A stretch of 63,618 nt of DNA, counting the filler, from Porpidia crustulata (Eukaryota): assembly GCA_964255105.1 (NCBI GenBank). It is 14 parts of 14 records of this genome, joined end to end, with 100 filler letters (N's around TTAATTAATTAA, not from the genome) between each part and the next. Parts side by side here need not be neighbours in the genome. Positions count along the whole stretch, not along the records: positions 1 to 4,478 come from CAXUWE010002070.1; 13 more parts are not named here. One strand, 5' to 3'. A program made the position numbers and the translations under genes. The notes beneath the pieces are model-generated. The model did not search any database and was not told the origin of the DNA. It saw only the letters and a list, made by a program, of their open reading frames with translations. Below are positions 1 through 63,618 of the stretch, in pieces (the first letter of the stretch is position 1; each line of letters starts with the position of its first letter).

Positions 1-1791
1 CTATTATAGGTCGTCATGATTTCCACTCAACATTTGCATTCCTTTCTCACGCGCGTCATTTAAGGTAAATTTTTCATAGATAAATAATACTTAAGACGAC
101 TTTTGTCGAACGCTTTATAAACTGTCGTGGTCCTGGGATTGGATTTTTGGCTTGAACTACTTTGATTTGTGCGGCGACGGATTGGTACTGCTGCAGGCAC
201 CGGAAAGATATAGATAATCAATGTTATTGGGTTGGGTTTGACTGCTGGCGCTGGGGTTGCTGAATGCCTATGCTGAGTCTGTCTATGCGGTTGGGATTTA
301 GGGAGCGGTTTAGATGGGTAGCGTCGCTGAAATGATTGAACTCCCATGTAGATCAAATAGGAACCGTGAGAAAAGATACTTCTTGAGGCGTGGACGGGTG
401 GGTATGATACACACACTAGCCCCAAGGCGCTCGTGCGTCCGTCACCAGGTGCATTGGTCAGCGATGTTCTTCTGAGGAGTACTGGTTGCACTTCCGTAGT
501 CCCAATTCGCTGGAAAAGTGAAGTCAGTTATTTTTGAGGCTACTGTATGATCACGAAGTGTTCAAACTCACGATTGATATCACTCGCGGGTCGGATGTGT
601 TCGAGGCGGGGAAGCCTCCACCAATCGTTACTCCTGCGTACGCGTTAGAATAACGTCGAGATACAGGTTCGGAAATCGATGATCCTACCTGTATTCATTA
701 CCTAGCAAATCTCTTTCCTTTGGGCACTCTCCGTTGAAGATAGTTTCCGGAGTAGTGCTTCTTTCAGGAAAAGATGCATGAGAGAAAATCCGACGTAGAC
801 CTTGTAGAGGTTAGTAATTCGTCCCTAGGCTCAAGGCTCAAGCGAGGTTACCTTAGGATGCTTCTTGTTCTGACCTGTTCTCTCATCTGAGACATCAGTA
901 GTGCCTGGAACGTCACTGCGAAGCCGTCAACGGTTTGGTAGTATTATGGAGAGGCAATATAGCTTACACGTCGACTATGTTTAATTGATCCCATGTGTAC
1001 CAATCATGCATACAATGCTTGTTGTAGATCGCGCCCTTTGTTGATATTAGCCTGTGCCGCCAGCTTCGTTAGGATGGTTGGACTACCGCGCGATGCCACC
1101 AATCTCCTTCAGAATCTTGCTGCCAAATCACCGATATACCTTCCCAGTCATGTCTGTGGCCCAGATGAGATAATACACCATCGTGCCTGATAGTTCATCA
1201 GTCACTAAGAAGTGCCAGGTATCAAGGCCGGGCCTTACACATAGTAATTGTAGTATTGAATTCGCCATTCTTTTTTGGAGCCGCACCAGCTGGCGCTCAC
1301 ATAAGTTGGGAATCGGTTTCCAAGACTGTATGCACCGTTCAATGGACCTGGGTCATTGCAGTTGGTTCCTGGATTGGCGTTGATGGGAACATCGGTGCCC
1401 GGATTTATACCACCAGAGCCAAGTGCAACGCCACTTTCTGAGTAGCAAGGTTGCTTGACGCGATCAGCTAATTGCGGAATCTATACGGAGGAAATGGTAC
1501 CGACGAACAAATTCCTTCTGAGTTGTGGAGAAGATCATTAAGCCACGGACGCCGATTGTACCTGGGCTCGGATACTTTTGGATAGATTTCCATAGACGTA
1601 TCCAATCACACTCGTATCTAATAAGGTAGGTATGCAGAAATCCGAGAATATCAATCACGTGATCCTGTGCACCGCCCACCTTACAAATAATCATCTGCAA
1701 GGCTCCGTTGTTCAGCCTTGTCAACCCAGATCGACAGAGATGTCTCTTTCGTCTACCATCACAGCAACGGAGCTGGGATGGACTTGGCCAT

Positions 1792-3704
1792 ATGGACCCT
1801 TTATCAGTTGTGGGTGCCGTCGGGGCAATTGTGGGCGCTGCTACACGAAGCATCAACTCGCTGTGCCAATTGCAGAAACAATGGAGCGGAATCGATCTGA
1901 CCGTCAGCCTTCTTGCTGGACAGCTGAGCTCCATCAACGCTGCGCTGAACCGAATTTTCGAGTGGATGTCGAGGAATCTTGAGACGATACCTCAACATCA
2001 TCAGCTCACCATTGATCTGGAAACTTCACTAGAGAGCTGCAGGGTTCTGATGCTGTTTCTAGAGGGTCACTTATCTCGTCTTGAATGGAACGATACTAAG
2101 ACGGTGCCTCTTAAGAATAAATTTGGAGCAGTACTGAAAGATCAGACTAGTACAGATTGTATGAATCGCTTACATGGTCAGACCACAGCTCTTAATTTTC
2201 TTCTCAGCGCACTCAATTGGTGAGAAGCCCGCTAGATCTACGAAATTTCCCTTTTGAGCATATGCTTACATGTACAGTCGCTCGATGTCAGATCAGAGAG
2301 AAATTATTCGAAGTAAGACAAGTCGGATTATCTTTGATCGGGTCAAGGATACTCATTCTCGCTCTTATTTCTGAAGGACTTGTCATCTTTTCAAAATCCA
2401 GTGACTGCATCGACCGAGTACTCATCGCTTCTTAACCGAATATTTAACTTGGATCATAAAGTTCTAAGGTTGAGAGATTACCAGGAGCAAGTAAGGACAA
2501 GGATGAGACGAGGACTTTGCCGGGAGAGGGATCTGCATGGATCATCTAGAAAAATCAAGGATCTAAGGAACTCATCTCTCGAGAGACAAATAAAGAGGGA
2601 AATGCTCTCAAATCGATACACTTTCAAGGTACTGCTAATTGAACCATTCGACAATGAACACTCTATAGGACTTGAAGCATTCGAGCTCGAGCATACACGG
2701 GCCATTGACGGCGATCTGCGGTTAATATACAAAAGCATCATCATATCTATCATTTATGAGGCGATACGTACCATACTGCAAGAGATGGCAGAGACGGCAT
2801 ACCTCATACTGGCAGATCCTAAATACCAGAGCTACACCCAGACACTCCCGGTGCAGCTGACCATCCTTAAGCCTAATTCTTTTCCCATAGAAGTCGCTAT
2901 TGCTATCGCTGCCTTGTGGGAGATTGAACCTGTGAAACAAGTCTATCATCGGTGTAAGGAAAAGATCTGGTGGCGCGAGAGTGACTAGTAGGTCAAGCAT
3001 GCTCTACAAATTTCAGTAGGACTCTAGTACGGTCAAAACTGAATAGCGAATTCTTACAGCTACCTTGACTCGGTAAGTCGAATTGCCAGACCAGATTATT
3101 TGCCCAACGACCAAGATATTGTGAAGCTCAAAGATAAGAAGCGTGGGCTTGAGGAGACCTTCATCAATGTTGTCATGATCGGCTTTCAAATCATAAAGCC
3201 TGACATATTATTATTCACCCGCCGAAAATTCCTTCCACTATTCCAAGATGTCGTGGCAGTTGTTTTCGTGGCGGATCTGTCCACTTACGATGAAAAAATA
3301 AACGAAATCTTCCCCTAGATGTCTCGCATACTCAACTGACCGAGAATTTTGCGCAACTCGAAAGAATCTCCAAATCTGTAAACTTAAGGGGTGCTAGAAT
3401 TATATTAGTACTGCACCGGCTTGAAGAATTTAGGGCGAAGCTTGCGACTAATCCACTTGACGAGCACTTCCCCGACTACGCCGGCGGCGCGAACTATGCC
3501 TCAGCTATAGCATATCTCTACCAGAGGCTTGTCTCAATAATTTCGTCCCCAAAGGAAATAATTTCGTCCCGAGAGGAAATAGTGATTCATCATTTTGCGT
3601 CTCAGGATCATCCGCTTCCACTCTCAGACGCGCTCATTGACACCATCAGTATTGAAACCCAGGGCGTTGGCTTGAATTTAGACAAAGGATACTCTGGCGA
3701 CTAG
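1792..3704 (+). pseudogene. HeLo-like (fungal STAND N-terminal) domain fused to a degenerate G-protein alpha-like domain; 2 introns, 2 frameshifts
   Basis: The N-terminus MDPLSVVGAVGAIVG...LAGQLSSINAALNRI is typical of Helo_like_N. The C-terminal part matches the G-alpha scaffold (YLDSVSRIARPDYLPNDQDI, VVFVADLSTYD, PLDEHFPDYAGGANYASAIAYL). Introns at 2220-2277 and about 2988-3059. Frame changes near 2350 and 3295. Confidence 0.8.
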
Positions 3705-4478
3705 GATTTGTTGAAACTTGAGGCCAAGACTGTTCGAATTCTTGGAACGGCGTTCTGTTCCTACTCATTGTGATATATATGCTATATCCTTACCATCAGC
3801 GCATGAATCGGTCCTTCAGTCTTTCCTTCTTATGACAAGCGCTGCAAGTGATGCACGACTTCCCGAAAGCCGTGCGGAATATACCAGCAAAACCGCAGAT
3901 CTACCTACGAGCTTCGCAATCTACATCGGAGGTTACATATATATAAATGCTTGCAGATGTGCTGAAGATACAGGTAGTTTGAACTTTCTGCAAAATAATC
4001 AGCAGTCCTGGACTAAATCTCCTGTATTGACCATCATAGAAGTATCCTCCAGGTTGTACCTACGACAACGTCTCTACTCAAAGAAAATTGGTTCTTGGCA
4101 AAATCAAGACCGTATCTACACCGACAGGATTGCAGCAAATAACACAATTCACTTACAGATAATATCATTCATAACACATGTTTCACACTCCAAATAACGC
4201 TTGTGCTCATACTTTCGAACTCGGACATTGGATTGCAGTCAATCTACGACTTCACCTTAATACAATAAAGTTCAATTGAAGAATTATTTCCATCACTCCG
4301 TTCAAGCAAAACCATCCCAAACGTCTCAACACAAACTCGCTTCCTTTTCAATTCGCATTCACTGAATCGACCCGACAGCGATGCGTTTGTCTTGAACACT
4401 AAGACCACGATGACCCCGTTCGTAAACGCTCGTCGCGGGACACTCAATCAAGAACAAGCCGCAAAACAGACTCCTTTC

Positions 4479-4578
4479 NNNNNNNNNNNNNNNNNNNNNN
4501 NNNNNNNNNNNNNNNNNNNNNNTTAATTAATTAANNNNNNNNNNNNNNNNNNNNNNNNNNNNNNNNNNNNNNNNNNNN
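4479..4578. other. Artificial contig spacer N44-TTAATTAATTAA-N44 (first of 13)
   Basis: Identical 100-nt linkers start at 4479, 9051, 13620, 18186, 22750, 27313, 31870, 36426, 40976, 45524, 50062, 54597 and 59116. Contig lengths fall monotonically from 4478 to 4403. Confidence 0.99.
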
Positions 4579-5022
4579 CTCATTAGATCAGATTTATGAT
4601 GATAGCTTCATGTAAATAGCTATTTAATGTTTTGGTGAGGCCTGGGTAGGGCTGACTCCACTGACTTATGGCACCCCCTGTGGATGATAGAAGGAAATGG
4701 CGGTCTCAACGTCTTCGAAAAGCTTAGCTCGCTTAGTCAGATGGCTAGCCCTGCAGGATTCTTTTCTCCGGCTCTCTAAGCTTTCGCCTCTAGTCACAGT
4801 CATCATTAAGAGAGTGTATTAGCGAGAAGCCATGAGAGCTGAGATGGCGTTGATACTGTCGCATAGTGCAGGTGCTATTGAAGCCATGACAATAAAAATA
4901 GCTAGGCCTGCGGAAGCAGTGCTGATGGAGTGGCGTACTGCATGGCATCGAGATGACCGCTCTCTCGAAGAAATACCGCCCCATCAACTATTTTCTTGAA
5001 ATTTTGCATTGTGACTGTTCCC

Positions 5023-8000
5023 ATGGATAATTCTTCGGCTGTTGAAGCAAGAGGCAAATCACTGTTTTCAATGGAAGATCAAGGTTCCACGGAGACGAGG
5101 TCTTTTGACACAAGTTTTGAATCTATTTCACATCTCGATACTTCAATCGAGATGAATTCTGAGAGCAGCCAAAATATCATAGAGATGCCTGATGAGAACT
5201 CCTACAAGCCGAGTATAGGGCGGTCCAATGCGATTGTTCAGGTTGATCAAAGTGGGAATTCAGACGGTGTCAATCGTGACGTGGATCAATCGAGGATGCA
5301 GTATCCGGTGGAAACCCAAGCAATAGCCTCACAGCAGTTGGATTCGGTGGGGAAAGGCGACTTGAGTCGACAGAATGGCGATGTCGGCATGTCTCGTTCG
5401 AGTCGTTCATCAGAACAGCATGTCTCGAATTATCAAAATGTCGACCCACCACATCATTCAAACCAAAATGCGGCAATGGGGACCACGGCTTTCTCTACAG
5501 AAAGGAAACTGACACCGAAGCCTGTGGTTAGTGCCGAAGCCCGATCGCGGTGGGCCATGTTATCTGCACTGGCCGGCGTTTCCAAGACAGATGAGGTGGC
5601 GGAAACGGAAGGGAGCAATGAAGCTTCGGCCCAACACCAGCAATTCACCTCCAATTCGGATTACGAGGTCGACGAAGAGCGGACACTGGAGAACCGAACC
5701 ACCGAAGAGAATACAGCAACTACGTCACGACAGTCCACATATACCAGAATGTCCGGTGGATTATCTAGTGTCGTCAACAATGAAATCGGATCTCAAACTC
5801 GTGATGAAGCACAAGAGGCAGAAGATTCCGCAGAAAGTGTATCGAATATGGAGAAATATTTGCAAAATCTTGGAAATGATCCTCGGATTGATAGCCGTGG
5901 CCTACGGCAAGGCCTTCAATCATTCAGCCGCGATAAGGAACATGATACCCAAAGCAACCAACATGTGGTAAACGAAGGCCTAAGTAGCCGAGCTGACAAC
6001 ATTGATACGGTGGCTTCAAACGAAATTTATGGTGGCAAAGAAAGAATTGTAAATCAAGCTCGAGACGTGATCCATAGCTTTCAGGAGGAAGGTGATGATC
6101 GGTTGATTAATCTCAATTCTGAAAGCCGCAATACTGCTGAGATCATCGATCGAGGTGGAAAACAATCCGAGGACGAAAGCCGGACCGGTCGCCGCTTCCT
6201 TGAGACCAGCTTGCGGAGCAATGTCCAACATCTTGAAGATGATCTCAGGAGTGGTAAAGATCTGGTGGAGCAGACGTTCAAACATGAGGACCTTACTCTT
6301 GACAATAACTACGAAGATGGTCGTCGTAAATCGAGAGCAGAAGGAGAGTCCATAGATTATGATGGACAAAGGATTAAGACTGGGATAGAAAGCCTGGAGG
6401 GTGAAATCTCGTCTTCAAGTCACAATTTAGAAAGAAGCATTCATGCTGGTCGAAATGATCTGGAGGGGGATTATAAGTCCGGGAAGACTGTCGTCGAAAA
6501 GGAGATCATTGCGGGTACCAAAGCCCTTGAGGGAGTTTTTGAGACTGGTGAGCGTGCTGTTGAGCGGGGATTTCATTCTAGCGACCAGGATTTGGAAAAT
6601 ATTCTACAATCTGGAGAGAAGATGGTGGAGATTGGAGTTCAAGCCGGCAAGAGAGTGGTAGAAGAACTTGGTAGCAGTGACATCTCCGGAGAGTTCCGAA
6701 GAGGCGAACAAGCCTTGAAGGACGATTTAAAGATAGGCTCTCGGGAGATCAAAGGAGCGTTCGAAAGCCCAGGCCTACAAGGACTAATAAACAGAGGTGA
6801 GTATGACCTTAAAAATGGCCTTCTTTCAGGAGTGCAAGAGGTGGAACGAGTATTCGAAGCGACGATGTCGCAAGACCTACGACACGAAAAACACAAACTA
6901 GAACAAAGTCTTCTGTCAGAGTCTCGTAAACTTGAACATACCTTAGGCCGGAAGATCTCACAAGACACGCATGGATTCAAAGGACGGCTTGAAGAAGACG
7001 TTCGAAGAGTAGAGTCAACCTTCCGAGCCCCTGGCGGTCGCATGCTAGACGAGAACGCGCATGCAGGCTCTAGGAGGCTCGGCGGATCAGCGGATACTCG
7101 CAGTACCACGCAACATAAACTTCAAGGACACAATTTCGGGCACACATCAAGCAACGATCCTTCGAGTAGATCAGATGCAGCAGGAAAACAGTCTAAGGTC
7201 CCTCCACCGGGTAACTCGATGGGAATGCCATCACAAGCCCATCTAAGTCATACTCTTGCAGGCACTGGTCAAGACAACATGCCTCCCGTACATCAATTAG
7301 GACCCAGTACTCTAATCAGGCCTGGAATGATGCAAGGCGGGACGGCCTCAAATGGGCGTTTGCATGATCCGATCTCCAGCCGACCAGCTCCAAGCTCACA
7401 TACATCTGGCGGTCCCTCCTCCAACAGTAGACCTACTGAGCAAAAAACTCATCTTCAAGATGGGCCTGTCGGCAATCATCGATTGTCCATAGTACCGCAC
7501 ACCAGTGGATTACGTGGTCCGCCACAACAGGCTCAGAGAGATTGGCCTCATCAACCAAGCCAGAGCAATGTACATACACCAAAACTTGGAGATTCCAAAC
7601 CAATCAACTCAAGTAATCACGTTCGCCCTTCAATCCCACAGCAAACACAGCAAGTTTTACAGCACCCGCAGTCAAACATGCAACAAGACCGGCCCAGACC
7701 TAGTGTGAATCCACTTCCTGCGGATGTAAGAGCTCAAAACAGACCACAAACGCACCACCAACCCCAGCCGATAAACATGGACCACAGAGACCCAGGAAAT
7801 CGGCAACAACCAAAGCAACAGACACACCAACAGCAGCCAATCACAAGTACACAACACAATGCCTCTGGCCTTGTTGCTAACCGAGGGCCCGCGAGTGCTC
7901 TGCCGCAAGCTGGGCGGTCTCAGAATCAACCTCTCCATCCACAAGGTGGACCTCAAAGACCGCTAGGAAATCATTCGATTCCACCAAACACTTCTCAGAA

Positions 8001-9050
8001 AGAGCAACGTCTTGTACCTCCTCGGGGGAATGGTGCTCAGACTGGAGTACATCAGCCTTTAGGCAAAGCCAACTCCGCTGTGGATACTATAAACAAACCC
8101 CAGCATCAACAGGGTTCGGCGTCGTGCTCCCATGACGGGCATGAGCCAAATTCGTGCCCTCATATGGCCAACGCGCAAGATTACACCCACCGGCCTCACA
8201 CTCCTCGAAATTACCCTCATCAAGGTAGCAACGTGCAAAAAGAAGAACAGGTATGCACTCACCAGGGACATAGCGATACCTTATGTCCCCATGCGCAGAA
8301 AGCAAGATCTTGCAATCATAGCGGGCACGAAGCGCATTCGTGTCCTCATGAGACGAATGCCCAAATATGCAGCCACAGGCCGCACAAAGCTGAGCAATGT
8401 CCACACAATGCGATAGAGCCAAAGTCATGCACTCACCAGGACCATGAGGCTGCTTCATGCCCCTACATTGCTACTAGCAACGCTTCGACTTCCCAAGGCA
8501 AGATTTCACCCCAATTGAACTCACAGCAGCGCACAAGTCAGCAGTATGGCCTACGTCAGGAACAAGCCGGCATGCAACCGCCTATGCCAGTTCAGCAGCT
8601 CAATGGAAATTCAGATCAGATGCAGCGCCAGCAATCACAACAGATTGAGCAACGAAACGGTTTCCAGCAAGAATCAAGCTCCCAGCAACACCAAAAATCC
8701 GAGCAACGAACTGATTCCCAGCAACAATCAAGCTCCCGGCAACACCGACAATCCGAGCAGCGAACCATAGTACAGCAGCAAAACACCCTCGAGCAAAAGA
8801 GCTCTTACAAACATGACGCGGATATGCATTCCCAAAGCCAGACCGGTTTCCAGCAGGATTCCGAATACCAAGAAACTTCATCCCACGAGCATACAAGCTA
8901 CGAAGAGCACTCCACCTCCTCGCAGGAAACATCATCCACCTACTCCCACCCAGCCTCCGATTCCTCAGCCCCTGCATACAACCCCTTTCAACACCTCCTC
9001 ACCGCATTCACGTCCCAACACCAAGCCACCGCCTCCGCGAACCCTGGCTT
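5023..9050 (+). CDS. Large low-complexity repeat protein (amphipathic 11/22-mer repeats, Q/P/H-rich tracts, Cys/His repeats); 3' truncated
   Basis: Uninterrupted ORF of more than 4 kb running into the contig end, with internal repeats visible in the translation. Confidence 0.85.
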
Positions 9051-9527
9051 NNNNNNNNNNNNNNNNNNNNNNNNNNNNNNNNNNNNNNNNNNNNTTAATT
9101 AATTAANNNNNNNNNNNNNNNNNNNNNNNNNNNNNNNNNNNNNNNNNNNNATGCTAGGTTAGGCTAGAGGCGCGTTAGTTGAGCATTGGGAGAGTTGAAG
9201 AAGGGGTGGGACGTACGGGTTATGAAGATTGGGAGTATGGCTTTGTTGTATAAGAGGTATATAGTGTAGAAGCTGTTTGGATTGAAAAGAGGAACGACGG
9301 TGACCTTTAAACATGAGATGAGGAAGGAGGGGATCGTCCCATCCTTACCTCGGGAGCTTGCGTTCCAGAACCGGTTTGCGCTAAGCAAGGATTACGTTGG
9401 TGTGGCGCCCTAGAGAACATAGCTTAGTCGTAGAGCGGCTAAGGTGCTATTCTTATCCAATGAAAACAAGTCTTGTATCTGAGCCTACCGACTCATTCAA
9501 ACACATGGATGAATCGACCAAAGATCG

Positions 9528-11231
9528 TTATGCTGGAATAACCGCTCTTTCAGACGCATAGACTGGACCAGCCGAGCCTGCGTTCTCCGTCCCTGTTTCC
9601 TCTTTCCACTTCAGATATCTGCCGATTGCAGCTTCGTACTCTCCCAAATATCGCTCATCTGGCCGTGGAACCTCCTTGATGCCCTTTATAACCATACACG
9701 ACTTCCCCCATAACACCTTCAGCAGCCCGCCAACGCCAAGTATGAACGGGATTAATTGCCCCAGAGTATCCAGACTCTGCAATCCACTAATGTGATTCCA
9801 TGAAATCGTAAGCTCCACCTGCACAATCAATGCGACGATGATCGCGAGATTCTCGAGCGCCGTGAAGGTCCAGATTTTGGGTGTGATGGTCAAGGGTATC
9901 TGCGACAGTTGGGCATCGGAAGCTATAGCAAGTAGATACCAGTGTGGGGGTTGCCGCGTCTCGTTTATTTGGCACATACGATGTAGGAAGCGTGGCCACC
10001 GCCAAGCAGGATGTTTGCCAAGCGCGGCCATGTGAAAATTCAGCCTCCAGCGTAGGTCCATGGGTGGCTGGTTGATCCAGGTGGATTTAATGGTTGTCCA
10101 AGCACACTGTAAGTAGGAAGCGGATCGGGGATCGAGCTGGTAGCGGACTTGTTTACGACCATTGTAAAAACCGAGAAAGCGGCTAGTACCGAGAAGAGGA
10201 GCAGTTCTCCTTGTGTATACGGAGAAAATTGAGTCGAGGTACAATTCAGCATCTCGTATTCCTGTATAGGTTATCGTTCCATCTTCGGAGTGTACTCTCC
10301 TACGAATATTGCCACCCTTTTCTATCTCGTGGGGTACGAGCTGTCTTGTAGGTACTGATGGCTGCAGAGCTGGCGGCAGAGCCAGCGGTGGACGCAGTCG
10401 TTCACTCTCTGGCCGATTCAGCTCTCGAGGTCGCAAATTTTTAGGCGGTAAGATTCCAGGCGGTAGGTCACCGAGTGATAGTGCTCTAGGACGTGGTCTT
10501 CTAGGTGATAATTGCGTTGCTCCGTCAGGACGAGGCTTCTCGTAGTCCTGCATTGGATTGTTTGCTAGCTTGAGAGCTGTCGGTTCAGGCCGCACAGCCT
10601 CAGCGTTGGGGTGAAAGTTGATGAAATCTGAACGAGCTTTCTTCATTCGAAGCCTTTGAATCACCTCGCCGGCATCACGAGCCGTAATATTTTGGGTTGT
10701 CCATACTAGCGAGGCTAGAGATAAAACCTTCATCAACGTTCGCATCCAGTCGAATATGTCAGCTCGAAACGCGTAGCAGGCATAGGTACTGTGAGCTTGT
10801 CTTTGAACTTCTACAGTGTTATCACCGTCGCAAGGTGTGGGTAACATGACATCTAATCCTCGCCACCAAAAGCAGACATTGAACAGTAGTCCCGCGTTAA
10901 TAATAATAGTCCTTAGTGCCAATCTTTGCCCGGATGCTCTTATGTATCTTGAACTGAATCTTGTAGATTCCATGATACTTATGAATGCAATGCAAAGCCC
11001 AATCTGTAGGAGAAGAAAGGCTTCTATTACATACTTAGTTCCAGCGTTGTAGGTGTAGATGAAACCGACAATAACAAGAGCGAAAAGGAATAAAAGGTTC
11101 GCCGCTCGCAGGGTATTGGCTTCACGGAAGAAGAAAAAGTTAGAGAACCAGACAGCAACCGCTTGTGAGTAGTATCCAATGCGAATTCCGACACCATATA
11201 CATCTGGGTTGCCTGCGAAGCCGCAAGCCAT
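9528..11231 (-). CDS. Uncharacterised multi-pass membrane protein (GNPDxYGxGIR / ELTxxWN / GQLIPF family)
   Basis: Long ORF with several hydrophobic segments. Motifs GNPDVYGVGIRIGYYSQ and VELTISWNHI...GQLIPFILG. Start taken at the ATG of MACGF. Confidence 0.85.
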   Translation of the reverse strand: MACGFAGNPDVYGVGIRIGYYSQAVAVWFSNFFFFREANTLRAANLLFLFALVIVGFIYTYNAGTKYVIEAFLLLQIGLCIAFISIMESTRFSSRYIRASGQRLALRTIIINAGLLFNVCFWWRGLDVMLPTPCDGDNTVEVQRQAHSTYACYAFRADIFDWMRTLMKVLSLASLVWTTQNITARDAGEVIQRLRMKKARSDFINFHPNAEAVRPEPTALKLANNPMQDYEKPRPDGATQLSPRRPRPRALSLGDLPPGILPPKNLRPRELNRPESERLRPPLALPPALQPSVPTRQLVPHEIEKGGNIRRRVHSEDGTITYTGIRDAELYLDSIFSVYTRRTAPLLGTSRFLGFYNGRKQVRYQLDPRSASYLQCAWTTIKSTWINQPPMDLRWRLNFHMAALGKHPAWRWPRFLHRMCQINETRQPPHWYLLAIASDAQLSQIPLTITPKIWTFTALENLAIIVALIVQVELTISWNHISGLQSLDTLGQLIPFILGVGGLLKVLWGKSCMVIKGIKEVPRPDERYLGEYEAAIGRYLKWKEETGTENAGSAGPVYASERAVIPA

Positions 11232-12027
11232 CGACAGAGATCTCCAAGTCTTTGGACGTGATTCTCTGTAATTAGACAACGTCTTCACACTTTCTAAGCA
11301 CTCCCCCGGTTCGACACTTGAACACTGAGTAGGAGGCCGAGTCCGCCATAAACCAAGAATACTCGTACAATCAAACAAAAATGGAAAATACTCGGCTTGG
11401 CAGACGAGGCAGGAAACTAAGGAATTCTCATGAATTTGTGGAACGAGGAGCAGTGGTCAAAGTAGAAAGGGACGCATCCTGGACAGGGCAGGCTGGACGA
11501 GAGCAGAGATAGCCGCCTTGTTGAGCAAGGAAGCTCTGAAACACGGAAGGAACATGACTTCCATCCCTGGTGGACTGCATATGATAAGACAAGGCTGTCA
11601 ATCATCATCATGCACTTCGCCGGTTGTTCTCATAACCTCATTCGTCGCGGCGAACAATCCATGCAGTAAGCGCTGGCATTATTTCAATTCTTAGGCCAGC
11701 GATAGCCTTCGCCAATAGTCATCGTAATAGAATTTGTTTACTGGTAAACACAAGCATCCCAGCATCTTGATCAGACTTTTGCATACCTTGAACACGTGCG
11801 CAGAGGTACCTTAGCGATGAAAAGAAACATCATCGTGGGGCGGTTGAAGCGGGAGTGCGTCCTTGGCGGCTCCAAAAGCCTGGTCCTCGCTATATTTGCC
11901 TCACCAAGCACCCACACCCAAGATTAATTGATTGGATTATTCCGGATGCAGGTCTTGGCGCCAGAAATGTTACAATTTATTTGAGAATTTGAATATCATT
12001 GATTCTGTATTGAGCCAACACCCAATA

Positions 12028-13619
12028 ATGACTGAGTATGATCTGTGGCAGTCGCCGCTCTCTGGCCGATATGCTAGCAAAGAAATGCTACAATTATTCT
12101 CCCCACGCACAAGAGCATCCCAATGGCGTGAATTGTGGGTTTGGCTCGCTGAAGCAGAAAAAGAATTGGGTCTCGATATCTCGGATAAAGCTATCGAGCA
12201 GATGAGATCTCACATGGTTATGAGTGATCATGATTTTGAAGTTGCTGCCATTGAGGAGAAAAGAAGGTGAAAAACTCTTGGCTCTTTGTTTTCGAATTTT
12301 GCTGATACTGGATATCTCTTGCAGGCGGCATGACGTAATGGTGAGATACAGATCAAATTAGAAGACTATCAAGAGAATGGACTTATTCGAAGAAAGGCTC
12401 ATGTGCACGCCTTCGGTCAAGCTGCGCCTGATGCAGCCGGAGTCATGTGGGTGATGCTACTTCAGCTTTGATATGTCCTTCGCTAAGATTCTGCTAGTCA
12501 TTGGGGTGAGTACTAAAAGATTCTGTTTGTTTTACATCAGCTGATACAATTACCGTTGCAGGAGCTACTTCTTGCTATTGTACAGATAATGTATGATTTT
12601 GATTTGGGCCATGATTCGACCCCTGAAATCGATACATTGACATCATATCAGGCCGACCTTATCTTCCTACGAAGTGGACTTGATATTCTACTACCAAAGT
12701 TGGCAGCAGTCATCCAAAAGCTCACGGGTTTTGCCAAAGCGTATTGCTCAATGCCATGTCTGGGTTACACTCATGGACAGCCGGCCCAACTAACCACCGT
12801 TGGTAAGAGAGCTTGCCTTTGGATTTCGGATCTTCTGATGGATCTCCGTAATCTCGAGAGGGCTAGGTCGGACATATGTTTTCGAGGGGTGAAAGGAACC
12901 ACCGGAACCCAGGCCTCGTTCTTAGCTATCTTCAACGGTGATCACTCGAAGGTAGAGGAGCTTGATGAGCTTGTCACTAAGAAAGCTGGGTTTCAGTCGG
13001 CGTATACCATTTCAAGCCAGACGTATTCGAGGAAGATTGATGTAGACGTTGCTAATGCTTTGTCTTCATTCGGTACCACCTGTCAGAGGATTGGATCTGA
13101 TATTCGCCACTTGGCGATGATGAAAGAGATCGAGGAGCCGTTTGAGAAAGATCAAATAGGTAAGAGGTCATATCTGTTGATTCATTTTGGCGGCACCCAG
13201 ACACTAACATTCTGCAACGTAGGTTCTTCGGCTATGGCCTACAGTACGTCCCCACCCCTAAGCCAAATCCCTAGACTCTAATCCAATCACACCTCCAGAA
13301 CGCAATCCTATGCGCTCCGAGCGCATCTGCAGCCTCGGCCGCCACCTCACAAATACCAACAAAGACGCCGCCGACACCTACGCCGCCCAATGGTTTGAGC
13401 GCACCCTCGACGATAGCGCCGTCCGCCGCCTCTTCATCCCAGAAATGTACCTGACCGCCGACTCCCTCCTCATTCTCCTCGCCAACGTCTCTTCCGGCCT
13501 CGTCGTCTACCCCGCCGTCATCCAGCACCGCATCGACACCGAACTACCCTTCATGGCCACGGAGAACATCATCATGGCGCTGGTGCACCGGGGCAAGTCG
13601 AGACAGGACGCGCACGAGC
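12028..13619 (+). CDS. ADE13: Adenylosuccinate lyase; 7 introns, 3' truncated
   Basis: Spliced translation gives [58 protein letters not shown] and the signature SSAMAYKRNP. Confidence 0.97.
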
Positions 13620-14327
13620 NNNNNNNNNNNNNNNNNNNNNNNNNNNNNNNNNNNNNNNNNNNNTTAATTAATTAANNNNNNNNNNNNNNNNNNNNNNNNN
13701 NNNNNNNNNNNNNNNNNNNGTAGAATGCTGACTTTCGATAACTTGGGTCGGAATGCAAAAAACATATGATGCTGGGATTCGACGAAATGCCGTATAGCTG
13801 AAAGCGACTGCTGGAACAGCGGAAAAACTAAAACAAGATTATGAATCTGGAAAATTGAAGAATGACTGACTTTGACAAGTAAATTTAGCAGCACTTCGGA
13901 TCATAAACTTGTGTGAGGTGATACGATTATAGACGGGGGGAATGAAAGGATTTATAGAAAAGCGGAGGGGTGCACTGCGCGACATGCGGGAGGGAAAAAT
14001 TCCATGACCGTGGTTGGATCAGTAGTCTATGGTTGCAAAACAGGGGTGATAATGGTGTTATTGGGATTAGTTCACTTGTGACAGTGGATCACAGTGTTCC
14101 CAGACACATTTTTCGTCATAACAGCTAAGTGGTTCAGGAGGAAATACTCCGCAATAGGTTTAGTTCGATATCGCGAGTAGATTTGCAAAATTACAAGGAG
14201 ATGGGTATCACTTGCTAAGACCGCAGCGCCGGACATCCGAAAAGCTGTGACTCATACTACCATCGTACAAATATTTAAGAAATTTTCAAAAGTCGGTGCG
14301 GTCAACGACTTATGGAAGGTAGTGCGT

Positions 14328-16527
14328 TCATGACTCTTCGGCCTGCTCAAGAGATGAAGTGTCCTTTCTGTCAGACTTCAGGGCGTTCGTCGCCCAAATT
14401 CTAGCTGCTTCGGCTTTGGCGGCGAACCATGCCAATAATCTGCTTAATCTTGAACTGGCATCATGTATCTTAGCCGTGGTGTCGGTGTTGTTGCTTGGTC
14501 CAAGTACTGAAGGTGAGGTGTCATTATTGATTAATTCTGTATCGCCCATAGCAGTCGCCAAGCTCTCATCATCCGAAGGCAGATCAATTGGAAGATCATG
14601 AAGAACATCAGGGTCCTCGGCGTGCAGGCCGATGGGTTTCAGTGGCAGTCGTAAAGATCCATTGTTGGGCCTTGGTATCACGCCAAGTGAGTCGCAGACG
14701 ATGTTGTAAACCTCGATGTTTTCTGTTAAACAGCCATCGTCAGTCGAATCGTTCACAGTTTTAGGTGTCTTCAGTACTTACGAAATACCTCGAGTCTACT
14801 GTTGGGCTGGTGTGGAAATGCTGGGCCTCTAGCGATGAATACAGCACGCATGAGAGGGTGTTCGTGATCGTATCCGTGGAGGCCCTTGGGATGGTATACC
14901 TGTCCTGTCAACATGGCCGCATTGACATCAAAATCCTCCTTGTGCACAATTGCCCAGCCTGTCTTGGGGACGACCCAGAGAGGCGCAATGCGGTCATTTT
15001 TAGCAAAGTGATATCTCTCTGGCATGTTGTCGTCCCGTAAGTAGACTTCAAAGTTTGGGTTCTTCTCTGACTCGATCGACAATTGATCGTAGAGAGGGCG
15101 TAAATGGCTAGGGCTTTTCGGCCGTAATCCATATAAAGGCCAGCCATCAATGTGCGCTATTTGATTTAGATCTATCAGTTCATCTAGCTGTATCAATCGT
15201 TTGGTTGATGTCGTCGCCATGCCGTGATCACTAACTATCACAATATTGGCTATATTTGTGAGATTCCGTTCTTCAAGACCAACAAATAGCTGCTGCAGCA
15301 TTGAATCAACATTGGTAATGGTATCGCCAATTTCAGTGCTATTCGGTCCATATAAATGTCCATCGGCATCAACTACAGGAACATATGCGGCAATGAATTG
15401 TGTTCGTTGCTCTGGGCTAGAGCAAGGCATGTCGAGAAATCCAAGAATCCGATCAACTTTTCGAGTCAAAGTTTCCGTACCATTGAATTTGTCGACATAC
15501 GTGGGCTCAAGGGTTATGTGAGCTTCGCTACCAGGCCACATATGGATAGCAGTCCGAACATTCTGTTGTTCAGCAGTCACCCATATAGGTTCACCACCCG
15601 ACCACCATTTCGGCTGCATTGATCTTGCCGGATCTGTGTAGTAGAATTCTTCTTCCAGCTCGGGATCCCAGAAAGAGTTGCCCACGACACCATGACTCTC
15701 CGGGTACAAGCCCGTGACCAAGGTATAATGATTTGGAAAAGTGACGCTTGGGAAACTTGGCAGCATGTATTTCGGAGAAATACCTTCGGTGATGAATTTG
15801 TTTAGTGTTGGCGTAAGACCGCGATTAAGAAAATCTGGACGAAAACCGTCCAAGGATATTAGAATCGTCGTTGGGGCAAATAGAAGTGATCCATTAGATC
15901 GAAGGGTGACAGTGGGTTTACTAGAAGATGCACGGGATGCGTTGTACGCTCCTATGAGGAGTAAGACGAACAGAATGGCTATGCCGGTCGAGATCATAGA
16001 GAATCGTACGACTTTCCGACGCTGCAAACTGAGTTCAGCTCACAAACGGAATCATGTATTTTGCCAGTAATCACCTTTGACATTGAATCATGATCAAAAT
16101 TCAGTCTATCTAGCTCTACCGAGCTCGACGAAGATGACGAGCTTGTAGCTTCTTGACCACCACCTTCTTCCATCTCATATATAGCTTTGCCTCCATCATC
16201 CTTATGCTTTGAGTGCTTCTCGTTCCTTACCCTACGTCTTCGCCCATTCTTGTGTCCGCGCTCTCCTCTGCCAATTAGAATCGTATCTCTCTCGTGGCCC
16301 TTGACGTGAAGCTTCTTCCCACCATCCCGAGGGCCTTTTACAGTCAGAAGGGTTTCCCGTTCCTCCTCTTCCCGTAGCAGCGCATGATCGCGTGCCTGCG
16401 GTTTGGATGTGGAATAGCCGACGTCGGTCTCTCGATGATCCTCGGAATCGGATTCTTGATCAGAGGAAACCTCCCTGCGATCCGTAGAGGGCCTCCCGGC
16501 GCAATCATCACGTTGACTTGTGGGCAT
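14328..16527 (-). CDS. NPP1: Ectonucleotide pyrophosphatase/phosphodiesterase (alkaline phosphatase superfamily), type II membrane protein; 2 introns
   Basis: ISLDGFRPD, FPSVTFPNHYTLVTGLYPESHG, DADGHLYGP, VSDHGM and GLHGYD motifs, with an N-terminal transmembrane helix. Confidence 0.93.
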
Positions 16528-17370
16528 GTCCGAGATGAATTTGGATATCAACTATGTACTTAGCTTCTCTGTCTTTTGGAAGCTGCAACTTCCATATTGT
16601 CATGTCGCATTCGAAAAGGGCGAGTCAAACTAGTAAGCTGTGCAGTGACCTGGCTTCGTGGATTGAAGACTGAAACGAGCGCGCGGCAAGAACGCCGCTC
16701 TGCTTGTGCAGATTTTATCCACCAAATAAAGCCAGATCGGTTTTGTACCCAAAGCTTGTGGATTATGATTAACTTGTCAACAGCCTGTAGAGATAGGTAG
16801 AAGTTAAGTGACACCGTAAAAGGCTAGCTTATCAAGATTTTGCGACGTACGTGCCTTTCCTCGTGCCGTCGAAAGATGTTTGGATCGCCAAATTAAAATC
16901 ATAAACATCGAATTTCTTGCAAAACACCGAGTCTCTATGACCTCAAATCGCTCAAATTTTATTTCTTTCTCTGTTGAATCATAATATTTGGAGTGTTTAT
17001 GAACGAGCAGAGTCCTACTCACCTGTCGTCTTTTCCTTGCTATGTTGAATTCTCCTTGGCTTCAGGTATATTCTGAGGCTATTGACTCAAAAGAGACGTC
17101 TCAGGTTGTATGCTTTGAACAGGCTCAGCACAGTGCCTTGATTTTTTTTTAAATGGCTGTAGTCCTCTTCCTGCTCCCGAACGGTTCGCAAGTTAGATAA
17201 TTGACAATCATCGATCTCAACTTGACTTCGTATTCCTTCTTCTGAGTCGGCCATCGAAGGGTCCTCAGAATTGATACCATTCTGGAGAGACGTGGGTCAT
17301 CCCGTCCAACGCCTTTCTAGCAGAGTTGCGCAGATTAGGAAGACATCTGCCTCAGGCCTTTGTGTCAAGT

Positions 17371-18185
17371 ATGACGGATGACGTGTTCTGCGCACTGTGT
17401 GGAGTGACTTTCGATGTAAATCCTAATATCTATGACGGCCGAGTAGGTCATGGCGATGTGGCATGGACTGCCTACTACCGCCTATGTATGTACAGGAGAT
17501 ATAATCTGATCGATGGACGGTACTAAAAGCAATAGTGGCAAGAGTGTATAGACGTAAGAGGCGAATTCCTTGCGTCAATCCCAAAAAGTCGTGGTCTCTC
17601 TCGAGTATCGGGAAAAAGGAAAACTGGGTTGGATGGCGAGGTTTAATTCCCCATCCCGATCAGGACATACTGGACCAAGACAATCGTTTAATTCTCGCTC
17701 TTCCGTCAAATTTTTTTCGGGCCTTCCAAAGCGGGTATGTTCCGAATCATTCACAGAGCTCAGAGCAGGACTAATGAGAGTTAACTAATATTACGGTTTC
17801 GGAAGGGGCAACGACATAGAAGTGGTTTATCCAATGCACTCAGTTTGTTGGGACATTCTCGCCCAAAATTATGCCATGAAAACAGCGGATGGCTCCTTAG
17901 CGCTGGATTTGGATCTCCTACGCAAGGCGTTTGCTGCTCAAAAGCTAGAAGCTGACGGGAAAGGACTGGTACCGGACTGGGCTGAGGGCTATGGTGGAGC
18001 GGACATGTTCCATAATAATGGTTGGGCTTCTAATGAAACGCTGGATTCTTCCCAATCCGGATCATTTCTCGAAGGACCCGATAAGTGGGACTACCTTGTA
18101 TACGACCCTGAGCGAATGATAGGTTTGGATGAATTACTGAGCAAACCCCCAACACTGTCATCACCACCTCGATCTCCACAAATAT
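17371..18185 (+). CDS. Fungal hypothetical protein with CxLCG and HxxCW motifs (N-terminus often seen in fungal F-box proteins); 3' truncated
   Basis: Three exons joined by GT..AG introns at about 17486-17536 and 17736-17804. Motifs FCALCG and YPMHSVCW. Confidence 0.6.
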
Positions 18186-18285
18186 NNNNNNNNNNNNNNN
18201 NNNNNNNNNNNNNNNNNNNNNNNNNNNNNTTAATTAATTAANNNNNNNNNNNNNNNNNNNNNNNNNNNNNNNNNNNNNNNNNNNN

Positions 18286-18500
18286 GCGGAGGTGGCGGTA
18301 AATTGATTGATGGTGCGAGGAGTGCTGAAGGCGCCGGTGGAGGTTTGTTGGAGGTGTTCGTAGAGGTCTTGGGCCTGTTTGGGGAGACGTGGGGGCGCGG
18401 GACCCGGGGCGAAGGGCGGAGCGGCGAGGTGGCGAGGGGTGGTGGAGAGGAGGCGGCGGGTTGAAGGCTGACGGAGGACTTGGCGAGTTGATGAAAGCAT
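18286..18500 (-). CDS. SDH8: Succinate dehydrogenase assembly factor 4 (Sdh8/Fmp21), N-terminal part; truncated
   Basis: Arg/Ser-rich mitochondrial presequence followed by GPAPPRLPKQAQDLYEHLQQTSTGAFSTP. Confidence 0.75.
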
Positions 18501-19227
18501 GATGTGAGTATTGCGAGAGAGGGATACGAGGAGGACGCGATGCTCTTGAGGATGTATTATGCTATTGAACGATGAGGGGCAATAACGGAAACAATTTAGG
18601 GCTGGACGCTAGGGTACTAATTTACATCATCCATCGTATCTAGGGTACAGCCGCTAACTATGATAGGCAGGCCTTGCCGACCGCCATACCCACAATAAGC
18701 ATCCCTCGATATGACATCAAATCTTCTCCCCTTACAGATCCCCCTAAATCTTCACCTCTCAAATCCTGCGCCGGAAAGTAATGTACCCGTTCATAACGCA
18801 ACAACACGACAAACCCGTCTCTCAATCAACTTCTCGACCAGTGGCAAATTGTCCATGGTATATTCTCACGAGCTTGTGTTGAGACCGTTCCTTCAAAGAC
18901 CGAGGTGTATTCGTGACTCATAAGTACCAAAGCGTATATGAGAAGGTAAGGGGGGATGTGTGAGTTCAGCGGGTTTTATTGTTAAATGGCGCCCCTTTTC
19001 GTGGGTCAGCGTGCCTGTACGGGGTAAAGGGTTTTGCGACCATAACTATCTTTATCGCGTGATATCAAATAGCTCTTACTCGTATATTTTACAGACGAAA
19101 ATTGGCATACCAACATCAACGCCCGAACAAGGTCGATCATAACTTCCGAAATGCGCGGCCGACCATCCAAACCCCCATCCCAGGTTCCCACTTAGTGCTT
19201 CATCGCAACACCAAATCCGCCAACCTT

Positions 19228-20521
19228 CTACGCCCTCGGAGCCTCCACCAATTCTAGATAATCATCGTTTGCGCCATGCTTTCCGTGAAAACCCTTGAAC
19301 GTCGCCACCTTCCTCGACGTGCCATTGAAGCCCGAGCCATCGCCCGAGCCCGGCAAGTGACCGTGGCCGTGCGAGTACCCCTGGGATTTCGCTGCGGCGG
19401 AGGCTTTGCGCGCTTTGATGAGGGCAGGGACGGCGAGCAGGCAGCTGCAAACGATTCCGACGTTTATTTCGGCGCAGCTCATCATGGAGATCAGCGCCGC
19501 TGTCCAAAGGGAGTCGGGGTTGTGGAGACGGGTGGAGGATACTATCAGGCGGACTACACTCGTGAGAGTGGCTCTATTGTCGGCGATCAGCCGTCGTCGT
19601 TGGCGAAACTTATCGCCGATCGCACTTACAGCAGTCCAGTGAGGAAGATTCCGATAACACCAATTTTTCGCCTCGGGGTAAGTTGCAAACTCCAGACCAT
19701 TGCGATGGGCAAGATCAAAACGTAGAAATCGGTGACCACGTTGAAAACGCCCGAAACAGTGGTGTGGACCCATTCTCGGAGTTGGAAATTCGCCTGAACT
19801 TTGGGGCTAGCGGTACAGAGTGCCTCCGCGGTGGCGTAGAACCCAACGCTGGCGAGGTAGAAAGCGGCTTGAACAGCGATGCCAAAGTAGATGAGGTATC
19901 TCATTGTTTTGTTGCGGCTGAAGAGACGGTAATAAAGTAGTAGTATGGATAATTTGACCAGAAATATTACCGGTCCATAGACGAGGGTGATTGCTTTGAA
20001 GACCTGGAAGTCCGCGATTAGAAAATATGGACATAAAAGGGAGTAAAAATTTACATGACAGGTCATTGGTGATAGACTACCAGCAGGAATATCCCATAGG
20101 TGCTTTCCGAAGTTATGGTTGACCGCTGGCGGAAGTGTCAATACTTGTTCTGAGGTGGACGGGCTGCAATTGCATACCGAAGAATAAAAGTCCAGAGCGT
20201 GCTGCTGATCCTAACTAAATGTATAGCCATAAGCCGCCAACTCCTGAACCAAGTCCAAAGGAGGAATTACCAACGCAAGTATACAAACATCTAGAGCAAT
20301 TAGCATAATCCAATACGAAGATTACGATACTAACAGTCGTCCCATCCTGTCGCTTGCGTGACCACCGCTTTCGCATATAGTCGCAACACGACGGCCAAGG
20401 CGGCCAAAATGACAAATGAAGTATTGACAGCAATGACCGGTTCTCTCAAAGATACAGGATTCAGAAAATTAGAATGAACGCCAGGTGGGGGATGCCCTGC
20501 AGGTTTTTGCGCCGAGTCCAT
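19228..20521 (-). CDS. PTH11-like 7TM integral membrane protein (fungal rhodopsin domain), no CFEM domain; multi-exon
   Basis: PPPGVHSNF, VVLRLY, GWDD, FGKHLWDI, KLSILLLYYRLF, NVVTDFYVLILPI and EINVGIVCSCL motifs. Confidence 0.9.
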
Positions 20522-20760
20522 CACGAGTCGGTAGAATATCAAGAGAGCCTGTCAGCTCATCAAGCTTGCGCAGTCGAGACTGTCTGTTGGATTTGTGAAT
20601 TTACACATGAGTAGTCGCGGTCTAGCTGTCGTCTTGAATATAGGTTCGTTGGACGGTTAGACGGGAATGACGACGTCCACACGGTGTGGGATTGCGCACA
20701 GTCATCGAATAAGCCATGACTGTGCCTCTTCAATTTTCTTTCAGCTCCTGTAAGCCAATT

Positions 20761-20849
20761 ACGCTGTTGAAGTAAAAAATGGAAATGCGTCTCGCCTAAT
20801 TTCGCCTGATTTACACCAAAACCATTTCCATTTTTTTCTTCAACAGCGT
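20761..20849. repeat. 89-bp inverted repeat, MITE-like
   Basis: 27-bp arms (acgctgttgaagtaaaaaatggaaatg and its reverse complement) match at 26 of 27 positions. Confidence 0.85.
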
Positions 20850-21317
20850 GCCGGTGTAGATGTGTGTCGCTGTGCCTTTTTGGTGGAGCCTAGACAGCTT
20901 CGTACCCCAAACAGAGCTTTGATATCCATGGAGGGTGCAATAGCTTCCAGTCCTTAGCACCGGAGGAGCGTATGACATTGGGAGATGGAAGATTGGAAGA
21001 TGGCACGCCTTACGCGCTCTTTGAGTTCGACTCGAATTGACTGGATGGCTAGTAATTCATCAGATTAAGGTCGGAGCAATGCCTCAGCCTTGCATGAAGA
21101 CCTCAGCTCATCTGCTATTTGGGCATGAGAAGCCAGGCCAGAATTCAGATACTTCCGGCAGGATCCGTCTCCGAATGCGCATTTGCCGGGATTTTCACGC
21201 ATGCCATCTCGTAGTGTAACGATCTCATGTCTCGTGAGTTATGAGACGATTAACTGCGTGATTGTGCAGCAGTAGCTTGTAGTCTCAGCCCTCAAGAGCC
21301 CACAAGGATCCGACATT

Positions 21318-21787
21318 TCTTGCCCCTCGCTTTCAAAATTTTCAAATATATATTTTTTAAAGAATTCGAGAATTAAAATCAGCTTTTCATGTAACGATGA
21401 TTAACGCTTTGTTGAATATCGTTTAAAATCACACGGATTATAGATTACATGTAGTTTCATTTATTCACGTAATTACATGAAATTTAAACTTTATACTATC
21501 AATGTATCGCTGATTTCATGAATTTACAACTGTCACTCTGCGTAGTAGCAAAAATTGTCGAGATTCACGATTTTGCGACACGCTGTACGCTGTACGTATC
21601 ATGAAATCAGTTATACATTAACAACATGAAGTTAAACTATTAAGTAATTACGTGTACAGATGAAACTACATGTAATCTACAGTCTGTGTAAAATTGAACG
21701 ATATTTAACAAAGCGTTACTCACTGTGTCGTGAAATGCTGATTTTGACCCTTCGATTTAAAAAAAAAAGTTCAGAGTGAGGCAGGAC
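21318..21787. mobile_element. About 470-bp AT-rich fold-back (palindromic) element, probably a non-autonomous DNA transposon
   Basis: Arms of about 200 bp align as reverse complements (shared blocks aaaatcagc, taacgctttgtt, tagattacatgtagtttcat, cacgtaattac, ctgatttcatga). Many mismatches are C/T or G/A. Confidence 0.8.
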
Positions 21788-23702
21788 CCTGTCTCCGCGC
21801 AGCCCTGATCTTCTCACGTGGGTTACAAAAGCAATTTTTCAACCCTTTTTGTTTTCGTCTCCTTTTGGTTTTCGTCTCCTATCTCGTAGGCCTTTAACAA
21901 GATCTTACTCTATAATTTCGTAGGCCTGTGTGATAAAGCCACGAGAGTCATACCTGTGCGCTGATAGTCATGCATCATTTCCACTACAGAAATGTGTTAG
22001 TCATATCGTGAACCGCAGCGGCCTTAGCCTGACCTCTGTCGCGATAACAACAATCTGACTGTGGCGGAAATTATGTGACAGCTTCACCTACAAGCTCATA
22101 GATACGAACGGCCACTATAAGCCTAGAGTATAGTTGTAAATGTGAGGTCGTGAGGCCGAGTAGCTGTTTAATGTGTCCTGCTTCTGCACTCTTGTCTACC
22201 TCTCAAACGAACAATATAAGTAGGGTTAGAACTTTATCGAAAATGATGAAAGACATCAACGAATCTAACTGCACATATAAAGCTGTTCATTTAATGCAGT
22301 CCGTCGACGACAAAGTTTGTGCTCTCGCGGCTGCGTTGGTGGGTGAGGACTACTGTGAACGCTAGTACATTAGATGGCTGGTGATGTTCAACGACCACTG
22401 TGCTGGTCAGATATATCTATATGAACTTGCCTGCCAGAACATCTGTTCACCATCAAATCATTTCCGCAAAGCTCCACCGTGTCTTTTGAGTCCTGCGGTC
22501 CAGAATCAAAGGCCTTTCTCAATCTCCTAGGCGCCGATCGCTGCTTTACAGCTGCTGGATCACCCCCACCAAAGAGCCCAGCGAAATCCCTCCAATCTAA
22601 AGCCTTTTCAAAATAACCACCCATAAAAGCTCCAACATTAGGATATTCCTACAATCCTTCCAGCATCCCTTCGTTTACGCCCCGACACCCACCTCCATAC
22701 TTCCCTTCTCGAAGCCCATCTGGCCCCTCCCCAACGCCACTTTAATCCCNNNNNNNNNNNNNNNNNNNNNNNNNNNNNNNNNNNNNNNNNNNNTTAATTA
22801 ATTAANNNNNNNNNNNNNNNNNNNNNNNNNNNNNNNNNNNNNNNNNNNNGGGGTGAGGGATGGAGGTGTAGGTGCTTGGATTTCAATATCAAGCACTTCC
22901 ACTCACAGGTCAAATTTTCCAACAGTGAGCAAGCCCTACCATACTGCTACTAACGATGCTAAGATTTTGCGGAAAAGGGGGGTTTCGAATTTGTGACTTG
23001 AGCTAGGCGATGAGAATCAAGAAATTAACAGAATAGAGATGGAGTAAGGTTTTAGGTTCGGGCTTTTATACAGGACTGTGTCAAGGAAATGCAGTTCTTC
23101 TGACTACTTAAATTCTTCGCGAGTCTGAAAGCCGATATCTTGTTAAGAGATGGTGGGCGTTGGGCTGACATTTCTGCGCACTTTGGGTGATTATGTTGGG
23201 GGTAAAGCCTACCATTTGTTGCCGCGCAACTTGAAGGGATAAACCCCTTTTCATCCGACACGGACATTTCGCCAAGGAGCTCATAGATAAGAGCCGCACA
23301 ATGAGTTGAAAGTAAACCATATCGCTCTACTTAGGTTAGTTTGAATTGGATACCCAACCTACACCAGCTGGGTAGATGATCCTATCCAAATACCTAGCCC
23401 CCAGCATCATACCAACCCGAACCCTAAAATCATCGACTGGCACCTCCAAATCCCGTGCAGTAAAAGCCTCGGATTGGAGCACGGCAGACGGCGCTTAGGT
23501 TTGGCTGGTTTTATTTTTTTGGTGCTGGAATGGGGGCTGCGTGGGTGATTGGTGGCGGTGATTGATGGGAGGTAAGCGCTGGATTTGGGTGTCAAGGTTG
23601 GTAGAGGGTAGGGTGGAGAGTTAGTAAATCGGAGAGTAAAGAGAATACTCAACCATGCACATAGATTCTCCAACATCACCATCCCCTCCGTCTGAACCCT
23701 TC

Positions 23703-24446
23703 TCATACCATCCCACCGCCCATCTCCCCCCTCATCGCCTCCCTGACAATATCCCCACAAAGCTTCGCATGCACATTCGTCCGTGTCGCCATCTCCCTCG
23801 CCGTCTCATTCCCATACCGCCCGCCCATTTCAAAGTCTCGGCTTGCGATTTCTTCGAGCTGCTGTTTGCTTTTGCCTGGGAGCTGGCCGGGGAGAAGAAC
23901 AGGAAAGGTAGTTTCTCCGTTTAGCGGCTGAGCGGCTTGGTGAGGTATGGGTTTGGCGAGCAGCCAGGTAAGATGGCCACGGTGGGTGTATGCTGATGCG
24001 AGGATTTTGGCTTGGAGAGGGTATACGGCCGCGTGTGGGGAGGGCGGGGAGGCGAGGGCGATCGCGTTTTGGAGGTCCTGTCAGAGGGTGGTCTTGGACA
24101 GATCTTTGTTGTTTAGGTCATTCCCTAGGAGCATGCGGATGGCTTGTGCGCGGTTGTTGTATGCAGAGGCGTAGTCGGGGTGACTAGAGATGAGACCGGT
24201 GAGAGAGGCGATGGCGGTTTGGATGTCTAAGTGGGAAGGAGAAGGTTTGCCAAGGGGACGGATGATGGAAAATTCGAGGTTTTGAAGGGTTATTAGACGA
24301 GCTGGGGGTATATCTGGGAGCGGAGATAAGGAAGGGTCGATGGGAGTGGTGCTGGGATGGGACTCGGGGTTGAGGATGGAGGAGAGGACGTGGGTGTCAT
24401 GGAGGGAGAGGGTGTGCGTAGCTGACAAAGACTTCGAGGATGCCAT
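23703..24446 (-). pseudogene. TTC36-like TPR protein with an in-frame TGA
   Basis: PDYASAYNNRAQA TPR motif. After the TGA at 24081-24083 the same frame continues QDLQNAIALASP...AYTHRG...ASRDFEMGGRYGNE...NVHAKLCGDIVREAM. Confidence 0.8.
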
Positions 24447-24910
24447 GATTGTTTTCAGGAAAGGTAGGGCCTGCAATATTGGAGGAATCAATATCTAGAG
24501 GGTTAGCATGAATCAGCATCTCGGCAAAGCTTGGAGAGAGCTCATGGATTGGAAGGTGGATGCGGTAGACATCACATGATGCATCCTTGCATGTGGTGTC
24601 ATTTCACTACTTCTCGTAACCTCTATGTGAAGTCGCATGTTACGGAAATGGTATGATATCAAGTTTGTTGCGGAGCCTTGCAGATTGAATTACCCGCACA
24701 AAGCCGCGGTAAACCGGACCATACTCTAAGCACTACCCGTACCCTAAACCCTAGCCCCTTAATAGAGGTGATTTTTTTTATTAAGGTGCATTTCTACCTA
24801 CTATGTAACTCGACTAAACGTGCTTTTGCGCGCCTACAACGCCCGGAAGAGAACCCATTTCTAAAGAATTCAATTCCTATAAGTATGAATCCCGTGGTAG
24901 AGAATGCCTC

Positions 24911-26771
24911 TTAGCTTTGATTCGAGGAGATGTCCCTTCTCCGAAATTCCACCAACGGTCCATCTTTCATAGACGTGAACGTATCCTTCAGTTGAAACTC
25001 ATTGGGTCGATGTCTTCCCCACTCGAAGTGAGGTCTCCCTTCTCCGAGAGTCGTCCCAGGTGCCAGACGCATGTCATATATGAATAAAGTTCTGGCTAGC
25101 ACGGTCATCAGTTCCATATATGCCATGGCCTTACCAATACAGCCTCGCGGCCCGATACTGAAGGCGCAGAATGCCGAATGCGCCAGCGCGACGTCAGTCA
25201 GTAACGCCTGTGCTTGGATCAACTATCCATCGTTCCGGACGGTAGCTGAAGGGATCCGGGTAATATTCGGCGTTGTGATGGAGGGTATAATGGGGGGTTC
25301 CAATTACAGTACCCTGAGGAAGGTGATGACCTTCAACATCATATCTACCCGTAAGAACTTCTCGAGGAAGTATACCACCAACGGAAGGGGAAAGCCGCAT
25401 TGCCTCGTCGATGCATGCGCGTAGGTAGATGCATGAGTTCAAAATTGGGCCAGAACAAATATCATCGATGACGGAAAACATATGATGAACCTCCTCAGTA
25501 ACCCTTTCGTAGACTCGTACATGGTGAGCGAGGTAGAAGAATGTAGCAGCCAACGCAGTTGAGGTTGTATCGGATCCGGCAATGCTACTCATCACATTAG
25601 ATTCGATCCTAGCTATCATTCGAAAGCGATCGGAGTACTAGTGAGAGAGTCATACATCAAGAGATTACTTTCTCCCCATAGCTCGAGTGTCGAAAACCCA
25701 TTACCAGTCTCGGGGTCGTTAGCATTGAGCATGTAGTAGAAGAAATCCTTGCGGTCTCCATTCAAGCCAATCTTCGTTCGTTCCATAGCTTGAATTCTAC
25801 TGTATACCATATATCGTTCTCGTCCTGCGGCTATCTTTCGAAACAAGACCTTATCAAGGTGGAAATCGTGAAGCAGGGGCATGGTTCCACACTGGGTGTC
25901 CTCAGCAAGAGTCTAGATGGACTGAGTAGGAGCAAGTTTACACACGATGAGATGACGATGGGCGGCATTCCCAATCAAATCAATTGCAAATCGATGATCG
26001 CCTCTCTCAAACATGCCGAAGGCTTTACCAAAAAAAAGATCTCCCATAACATTAAATGTGAAATAATTACACATTTCAGACATATTGCGAGATCCACCCC
26101 ATCCTTTTGAGGACTCTTCAGTTGCTTGAGTTGGTACCAAATGGGCGCAGAAAGTTCGTATATTGGCCAAAATGTATTTCTCCATGGACTTCAGTGCATT
26201 ATCAGAGAATGCCTGTGATAGCACGCGCCTTTTTCGTGCATGGACCGTTTTGTCAATCGAGTTCTGGGTGTTGAAAGTCTCTTTGTTAGGAGGAAACACC
26301 GAATAAAATTGACTTTTACGAACGTTGGCCTTGAAGCCATAGATTTCCTTGAGAGCAGTATTGCTGTTGATGGATAGGCTGTTGGGCCCGAACCGTACAA
26401 ATTTGCCTGATGTTCAATGTCAACCAGGAGTTGGATTGAGTTCCCACGATGCCTATATGCAAATCAGCTGACCGTATTTTTCATGGCATCTCCAAAATTC
26501 CAGATGTCTGTCGCCTTTCCATGCGTGGTCAACAGAATACCAGTCTGTAATCTTGGCAAGAAAAGGTCCGGGATATTTTGCGAGTGGATGCACAGTCAAT
26601 CTAAAGATGATGGTGGTCACAACCTAATCGCTACAGGGTCAGTCAAGTCTACTGTATTGTATTTTGACCGAACAAGTCATATACAACAAATATTCCAGTC
26701 AATAAAGCAAACAAAAGAATCTGCAATATGAGGCTCATAGGGCTCCCACACGTAAGAGTAGACCGAAGCAT
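24911..26771 (-). pseudogene. Cytochrome P450 with an apparent frameshift upstream of the heme-binding Cys
   Basis: HPLAKYPGP, AGSDTT, EAMR, YRPERW and FSIGPRGCIG motifs. The frame changes at about 25195 with no intron to explain it. Confidence 0.85.
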
Positions 26772-28453
26772 ATCAGGATATGCTGAGGCGTGTGCGGTAT
26801 AAGGGCAAACAATGCTGGCCATCTACGCCGATAATCACTCGGTCGTAAAGAGCGTTAGAAAGTTTCATCGGTATACTTATGAGAAAGAGACTTGAGAATC
26901 AGGAAGCCCGAGAAAGCTCGTTGTATCTTCTTACAAGAAACGGAACGCTTGAGGAAAATGTAACGATCAGCGACTTGTTTGAAATCATTAAGTTTCCATT
27001 AACAATTAGCTTTGGTGAGCTTTGAACTTTCAGTAGATATCTTAGCTGCGGGGCTATTCGATATACGAGAAACATCGACGATTCAGCTGGTGGGTGCGGC
27101 TAGAGGCGGCTTTCCAACCAGCTCACCAGTCAGACCCAGGGGAAGCCTTCTGCAGATGGGGAATTTGTAATCCATACAGACGTATTGGTAAGCGTTGGGC
27201 ATAGGCAGTCATTCAGAAAGCTGGTTTCCAATGGAAGCAATCGAGTGGTTGGCGACAGACGTTTCTTTTCAGCGTTCGGTCACATGATAGGTTTGTTTTC
27301 TCGACCTGGTGCNNNNNNNNNNNNNNNNNNNNNNNNNNNNNNNNNNNNNNNNNNNNTTAATTAATTAANNNNNNNNNNNNNNNNNNNNNNNNNNNNNNNN
27401 NNNNNNNNNNNNTCCTCCCTCTCATCCCATATCTCCATCCCTCCCTCCAATCTCATTCCTAACATCATCATCATCATCGCCTGTACCCCCCCCGATTGAC
27501 ATCTTCTACCGCTTCCTTTCGGCTTTTTCGCCTTTGTTCCCGAACTCCTCAGTTATCACCAACGCAACGGTACAATTCTCCATCTCGATGCCATCTCGAT
27601 GGAGAAACTGCAGCTATGGTTGCGTTTTCGGGGACGTGGTTGATGTTGTCGGCTTTTGAAGGTGGGATTGGACATTGGTATTAGTCTACGTTTCACGAGG
27701 ATGGAGAGAGGAATATGAGCGGGTTGGTGGGGATGGGCTGGGCTGGGCGTCTATCACTGCATGGCGAGTCCTTCTGTAACTGGCGCGAGACGGACTGCTG
27801 CGCGGGCTGTGACGCAATAATGATGGTCAGAAGAGGGAGGTTCTTTTGGGGGTCTATCTTGTGTTTATATAGTGATTGATTGTTTTTAAAAATAAGAAAA
27901 CTAAATATGAGGCTACAGAAAATAATTACACGTCTAGTAAACATAGACTGATAAGCATGACACGAGATGGAAATGTGTTCATCGTAGGTAAGGTCCAAGT
28001 AAATCAAAAGTGGATGTGCTTTTCGGGATAATTCCCAGTCGTCCGATCAGAGTGAATTATCGCATGCTTTAGAAGAAGTATAGCGTGGCATAGACGTTAC
28101 CGTAGAGCTAGGTATTAGACCAGCCGGGAGGACAGCTGTAGTAAAAGAAACGGAGTCGAAATGCGTAGCTTGGGAAGATTCTCAAGGGTGTAGGGACAAG
28201 GACTTACTTATGATTTCGAGTGTCTCCCATTGCAGCTATGTCTTATATCCAGCCGATAACAGCACGTCTTCGGGGACACTGGACAGGGACTTACTGCTTA
28301 TAATCGTCCACGAAGAGTGGATATCTGGCACACGAGCAACATAGACACTCGAAGAAAGGTCTGCAGCAGAACTCTAGGGGATACATAACTAGTACCACCA
28401 CATCCATCGATAATGATCTTCCTCCTACCCGCGCACCATGCCGTGTATCAAGT

Positions 28454-29422
28454 TTACTGATTCATCTGATCGAACATGCCGTACTGGTGTTCGACATACT
28501 GTTGCCCTAATTGCCAACCCGGATACGGGGCACCACCCTGTTGTTCTAGAGCAAAACCTCCATGGCAATAGTCATTATCGTGTAGGCTGAGGTCGGAAGA
28601 CATAGGACGCAGAAGGACTCCCGACGGCACTTGGTCCTTCGAATGTGGTAATAAAGTTCCAGTAATCTGCTTGGAAGCGTTAGGTACAACATCGCAGCAT
28701 TACAGTCCTAGCCAACCTCTCTTGAGAATGGACTGTCAGAGCTCACGGCCTGATCCACGTTCACGCTGCTGTCTGGATCTTCCTCCTTTTCCATATGCTT
28801 CTGGTACCTAAGTAACGCAAGTTCCTCCTCTTGCTCAAGCGTCATCACCTGGTATTCTCCAAGTCTGTCAGCAAGCTCTTGGCCTCCATTGGCTGCGTAA
28901 TTAGGAGGGGCAAGCCGCCACAAGTCAAGAAGCCGAGCTTGCTGTTCTTGAGTCGATTGCTCAAACAGGGTGATTTGCGATCGTAGAAGCGAAGTAGGTG
29001 CAATGCCGCTCTGTGTGAGATCGTAAATCGAGGAGGGTCTCTCTGGAGGCACCGAGTATGAAGCGGTATCCGACAGCGAAACCTCACTGGCTGCCTTTAC
29101 CAGGTGAGCTGAATGATGATAATGCTGGGATATAGTATACACCGTCTCGGCATCCTGACCGTCATTCTGGATGTTGGAGACTGGAGGGTTATTTTGGCCA
29201 GCATAGTTCGAAAAGTTCATCTTCTCGGCGAATAAGTCGGCAAAATTCTCTGGCAGTGTTTGCTCCAGACTGGAACCGCACTACATATAAGTTTCGTCAG
29301 TATTGGCGCAGCCGAGAATGAACAACGCAGCATACATCTAAGCAATGGTGCTTATGGTTGAAGTCGATCGGCCGAAGAGACAATCCACATTGTTGGCAAA
29401 AGCTAGAGGTTGGATATTCCAT
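28454..29422 (-). CDS. Fungal hypothetical protein; 2 introns
   Basis: Spliced ORF MEYPTSSFCQQCG...ISQHYHHSAH...QITLFEQS...RLLDLWRLAPP...EHQYGMF with GT..AG junctions. Confidence 0.65.
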
Positions 29423-31969
29423 TCTTGCCGACCCTATTCCCAGATTTTTCTGTTTAGTATCGAAAAATATGTGCAGAGGAGGGAATCGGACAAAGGGGTG
29501 GTAGTAGTGTTTCTGATTTGCTAAAGTATCTTCTACTATTTAATCTGCCTATTCTGAAGTCTACTGGCTATGGTATGTGTAACAAAGAAGATTTCGTTCC
29601 GGTTCTCAGGAGACGAGTAGAGTCGGGTCTTTGTAGGCAAGAGGTAAAAGGGGGCCAGTGACTCGACAATTTCGGGTTGTTAGATGGAGGGACGGTAATG
29701 TTGTACTGCAAAGAAGTTGTCTACTTTTTCCAAAGTCAGTAGCTCTGGAGATGGACCAAATGTAGGCAAGAACTTGGAAAGAGGCAGAAGGTGGAAGAGT
29801 GGATCACGATGACTTGGATCGCTAAGGGCGAATGATGTCCAGAGCCGCGCGGCTGTTTTGCTTGCGTATGAACTGTACGAGACGTATTTTTAATCGCAAA
29901 ATGGAAGAATTCTAGTTCCAAGTGCATGAGATTCTAAGTGCCAGCTGAGTCAAATCTGTGTCCTCGGATCACTCATCCCCAGCTCTGTTCCCCAGGTTCC
30001 TGTAAGCCATGACATGACTCTCTCAATTCGTCCGAAACCGGCACTTTCGCCTATGATATTGTCATATTTTATTAGCTTCGAATGTAAACACATCATTTTA
30101 TTAAAGCATAGCAACGCTAGCGATCCAAATGTTACGTGGACCGCAGTTCCTTTGAGTCCGCTGGTTCATAAGAAGCTAGCAGGTTCTGAGATGGCGAAGC
30201 GGGAGTACGAAGGAGATTGATAATTTGGGCTCAGAACCTTGTGCAGTCTTACAATTGACTTATGAATGTCTCAAGAGCTGTTTATATGTAGCCGCGTTAT
30301 GGGCAAGATAGATGAAGGATTGTTCCAAAGATATTTGTATTTTCTCACTAGATTGCTACCGAATCCCCGCTACAAATGAAAGACGATTTTTATAATTTGT
30401 ATAGCCATGCCTTTAGCACATGATCTTTCTCATGATATGGCTCGATCCCAGTGTGCATCAGAGTCAACGTCATACATGAACATGTAATAAATCCAGCTAT
30501 GGCGCAAACGATGGGCTTCCCAAATATTTTGAGGCGAATCACTAGATCAGCCTGCTCGAAATTTCCTGCTACCTCATTGTGCAATACTTGCCTTGAATAT
30601 CTAGACTGTAGCTAGCGAAGTAACCTGCGCTAGAGACTAGTCTAGAAAGACATGCACGTTCCCCCTCATAATCAGCCAAACACTGTTTTCACGGATCTCA
30701 AACGTCGCGTACCAACATCTGTTGTATAGCACGGACTACTGGAGCCCCTTCGCGACTACCTCGATTTTGAGGTAGGTAAGCTTATCCTCGCCATGATCGG
30801 TGTTCACCATGTTCAACGCGAGACCGATAGCCGAAAAATTTCATCTTTCCTTGTTGAAACGTCAGTTCACGACGCGGCTCCATAGATGATTGCACTGGAG
30901 AGGGTGAAGTTAGTTGGTAGTCCTAAGGAAGCTGGAATTCAAGGGACTCCTGCAGGAAGCGAATTTGCTGCTATGTTGCAGTACTTGCAAACATACCCGA
31001 TTGAAGTAGGAGGAGGTCGCTCAAGTTTGGGAAAAGTGGTCCCATCACCAGCCGGTATCGTTGTACCGAAGGCAAAAATCTGCAGGAGACGAGTAACACC
31101 GGATAGCTCTTAGGAAGGATTCTCACAGCAAGTGTTGATCGCGGACAAGTCCTCAAATAGAAGGGTAAGTGATACTAAAATGAACGGAGCTAAGCGTATT
31201 GACTGCGGAAGCTCTGGTCGTCAGTGAATCTCAACATCCTCAAATAGTATGTCCGGAAGAAACAATTGCGCAGAGCCACTTTGTCAATCGCCGGACAAAA
31301 AACCTAGTGTTCACTAGCTTTGGTCTCTAATATTATCATAACGGATGTATGGTTCCTCCAACCACAGATTTTTTGGACTCACTAAAACGAAGATAAGCTT
31401 GGTTTGCAACATTTGGGTTCATTTTCGGATAAAGTCGTGGGAACGAAGCTCAACTGGTCGTTGGAAATCCAAGATCCTTCCCAGTATAGCATCGAAAGTT
31501 GAATGGCTAGCTGATTGCTAGGACTTTTCTTTTTAGGTCTGTATATCTCGATCGTGCGGTCTAAAGGTCGGCTTGAGATACATGATAAATACAAGCTGTT
31601 GACAAGGCAAGCGTGCGGAGAGACAAAGATGAAGGATGGGTAGATCGGGTTCATCATCAGGAATAACCCCTGATCAGGGACAAATGGAAATCGTAGTAGA
31701 TTCTACTGATATTTTTCACATGGTGAAAAGGCAAGCCAGGTCCTGGGAAAGGTTCTGAGGTCGGCGTAACACATACTGGTCCTTACAAAGCTCACCTTCA
31801 ACAAACACCCCAAAGGAGCCACCACGACCCACCCTTCAACCCCCACCACTCCCCACGCAGACCCACGTCNNNNNNNNNNNNNNNNNNNNNNNNNNNNNNN
31901 NNNNNNNNNNNNNTTAATTAATTAANNNNNNNNNNNNNNNNNNNNNNNNNNNNNNNNNNNNNNNNNNNN

Positions 31970-32205
31970 AGGGAGAAGGGCTTACTCTCGCCGCCGGATG
32001 GGGTGCAGGCGGTGGATATCTGCTGGGGCGGGGAAGGCAGGGGCTTTTGAGATGTATTTTTGTAGCTGGGGGGGTCATGTGCGGCTGCGCTGCAAACGGC
32101 GTCGTTGCTGGGGAAGGAGTATTGTGGGTCGGGTATTGGACTGGCCGAGGCAAGACGTTGGCAGCATGCCAAGAGGGCAACGAGGGTGCTCTTCGAGGGG
32201 TACAT
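31970..32205 (-). CDS. Secreted protein N-terminus; truncated
   Basis: Signal peptide MYPSKSTLVALLACCQRLASA/SPIP, with a TATA-like element about 120 bp upstream. Confidence 0.6.
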
Positions 32206-33714
32206 ATCGAATGTCGGGAGGAGATGTCTACTGGTTTGATTGGTGAAGGTTTTATTGGCTTGAGGAGTTGGCGATGAGAGATTCTAGGGAAATGTTGTAG
32301 TTCTCAGTGGGAGCAGGAACCTCGTTTATATAGACATATTTATCTAAAGCAATGTCCACAATGACAGCATAGAACTTAGTCGAGAACCTTGATCCAAAAA
32401 CGAGGCAGTGTCAGGAGGAAGAGCCGAATTGTTGTGTGTTGATGCTATAAAAATCGATCCATGGTCATAGATTTTATTTGAACATTTAATGCTACCTTCA
32501 GAACACAGCCATGGATGTAGAGCGGTATCAGGATACATGCGAGCAGTAGCGGGTTTTGGATCGATGAATAACAGGCAGAGGTCGTCATTGGTATATCCAG
32601 GCTGATCTGTTGAAACTGGGGATACGGTCCACGTGCTACGCGAAGGAATTAGCAGGTTACTTCAAATATAATTTTTAAGATAGGCACAGACAAGAACGTA
32701 GATATGTCCAAATTCTACTCACCTCATGGGACCATGTCCCTCTCCTAGCCTCCGGGAGTTTTCTATAATGCGTAACGCTCGAGGTTTAGATCTCCAACCT
32801 TACTGCCTTCCTCAATGCAACGTGTATCACTTTGTATCTGGACATTTGCGTCTGGTGGTGGGTTTAAGCTGACACGCAAAAGTGCTGGTTGTGTCCACTG
32901 AATAGAGCGCAAGCACGACGACAAGTTGATTACATGGAGGATAGTGCAAGACCAAAGGGAGCGGCATGCGAAAGGTGGAGGGGTCAACGTGCTGCCGTCA
33001 GAACAACGATGTCGCTCCCTTCTGGCATTGAAGCAGCTTATGATGCTTTCATGCGCTCCTCTTTGCGATAGTTACGGAGTCCCAACTGCGGAGTTGGATC
33101 TCAGAAACGATTCCCTCAAGCAACGTCACATTCGAGAAATCGCCATCTCCATTTCTACATGACGTTGATTCGTGCCAGGCTCTCATGTAAAGCCGCCCCC
33201 AACGTTAGCTGGCGAGGCTCAATTTGATGTCCAATTTTGGCGGCACAAGGGTCTTACCTCCACTCATGAATGAGAGCGATAATAGCATAACAACGTCATA
33301 AGTATTGTTGCTGCCGAATCCAACGCGCAATCGCGCAAAGGGTCGTGGTAGAGGCTTGCACGAAAGATGCGCGAAGGATGCCGGCCCCGTTCCACGAAGG
33401 TTATTTGAAAGGTTGAAACTTTTGAAGATCTTACACAGCTCGAAGGATTGAGGCACAGATTATGGCTGGGGTAACAGCGTATGCTTGACCACCAAGCTCA
33501 CAGAGCTTTTGTGCCAGCCCAGAGGGATTGCCACGCTCAGCATGCCTTTATACATTGCACACATTGCAATCGAGAGACATACGAGATTGTCGAACGAAAA
33601 GTTTTTGTCAATATATCAGGTTGTTGCTTTTGGACGGGATGCCATTCTAAACTTGATGATAAAGTAGAAAGCCGCAATCCGGATTTCAAAGGCCCGGGTA
33701 TTTTGGGGCCAGCA

Positions 33715-36027
33715 TCATATCAATTTTATCAGCTTCCTCTTTGGCGCCGCCGCTTTCCATACGCTCTCATGCATCCGACCGATAGTTATCCTCTCCGCGA
33801 ACCCTTCACGCCACTGGACTAACATTAAATTCAGCGTGCAGCCTTTAGGATGCCCCAAGTTTCCCGTTTGTTGGGAGCCCGCATTGCTCCATGGATCTTC
33901 CACTGCTGACTGGGACAGGAGAACAAGTTCTCTTGTATCGTCTCGTCCACGCAGAAAAGGTAAATTCCAAAGGAAACACATTTTGCAGTGGTTCTGGCTA
34001 CATATTCGTATCCGAGGTCCTACGTCAACGGTCTGAAGTTGTGCGTTGGCAGTGGTTGACACCTTACAAGTAGGGTTGGAGAATTCATCACTAGGCCGTT
34101 CTAATATAGGTTTTAATATGGAGAGCGGGACCGTGAAGGCCCAAAACTGCAGCCATTCCAAGGGTTGCGTCAAAAGTTGCTGGTTTGGTCCTCGGAGTAT
34201 ATCGTGGGATGGCGCCACGATGGAATCTCTAAAATTTCGCGGCGCTGTGGGCTTGGAATGTATCGGTGGATTATATTCGTAAGCTATGTTACGAGGTTCG
34301 CTAGAATCTATCTGTCTCTTTCTCTTAATAACCTTCAACAAGTGATTCCGTCGGATCTCAAATTGATCAATCTTCGATACCAAGCCAAAATCCCAGGGTC
34401 TGTAAGTCACGGGCCCAATCCAAGCGGCCCAAGAGTATGTTGGTAAGCAAAGGGGCTGCCCTTTATCACCTTTGTCACCAATAACTCTGCGGCCGATCGT
34501 GCCTCTTGGCCTCCACAGAAGAGCATGATCCCATATCTCTTCAGGTAAACCGTGCGAGAATGACCAACTATTCGACTTCTTAAGTATTGCTTGCGCACCC
34601 TCAAAAGCAAGTAGGATGTCCTGTGGATAGCTGAGATGCTTGCTGGAATACGATTCTATCAATTGCGAGTATGACATCAGCGTGTTCGGCCATGCCTTCG
34701 GACTGGACTTCGAGACTCCATGATCTATGCGTCCGGAAAGCGACGTAGCCTTCGAAAACAACACCAAACCTCCAGAATCGTGAGCATATCTATCAATTGA
34801 TTGACTCTGGTTCTGATCTGACGGTAGACGCTCGCACACAACGTCTTCTCGCATTGAGTCGCACCTGCAGTCAAAATGCACTTGGCCCTTGGTGAATATC
34901 AGGGCTCGCCGAGACAGCAGTCTCTCTTGGAAGGCCCAGGCCCTCGTGTTCCAGGTGGAGACATCTAATTGGCGAGATAAGTTTGGCAACGGCACGACAA
35001 ATCTGAGGCCGTTTACGACTTCAGTTCGTTGAGCTACTGTTCTGGAGCCGGGACGCAGTCCAGGTAATGGGGAGTCGGAATCACTCCCACCGGCAGCTAT
35101 GATGGTCAGCGTCGCCTGAGCGTATATCAGGCCCATTTGGCCTATCTGAGTAATCTTCTCCTTTTCGTCATCCTGAAGAATGCAGAGCTGATCGCACCAC
35201 AGATACCTCTCCTCTAGTCGTTTCACAAGCTCCATAGCATCTAAAAGCGTTTGACCTAGAATGTCAGTTCGTTTTGACAAGGAAGATTCCTTTTCCATAG
35301 ATATTACGTTTTGCATAGTTAGCTGTGAAATCTTGCCACTGCCCCAGACATAGCTCAGAGCCACATATCTAGCGTGATTAGGCGCCTGTATGATGCACAT
35401 CCTCTTCACGTCGATGAGCCTCATTTTCTGAGGAAATTCCCTTGATTTCTCCCACGGTGTATATTCGCATTCTGCGGTATGGTTTTCCCTACAATTCTTG
35501 ATCCAGTTGTGAATGAGGTTGAGGTCAACGCATTGTTTCAACAGACGACCTTGATACAGAGGATTCACTCCAATAGATATTGCATCGTCGGCTACGAGCT
35601 TTATCTCTCCCAGATATGGCCCACCAGATCCCACAGATAATGTGTCAGTTTTGACATGAAGCGTGATCGACTTGTACTCCTTTCCTTTCGGTGAACCCTT
35701 TATCCCGGCCGCTTGAATACCCAGGAAACATCGCGATCTACCCTCATTCAAGGTTTTGGTATTCCAAATATCCCCAGATGCCAAATCTTGAGCCTGGGAA
35801 GTTGCATGTAACGACTGGACGATTAATCCACAGAAAGCGCAATCTCGGTGCTTTGCAATGATATCGAGGTATCCTAAATAGCGCCAACAATTGGGATCCT
35901 CCTCTTCAAGATTATCAGACGCCTCAGTCCATGGCTGTAGATCGAGCTGCATGAGGATTTTATGGAAATCTAGGCGTTGACAAGAATCACATAGGGCCTC
36001 TCTTGCTTTGGAGGATTCCACGTTCAT
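33715..36027 (-). CDS. HET-domain (heterokaryon incompatibility) protein
   Basis: RLIDV, YVALSYVWG, YLWCDQLCILQDD, MGLIYAQATLTIIAA, WNTRAWAFQERLLSRR and PTYSWAAW motifs; single exon. Confidence 0.95.
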   Translation of the reverse strand: MNVESSKAREALCDSCQRLDFHKILMQLDLQPWTEASDNLEEEDPNCWRYLGYLDIIAKHRDCAFCGLIVQSLHATSQAQDLASGDIWNTKTLNEGRSRCFLGIQAAGIKGSPKGKEYKSITLHVKTDTLSVGSGGPYLGEIKLVADDAISIGVNPLYQGRLLKQCVDLNLIHNWIKNCRENHTAECEYTPWEKSREFPQKMRLIDVKRMCIIQAPNHARYVALSYVWGSGKISQLTMQNVISMEKESSLSKRTDILGQTLLDAMELVKRLEERYLWCDQLCILQDDEKEKITQIGQMGLIYAQATLTIIAAGGSDSDSPLPGLRPGSRTVAQRTEVVNGLRFVVPLPNLSRQLDVSTWNTRAWAFQERLLSRRALIFTKGQVHFDCRCDSMREDVVCERLPSDQNQSQSIDRYAHDSGGLVLFSKATSLSGRIDHGVSKSSPKAWPNTLMSYSQLIESYSSKHLSYPQDILLAFEGAQAILKKSNSWSFSHGLPEEIWDHALLWRPRGTIGRRVIGDKGDKGQPLCLPTYSWAAWIGPVTYRPWDFGLVSKIDQFEIRRNHLLKVIKRKRQIDSSEPRNIAYEYNPPIHSKPTAPRNFRDSIVAPSHDILRGPNQQLLTQPLEWLQFWAFTVPLSILKPILERPSDEFSNPTCKVSTTANAQLQTVDVGPRIRICSQNHCKMCFLWNLPFLRGRDDTRELVLLSQSAVEDPWSNAGSQQTGNLGHPKGCTLNLMLVQWREGFAERITIGRMHESVWKAAAPKRKLIKLI

Positions 36028-36525
36028 GACCTCTCCTCTCAATAACCTATGTCTGCGGCTATGTCATACGGTAGAGAACAAAGGACGCCATCCATCGCCA
36101 ATAAATGCATCAGAGACAACTTATGTCTTACAGTTGCTCACAGCCTCGGATTTTCTCGGGATTCATACAGTTACTTGGAGGATTTTGAATACGAGCGTTT
36201 CTCGTATTGTTTGATGATACCCCTGACGATTCACGACTAGCTGCATCCAGGGAGCAGCCCATGTCTCAACACTTAAGAGGCGCTTCTTACTGCGAGATGA
36301 TGACAGCTGTTCTCGAGGTACTCGTACTCACCCCTAGTTCGATTACACCCCTAGTTCGAAAACCCTAAGTCTTAGGGTTAGGGTTCCGGAGATTTCAATA
36401 GGCGCTAATGGGAGATTTCATGATANNNNNNNNNNNNNNNNNNNNNNNNNNNNNNNNNNNNNNNNNNNNTTAATTAATTAANNNNNNNNNNNNNNNNNNN
36501 NNNNNNNNNNNNNNNNNNNNNNNNN

Positions 36526-37773
36526 GGGTTACGTACTTCCGGTCCATACCATGTCCGTTACTGCTCCGCTATCCTCCCATCCTCTAAATGTCCGCTGCAT
36601 GAACCCATCAAAGTAATTCTTCACTGGCTCAATCAAGGTACTATCGTCTGTGATATTGTACCACTCCGAGCGGTACGGGCTCTGAAAATGCGGGATTGCC
36701 TTTGCGCCGCCAACGATGATGCTTCCATCGGGCCGCTGTATGAGATAGTCATATTGGTTGCTGCTCTTGTCGATAGAATAGGTATTTGTAAGCAAGGGGG
36801 TTGGTCTCCCAGATGGAACGACTATGCGGCTACATATCGCCTTTGTAGGGATGATTTTCCCAGCATAGAGGGGGGATATGCCTGCAGTATAGGCGTTGGA
36901 GGCGAGGACAACCTTTCGAGCCTTGATGGCGCCACGCGCTGTGGTGACGGTCCATAAACCCTGGTCGTCGGTGCTTGTGGAGATGTGGGTGACCGGCGTG
37001 GTGGTCTGAAGATTGGCTCCTTTGGCAACGGCGAAAGCGAGCAAGTGCATGATGAACTTGTAGGGCCAGATGTGGGCAGCAGTAGAGCTGAAGCAACCGC
37101 GAGCGCCTTTTACGCCACACACCTAGGAGTATCAGTTTGCAATCGGCCTTCGATACCCAGGTTTCTGGGACCGTGGGATCAAACACAAACCATTTCCGCC
37201 TGGTTGGCAGGCGTATAGTGTGCATCTTTGATAGTGGTAATGCCAGATTTGATCATCTTATCATATTCTTCTTTCGACGCTTTTGCGTGCTCTTCATCGA
37301 GGAAAACATCAAAAGACCTAGTTATCATCAAGTCGCAGTCAATGTGATCCTCGTCAACTAGATCTCTGATAGCTTGAATATGAGTGACTTCATGCTTGGA
37401 TATCTCTGCTGCAGCTTCGTATCCGTATTTCTTAATGTATCCCGGCATTCTGAAGTAAACCTCGGGTTTCAAATGACCGCCTTTGAAGTCAGTCCAATCA
37501 GCTTTCGAGTCTTGAGGTCAAAAGACAAAACTGAATACCATTTCGGCCTGTCGCTCCTGAACATGCCTGACGGGCTTCAAGGATCAGGACTGAGGGCGGT
37601 GAAGCATTATCCTTCAAAAGGTGAAAGGCAGTGGCAGCGCCCGCATATCCTGCACCTATGATCAAGACATCGCATTCCGTCGGGAGGCCCTCGGTGCTTC
37701 GATGGGAGTCCAGGGCATGCGGTTGAGTACGCCAGAACGGTAAAGTTGACTGCGGCTCAGGAAACCGACCCAT
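36526..37773 (-). CDS. FAD-dependent oxidoreductase (DAO family); introns, 3' truncated
   Basis: IIGAGYAG Rossmann motif, EARQACSGATGRNGGHLKP, WPYKF and YDYLIQRPDGSIIVGGA. Confidence 0.92.
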
Positions 37774-38373
37774 TTCCTCGAGTGAGCAACCAAGGATCTT
37801 TAGTCAATTGGAGTTTGGGTTTATAATGTACCGGATACGAAAATTGAAGAGAGATCATTGTATAGTTGAGTAAAGGCTATGACTCATGAAGGGCGCAACA
37901 ATTTAAGAGGGGTTTTGCAATGCACAAGCTTATTGGTGCCTTGAACATGCTTATCACAGGCTTGGGGATGCATTGTGCATGCTGAAAATCGTTACCTCGG
38001 TCAAGTACGCAGACCCTTCCAAACATCCTACTCTTCGACAGTATTGGAATTATCATCATGCTGAAGTACCCTACCGTTCTACCCTTGAGATTATCAAATG
38101 AATTGGATGGCATCGGTCCGAATATGAAGAGAGACGCGAAGGTGCATCTTACTTTAATGTCGGTGCCTACTACCTTACGCTACCACGAATTTGGGACTTC
38201 ACGATGAGTTTAGCGACGTGGATCAACTTCGATTATTGGACTTCCGTAGGTAAATTAGTGCTAGCAAATTCAAGTAACCACGCGGATACAGGGTGATGTC
38301 AACACCGAAAATAAAAGCACGAGCCCGCACCCAAACTACAACCTGGTATCAAAGCCAACAACCTTTCCAAGCC

Positions 38374-38784
38374 TCAACCGTGAGCCTTCACCACAGTCCT
38401 TCCGCTGTTATGGTGAGTGGCCAGAACAACACCGCAGTGCCCACAGTTGTGATCCGTATCTTTGAGCGAGCGGATTATATAGGGAACGCAGCCTAGGCAG
38501 CAGCAGAGGCAAACAACCGCGGCCCAGGCACTGTTCAAAGGGTCAGTCAAAGTCCGTGCAAGCGACGACACCGTAGCGACTCACTGTGTGGTGTTTCCCG
38601 AGATGGCGTTCACCGTGGTCATGGCCCGGGTATGACAGATGGGGCAGTCGACCGGGGCGGGAACATCCTGCAGACTTGCGAGAGGGGTGGCGTTTTGGTA
38701 TGTTGACTGCGGAGCGGCGGCCTGCTGTTGTGGCTGGGTGGTCGCGTAGTATTCCTGCTTGGTGGTTTCGTTAGGGGTCGCCAT
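38374..38784 (-). CDS. LITAF-like zinc-ribbon protein; 1 intron
   Basis: PAPVDCPIC, a hydrophobic Cys-rich segment, then DTDHNCGHCG: the two-CxxC LITAF layout. Confidence 0.9.
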
Positions 38785-41075
38785 TGTTTGAGTGGGTGCG
38801 ACGGCTTGGTTATAGCTGCTACTCCGATGTCAGTTGTCGTCTATGGTGGTGACGGCGAGGAGACTTACTCGTGATGAGCGATCGGCTGTGGATGTACAGG
38901 TGCTTGACCGAATTGCTGAGCGGAGGGGTTGGCTTCGTACGCGGGTGCTGCTAATAGTGAGGTTCAATGGTTGTTCTTTTCAAACGGCTGTTATGAGACA
39001 AAGGTTACAACGTACCTCCAGATTTCTCCATTGTTGCTGATTCTAGGGATTTATGGATCAAAGAGACTGAATTGGAATCGCGGGAAGTAGTAGCTGAATA
39101 GGTGGCTTGGAGCGAAAGTGAACGGTGGTCGATGGTAACAATGAGTGATGAAGCAGTGAATTTCTCAAACACAGTGAAAGGACAGTTAGGCCATCCATCT
39201 TAAGGAGAACCTGTCCACCTCAGCCGCAGCCAGGAACCGCAGGGGCGGGCCTGCGCCATGTTTGAGGGCTGGATCGGGAACAGCAACGCACTGGGAACCA
39301 ATCAGATAACGGTGTGAGTGTTATATTTAGGCCCCCGAGGCGCCCTAAGGCATAAGAGTCCTTTTAGGGGAAGAAGTGAATGAATGGCGGGGTGCGAAAT
39401 CATTCACGGACCAGAACCTTCGAGGGACGCCTGGGGCTTGCGTTCAAAGCCTGAATGTTACGAGCCACTGGGGTGTACGCACTGGGGTATACGCAATCTT
39501 GTGCAACATATTAACGCATGATTGAGAGTCGATATATCTTGTACACATAATGTTCTACTCATCAAGAATCTGCATGCCAGGTACGATGAAACACGTGGAG
39601 TGACAAGAGAGAAATCAGTGTTGTCGGCATTGACCGCGTTCCACGGGCGCAGGCACGCTGGAGTAATCAATCTCCACACTGCTGCATCCCGCCCCGTCGC
39701 TAGTCCACTAGACTCACTGAATCTAAGCCTATCGAATTTCATTGTCCGCGTGCCGCAGTCCGCAGCATTGACCAGCATGTGATGCCATCTATATAAATTG
39801 TTTTCAAGAGCCAAGATCAATGTGGATTCTTGTTAGCAATTCGACATACGAGTTAAAACTATTCAGTGTTTCTTGTGAAGGAGGATAGAATGGCTTCGTA
39901 TTACGATTTCTCTGAGCCAAGGAAAAAAAATAAGCAGCGATAAATGTGGAGATACGAACGAGCAGAACTCGCCACTATTGACATTTCTTAGATTGCTGTG
40001 CAAGGACAGCAAGCTATCGCTACTCCAAGTGTCCTTTGAGCACGAGGGAATCGGTATATTGTTCCCAAGATTTGTACTCTAGACAAAAGAGAAGCACAAA
40101 GCTTGCAATCTTGCCCTAGCAACGCAGCAGTATCAACGTTGGCATATATATATCTACTACACTTAAACAACCCTTTAGAAGATTGCAGAGTCCACAAGGA
40201 AGGGTAAAGATAGAGGGCAAATCTATGTCGAAGAATTACAATAGCCACTGAACGGCGTTTTATGACACGGAAACCAGATCAATAGAAAGTACGAGGATGA
40301 AAGGTTCAGTGCTACCGGGCAATTTCATCCCTTACACCTAGGGTAAGAACACGGACAGACACGATCACAATTAGTAAAGATTCTACAAAAAGGAAGCGTT
40401 AAGTGAGCCAACAGAAACGACGATACCATCTGATCTCCGCAGAACGCTACCCGCGACCCGTGGACGTGACAAATCAAGTCTTCAAAAATGTTGAATAGAA
40501 GAGCTCCTGGAGGAACACAACAAACCATTGTGCAGAAGGCCTGGCTCAAGGGTGTGAGGATACCAACACACAGGCGGCCAGAATTCTAGGAGATGAATGC
40601 CCCGATGAATAAACAAAGGAACAAAGCTGACAGACTCACTCATCATGACCTACGTCAATATGGCTTTTTCAACGCAAGCCATGCTTCGTACCGATCCCCT
40701 AAACCAACCAGTCTTCTCCATCATCCTCTTCTCTCCAAATCTTTCCTGCGATTCCCTTACATAATCTACCACCTGTCCCCCAACCTCCTACATTCAAATT
40801 TTCTGCGTCATCGTAGTTTCGAAACCTTGTTGATTGTGATTTGTTCATCACAGGCTCACAAATCCAGAGTTCAAGACCATTTTCCTTCTCCTCTTCTTCC
40901 ACTCAATATAGCCTATCCTCTGCCTACCTCCCCTACACCCCTGCATCTCACCCGGCCCTTCCCAAGGACTTATCCNNNNNNNNNNNNNNNNNNNNNNNNN
41001 NNNNNNNNNNNNNNNNNNNTTAATTAATTAANNNNNNNNNNNNNNNNNNNNNNNNNNNNNNNNNNNNNNNNNNNN

Positions 41076-41244
41076 AGAGTCATTTCCTTAGATAGGAGCT
41101 TCGTGCTCAACTCATGTAATAGTCAATACAATCAGTTCTATTGTCTAAGCTATTCCCAGACCTGCAAGTCTAGTAGCTATAGGAGTTCGTTACTCATTCG
41201 CATCTCTGTCTATATCTTGTGTTGTTATTAGAACAACCGTTACA
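41076..41244 (-). mobile_element. LTR fragment (TG-start) of a retrotransposon at a contig edge
   Basis: Reverse complement begins TGTAACGGTTGTTCTAATAACAACACAAGATATA and aligns along its length with 63492-63618. Confidence 0.8.
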
Positions 41245-42395
41245 ATCGCTCATAATTCGATTATCACTGATCTGAAACAGATAGATAATCAGTTTGTCCT
41301 CTTCTCGAAAGAATGAAGCTAGTTGCATACGCAGAATGATTATAGTAACTATTAAAACTTAAAAGTCACTGCAGAGATCGCTTCCGTCAGCTGACGCATT
41401 TATCATATCATAGCATCGAAGATTTAACAACAACTTCTCTACGAAACAGCTTTATAATTAGTCTTATTTAGTCTTATTTCAAAGCTATGCATGTCAGACA
41501 CTGCATAAGTTTTCATGAGTGAGATGTGTTTGTTTTAAGTATATCGTTGTCGTTCTACTTCCTCGATGTGTTCTTTCGATGCTTCCTCCAGTCTGCTTCC
41601 GCGCTGCTTTCTCTACTGCGACATTGCTTTGGCGCGCGATCGGAAACGATAATTGTCACTTTGAAAGTTCGAAATGTGTATAAACAACATATTTATCGTG
41701 TACGTTTCGAACTTGGAATTAACGATTATCGTTTTCGTTCGGGAGAAAAAGCAGAAAAGAGCATCGAAGGAGTAGAAGCGTGAAATGGGTCTTGGTATAA
41801 CGGAATCAACACAGCGGTACCGCAATAAGCGGACGAACATCCATTATCTGAAATTCAAACATACTGTTGAACAGGCAGGGTGACTGTCGTAGTATTGCTA
41901 CTGAATTACGTACAGAACTAGAAGGTTGAGTGGCCAGGTGGTCACATAAGACAGGGGTAGGGCAAAGCCCTATCACTAGATCCAATCCATCCATTCACAC
42001 CGACTAGATAATGAGGAGGTTAGGCCTTCGTCCTACCGCACTTTCCAACACATACTATACATATATTATACACATCCCGAACTTGAAATTTTCGATTTCG
42101 GTATTGGATTGAGAAAGAGATAACAGACCGTTTTTCAAACAAGAATCGAAAGGAGCAAGAGAAAACATTTTGTAACAACGCACAGCCGTAGCGTGTAGAA
42201 GTTTACAATGAGCATTTTCCATCCGACTAGAATTGCTCATCTCTTCTGTCTGTTAGTGTCTGAGTGGGTTTTACTTTGTGCAGAAATTCGATCTAGATGT
42301 TGCTGCGACAAGCCATAAACTTGAGCCGTGAGGGTACAGATCTGGGGTCCAGAGGTCATTATAGAGAAGAACCAATGAGTTGAAGAGAAGGTCAC

Positions 42396-45004
42396 CTATC
42401 GTCCAGGCTGCGATTTCTCCCAATCAAGGAAATTTCGGCTGAAATGTTGGAGTTTCCTTTTGGTTTCCATCTTTCTAATTTCCTCCGGAGATAAAGAACT
42501 TATCTCCTCTGGAGTCACCCAAGTACGGGGAGTTGGCTCACCTGTCTCCTCGTCGGGCATGTGGATCGGTTGTCTTGGAAGTGCTTCACCATATGCGCTC
42601 TTGATGACTCTACCAAGTAGATGCAATGTGTTGGAAAGCCACTCTCGAACGTCACGCTTCTCTCGTAGGAGGGAACGCGCTTTTTGAGACTGCAGATACG
42701 GCTTTGAGTGTACTCCATGTCTTCGTATATAGCTCTCTTCGAATACCTCTCTTCTCTTAAGTCTTTCCTGTTCCTTGGTAGCAATTCTTTTGCGTTGCAT
42801 CAATTTATAGACCATTGGAGCCAGGCAAGGGAAACAAAAAAGAAACCCGAGGCAGCCAAGGATTCGACGTTTCCCTTTTTTTGGCTCGCTCATTGAAGAC
42901 CTTTCTTCAATAGCGGAAAATGCACTTGTATCGTCTTTGGTATGCAATCTTCTACGCCACCTGTCCGTGAGACGTAGAGAATTGACGGGGAAACATAAAA
43001 CTTTTCCGAAACCGATCAACAATGATCTCAAGAAGCTCCAAAACCGTCCAGACCGATTAACATACCGAGAACCTTCCAAGTTGTCCGAAACAGACGAGGA
43101 ATACCGGCTAGAATAGTCGGATTCATCAACTTCTGTACTGAGTCTTCGCACGACAAAATCTATTTGATCCAGATCGCCTAGACTGAGTCGTCGCAGTGCA
43201 GTGCCTGAGTATTCATTGTACAACCTGCATGGATATTTCTCTACAGCAATGCTGGTACCATGTCCTACAGAATAGTTGTAATGAAATACACGACTTTCTG
43301 AATAGCCATATAAACTTTTGCTATCATCCGACAGCCGCGCTTCGAGATCCTTGTTTGCGAGCTCGTCGGAGAATACACTTCTCCACGGCAGTAGATCATC
43401 ATAAAAGTTTTGGTCGGAAAGGCTCCATCGCCTCTTACGATCGTATGCTGGGAAATTCTGCCACAAGCCATTCCTCAATTGATAGCGCCACTCTCCCATA
43501 TCTTTGTAGACGACGTGCCGATCCAGGAATTTTTGCAGCTGTTCTGGACGTTTCAGCGTCCTTTCGAGTAGGGACATAGAAGACAAAGTGTGTGGATCAG
43601 GAACAACAGGCATAAGATGATCATTGCGTCTCGATGGAGTAATTCGTTTGCAATTTCGTGAAAGCTGTATGTCGGTCTGGTTGACATCCAAGCTCCATCT
43701 GCGTTCGATCTGGCGTGAAGCATCGAATTGAGCAATGGAACCGTCGCGGAGCTGATATTTCCAGAGCGCTGAGCCTGCTTTGGTGCTAATTTCTTTTCCG
43801 TTTTGCGATTGTGCTCTCTATAAGGAATCAGAGATCAGCAACTCACACAATCACCAAAAAAGCTGGCGTCGGGCCAGCAAGCCATTCGAACATAGCAGCG
43901 GCTCTCTAGCGTCAACAGCTGCATGTGAAAGACTTACAGATTCTAGTCGAGTCATGATCGCAAGGTGTGTGACGCGTACAAACCCTAGCAGGCCAATTAT
44001 GAAAGGAATGAGCTGCCCTGTTGAGCTTATGATATAAACGCTATTGATAGAGTTCCAATACAGCGTGAGCTCGACGGCCAAAACGAACCAGCACATAGCA
44101 ACTACACCGAAGGTTGCCGCATACCAATTCCATATTCGAAATAGCAATCGACCATGGGAGAACCTGTGGACCCAAAAGATGTCGTTTCTAAGATTGGCCC
44201 TTTGTTGCGTCAGAGATAACTACCATCTTTTGACCAGGTGAAGATCACGTACTGATGGTTCTGAATTCTTTCTATTTCCACCAATGTACGGGAGCGACCT
44301 CCCTGACCCTGCCTATAGTAAAGTTCCAGCGCTAACGTAATAAGTGATTGGCCGCAAATCCTCTTCATACGCTGGGCTTTCGTCTTCGACCAAGTTTTCA
44401 TCTTTGGACCTAAATCAAGAACCAAGGCAAGTGTCTCTCTTAGATAGTGAAGCGCTCGACGAAACATGTATATCACCGCAAGTATACGATAAAATTGCTG
44501 GCTGACAGGCCTTGGCGAGGCTTTCGCTAACAGAAATATATGCGATTGACACAACTGTGGCGGCGTGAATGTAAACCAAAACCATACATTATAGCAAGCT
44601 ATGGTTGTCGCCAGAGCGGTACGCCACGATCTACCGATCCCCGATGAAGTGAGATGCCTTATAAGAACTTCTTCGTCTCTCTTCTTTAAAATAGTCACAA
44701 AGCTCAATAGACGCCATGTGCTTTGCGAGTCCTTGTAATCCACGGCTATCAGAAAGGCAAACATCAATTGTAGCATCACAAAAATTTCCACATATTGGAC
44801 CGACTGATTTATAGTGGCGCTGGCGACAGCGGCAAAGACTGCTAAAAGGAAGATACTGTTTGTATCCCACACGGTAACTACCTCCTCCGGCAGCAGTCGG
44901 CTGCTGATGAATGTTGCGACCAATTGAAAGTAAATCCCGAGTCTGATGCCTAAACCATACAAATCCGGGTTTCCTTGGATACTGCACAGATACAAGCCTG
45001 CCAT
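42396..45004 (-). CDS. Second member of the GNPDxYGxGIR membrane family, probably with a long C-terminal extension
   Basis: GNPDLYGLGIRLGIYFQ and VELTLYWNSI...GQLIPFIIG motifs. Intron 44200-44252 joins two ORFs in frame. A predicted intron at 43818-43937 (GTAAGT..TAG) joins the 431-aa ORF in frame. Confidence 0.7.
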
Positions 45005-45623
45005 GATTCGGATGGCAGCGAAGTCCGAGAAAAAGGGTCGTAATGCCCGTTCATAGAACGATCTACGAGATTGTTTTTCAGCCTCTCGGCAGGTGGCTTG
45101 ATAGTAGAAAATTGAAGTTTACTACGTAGGCAGCAGGCTCGCGTATCATTACCTTATCTACTCTATGCAAATAGCCAAAAACACTACGTTTGATACCGCA
45201 GCCACCATCTTCTTGTTCAATTAGCTGTAATACGCTCAATGTGTTACCTCGAAGCTAGATTCATAAATTACTCTCAAATTCAACATCTCACTTCGCTACC
45301 TCTCTGCCCTTCCTCATCGAATTTTCTTTCCTCAGCAAATCTTCATTCAAGCCTGCTACCAAGCTCTCCGTCAAGGTTCTCATCAAGTTCCTCATCGAGT
45401 CTGTCATTAAGCTTGATAGAAAACTTGACAGCAGGCCTAATTAAAGGCTTGATGAAGGTAATGATACCAGGCTTGGTTGATGAGGCAGGAAAATTCGATG
45501 GGAAAAGGGCATTGGATGGGGGANNNNNNNNNNNNNNNNNNNNNNNNNNNNNNNNNNNNNNNNNNNNTTAATTAATTAANNNNNNNNNNNNNNNNNNNNN
45601 NNNNNNNNNNNNNNNNNNNNNNN

Positions 45624-47070
45624 CCCATCTCCCTTCTCATCATCCGTCCCTTCGGTGAGCAGATCACCCACCCACCTCTCGCCTTCAATCTCCACCTCCA
45701 CGCCCTGCACCATCCTTGCCTCCACCCATTCGCGACTGTTCAGGTCCAGTACCCACTTCTTATCGTCCCACTCCCAGCCTTGTGGCGCTGCGACATCCTC
45801 GAAAAAGGGCGAACCCTTCGGTCTGTCGCCGGAGATACGGTGCGGAGACAGCGGATCGTAGGGTGAAGGACAGAAGAGCCAGGGCTCCCACTCGCCGTAT
45901 CTTCCTCCCTTTCGTCGCTGCAGCTCGAAAATCTCAACTTCCCGCTTCTCCGGCGGTGCATCCAAGATGATGTCCTGCGCAATCCAGCTATCGAGCCAGC
46001 TCTGCGCCGTGCGTTCGTGAGGCTTAACGTGCTCCTCATGACTGATGATGACGAGCTGTTGCACTCTCGGATGGCCGATGGCGATACCAATCCAGCAGGT
46101 AAAGAGAGATAGCAAGCGCCATGGGAGGAGGTGCGAGGCTATGAATAGACCGCAAGAAACGACAAAGAGGAAGAGAAATAGCGTTGACGAGAGAGATTCA
46201 TTAGAGAAATTTGTCAGCGGAGTGACGATCTTGAGGACCGAATCGTGCACCGTGCTGAAGTCATCCATGCTGTTTTGCAAGTCCCGCATGTTGCGGAAGA
46301 AGTCTTTGGACATTTCGGCGGCCGGTTTCACGATGCGGGGAGGCGCGAGTGGGGGCCCGCTCATGGAGTAGTTTGAGGTTTGGGAAATGACCGGAGGTGG
46401 TGGAGGATGGCGAACGAGGAATGCGGGGACTATAACAAAGAGGAGGAGAAGGGCCACAGGGATGACTGCTAAAAGGTAGGGATTAAGGCAGACGAAGGTG
46501 CAAACGGCCAGGAGGGAAAGGGTGTGGGATGGGATTTTCCAGGAGACGAGACGTATAAGACGGGTTTGCGCCACGAAAAGGATTCCACATCTGTTTTGCA
46601 GTCAGCTTTGAAACAGTGCTGGTACTGCATCGGGCCTACCTGGCATTGAAGCGACGGAAGTTGTTGGTCATTAGAGGAAGGCTGAACCCTGGCCGATCGA
46701 TGTACTTTGAAGACCGTTTATCTTGAATGACTTCCCCATGATCATCAACATCTTCCATCGGGATGACTTGTTGAAGCAACCTACGGCGTCGACGTTTAGC
46801 ACGCCAGTTCTTGAATGTAGCTTTCATGATCTTCATGGCTCACTTCGTGAACAGGCGGTCCTGTATCGAGTGCCCGGCTTCAGCTTTGCCAGCACTAACA
46901 TCTTGAAGTTTGTCTTTGATTTTGGAACCTCCAAGAGAATTTATCAACTTGTCGCGCTTTCGCTCAGCGTCAGGTGTTCCATCGTTCACTGCTGCCTCGT
47001 TACTCGTGACAGCGATGACTGGGATAGGCTCCTCTCGATTGGCAAACACGTTCGCTGCGCTTTCTTCCAT
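45624..47070 (-). CDS. Pex24p-domain peroxisomal/ER membrane peroxin (Pex28/29-like); introns, 3' truncated
   Basis: SIQDRLF, FSLPLMTNNFRRFNAR, DFFRNMRDLQNSMDDF and EVEIFELQR motifs, with a Trp-rich dysferlin-like C-terminal region. Confidence 0.88.
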
Positions 47071-47369
47071 GGTAGAGCACCGCCAAATACATAGCCTGAC
47101 CTCTTAAGAAGCGACTACCAGGAATGGGAGATAGTTGTGATCATCTGTCAATGCATTTTCACATGCTGAAGATTACAAAATGAGGCACGCACAGAGTTGC
47201 CGACTTCACCGAGCACTAAGATCACGTGACCGATGAGCCGCAACTTATTTTTGTCCCGTCAAAAAGGCACCACAGCCCCCCAAGTTGATCTTCAAACCTG
47301 ATTGGCAGATAGGGTAGACTCAATTGGAGGTCTGCGAATATATAGTTCGTATTGGTATCAGCGATCTAG

Positions 47370-49369
47370 CATGGAGACTCTACCATTCTTCTCGAGAAAT
47401 GCACGTGCTTCTCCGATGCAAATCTCGTCTGCTTTCTTGTCTTGCTGTAAGAAGGGGGCTTCGCCATTTCATCTTCCAGATTTGTGTTTCTTCTTTACGA
47501 GTACAGATAACCAAAAGAAACTATGGTCAGGTAGCGCTGCAAGGAGACCAAGATCGACGACAGCTGGTTGAGTACTTTCAACCCCCCGAGCATCCTTGGG
47601 AGTATTATAGGTACAATGCATTGCCGCAGAAATCATCGATGATTCGACTAGTGGAGCTATTGCCGGGAGGAACGCTTGATACAGTTCGCTGTCATGTTCG
47701 CGAAGTGGATCTTGACGATTTACCCAGATCCCAATCTAGTCCTCCCCAAAGTATTGCATATGAGGCACTCTCGTATACCTGGGATAGCCAGATCTTCTAT
47801 CAGTTCGTCTGGTGTGATGGTAAAGTCTTGCCGATCACCCAAAACCTCCATGATGCTCTTAAAAGAATACGTCAGCCTGGCTCAAGTATCTGGCTCTGGG
47901 TTGATGCAATATGCATAAACCAGTCAGATACCGCTGAGCGAAACTGTCAAATAGGTCTTATGAGGCAGATATTCAATCGAGCGAACCAAGTAATTGCTTG
48001 GCTCGGTGAAGAAGATGCTGACACGAAGAGTGCATTTGATCTCGTTGAAAAGATCAGTGCCGTTACAACCAGTGTGACCCCGGAGGCCGTCCGCGATAAC
48101 TTCTGGACTCCTCAACTCATGGAAGACATGGGTTTACCTCGAATGCCCGATGCACAGTGGTTTACCCTATCCAAGCTTTTTGGGCGACCCTATTTCAAAA
48201 GAATATGGGTCGTTCAGGAACTCGTGGTGTCGAGAAACGCAGTGGCTAGATATGGTAGCCTTACAATTCGTTGGGAGCACATCGATCATGTTGGCCGACT
48301 ACTCCTGGCTACCGGATGGAGAAAGGCTTTCAACATTCGGTCAAGGACTTCCCCAAGAGCTCCGGTCTTCCAAAAGACGATCAGCAACATCAAACGGAGC
48401 TTCTCGGAGTTTCAAGGAAGGCGTGGCATGACACTTGGCCTACTTTTGTGTGTGACCCGGCGGTTTCTCTCCACAGACCCAAGGGATAAGGTTGTAGCAC
48501 TAATTGGACTGGCAAACAATGTGAACGCGCGTAATGCACAGCCGATATTGCCCAACTATTCAAAATCTACAGCAGATGTGTATAGAGATGTCACTGGGTT
48601 TTCGATTGTACAAGAGCGTTCCTTAACTCTCTTGTCCGTTGTTGAAGATATATCCGATAGGCAAATCTCTCATCTCCCTTCTTGGGTACCTGATTATAGC
48701 GTTTGGCAAAGTGAGGTGATATTTGGATATCCCATCAGCCGCATACAATATCGAGCAGCCGGAGCAAGCGAAGTTTCCGTAAGATGGTCTGCAGGCTCGT
48801 CTGTCTTAGCCGTTGATGGTATTCAGTATGACGAAGTCGAGAACGTGTCTTCTAACATCTTCGACGATACCCAAAAGCACAAAGAGATCATACTGGAATG
48901 GCTACAGATGGCCGAGCCACTGATGCGTAACGGGACTATCGGAATCGATGCATTCTGGAGGACTTTACTCGGCGATTGCGATCGAGACATATGTCCGGCG
49001 CCCGAGGAGTGGGCGAATTACTTCGCAAGTTACCTCTCCCTCGTACAAAAGCAAGAAGTTTCCACTTCCCGGGCGACCACCTGGGCGGAGGATACCGAAC
49101 CGGGTAACGCGTCAGTCTTCCAAGCATCGCTGGAATATGTGGCATGGCGCCGAAGATTCTTCACCACCCGCAAGGGCCTTATTGGGCTCGGGCGACCTTC
49201 GATGAAGCCCGGTGATAGCGTTTGCATTCTCAGCGGAGGCCATGTCCCTTTCTTACTCCGGAAAGACGGGACCCATCATCGTTTCGTTGGCGAGTCTTAC
49301 GTACATGGTTTGATGAAAGGGGAAGCGATGCAAGAGGGCATCTGCATGGAAGAATTCCGGATCCGTTGA
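47370..49369 (+). CDS. HET-6-like heterokaryon incompatibility protein (start codon uncertain)
   Basis: IRLVELLPG, YEALSYTW, LWVDAICINQ, YFKRIWVVQE, TDPRDKV, LPSWVPD and FVGESYVHGLMKGEA motifs. Confidence 0.93.
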
Positions 49370-50309
49370 AGCCATTCTGTTGGTATGAGCAGTGAATATC
49401 CAGAATGATCACGAATTCATTGTGATATTTCAGACGCTCAAAAACTATGTTCCAAATATTCTGTCCTCAACACAACCACATTCAACATTTCTCATTAATC
49501 TGAGACAAGATACCTTGCAGACGTCAACGATTCCTACTACGCCTAGGAAATTTTCACCCATGGTCTGAAGAACCTAAAAGAGACCGCCAGTGCCACAGAA
49601 GAGAAACCTGTGTACATGGCCTGAAGTCACAAATGCAAATCATATTGGAAACCGGAATCTCCGTCTTTGAAATAGAAATACGTGGCTAAGAATCACGAGC
49701 CTTGCGAGTTGAATGTCCGTTAGACGCGGCCATGGCGGAAAGGTGACGGGGCAAACTAGGTCCAGCACCAGATGGAAAGAGGTTGAATGGAGAAGAAAAG
49801 GTGGGAAGCTCTTGTGTTGTAGGAGGGTATAAATTTGAGGTTGCGAGAGTAAAGAGAGTTTTGTACATAGGATACCTGATAGAGAAAAGGTAACGAGGAT
49901 TGTTCGCACCTTGACGAGATAGGCGTAGTTGGGGTATCAGGGATATTGCCATCAAGCCCAATGACATCCAGTCACTGATATAACGTCGGCCGACGGTTCT
50001 CAGAAGTAGGCAAGGGCTCCGCGCAGCGTACCTACATAGCCAGAAACCCCTGCATCTCAACNNNNNNNNNNNNNNNNNNNNNNNNNNNNNNNNNNNNNNN
50101 NNNNNTTAATTAATTAANNNNNNNNNNNNNNNNNNNNNNNNNNNNNNNNNNNNNNNNNNNNAATTATGGTTTGGTTTTTTCATGAGATATAACTTACGAT
50201 CATCTAGACTACATATACACATCCCTCCCTTTACCATGTTCCTGCGATCATCCACACCAACCATCTACTTTAACCGTGACACACGGCCCCCCGCCCCCTG
50301 CGACGCGAT

Positions 50310-51238
50310 CTATTCGTCGACGTCGGTGCTTTTCGAGACTTTTTCGTATTTGGTGTAGTTCTTCCGGTACGTGTCTAGTTTGGTCATTACGCCCTGTTGG
50401 GATGTTAGATGGGTGTTGTTTGATGGGTTTGATGTACAAGGGGGAACTGAGGGGGGGCGGAGGGAGAAAGTGGAAAGGAATAATCCACCTGATAAGCATC
50501 ACTCCCAATCACCACCCTCAACGGCGGCTCCTCCATCACCGCCAACTCATACATCGCCCTCGCCCCCTTCTCCGGATCCCCTCCCTGCTTCCCATGCCTC
50601 TTCCCCATCGCCTCCCTCGCATCAATATGATCATACGCCTCCATCCGCTCCGCCGGAAACTCCATACTACGACCCGCCCAGTCCGTCCGGAACCCGCCCG
50701 GCTCCACGCACGTGAACCGGATCCCCCACTCGGGCTTGACCTCCTGGGCCACGGCCTCGGTAAAGCCCTCAACCGCCCACTTCGAGGCGCAGTAGACGCT
50801 GAACATGGGCACACCGCGCTGGCCGCCGATGCTCGTGACCTGCTGGATCACGCCGCCGGGCGGGGACTGGGCGCGCATGGCGGCCATGGCGCGGCGGGTG
50901 ACGGCGAGCAGGCCGAAGAAGTTGACGTCCATTTGTTTCTTCACCTGGGCGTCGTCGAGTTCTTCAAAGGGGCCGCTGAGGCCGTAGCCGGCGTTGTTGA
51001 TTACGACGTCGACGCGGCCGAACTTTTTGACGGTGGTGTCGAAGGCGGTGGCGATGGTGGAGGGGTCGGTGACGTCAAGCTTGAGGGCGAGGTAGTTTTT
51101 GTCCGAGGTGTTCTTGAAGGACAAGGAAGATGGGTTGCGGGCGGTAGCGATGGCGATGTCGCCGGAATTGAGGACGTGCTGGACGAGATAATAGCCGAAG
51201 CCGGTCGAGGTGCCGGTTATTAGGAAGATGCGAGGCAT
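50310..51238 (-). CDS. Short-chain dehydrogenase/reductase; 1 intron
   Basis: LITGTSTGFG, NNAGYG, YCASK and EPGGFRT motifs. The last exon ends KSTDVDE*. Confidence 0.95.
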
Positions 51239-51882
51239 CGTAAGTGCAATTGGAGTTTCGATTGGGTAGCTGGAGGGCTGAAGACGGATGATAATATATA
51301 CATAAGCGACAAGAGACAAGAGGAGAGTAAACGTAGAGAAATTGGAGACAAGGAAGACAAGGAAATTTGCGACTTTTGAAGCCTCGAGACACATTATAAT
51401 GGCATGACGTCAAAATGCACGGAACGTACGGCTAACACGGGACGTCAACCTTATCTTAGCCGCCAGGCTAAGACTAGAGAAGTCTAGAGAGATGCAGATT
51501 AGCGTTCGCTATAACCCTAATCTCGACACCCTCATACAGACCATCGGTGTGATAGAGACGCAAATGATGGAGACGCCGGAAAAATGTGGTTATGCCGAGC
51601 GCGTGGAATTTCCTCAATGTTCGGTCGAGAAGCATTGAAACATCATATAATCGTGTCCCAATCAGGTTTGTACGGAGTCGCCACCAGCCGAGATAGGAGG
51701 CGAAAAAATAGCTTCCAGAGTATGAAATAATATGCATACCTCTACCGTGACCGCCAGAAAATTGAACAGAAATAAGACGTATTAATCAATGAGAAGTGCA
51801 AAGGAAAAGAATGCGGCTGATAGCGTGAGTATAGATAGACCATATAAGATTACCGACTGAGCTTGCAAGGTTACTGTTCAAC

Positions 51883-53931
51883 CTAGGACTCTCTCTGGAG
51901 GCACGCGAGGGTGAATTTGCTAACCCTCGCCAGCATATCAACAAGATGTGCCCTCTCCTTAATCACATGTCCCTCTCTAGGATACACGACCATCTGGAAC
52001 GGCACTCCATAGTACTGGCACCCCCTCCTGAACGCAACGCCCTGCGACACAGGTACTGCCTTGTCTTCCTCTCCATGCAAGATCAATATCGGAGGAAGTT
52101 TCTGGCCTTTCAATTCCCATATCGCACTGCCCTGTCTCGCAGTCGTGTCGTTTTTCCCTCTAACTTGTCCAACTGCCCAAGGGGAGGCGCCGGCAAGCTC
52201 TGCCTCAAAACGGGGCAAGTCACTTGTCATGACCATCATGTCCCAATCAGTGATGCCGGCGCCGCAGATTGCGCCTTTGATTTTCCAAGTGCTACCTGGC
52301 TTACCCTGGCTGTTTCGGCGAACAGCGAGTAGGTAGGAAAGGAACCCGCCCTGGCTCCAGCCTCCGACAACAATGTGCTCCGGATCAACAAGACCTCGCT
52401 TGATTCCCTCGTCTACCAGAGCTATGATGTCGTCATAGTCCACCGTACCCATACCACCTCGGGCATGACGGGTGAATGATTCACCATGGGAGCTGCCGCC
52501 GCGATAGTTGGGGAGAAGAATACCACATTTCTTAGAAGAGAGGAGAAGTGGCGACCAAAAGAAACTTGGAGTATTGAAAGATTCGATGATGCGTGAATAA
52601 GGACCACCATGTATGAGGACAACAGTGGGTAGAGGCTTTCCAGTTGAATCCGATTTAGATCCTAAATTGGAATCCGTCTCGGGTGAAGAAACTGACGGGG
52701 AAAGAAAAAGGCCATCGAGATTAGTCGTACCGTCTAATGAATTGCAATAGATATCTTGGGAGCTACCGTTACGTCTCGACCTGATGGATCGGCCGTGACC
52801 AGAGAGCTGAGTGAGATCTTCCGCACACTTTGATTCTCCATTTATTCGATAAGAATATACTTCCCGAGGGCAAGATACGCTACTCTTCACTATCGCTAGG
52901 ATGTAATTGTTGTCGGCGGTCTGGACTGCATCCCAAGTTGAAATCTCATGACGGCACGAGAGAATTTTCTCGTTCTGGCAGTGATGGTCCTCGTTGAGCA
53001 CATAAATCTCATCCAACAATCCACATTCTACCTTGATTGTGGTTAAAGGTCCATTGTGACACAGCCCTACAACGCAAGTCTCTTGATCATTGTGTGGGTG
53101 TTCTATCCAATCTTTGCTTCGTAGGGACACTTTGTAGACTTCCAAGGAAGAAGTGCACTTGCTTGGCTCTGTGCCGCCTAGGAAATATATGTCATTGTCC
53201 GACCATAATAAAGGTCCCTCTATTGCTCCAGGAAACGCCGTTATTTCGGTATTTTCATTTTTCTCAATAACAGAGAGAGTCTCGAAACGAACTCCTGTCG
53301 CGTTTGCAGAATCTTCCTCAGGAGTATCCTGTAAGACGCAAGCAATTTGCTTCGAATCTTCGCTCCATGCAAATGTACTTATATGGATATCTCTTGAAAA
53401 AAAGTTCTCTACCTCTCTAGTAGTCATATCAACTACTCTAAGCCGATTATAAGCCCAATTTTTTCCATAAACAATTGCATCGTCTTTCTCCTTCTCCCTA
53501 GCTTTCCGACCAACGGATATCTCATCCGGGCTGATGAATGCTAGAGAGAGACCGTCAGGACTCCAAGAAAACGTAGAAATATCTCGCTCATTTTCAATTT
53601 TTGAGATTGGATAAACCTCGGCACCTTGTAAGGGAATCACGTATATGGCACAGGATTTGCCTCGATTACCTCGATCAGATAAGAAAGCCACAAGTTCTCC
53701 ATCCGGTGACCATTGCGGTGTACGATCGTTATATGTACCCATTGTAAGTCGCCGGGCAGAATCATTCTCCCCAATTCGCGCTAACCATATTGATGAGATC
53801 TTATGTTCACTTTTTTGTCCCACAGGACTCAAGGAATAGACGACGTGTTCACCTGACGGTGAGATACGGACCTCGCTGGGAACTTCTAAATCGACAAGCT
53901 CTTCTGCTACCGATCGTATTACCCGAGACAT
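51883..53931 (-). CDS. S9 family serine peptidase (acylaminoacyl/dipeptidyl peptidase-like): beta-propeller plus alpha/beta hydrolase
   Basis: WSPDG repeats, HGGPY, NYRG, nucleophile motif GWSQGG, Asp in HGEEDKAVP and His in REGH. Confidence 0.93.
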   Translation of the reverse strand: MSRVIRSVAEELVDLEVPSEVRISPSGEHVVYSLSPVGQKSEHKISSIWLARIGENDSARRLTMGTYNDRTPQWSPDGELVAFLSDRGNRGKSCAIYVIPLQGAEVYPISKIENERDISTFSWSPDGLSLAFISPDEISVGRKAREKEKDDAIVYGKNWAYNRLRVVDMTTREVENFFSRDIHISTFAWSEDSKQIACVLQDTPEEDSANATGVRFETLSVIEKNENTEITAFPGAIEGPLLWSDNDIYFLGGTEPSKCTSSLEVYKVSLRSKDWIEHPHNDQETCVVGLCHNGPLTTIKVECGLLDEIYVLNEDHHCQNEKILSCRHEISTWDAVQTADNNYILAIVKSSVSCPREVYSYRINGESKCAEDLTQLSGHGRSIRSRRNGSSQDIYCNSLDGTTNLDGLFLSPSVSSPETDSNLGSKSDSTGKPLPTVVLIHGGPYSRIIESFNTPSFFWSPLLLSSKKCGILLPNYRGGSSHGESFTRHARGGMGTVDYDDIIALVDEGIKRGLVDPEHIVVGGWSQGGFLSYLLAVRRNSQGKPGSTWKIKGAICGAGITDWDMMVMTSDLPRFEAELAGASPWAVGQVRGKNDTTARQGSAIWELKGQKLPPILILHGEEDKAVPVSQGVAFRRGCQYYGVPFQMVVYPREGHVIKERAHLVDMLARVSKFTLACLQRES

Positions 53932-54018
53932 TGTTGAGGCGTGATGGTAGCATATACCATGTCCCCACGCTCTTCCTGTGCAATAATAATACCACTTTAC
54001 TGCATCCTTTTCCCCACT

Positions 54019-54345
54019 TCATCCCAAATTTGCACTCCCAGTAGTTCCCGAGAACCTGTCCCGGATTCGTCGTTGAAAGAGTGTTGTGATTTCTTGGATA
54101 CCCCCACCTCTCCCTTTTTCAATTTCCTCCCTTCGGATCCTCAGGAATGCAGCGGATGTACCTATGGCAATGGCGAAGACTGGATCAAGCGATCTGTGAT
54201 TAAGCGTTGCCAATTAGCTGAGAAGATCTTATACGGTAGAGTGCAATGGGCACGGCCAAGGACCGGCTCTTGTTCGAAGTGTATGAGCTAGCGAGATTTC
54301 TTACCGTGAGATGATATAGCTGTAGCGCGGAAAGCTGGCAGACAT
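54019..54345 (-). CDS. NCE101: Non-classical export protein 1-like; 1 intron
   Basis: Spliced product MSASFPRYSYIISRSLDPVFAIAIGTSAAFLRIRREE. Confidence 0.75.
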
Positions 54346-54696
54346 CTTGGCGCTGGTGGTGCAGTAGTGATGTTGATTAGACGAAAAGGCCTACAGGACT
54401 GTAATTTAACCGAAACCACCAATCCAGGGGGCGGAACTTCCCGCGAGTCCTGCGTTATCTACAACGACAACCCGGTGATACGATAGGTTGAAGTGCTATG
54501 GATAAGACTTTGCTTGAAGATGAATAAATCCCTCTGCAACGTCACACGCCCTCAGTCCATCCCTTGCCCCCCAACCAAACACCCACACCCCAAACCNNNN
54601 NNNNNNNNNNNNNNNNNNNNNNNNNNNNNNNNNNNNNNNNTTAATTAATTAANNNNNNNNNNNNNNNNNNNNNNNNNNNNNNNNNNNNNNNNNNNN

Positions 54697-55258
54697 GTGG
54701 ACGGGAGCCTGTGGGTGAGGTGATGGAGGGTAATCGAGGTGCAGGAAGAGAAAAGGACTGCTTGCGGATCGATTTGAGGGAGAGCGAGGATCGTAGGGTC
54801 GCGACAGAACGCTGTTCCTTGATTGTCTCCAGGAAGTGCGGGTAATGAACATTCAGGTTCCTGTTCTTAGGCGTGACTGATGCCGACGGCGGAGCGGTGC
54901 GCGTTTTCTTAGGAGCAATTTTCCGTTTTGGAGGGGGCTTGAGTTCTGTGTTGGTGGAGTCCCAGCAGCCATTTGGGGCTGTGGCATCGATGCTCGGATC
55001 CGGGACCCACTCGGTAAACTCAGTGGATGGATTCAAAGAAGCTTCGTAGATGGAGCTGTGGGTGCTGGGGATTTCTTCGGAAGAGTCGACATTGGGATGA
55101 AAGGTACGCAAAGAGAATTTGCGACGCATTTTCGGGAAGTGCGACTTAGCGGTCTGATATGATGACGAAGGGGGAGAAGGAGTGCGGCTGTGCGACGCAT
55201 TGGTAGCGTCTTCAAGTGGAGAGCGGGATGGAGGCGGTGGTGACCTTGACCGACGCAT
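54697..55258 (-). CDS. Ser/Pro-rich hypothetical protein; truncated
   Basis: Open frame to the contig edge; no recognisable domain. Confidence 0.5.
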
Positions 55259-55991
55259 CTTGATGGGTGTGAAATGATGCTAGAACTAATCCTGCATCGC
55301 TCTCTGCTAGCAATGCTCATACCGGGAGGTGTAGAAATTATGTTGTCAGATGTTCATGATAGTAGACAGTGTGAAGGAGCAGGACGCGCCTGATCTCTTT
55401 CGTTCCAAGATCGGAAGTAGTGGAGTGAAGAAAACAGTCGGCCAGTTGACCAACGCAACTGCCGTAAAGAGTGACTTCTCGATGACGAAGCATTGAACAA
55501 CACAAGAAGACGTGATGAACGAGAAGATAACTTTGCAACGAAAGCACAGGAAATGTTCTGATCATCAGCACCTATTCAAGTCGTTGTGGTGGCTGAAGAA
55601 AATAAACTGTTCATCTTTCATTTCAGTCTTCATCCAATCTAAAGTGCATACGCTGCGTATATACCATTCCGCTTACCACCCTTTGTGCTATGCGGGACTT
55701 GTCTGTTGTCCGCCTCTCATAAACAAACGATGTCATTATGTATACCAAGCCGAAGTAAAAGGTACACAAGACCTCTAGACGTCGCAGGCTTCTTGAGTGT
55801 GTCATTAGTGGGATATGATAAGCTACTTGACCCCCTTCCGAGCTGTACACCGAGTGCGACAGAACATGGTGTTTGCCCGCAAGCTTAATCACAAATGTCC
55901 ATGTCGTGTTAACGTGTTCCTAACGGGTCGAGAAGGTCGTGATGGAGGAGCTTTCTATGAGTCATGGCAAATATCGACGTTTCTTCCGTTC

Positions 55992-58718
55992 CTAATGTAC
56001 CGTCATACTTTGGCTCAAAGAAGATTTTCCGGTAGATTGCTCCCGTTTCGCGGTGCGAAGAAGTCCTTCGAGCTTCCGGCGTTCGTCTTGTTCGGCCTAA
56101 TCCCAAGTCAGTCTCTCTATTACCTACAGGACGTGGCACAACTCACCCTCAAGGCCCTCGTGTGTTCTGCCCTGGTCTCCCGCATCATCTTCTTGAATTC
56201 GTTCTTCAATACGCTCGTGCTAGTGTTGCCCGAAGCCATTGCTTCTCTGCTAGCCGAGCCTGGACTTTGTACTCCAAGCCAACGCAGCCTCTCTTCACTC
56301 AGCTGGCCTTCGAGAGACTCGCACCGATCTCGCAGGTTATCGATGTAGCTCTCAAGCTGCTCTCGTTCTTTTTCGTGTTCAATGCTAGCCTTAGTCATCA
56401 CTTCATACTCGCCAATCGTCTCGGAAAGCTCGCGTTGGAGATTTTGCACCTTTTGTGCAATCTCCGTTTTTTTGCTGCCGACTGCCTCATTCTGTATCTT
56501 GAGTACCGTCAATTCAGCCAAAAGGCTTTTGTTGCGTTCCGTGAGCTCTTCGAGTTCTTTCTGCATCGCGGGATTGGGCACGCCCTCAGCTGCTCGTTGT
56601 GCCCGTGTACCGTAAGCACCATCAAGCTCAGCTCTCGCAATGGTGACTTCAGTCTGCAAACGGACCATCTCACCCTCTAGGTTCCTCAATTCATTCTGGG
56701 ATTTTTCGGTCTCAAGGGTCTTGGCTTCTAGAGCCTGTCGAAGGCTGGCCTCGTTTGCTTCTTGATGTGCTTTAGCCTCTTTAACGGCTGCTAATTCGAC
56801 AAAAAGACCCTGCATCCGCTGGTCGGATTCTTCCAATTTTTCCTTACGATCTGACCTCGTATCTGCGATTTCAGCTTCAAGTTTTGCAGTTTCTATTTGG
56901 GTAGCTTGTAGCTCAGAATCCATACGCGCCTTCATTTCTTGACGGGCATTTTGTTCTTGCAGAGCATGTTCCTGCCTCATGGCGTCAAATCGCTCAGAGA
57001 ATACCGCCAAGTCATCTTTCATTGCTCTAGCTTCAAGGTCTTTCTCTTCGAGCGTCTTGTTGGTCTGTTCAAGCGTCAGAGTCTGCTCTGAAAGTTGCGC
57101 ATCTTTTTGGGCGTCGGATTTGCTGTTCAAGTCTCTTTGCTGTTGAACCTGTCGCTTCAATATCTCCTTTTGCTCTTGTAACTCTGTCACTCGCACATGA
57201 AGAGATTGAACCTTGGCCGAGAACGATTGCAAGGAGAATTTCTCGTGAGGTACGGCTCGCTTGGTTTGTTCGCCCTGCTTAGCTTGTTGTCTTGAGTCTT
57301 CTTCCTCCGCTATCAAGATATCCCATAGGCCAAGTAGGGTAGTTTCGAATCGTTCTGCTTTTTCTTCATGGACGACAGCTCGAGATGACATCACCTGGCC
57401 ATTGTCCATGATTTGCTGAAGACTTTGCTCGACTGTATCAAGCCCGTTTTCAAGATAGCTTATCTGCTCTTTCGAACCTTGCCCTGAGACTTGAGGGGGC
57501 AAAGGATATCCTGCATTTCGTTCTTTGCCACTCCGGGTGACTATACCGTGAAGTTGACTGTTTAAATCCTCTAATCTCTCCTCTGTAGCATATGCGGACT
57601 GTTTGGCATTTTGCGATATGGTAGTCCGATCTTGCTGAATGATCTCGATGCCTTTTTCAAGATACTTCAATTGTTCGTGCAAAGTATCATGTGGTTCCTC
57701 ATCTCCTTCGTGAACCCGGACCGGAGGCATCGGCATTGGTTGACGAAGCGTAGTAGATTTAGCAATCGAGTCTCGTAGCCGCTGGTTGAGGTCCTCCAAT
57801 CTTCTTTCTGTCTCCAGGATAGTCTGGGTGTGTTTCGCAAACGTCTCGTTCTGGGCGTCGGTTTGGACACCACCGACTTCCAACATACCGTCAAGCGCTC
57901 GATAGAAGCTGAGGTCGTCAAAGTCATGGGCGAGGCTGATCTGACGAGAGCTATCACGGCCATTTCCGTAATCCGGCATGCTTTCTGGAGTTTGAGGCGG
58001 CATATCCTTCTTCAAGAAGCCCTTATGAGTCATCTGTAGGACCCCAGCCGTATGCTCCAGCAATCGTCTCTGTAAATCCTGCGCCCGTTTTTCAAGCTTC
58101 CAAAGCTCTTGGGCCAAAGCTTCGCATTTCTTGGCGCTAGAAGCCATTTCGTCGTCCGTCTTATTAAGGAGATCAACGCTACCGCCTCTGCTACCCATAA
58201 TACTTCGTCGATGCCGTTTCGCGGAGTCCTTGATCCCGTTCGTCGTGCTCTCCCGGCTGCCATTGGGGGTGTAGAGTCGATTGAGTGACTGCGCAGCGTC
58301 ACGAAGCTTACTTTCGAGGACCAGCTTGCGCTTCGTGGCATCTACTCGAGTTCCAAGGAGTGAGAGTTCCTTCTTCAGGTCGTCTATTTCCTCAAAGGAT
58401 AGAACCTCATACTGCTGACTGTCGCCCATCGCCGTTTCCATGAGTAGATGCATCGCGACAGGGTCGTTGGAGTCTAGCAGTGGCGAACTTCGTGGATGCA
58501 TTTTGTTCAGCTACACAGATTGTCAGCCCTGCCCAGATGTATTTCATTGGCCCACTCACAGGGTTGAAACGCGGGTGATCTTCGTTCGAGCTTTCCAGTG
58601 AGCCCCGGTATCCATCCAGAAGCGCCGACGACGATGGCTGTACATTCGAAGGAGGCCCTGAGCCGAGACGAGAGTCACTTTGAGAGGAGTAAGAGAATTG
58701 TCGCCCATGGCCTCTCAT
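55992..58718 (-). CDS. Uds1 (up-regulated during septation 1)-domain coiled-coil protein; 2 introns, start uncertain
   Basis: DPVAMHLLMETAMGDSQQYEVLSFEEIDDLKKE...RDAAQSL...RLLEHTAGVL, a long coiled coil, and a last exon AEQDERRKLE. Confidence 0.88.
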
Positions 58719-59707
58719 TGCGCCGGATTGGTGATGCAAAGAAGGAAGGCGGATTCTAAGGTCGCACGGATCGTTTATTATAGCATAGCAAGTGGCAAAG
58801 CTAAGCCTTGGGCTACCCCCAGGGCTTTAAGCAGAAATCTCAGTATGCTGACTTCTCGTACTCGTACAACTCGCTATTTGTTGTTCATCCTCACCAGTGC
58901 TTACGGCTCCGTTTGGGACTTACTAATCGCCTCTGCGGAAGATGCCGATCAGTTTTCAAAAGCGCGCATCCCTTTTCGCGATTATCTTATTTAAGTCTGC
59001 AAGTCTACCCAAATTAATCATGTCCGACAAATAATATTTTCAAAATTTAGATATCAGTGCTCTCGACGAGAAGTAGCATGCGATAGAATCAACAAATCTA
59101 CCGTCTCCCCTTCAGNNNNNNNNNNNNNNNNNNNNNNNNNNNNNNNNNNNNNNNNNNNNTTAATTAATTAANNNNNNNNNNNNNNNNNNNNNNNNNNNNN
59201 NNNNNNNNNNNNNNNAGTAAAGTGGGGTGTGCAGGGGACCGGAACGTGCACGGGCCCGGGAATACTCCTACATGATCGATTGAAATGTCGGCGTGGCCGA
59301 ACTGACGAGTAGACGATAACAAGGCTCCAAGGTAAAGATTAACCTTGCTTGATTCACAGACTTGGCTCAAGAGGAGAATTCCTTTGTGACTCAGCGACCA
59401 TAGTCTGCCTAACTTTAAGTATTAGCGTTTGGGGTATGTGCGTGCAAATTTGTGGCTTTTGAGATGAATTGATATCGTGGTCGAAGTTGGATTTATGCAA
59501 GAGTAATGCCGAGAGCTGGGGTATCGTGGGTGTGCTGTTTAAGGCTCCAGCTGAGCCTCGTTTACCTGCTTGTATTTCTTCATGCTTTGACATTCAGTAT
59601 CACCTTCGTCGTCTTGACACGGCCGGCTTCTATTCCTAACTTCAGGCTGTGCTAGGCCTCGCACCTTCTTGCTTGATTTTCATCTCCTACATTTGCGACG
59701 AGTGACC

Positions 59708-62700
59708 ATGAGTAACGACAAGCTTCGTGAGCTCGCCAGACTAGCCAAGGAATACAACATCACCTTTGATGGGCCCGGATCAACTAATAGATGGCCGGAC
59801 GTCCACGCTCGACATTTCAAGGTAGTACAGGCGCAGGGTTCGCAAACCCACGAATCCTACCGTGATGCGAGTAGGGTAACATTTAACGATCGGCCATGGA
59901 GAAGCAGGACAAAGCAACGAGCGGAGCAAGTTGCTGCAGAGGCACGTCAACTATATTCTGACAAGAGTAATGAGATGGAATGGCGTCTCAGTCTTGAGTC
60001 TGATATTCTTGCGCGTTTCAAGCAACGAATCACTTGGTGAGACTTGGTGCTGATAGAATTTGCCTGGGAGCCGCGCTAAGAAGCGGCATTAGTACCAGAT
60101 GCCACCTCCGTGTGTGGAGATCTGACGTTGAAGTTGTAGTTGACCCAGAGCGAGCGCAAAAAATAGAGAAACGTCGTCAGAAACGGGGTCAGGCCTTTGT
60201 CAGTGCTCTGAATACGACCGCATGCAGCAAGGGTAAATCGATGGTCTCTATTCAATAGCTACCTACTAAACCATCTTTAGTGAAGAAGAAGATCTTGATC
60301 GAATTTTCTCCGATAGGGCGGAGAAATTCGTCATACCGGAAAAGAGCATACAGTCAATTCTCGCAGATCAAAAGCCTGACCGCCTCTACGGTCTCCGGCA
60401 AACCAGTCAATTTGCAGATGTTTTGAGTGATCTTTACAACGTAGATGAGGAGATACCATCGTCGGAGTCCTGGAAAGAAATGATGTCCTCAATCAGTCCT
60501 TTTGGGGACAAGTGCGAGCCTCTGTTGTTTCTATTTCTGATATTAGAAGCCAAAACCAATGAAAGCTCTAGCTTTCAGCTCATCGAGACTCAGACCGCAT
60601 TCCCTATACGCGCCCTACTGCAACTTCAACATGAACTTCGCAGTCACGCCGAGATACTTCTGCCCTTTCCGCTTGTATGGTTTTTGGCAAGCAGAGGATC
60701 GGAGTGGCGTATTTATGCATGCTTCATTGAGACCAGTGACATAATAAGGGCATTGAATTGGCAAAGTAACAAGCAGTACGTAAGTGATTGTCAGTCAGCT
60801 TTTACAACTATTCCTGCGCGTACTAAAAAAGTAAGCGAGTTGTCAAGCTCTGGGCTGGGGACATATGCGAAACCGATAACGCTCTTCGATTACTCCTGAT
60901 AATTGATTACATATTCGACTGGGCTCGCGATGAATACCGCGGTGACATCTTTCGTCGACTTCGTCAACTCGCAAGGCCCGATATACCGGATATTATGACC
61001 GTGAGTGGTGAAAGTAAACTCTACAGCCGGTATCCAGAAAGTACGGTGCCCGAAATTCCTGAGGATGGTATTCCAAGGGAAGACTCAGATCAAATTGAAA
61101 CTCGGAACATAAGCCCCTACCACGAATTTGATAGTGAGGCCGGATGCTTACGAAGTGCCACTTGCATTGAGTCTCGGGTAAAGGGCTTTTTCATTAGCTG
61201 CGACAATGTTGATACGTTATTGCAGTCCTTCGGGAATAAGGAAAGGTTCGCGGGATCAATCTTGAGCTTTCTTTCACGCGAGACCTCCAACCTGAAGCTG
61301 ACCGCTCATGACTTGTCGAATGTTCATGAAATATGGACTGGTGACGCGGGCAACAGCACAATTGCCGGACAATTCGAAAGCTTCCATACAAAACTGGCTT
61401 TCCGATCATTATTCACAGAGACGTGGGATTTGGTAAGGGAAATATCGTATCTGGCCGTGTCTGACGGCGCCATCGAGGTCCTGGTCGATACATTGGGCTC
61501 AGGTAGGAGATCCAATTTTGGGAGTGTTTCTCCTGCTACCGACAGTCTTGCAATAGAGCTTCATCGCTTGCGGACGGGATGTGTAGAATTCAATGTGTAT
61601 GCCGCCATGTTCCATCTGTCACTCGCATTCGTGATGGTGCCAGGGGTAGCCACCGAAGCAGAGGAAGAAAGAAAATGTTTAATCTCACTGTAGTCAATAC
61701 GAGTGAAGTAGCCATGGAGTGTGGAAGAATATATAAGAGTTATGCCACAATTAACAAGATTTACCGCGATCATACAATTGGTGGTAGAAGGCTAGTCCAA
61801 GAGTCATATATCAGGAATTCTTCACGCGACGAAAAGCAAAGTAACTATGATGCCAATGCCAATTTCCACCCCATCGCTTTGCCAAAATCCCTCCAGGTTC
61901 ATAATGAGAGTCAAGGTAACCGCGAGTTCGTACCGATGACTGAAATTCTGAAAGGTAAATGGGGGGGAACACAAGAACCATATTTATGTCTTTATCAGAT
62001 TAAGGGCGAGGAGAATGTCACAATACCACAGCTGACATCTCTCGTCTATAGACTGGTTGAAAAGAGAGCGACGATGATAAGACCGTACAGATGTGTACCC
62101 GAGAGAATGCCGAGACCAGATGAATGGAGTGCTCAGGTTCAAGCGTTAGTCCCTTTCGAAGCACCCTTCGGTTTTTCACCCACTCAAATTTATGTGTGAA
62201 TAAGAGATCTGTTCGATATGCTTCCGAAGACTCTTAAAGACAACACCAAGTCTGTGTATGACTGTTACGTCAACGCAATGAACGATCTCCTAGAGCCCAA
62301 AGATCGCGAAATGGAAGGGAGAAGTCACAAAAGACACACTATTACTCCAACGCGAAACGCTATTCTTGCTTTGTTGACTTTAGCTTCTCAAGAAGGCTTT
62401 CAAGTACCAATTGACAGTACTGTTATTGAGTCCTGGATCATAAGTGGGTGCCTTAGATATGGGAGGTCTAAAGCACCTGACGGCCAATCTGAGCGGCAAC
62501 CTGAATACCTTCGCATTGAACTCTGGAATTTGTCGATATGGTTTAGAGAGGTATGGGATTTGAATAACGATGCTCTCAAATCAGCAGCTACGGGAGCAGA
62601 ACAGCCTGTCCAATTCGTATATCCGAACACCGAGCTCCTCAACAAAATTGTCGTAGAGCGAGCGGCATCTTCCAGCAATGAAGAGCTGGTGGTACTCACT

Positions 62701-62772
62701 GAGAGACCCAAAGACTTCCCGGCTCCAAAACGGAAGCGATCCACGGAACGAGCCGAAATACGCAAGCGATGA
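59708..62772 (+). pseudogene. PD-(D/E)XK nuclease-like fungal protein with frameshifts and an in-frame TGA
   Basis: Spliced model gives NEMEWR, CTRC, KPDRLYG, FLILEAK, PLVWF and LLLIIDYIFDWARD. Lesions at about 60188, about 61670 and 62197. Confidence 0.65.
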
Positions 62773-63261
62773 CACCTCTACCGCACTGTATACGAAGTCC
62801 TTCTAGGCCTTCCATTTGACACTTTCACATATTTCCCTAGCACCTCCCTCACCCATGGCGCCCTCCCCGGTTCATATATATACCCTTCCAAAACTGACCT
62901 CCCTTCCCGGCTCTGCTCCATTCGGAAGGAACCCCTGCCCACAAACCTCCTCTCACTGTTCTGAAGGCGGTTTCTCGGGTACGGCATGAAGAGAAGCGCG
63001 TCGATGACATTTCTTGCGCTGAAAGAGTAAAGCCGCGCTATCGCTTCAAATTCCTCGTCAATAAAACGGCGAGAAGACGCAATCAAGCCAGCTCCACAGC
63101 CTGCACTGCACGCCAGTGGTAGTGATCTCGAACAATAGACGCAACGGATGATGGGAAAATGCTATTAGGTATATAATGGCTGTAAGCTCCAGAGAATGTA
63201 CTAGGTGGCTTGCGTAGGGTTTCTGTGGAGGAAGATGAGACTCCTGTGGGTATCTGCTCTA

Positions 63262-63491
63262 ACGTAATCCGACACTAGTTGCACTCCGACAGCAAATGCA
63301 CTCCTCATCAAAGTCTGATACTCTATGTTCAAATTGCTTCAAAATGATCAATAACGAAGCTATTGAGCAGGCAATAAGTGATTTGCGATCGCAGAAGCCT
63401 TTTAAATATGCTGTTACGATTAAAAAATATAACATCGATCGTACAACGTTGATGCGTCGTTTAAAAGGCGAAATCATCTTTTACACCGAAG
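63262..63491 (+). mobile_element. Fot1/pogo (Tc1-mariner superfamily) DNA transposon 5' end
   Basis: TA followed by a TIR-like ACGTAATCCGACA... with internal repeats (TCCGACA..TGCAC twice). The ORF NEAIEQAISDLRSQKPFKYAVTIKKYNIDRTTLMRRLKG resembles a psq-type HTH of a transposase. Confidence 0.82.
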
Positions 63492-63618
63492 TGTAACGGT
63501 TGTTCTAATAACAACACAAGATATAAACAGAGATAGACTAGAGTAACGAACTCCTTGCTACTGTAGACTGAGGTCTGCAGATAGCTTAGACAACAGAACT
63601 GATTGTATTGACTATTAC
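63492..63618 (+). mobile_element. LTR fragment inserted in the Fot1/pogo transposase
   Basis: Starts TGTAACGG, interrupts the transposase frame and is homologous to 41076-41244. Confidence 0.8.

What the first reader, a model, noticed from the sequence alone, without database searches (positions are those of the whole stretch)
1792..3704. HeLo-like domain fused to a catalytically dead G-alpha: candidate decoy/cell-death module
Seen: the spliced model joins a Helo_like_N-type N-terminus to a G-alpha-like domain. Structural residues are kept (RIARPDYLPNDQD, FVADLSTYD, FPDYAGG) but every nucleotide motif is changed: G1 GAGESGKS reads EPFDNEHS, switch I RSRVKTTG reads KLKDKKRG, G3 DVGGQ is absent, G4 NKxD reads HRLE, G5 TCA reads ASQ. 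Known: HeLo/HeLo-like domains are membrane-damaging effectors of fungal NLR and HET-S systems, and G-alpha proteins are targets of pathogen toxins. Inference: a G-alpha pseudo-GTPase could act as an integrated decoy or sensor coupled to a death effector, an architecture I do not know to have been characterised functionally.
Basis: partly seen in the sequence, partly recalled or inferred. Interest (0 to 1): 0.75.

Follow-up and report, generated by a model that had tools for sequence, protein, structure and literature searches.

The report
Broken helical-bundle/dead G-alpha fusion gene
This is a broken copy of a fungal gene that joins a helix bundle resembling cell-death proteins to a G-protein alpha subunit that has lost its GTP-handling residues; intact relatives exist in many fungi and may act as alarm switches, but that role is untested.

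Summary
In detail: a three-exon gene joins a PF17111 (HeLo-like)-type four-helix bundle, a conserved helical connector and a G-alpha fold with G1-G5 replaced. This copy is a pseudogene: two frameshifts, a stop after 174 codons, a rare deletion in helix 1. The motif loss is not decay, though. An intact 576-codon orthologue (L036) has the same introns and the same replaced motifs, and dN/dS is 0.20 (bundle) and 0.47 (G-alpha). The gene belongs to a family found across filamentous ascomycetes; this genome has two more members that largely keep the P-loop. Fused G-alpha domains are not one clade (AU p=3e-6) and sit nearest all three fungal G-alpha classes; 4 of 39 keep the catalytic Gln. A relative's N-module is modelled as a tetramer (ipSAE 0.80, best control 0.00; model only). 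MLKL likeness is compatible but not distinctive. A decoy for classic G-alpha-modifying toxins is unlikely, since their acceptor residues are gone. Best guess: an MLKL-like bundle-brace-pseudoenzyme switch (about 0.45). I found no paper on the fusion; A. flavus GaoC may be a member (untested). This scan found the same family before on another genome (e1-7680386).

The parts
1792..2219 (+). Exon 1: PF17111 (HeLo-like)-type four-helix bundle, 143 aa, no stop; helix 1 has a 3-residue in-frame deletion against the family
   Evidence: shortened helix 1 in 2 of 55 rows; 47 of 55 have the standard length
2220..2277 (+). Intron 1 (58 nt), same position and length as in intact orthologue L036
2278..2520 (+). 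Conserved helical connector ('brace-like' helices and F.FD..L..S..Y motif); part of the N-module, also found in ankyrin-repeat fusions
2350..2352 (+). Frameshift 1 (1-nt gap against L036); the shifted frame stops at 2372-2374, giving a 174-aa product
2578..2601 (+). G-alpha alpha-N helix remnant (LERQIKRE; ENQLKRD in L036, as in the genome's class I G-alpha)
2641..2664 (+). Replaced G1/P-loop (EPFDNEHS; EPPDGEQS in intact L036)
2988..3059 (+). Intron 2 (72 nt; 73 nt in L036), same position as in L036
3124..3213 (+). Replaced switch I (KLKDKKRG) and G3 (KPDILL); NSKGKQCG and KPDQEI in L036
3294..3296 (+). Frameshift 2 (1-nt gap against L036, next to an A-run)
3414..3605 (+). Replaced G4 (HRLE, identical in L036) and G5 (ASQ); includes a 21-nt local duplication absent from L036
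3702..3704 (+). Stop codon of exon 3

Best explanation
The window holds a pseudogene of a fungal family built as four-helix bundle + helical connector + captured G-alpha domain. Shown: the copy is broken; its subclade lost all G motifs before it broke and kept the fold under selection; the N-module took up G-alpha domains more than once and also occurs with ankyrin, PBD and PH domains. Inferred: intact members work like MLKL (bundle, brace, pseudo-enzyme). The G-alpha-like domain is a binding sensor for something that engages G-protein signalling (G-beta-gamma, a receptor or regulator, or a microbial factor aimed at them). Engagement lets the N-module oligomerise through helices 2-4 and frees hydrophobic helix 1 to enter the membrane and kill or arrest the cell. 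Odds: pseudogene about 0.9; inherited pseudo-GTPase about 0.95; death-switch mechanism about 0.45.
For: Intact orthologue L036 with the same introns and replaced motifs. dN/dS window vs L036: bundle 0.20 (CI 0.12-0.31), G-alpha 0.47 (0.34-0.65). AlphaFold: four long helices plus a short helix between 3 and 4, pLDDT 82.8, the layout reported for HeLo-likes and MLKL (PMC9815663, passages). PF17111 in 45 of 68 aligned N-domains at E<=0.05; Atlas top hit a PF17111 cluster at 0.95, family on 39% of members. MLKL 4btf Z 11.5, rmsd 2.3, 100 aligned. Hydrophobic helix 1: family median Kyte-Doolittle 19-mer 1.76. N-module of relative P0005 as four copies: ipSAE 0.80, best of 3 controls 0.00; runs agree in at least 56% of contacts; pLDDT at least 64; confident contacts lie in helices 2-4 and the connector start, none in helix 1. 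The tool's mark was reached by 21 of 30 solved homo-pairs and 0 of 23 monomers (eukaryotes 17 of 29 and 0 of 30; only 1 of 7 without an older solved relative). Fused G-alpha not monophyletic, AU p=3.3e-6. Independent loss in L033-L035, as expected of fast-turnover defence genes. G-alpha signalling is linked to fungal incompatibility death (PMC5363999, PMC1325252, passages).
Against: No toxicity, expression or binding data. The MLKL match ties with or trails unrelated bundles (IncA Z 12.4, HHM 12.2, Sla2 12.1), and the tool warns that Z under about 13 is common for bundles. Foldseek gave nothing at E<=0.001. The window's PF17111 score is below the cut-off. The oligomer result is a model for a relative, with four copies, outside the tool's calibration, and scaffold bundles also oligomerise. 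No NLR or amyloid-motif partner was seen beside the gene. Constraint on the G-alpha part is weak (C-terminal half dN/dS 0.63, CI 0.40-0.96; L036-branch G-alpha 8 synonymous vs 11 non-synonymous changes, p=0.11). Loss of the catalytic Gln is not unique: five other invariant positions are lost about as often, and 17 of the 19 P-loop-intact rows come from one clade.
Confidence: 0.45

Rival explanations
1. Non-lethal signalling modulators. The bundle is an oligomerisation and membrane-anchoring scaffold in place of the lipidated G-alpha N-terminus; the G-alpha domain soaks up G-beta-gamma or mimics the GTP-bound state and so tunes G-protein signalling.
For: alpha-N is well kept in the window clade. 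P-loop-intact members keep nucleotide-binding residues (G4 Asp 18 of 18, G4 Lys 16 of 18) but mostly lack the catalytic Gln (2 of 18), like GTPase-deficient alleles. Other partners of the module include signalling domains PBD, PH and LIM. The fold match does not single out death domains.
Against: Repeated capture, fast divergence and independent pseudogenisation are unusual for core regulators. Switch II is degenerate in the window clade. PF17111 domains are described as pore-forming effectors (PMC9815663, passages).
Confidence: 0.3
2. Allorecognition or selfish locus (het-like or killer-like): divergent G-alpha copies act as allele-specific recognition surfaces, and the bundle kills on mismatch.
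For: Intact and broken alleles occur at the same RFC-flanked locus in close relatives (L036 vs L035). G-alpha MOD-D modifies incompatibility in Podospora (cited in PMC1325252 and PMC5363999).
Against: dN/dS is below 1 throughout; no balanced allelic classes seen; no population data examined.
Confidence: 0.12
3. Integrated decoy for enzymes that modify G-alpha at the classic sites.
For: Capture of all three G-alpha classes resembles integrated domains. P-loop-intact members keep the switch I Arg in 11 of 19.
Against: In the window clade the switch I Arg, the switch II Gln and the C-terminal Cys (acceptor sites, recalled) are all absent, also in intact L036. No fungus-directed enzyme of this type turned up in the searches.
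Confidence: 0.08
4. The window gene is intact in the organism and the two frameshifts are assembly errors.
For: Low depth (12.5); break 2 lies next to an A-run; no independent reads.
Against: A separately assembled public contig has identical letters (probably the same reads). The window branch is accelerated against L036 (connector 13-19 vs 2-4 unique changes, p 0.001-0.05; C-terminal half 52 vs 13 with outgroup P0055) and carries a rare helix-1 deletion.
Confidence: 0.05

Closest known systems
Fungal HeLo-like (PF17111, now named PigL_N) effector domains of NLRs and amyloid-coupled effectors
   Same: Weak to moderate PF17111 match (45 of 68 members), four-helix bundle with a short helix between helices 3 and 4, hydrophobic helix 1.
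   Different: No NACHT/NB-ARC domain and no amyloid motif seen; followed by a conserved connector and a G-alpha fold; toxicity untested.
MLKL (animal, plant) bundle-brace-pseudokinase executioners (architecture recalled; 4btf, 6ux8, 6ka4 among fold hits)
   Same: Bundle, extra helices, then a catalytically dead enzyme fold; predicted oligomer.
   Different: Pseudo-GTPase instead of pseudokinase; no sequence-level match; fold score not above unrelated bundles.
Aspergillus flavus/oryzae GaoC, the fourth G-alpha (PMC5869405, PMC13267034)
   Same: Extra fungal G-alpha with altered P-loop and Gln-to-Ser in DxxGQ, predicted inactive; listed at 690 aa, within the size range of this family; function unknown.
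   Different: The paper reports only a G-alpha domain. Its sequence could not be fetched here, so membership is a lead, not a result.
Canonical fungal G-alpha classes I-III
   Same: G-alpha fold (Foldseek E 8.5e-17 for a relative's model); window clade scores best against class I (L036: 207 vs 135 and 121 bits).
   Different: All G motifs replaced; N-terminal lipidation segment replaced by the bundle; long branches.
Plant extra-large G proteins (XLG; search listing only, PMC13185490)
   Same: G-alpha domain with a long N-terminal extension.
   Different: A plant-specific family; its extension was not compared here.

Membership tests
HeLo-like (PF17111) domain | Profile match to PF17111 above the curated cut-off | tested here: inconclusive
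   Window 20.4 bits vs cut-off 27.2; 45 of 68 relatives match at E<=0.05, best 8.9e-9; P0133 and P0140 pass the cut-off.
HeLo-like (PF17111) domain | Four-helix bundle with a short helix between helices 3 and 4 | tested here: met
   H3-30, H36-62, H70-99, H107-115, H118-142; pLDDT 82.8; feature as described in PMC9815663.
HeLo/MLKL death effectors | Structure distinctly closer to MLKL/HeLo than to unrelated bundles | tested here: inconclusive
   MLKL Z 11.5, rmsd 2.3, 100 aligned; IncA 12.4, HHM 12.2.
HeLo/MLKL death effectors | Hydrophobic N-terminal helix | tested here: met
   Family median 1.76; L036 1.87; window copy 1.43 with a 3-residue deletion.
HeLo/MLKL death effectors | Homo-oligomerisation of the effector module | tested here: inconclusive
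   Model of relative P0005 1-230 x4 passes the tool's mark (0.80 vs best control 0.00; at least 56% contact agreement; pLDDT at least 64); prediction only, outside calibration, not the window's protein.
HeLo/MLKL death effectors | Membrane damage and cell death on activation | not testable with these tools
   Needs expression assays.
Fungal NLR / amyloid-coupled effector systems | NACHT or NB-ARC domain, or an amyloid motif with an adjacent NLR gene | tested here: not met
   No such Pfam match in the gene; 4478-nt contig shows no NLR neighbour; L036 neighbours are RFC and Rce1. Amyloid motifs were not scanned with a dedicated model.
G-alpha subunit (PF00503) | G-alpha fold: Ras-like plus helical domain | tested here: met
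   PF00503 on three pieces; relative's model matches Gi structures.
G-alpha subunit (PF00503) | G1-G5 nucleotide motifs, catalytic Arg and Gln | tested here: not met
   All replaced in the window copy and in intact L036.
G-alpha subunit (PF00503) | Binds G-beta-gamma or a receptor | not tested
   alpha-N kept, switch II degenerate (contact sites recalled).
GaoC (Aspergillus fourth G-alpha) | Sequence homology including the N-terminal module | not tested
   Only length (690 aa) and motif changes were read from papers.

The most novel reading that the evidence does not exclude
Filamentous ascomycetes carry an undescribed class of one-piece immune or death switches in which an MLKL-like oligomerising module has repeatedly captured G-alpha subunits of all three classes and turned them first into hydrolysis-dead, then into nucleotide-free sensors that guard G-protein signalling: a pseudo-GTPase counterpart of the MLKL pseudokinase, with the long-unexplained 'fourth G-alpha' GaoC as a member.
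Probability: 0.3. Interest if true: 0.85.

Novelty: new variant of a known kind. Interest (0 to 1): 0.58.

Why it matters
It would explain the extra, inactive-looking G-alpha genes that fungal genome papers set aside as dysfunctional, and would extend the executioner-plus-pseudo-enzyme design from kinases to GTPases. An apparently intact member exists in Podospora, the model fungus for HeLo biology, so the idea can be tested directly. The window copy itself is a dead gene and matters only as a pointer to the family.

Tried and rejected
Word-based homologue search with the X-read frame found nothing among 7999 scored candidates. A search with P0055 for longer proteins gave 6 stand-alone G-alphas. 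No RNA holder was listed for the stretch; runs X2 and X3 laid nothing. One search used an off-by-one splice of L036 and its numbers were discarded; one search is the corrected run. A sequence search of the PDB with the N-domain profile gave only weak hits (best E 0.017, SMG1). HET-s HeLo was not among the listed fold hits and Pfam HeLo was not among the 24 families listed; neither excludes a relation. The idea that the 174-aa truncated product is a repurposed free bundle is not supported: the bundle is also faster on the window branch (17-25 vs 9-13 unique changes; significant with 1 of 6 outgroups) and helix 1 is shortened. RIP-like decay is not indicated: the gene's dinucleotide indices match the window average. 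The split Podospora anserina annotation (354 + 199 aa) was not counted as a pseudogene, since the 354-aa form looks like an intron run-on. Specific selection against the catalytic Gln could not be shown. Literature: no paper held both 'HeLo-like' and 'G-alpha' or 'G protein alpha'; the listings for Helo_like_N (6 papers), PF17111 (7 papers) and five further searches showed no title on such a fusion; one search was for MOD-D. The library lacks most subscription journals, and no supplements were read.

Full report
Observation. The stretch is a three-exon gene on the + strand: exons 1792-2219, 2278-2987 and 3060-3704, with GT..AG introns of 58 and 72 nt. Exon 1 matches PF17111 weakly (E 3.6e-4, below the cut-off) and three later pieces match G-alpha PF00503. 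PF17111 is now named PigL_N; PMC9815663 (passages) calls it HeLo-like. The window is a chain of contigs with N-linkers; 1-4478 is contig C2070 of G000, so nothing beyond 4478 is a true neighbour.

This copy is broken. The plain spliced frame stops after 174 residues. Against an intact orthologue there are two 1-nt gaps, near 2351 and 3295. Helix 1 lacks three residues: 2 of 55 family rows have this shortened length and 47 of 55 the standard one. Relative-rate counts show more window-specific than L036-specific changes in all 25 comparisons, significant for the connector with 5 of 5 outgroups, for the C-terminal half with 2 of 4 and for the bundle with 1 of 6. A public contig is identical, but it is probably the source.

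The motif loss is inherited. One metagenome scan gave 4 loci. L036 (JAABUI010000062.1) splices to an open 576-codon frame with the same intron positions and G1 EPPDGEQS, switch I NSKGKQCG, G3 KPDQEI and G4 HRLE. Fragments P0043 and P0055 share these. Nei-Gojobori dN/dS of window vs L036 (1000 bootstraps): whole gene 0.39; bundle 0.20 (0.12-0.31); connector 0.39 (0.18-0.77); G-alpha 0.47 (0.34-0.65), with 0.33 for its first half and 0.63 (0.40-0.96) for its second. These averages include the relaxed window branch. On the L036 branch alone there are 13 synonymous and 17 non-synonymous changes (p=0.036 against a rough neutral share of 0.27); for the G-alpha part alone 8 and 11 (p=0.11). The other 3 of 4 loci (L033-L035, 92% identical to L036) are broken by different lesions that they share: a stop at codon 4, a 113-nt deletion and two frameshifting insertions. 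That makes one further loss, independent of the window's.

The family. phmmer over 1.84 billion representatives gave 1128 hits at E<=0.001; the best 150 were listed. Of these 150, 45 have bundle, connector and G-alpha, and 73 are bundle-only, mostly short enough to be single exons. Of the 43 with bundle and connector and at least 450 aa, 38 have G-alpha. Pfam on 67 of the 150 found PF00503 in 53 (two of them stand-alone G-alphas), PBD in 2 and PH in 1. Of 30 proteins looked up, the named ones include Lecanora, Varicellaria, Xylographa, Bacidia, Podospora, Xylaria, Pestalotiopsis, Monosporascus, Fusarium, Corynespora, Pyrenochaeta and Stromatinia, labelled automatically as G-alpha or hypothetical. 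The nearest named ones are lichen fungi (my knowledge), which suggests but does not show what the host is. A 603-aa Podospora protein on Logan contigs of at most 2786 nt implies one spliced transcript (inference). G000 has three canonical G-alphas (C1229, C395, C1990) and three fusions (C2070, C256, C200). The same module with its connector also leads ankyrin-repeat proteins (8 hits among 8000 scored candidates, 5 with ankyrin repeats).

Repeated capture. In a quick tree of 52 G-alpha domains, 8 fused domains join canonical class III (SH-aLRT 98), C200 joins class II (98), and the rest, the window clade included, lie on the class I side (92, not starred). In a careful tree of 28 rows (24 left out, mainly long branches and near-duplicates, chosen after seeing the first tree) C200 with class II holds at 99/99, the class I and III groupings fall below 80, and monophyly of the 19 fused rows is rejected (p-AU 3.3e-6). 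Two of the 19, P0055 and P0014, are partial, so their fusion is inferred. BLAST scores agree: L036 207/135/121 bits against classes I/II/III, C200 145/242/112, P0054 257/227/390. At least two captures are therefore likely, and three are plausible.

Motif pattern. Among 41 fused rows, 19 of the 39 that cover it keep GK[ST]. In those 19 the G4 Asp is kept in 18 of 18, the G3 Asp in 16 of 19, the catalytic Gln in 2 of 18 and the G4 Asn in 1 of 18. Over all fused rows the Gln is kept in 4 of 39. This fits a path from hydrolysis-dead to nucleotide-free. Against over-reading it: 17 of the 19 come from one clade, and five other invariant positions are lost about as often. In the window clade the alpha-N helix stays close to class I (ENQLKRD in L036), while the switch I Arg, switch II Gln and C-terminal Cys, which classic G-alpha-modifying toxins attack (recalled), are gone. 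That argues against a decoy for such enzymes.

Structure. AlphaFold on exon 1 with 68 sequences gives four long helices and a short helix between the third and fourth, pLDDT 82.8. The wide fold search lists IncA (Z 12.4), HHM (12.2), Sla2 (12.1), MLKL (11.5, rmsd 2.3, 100 aligned), Rx-CC (10.0) and NRG1 CC-R (9.5): compatible with a death bundle, not diagnostic. The full-length Lecanora protein P0005 folds as bundle, further helices, flexible linker and G-alpha (pLDDT 78.2, pTM 0.55). Four copies of P0005 1-230 scored ipSAE 0.80 against a best control of 0.00, with at least 56% contact agreement and pLDDT at least 64; the alignment was not used. The mark was met by 21 of 30 solved homo-pairs and 0 of 23 monomers (eukaryotes 17 of 29 and 0 of 30; 1 of 7 without an older solved relative), and a four-copy job lies outside that calibration, so the pass may reflect likeness to solved bundles. 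The confident contacts fall on residues 50-61 and 134-143, the two best-conserved stretches of the family consensus; helix 1 is not named, which the tool says is no evidence that it does not touch.

Mechanism. I rank an MLKL-like switch first (0.45): a sensor G-alpha fold controls an oligomerising module whose first helix attacks the membrane. Architecture, selection and turnover are shown; oligomerisation is predicted; sensing and killing are inferred. A non-lethal G-protein modulator is the main rival (0.3). G-alpha is tied to fungal incompatibility death (PMC5363999 and PMC1325252, passages; the MOD-D paper was seen only as a citation), which makes a guard role plausible without showing it.

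What is known. Ten searches of the library found no description of this fusion. In PMC9815663 the terms GTPase, G-alpha and G protein do not occur in the main text (passages read, supplements not). A. flavus GaoC has an altered P-loop and Gln-to-Ser, was judged inactive and was left unstudied (PMC5869405, passages and section 2.1); a review table lists it at 690 aa, function unknown (PMC13267034, passages). It may be a member; I could not test that. PMC12941744 (passages) had nothing relevant.

Verdict. A real feature and a dead copy, pointing to an apparently undescribed family with a testable hypothesis. New variant of a known kind; interest 0.58.

Noticed in passing
window, every ~4.55 kb (4479-4578, 9051-9150 and so on): The window is a chain of separate contigs joined by N-runs around TTAATTAATTAA (13 linkers); gene order across linkers means nothing.
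   Followed up: yes
L031 (G000:C256) 329-2701, minus strand: Second bundle-connector-G-alpha gene with P-loop and switch I intact but G3 Gln replaced by Val; lies beside a histone H3-type gene (PF00125).
   Followed up: partly
L032 (G000:C200) 431-2935, minus strand: Third fusion, with a more distant bundle and a class II-derived G-alpha.
   Followed up: partly
L019-L030 (G000): At least 12 PF17111 matches in the genome; some are followed by NACHT-like (by eye) or LIM domains, several by the F.FD.DL..S..Y motif.
   Followed up: partly
P0145 (Coprinopsis): A stand-alone 352-aa G-alpha with degenerate G1 and G3 and no bundle: degenerate G-alphas also exist unfused.
   Followed up: no
P0189-P0195: The same module leads ankyrin-repeat proteins in Rutstroemia, Sclerotinia, Aspergillus, Talaromyces and Gyalolechia; in P0189 it follows a PNP_UDP domain in one frame, possibly two adjacent genes read through.
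   Followed up: partly
L033 2030-2695, minus strand: A transposase-like ORF (by eye; no Pfam hit at E<=0.01) lies upstream of the broken copy in L033, where L035 has the RFC gene.
   Followed up: no
window 4957-9102: A 1381-codon low-complexity, Gln/His-rich open frame with short Cys-His repeats on the next contig; unrelated to this finding.
   Followed up: no
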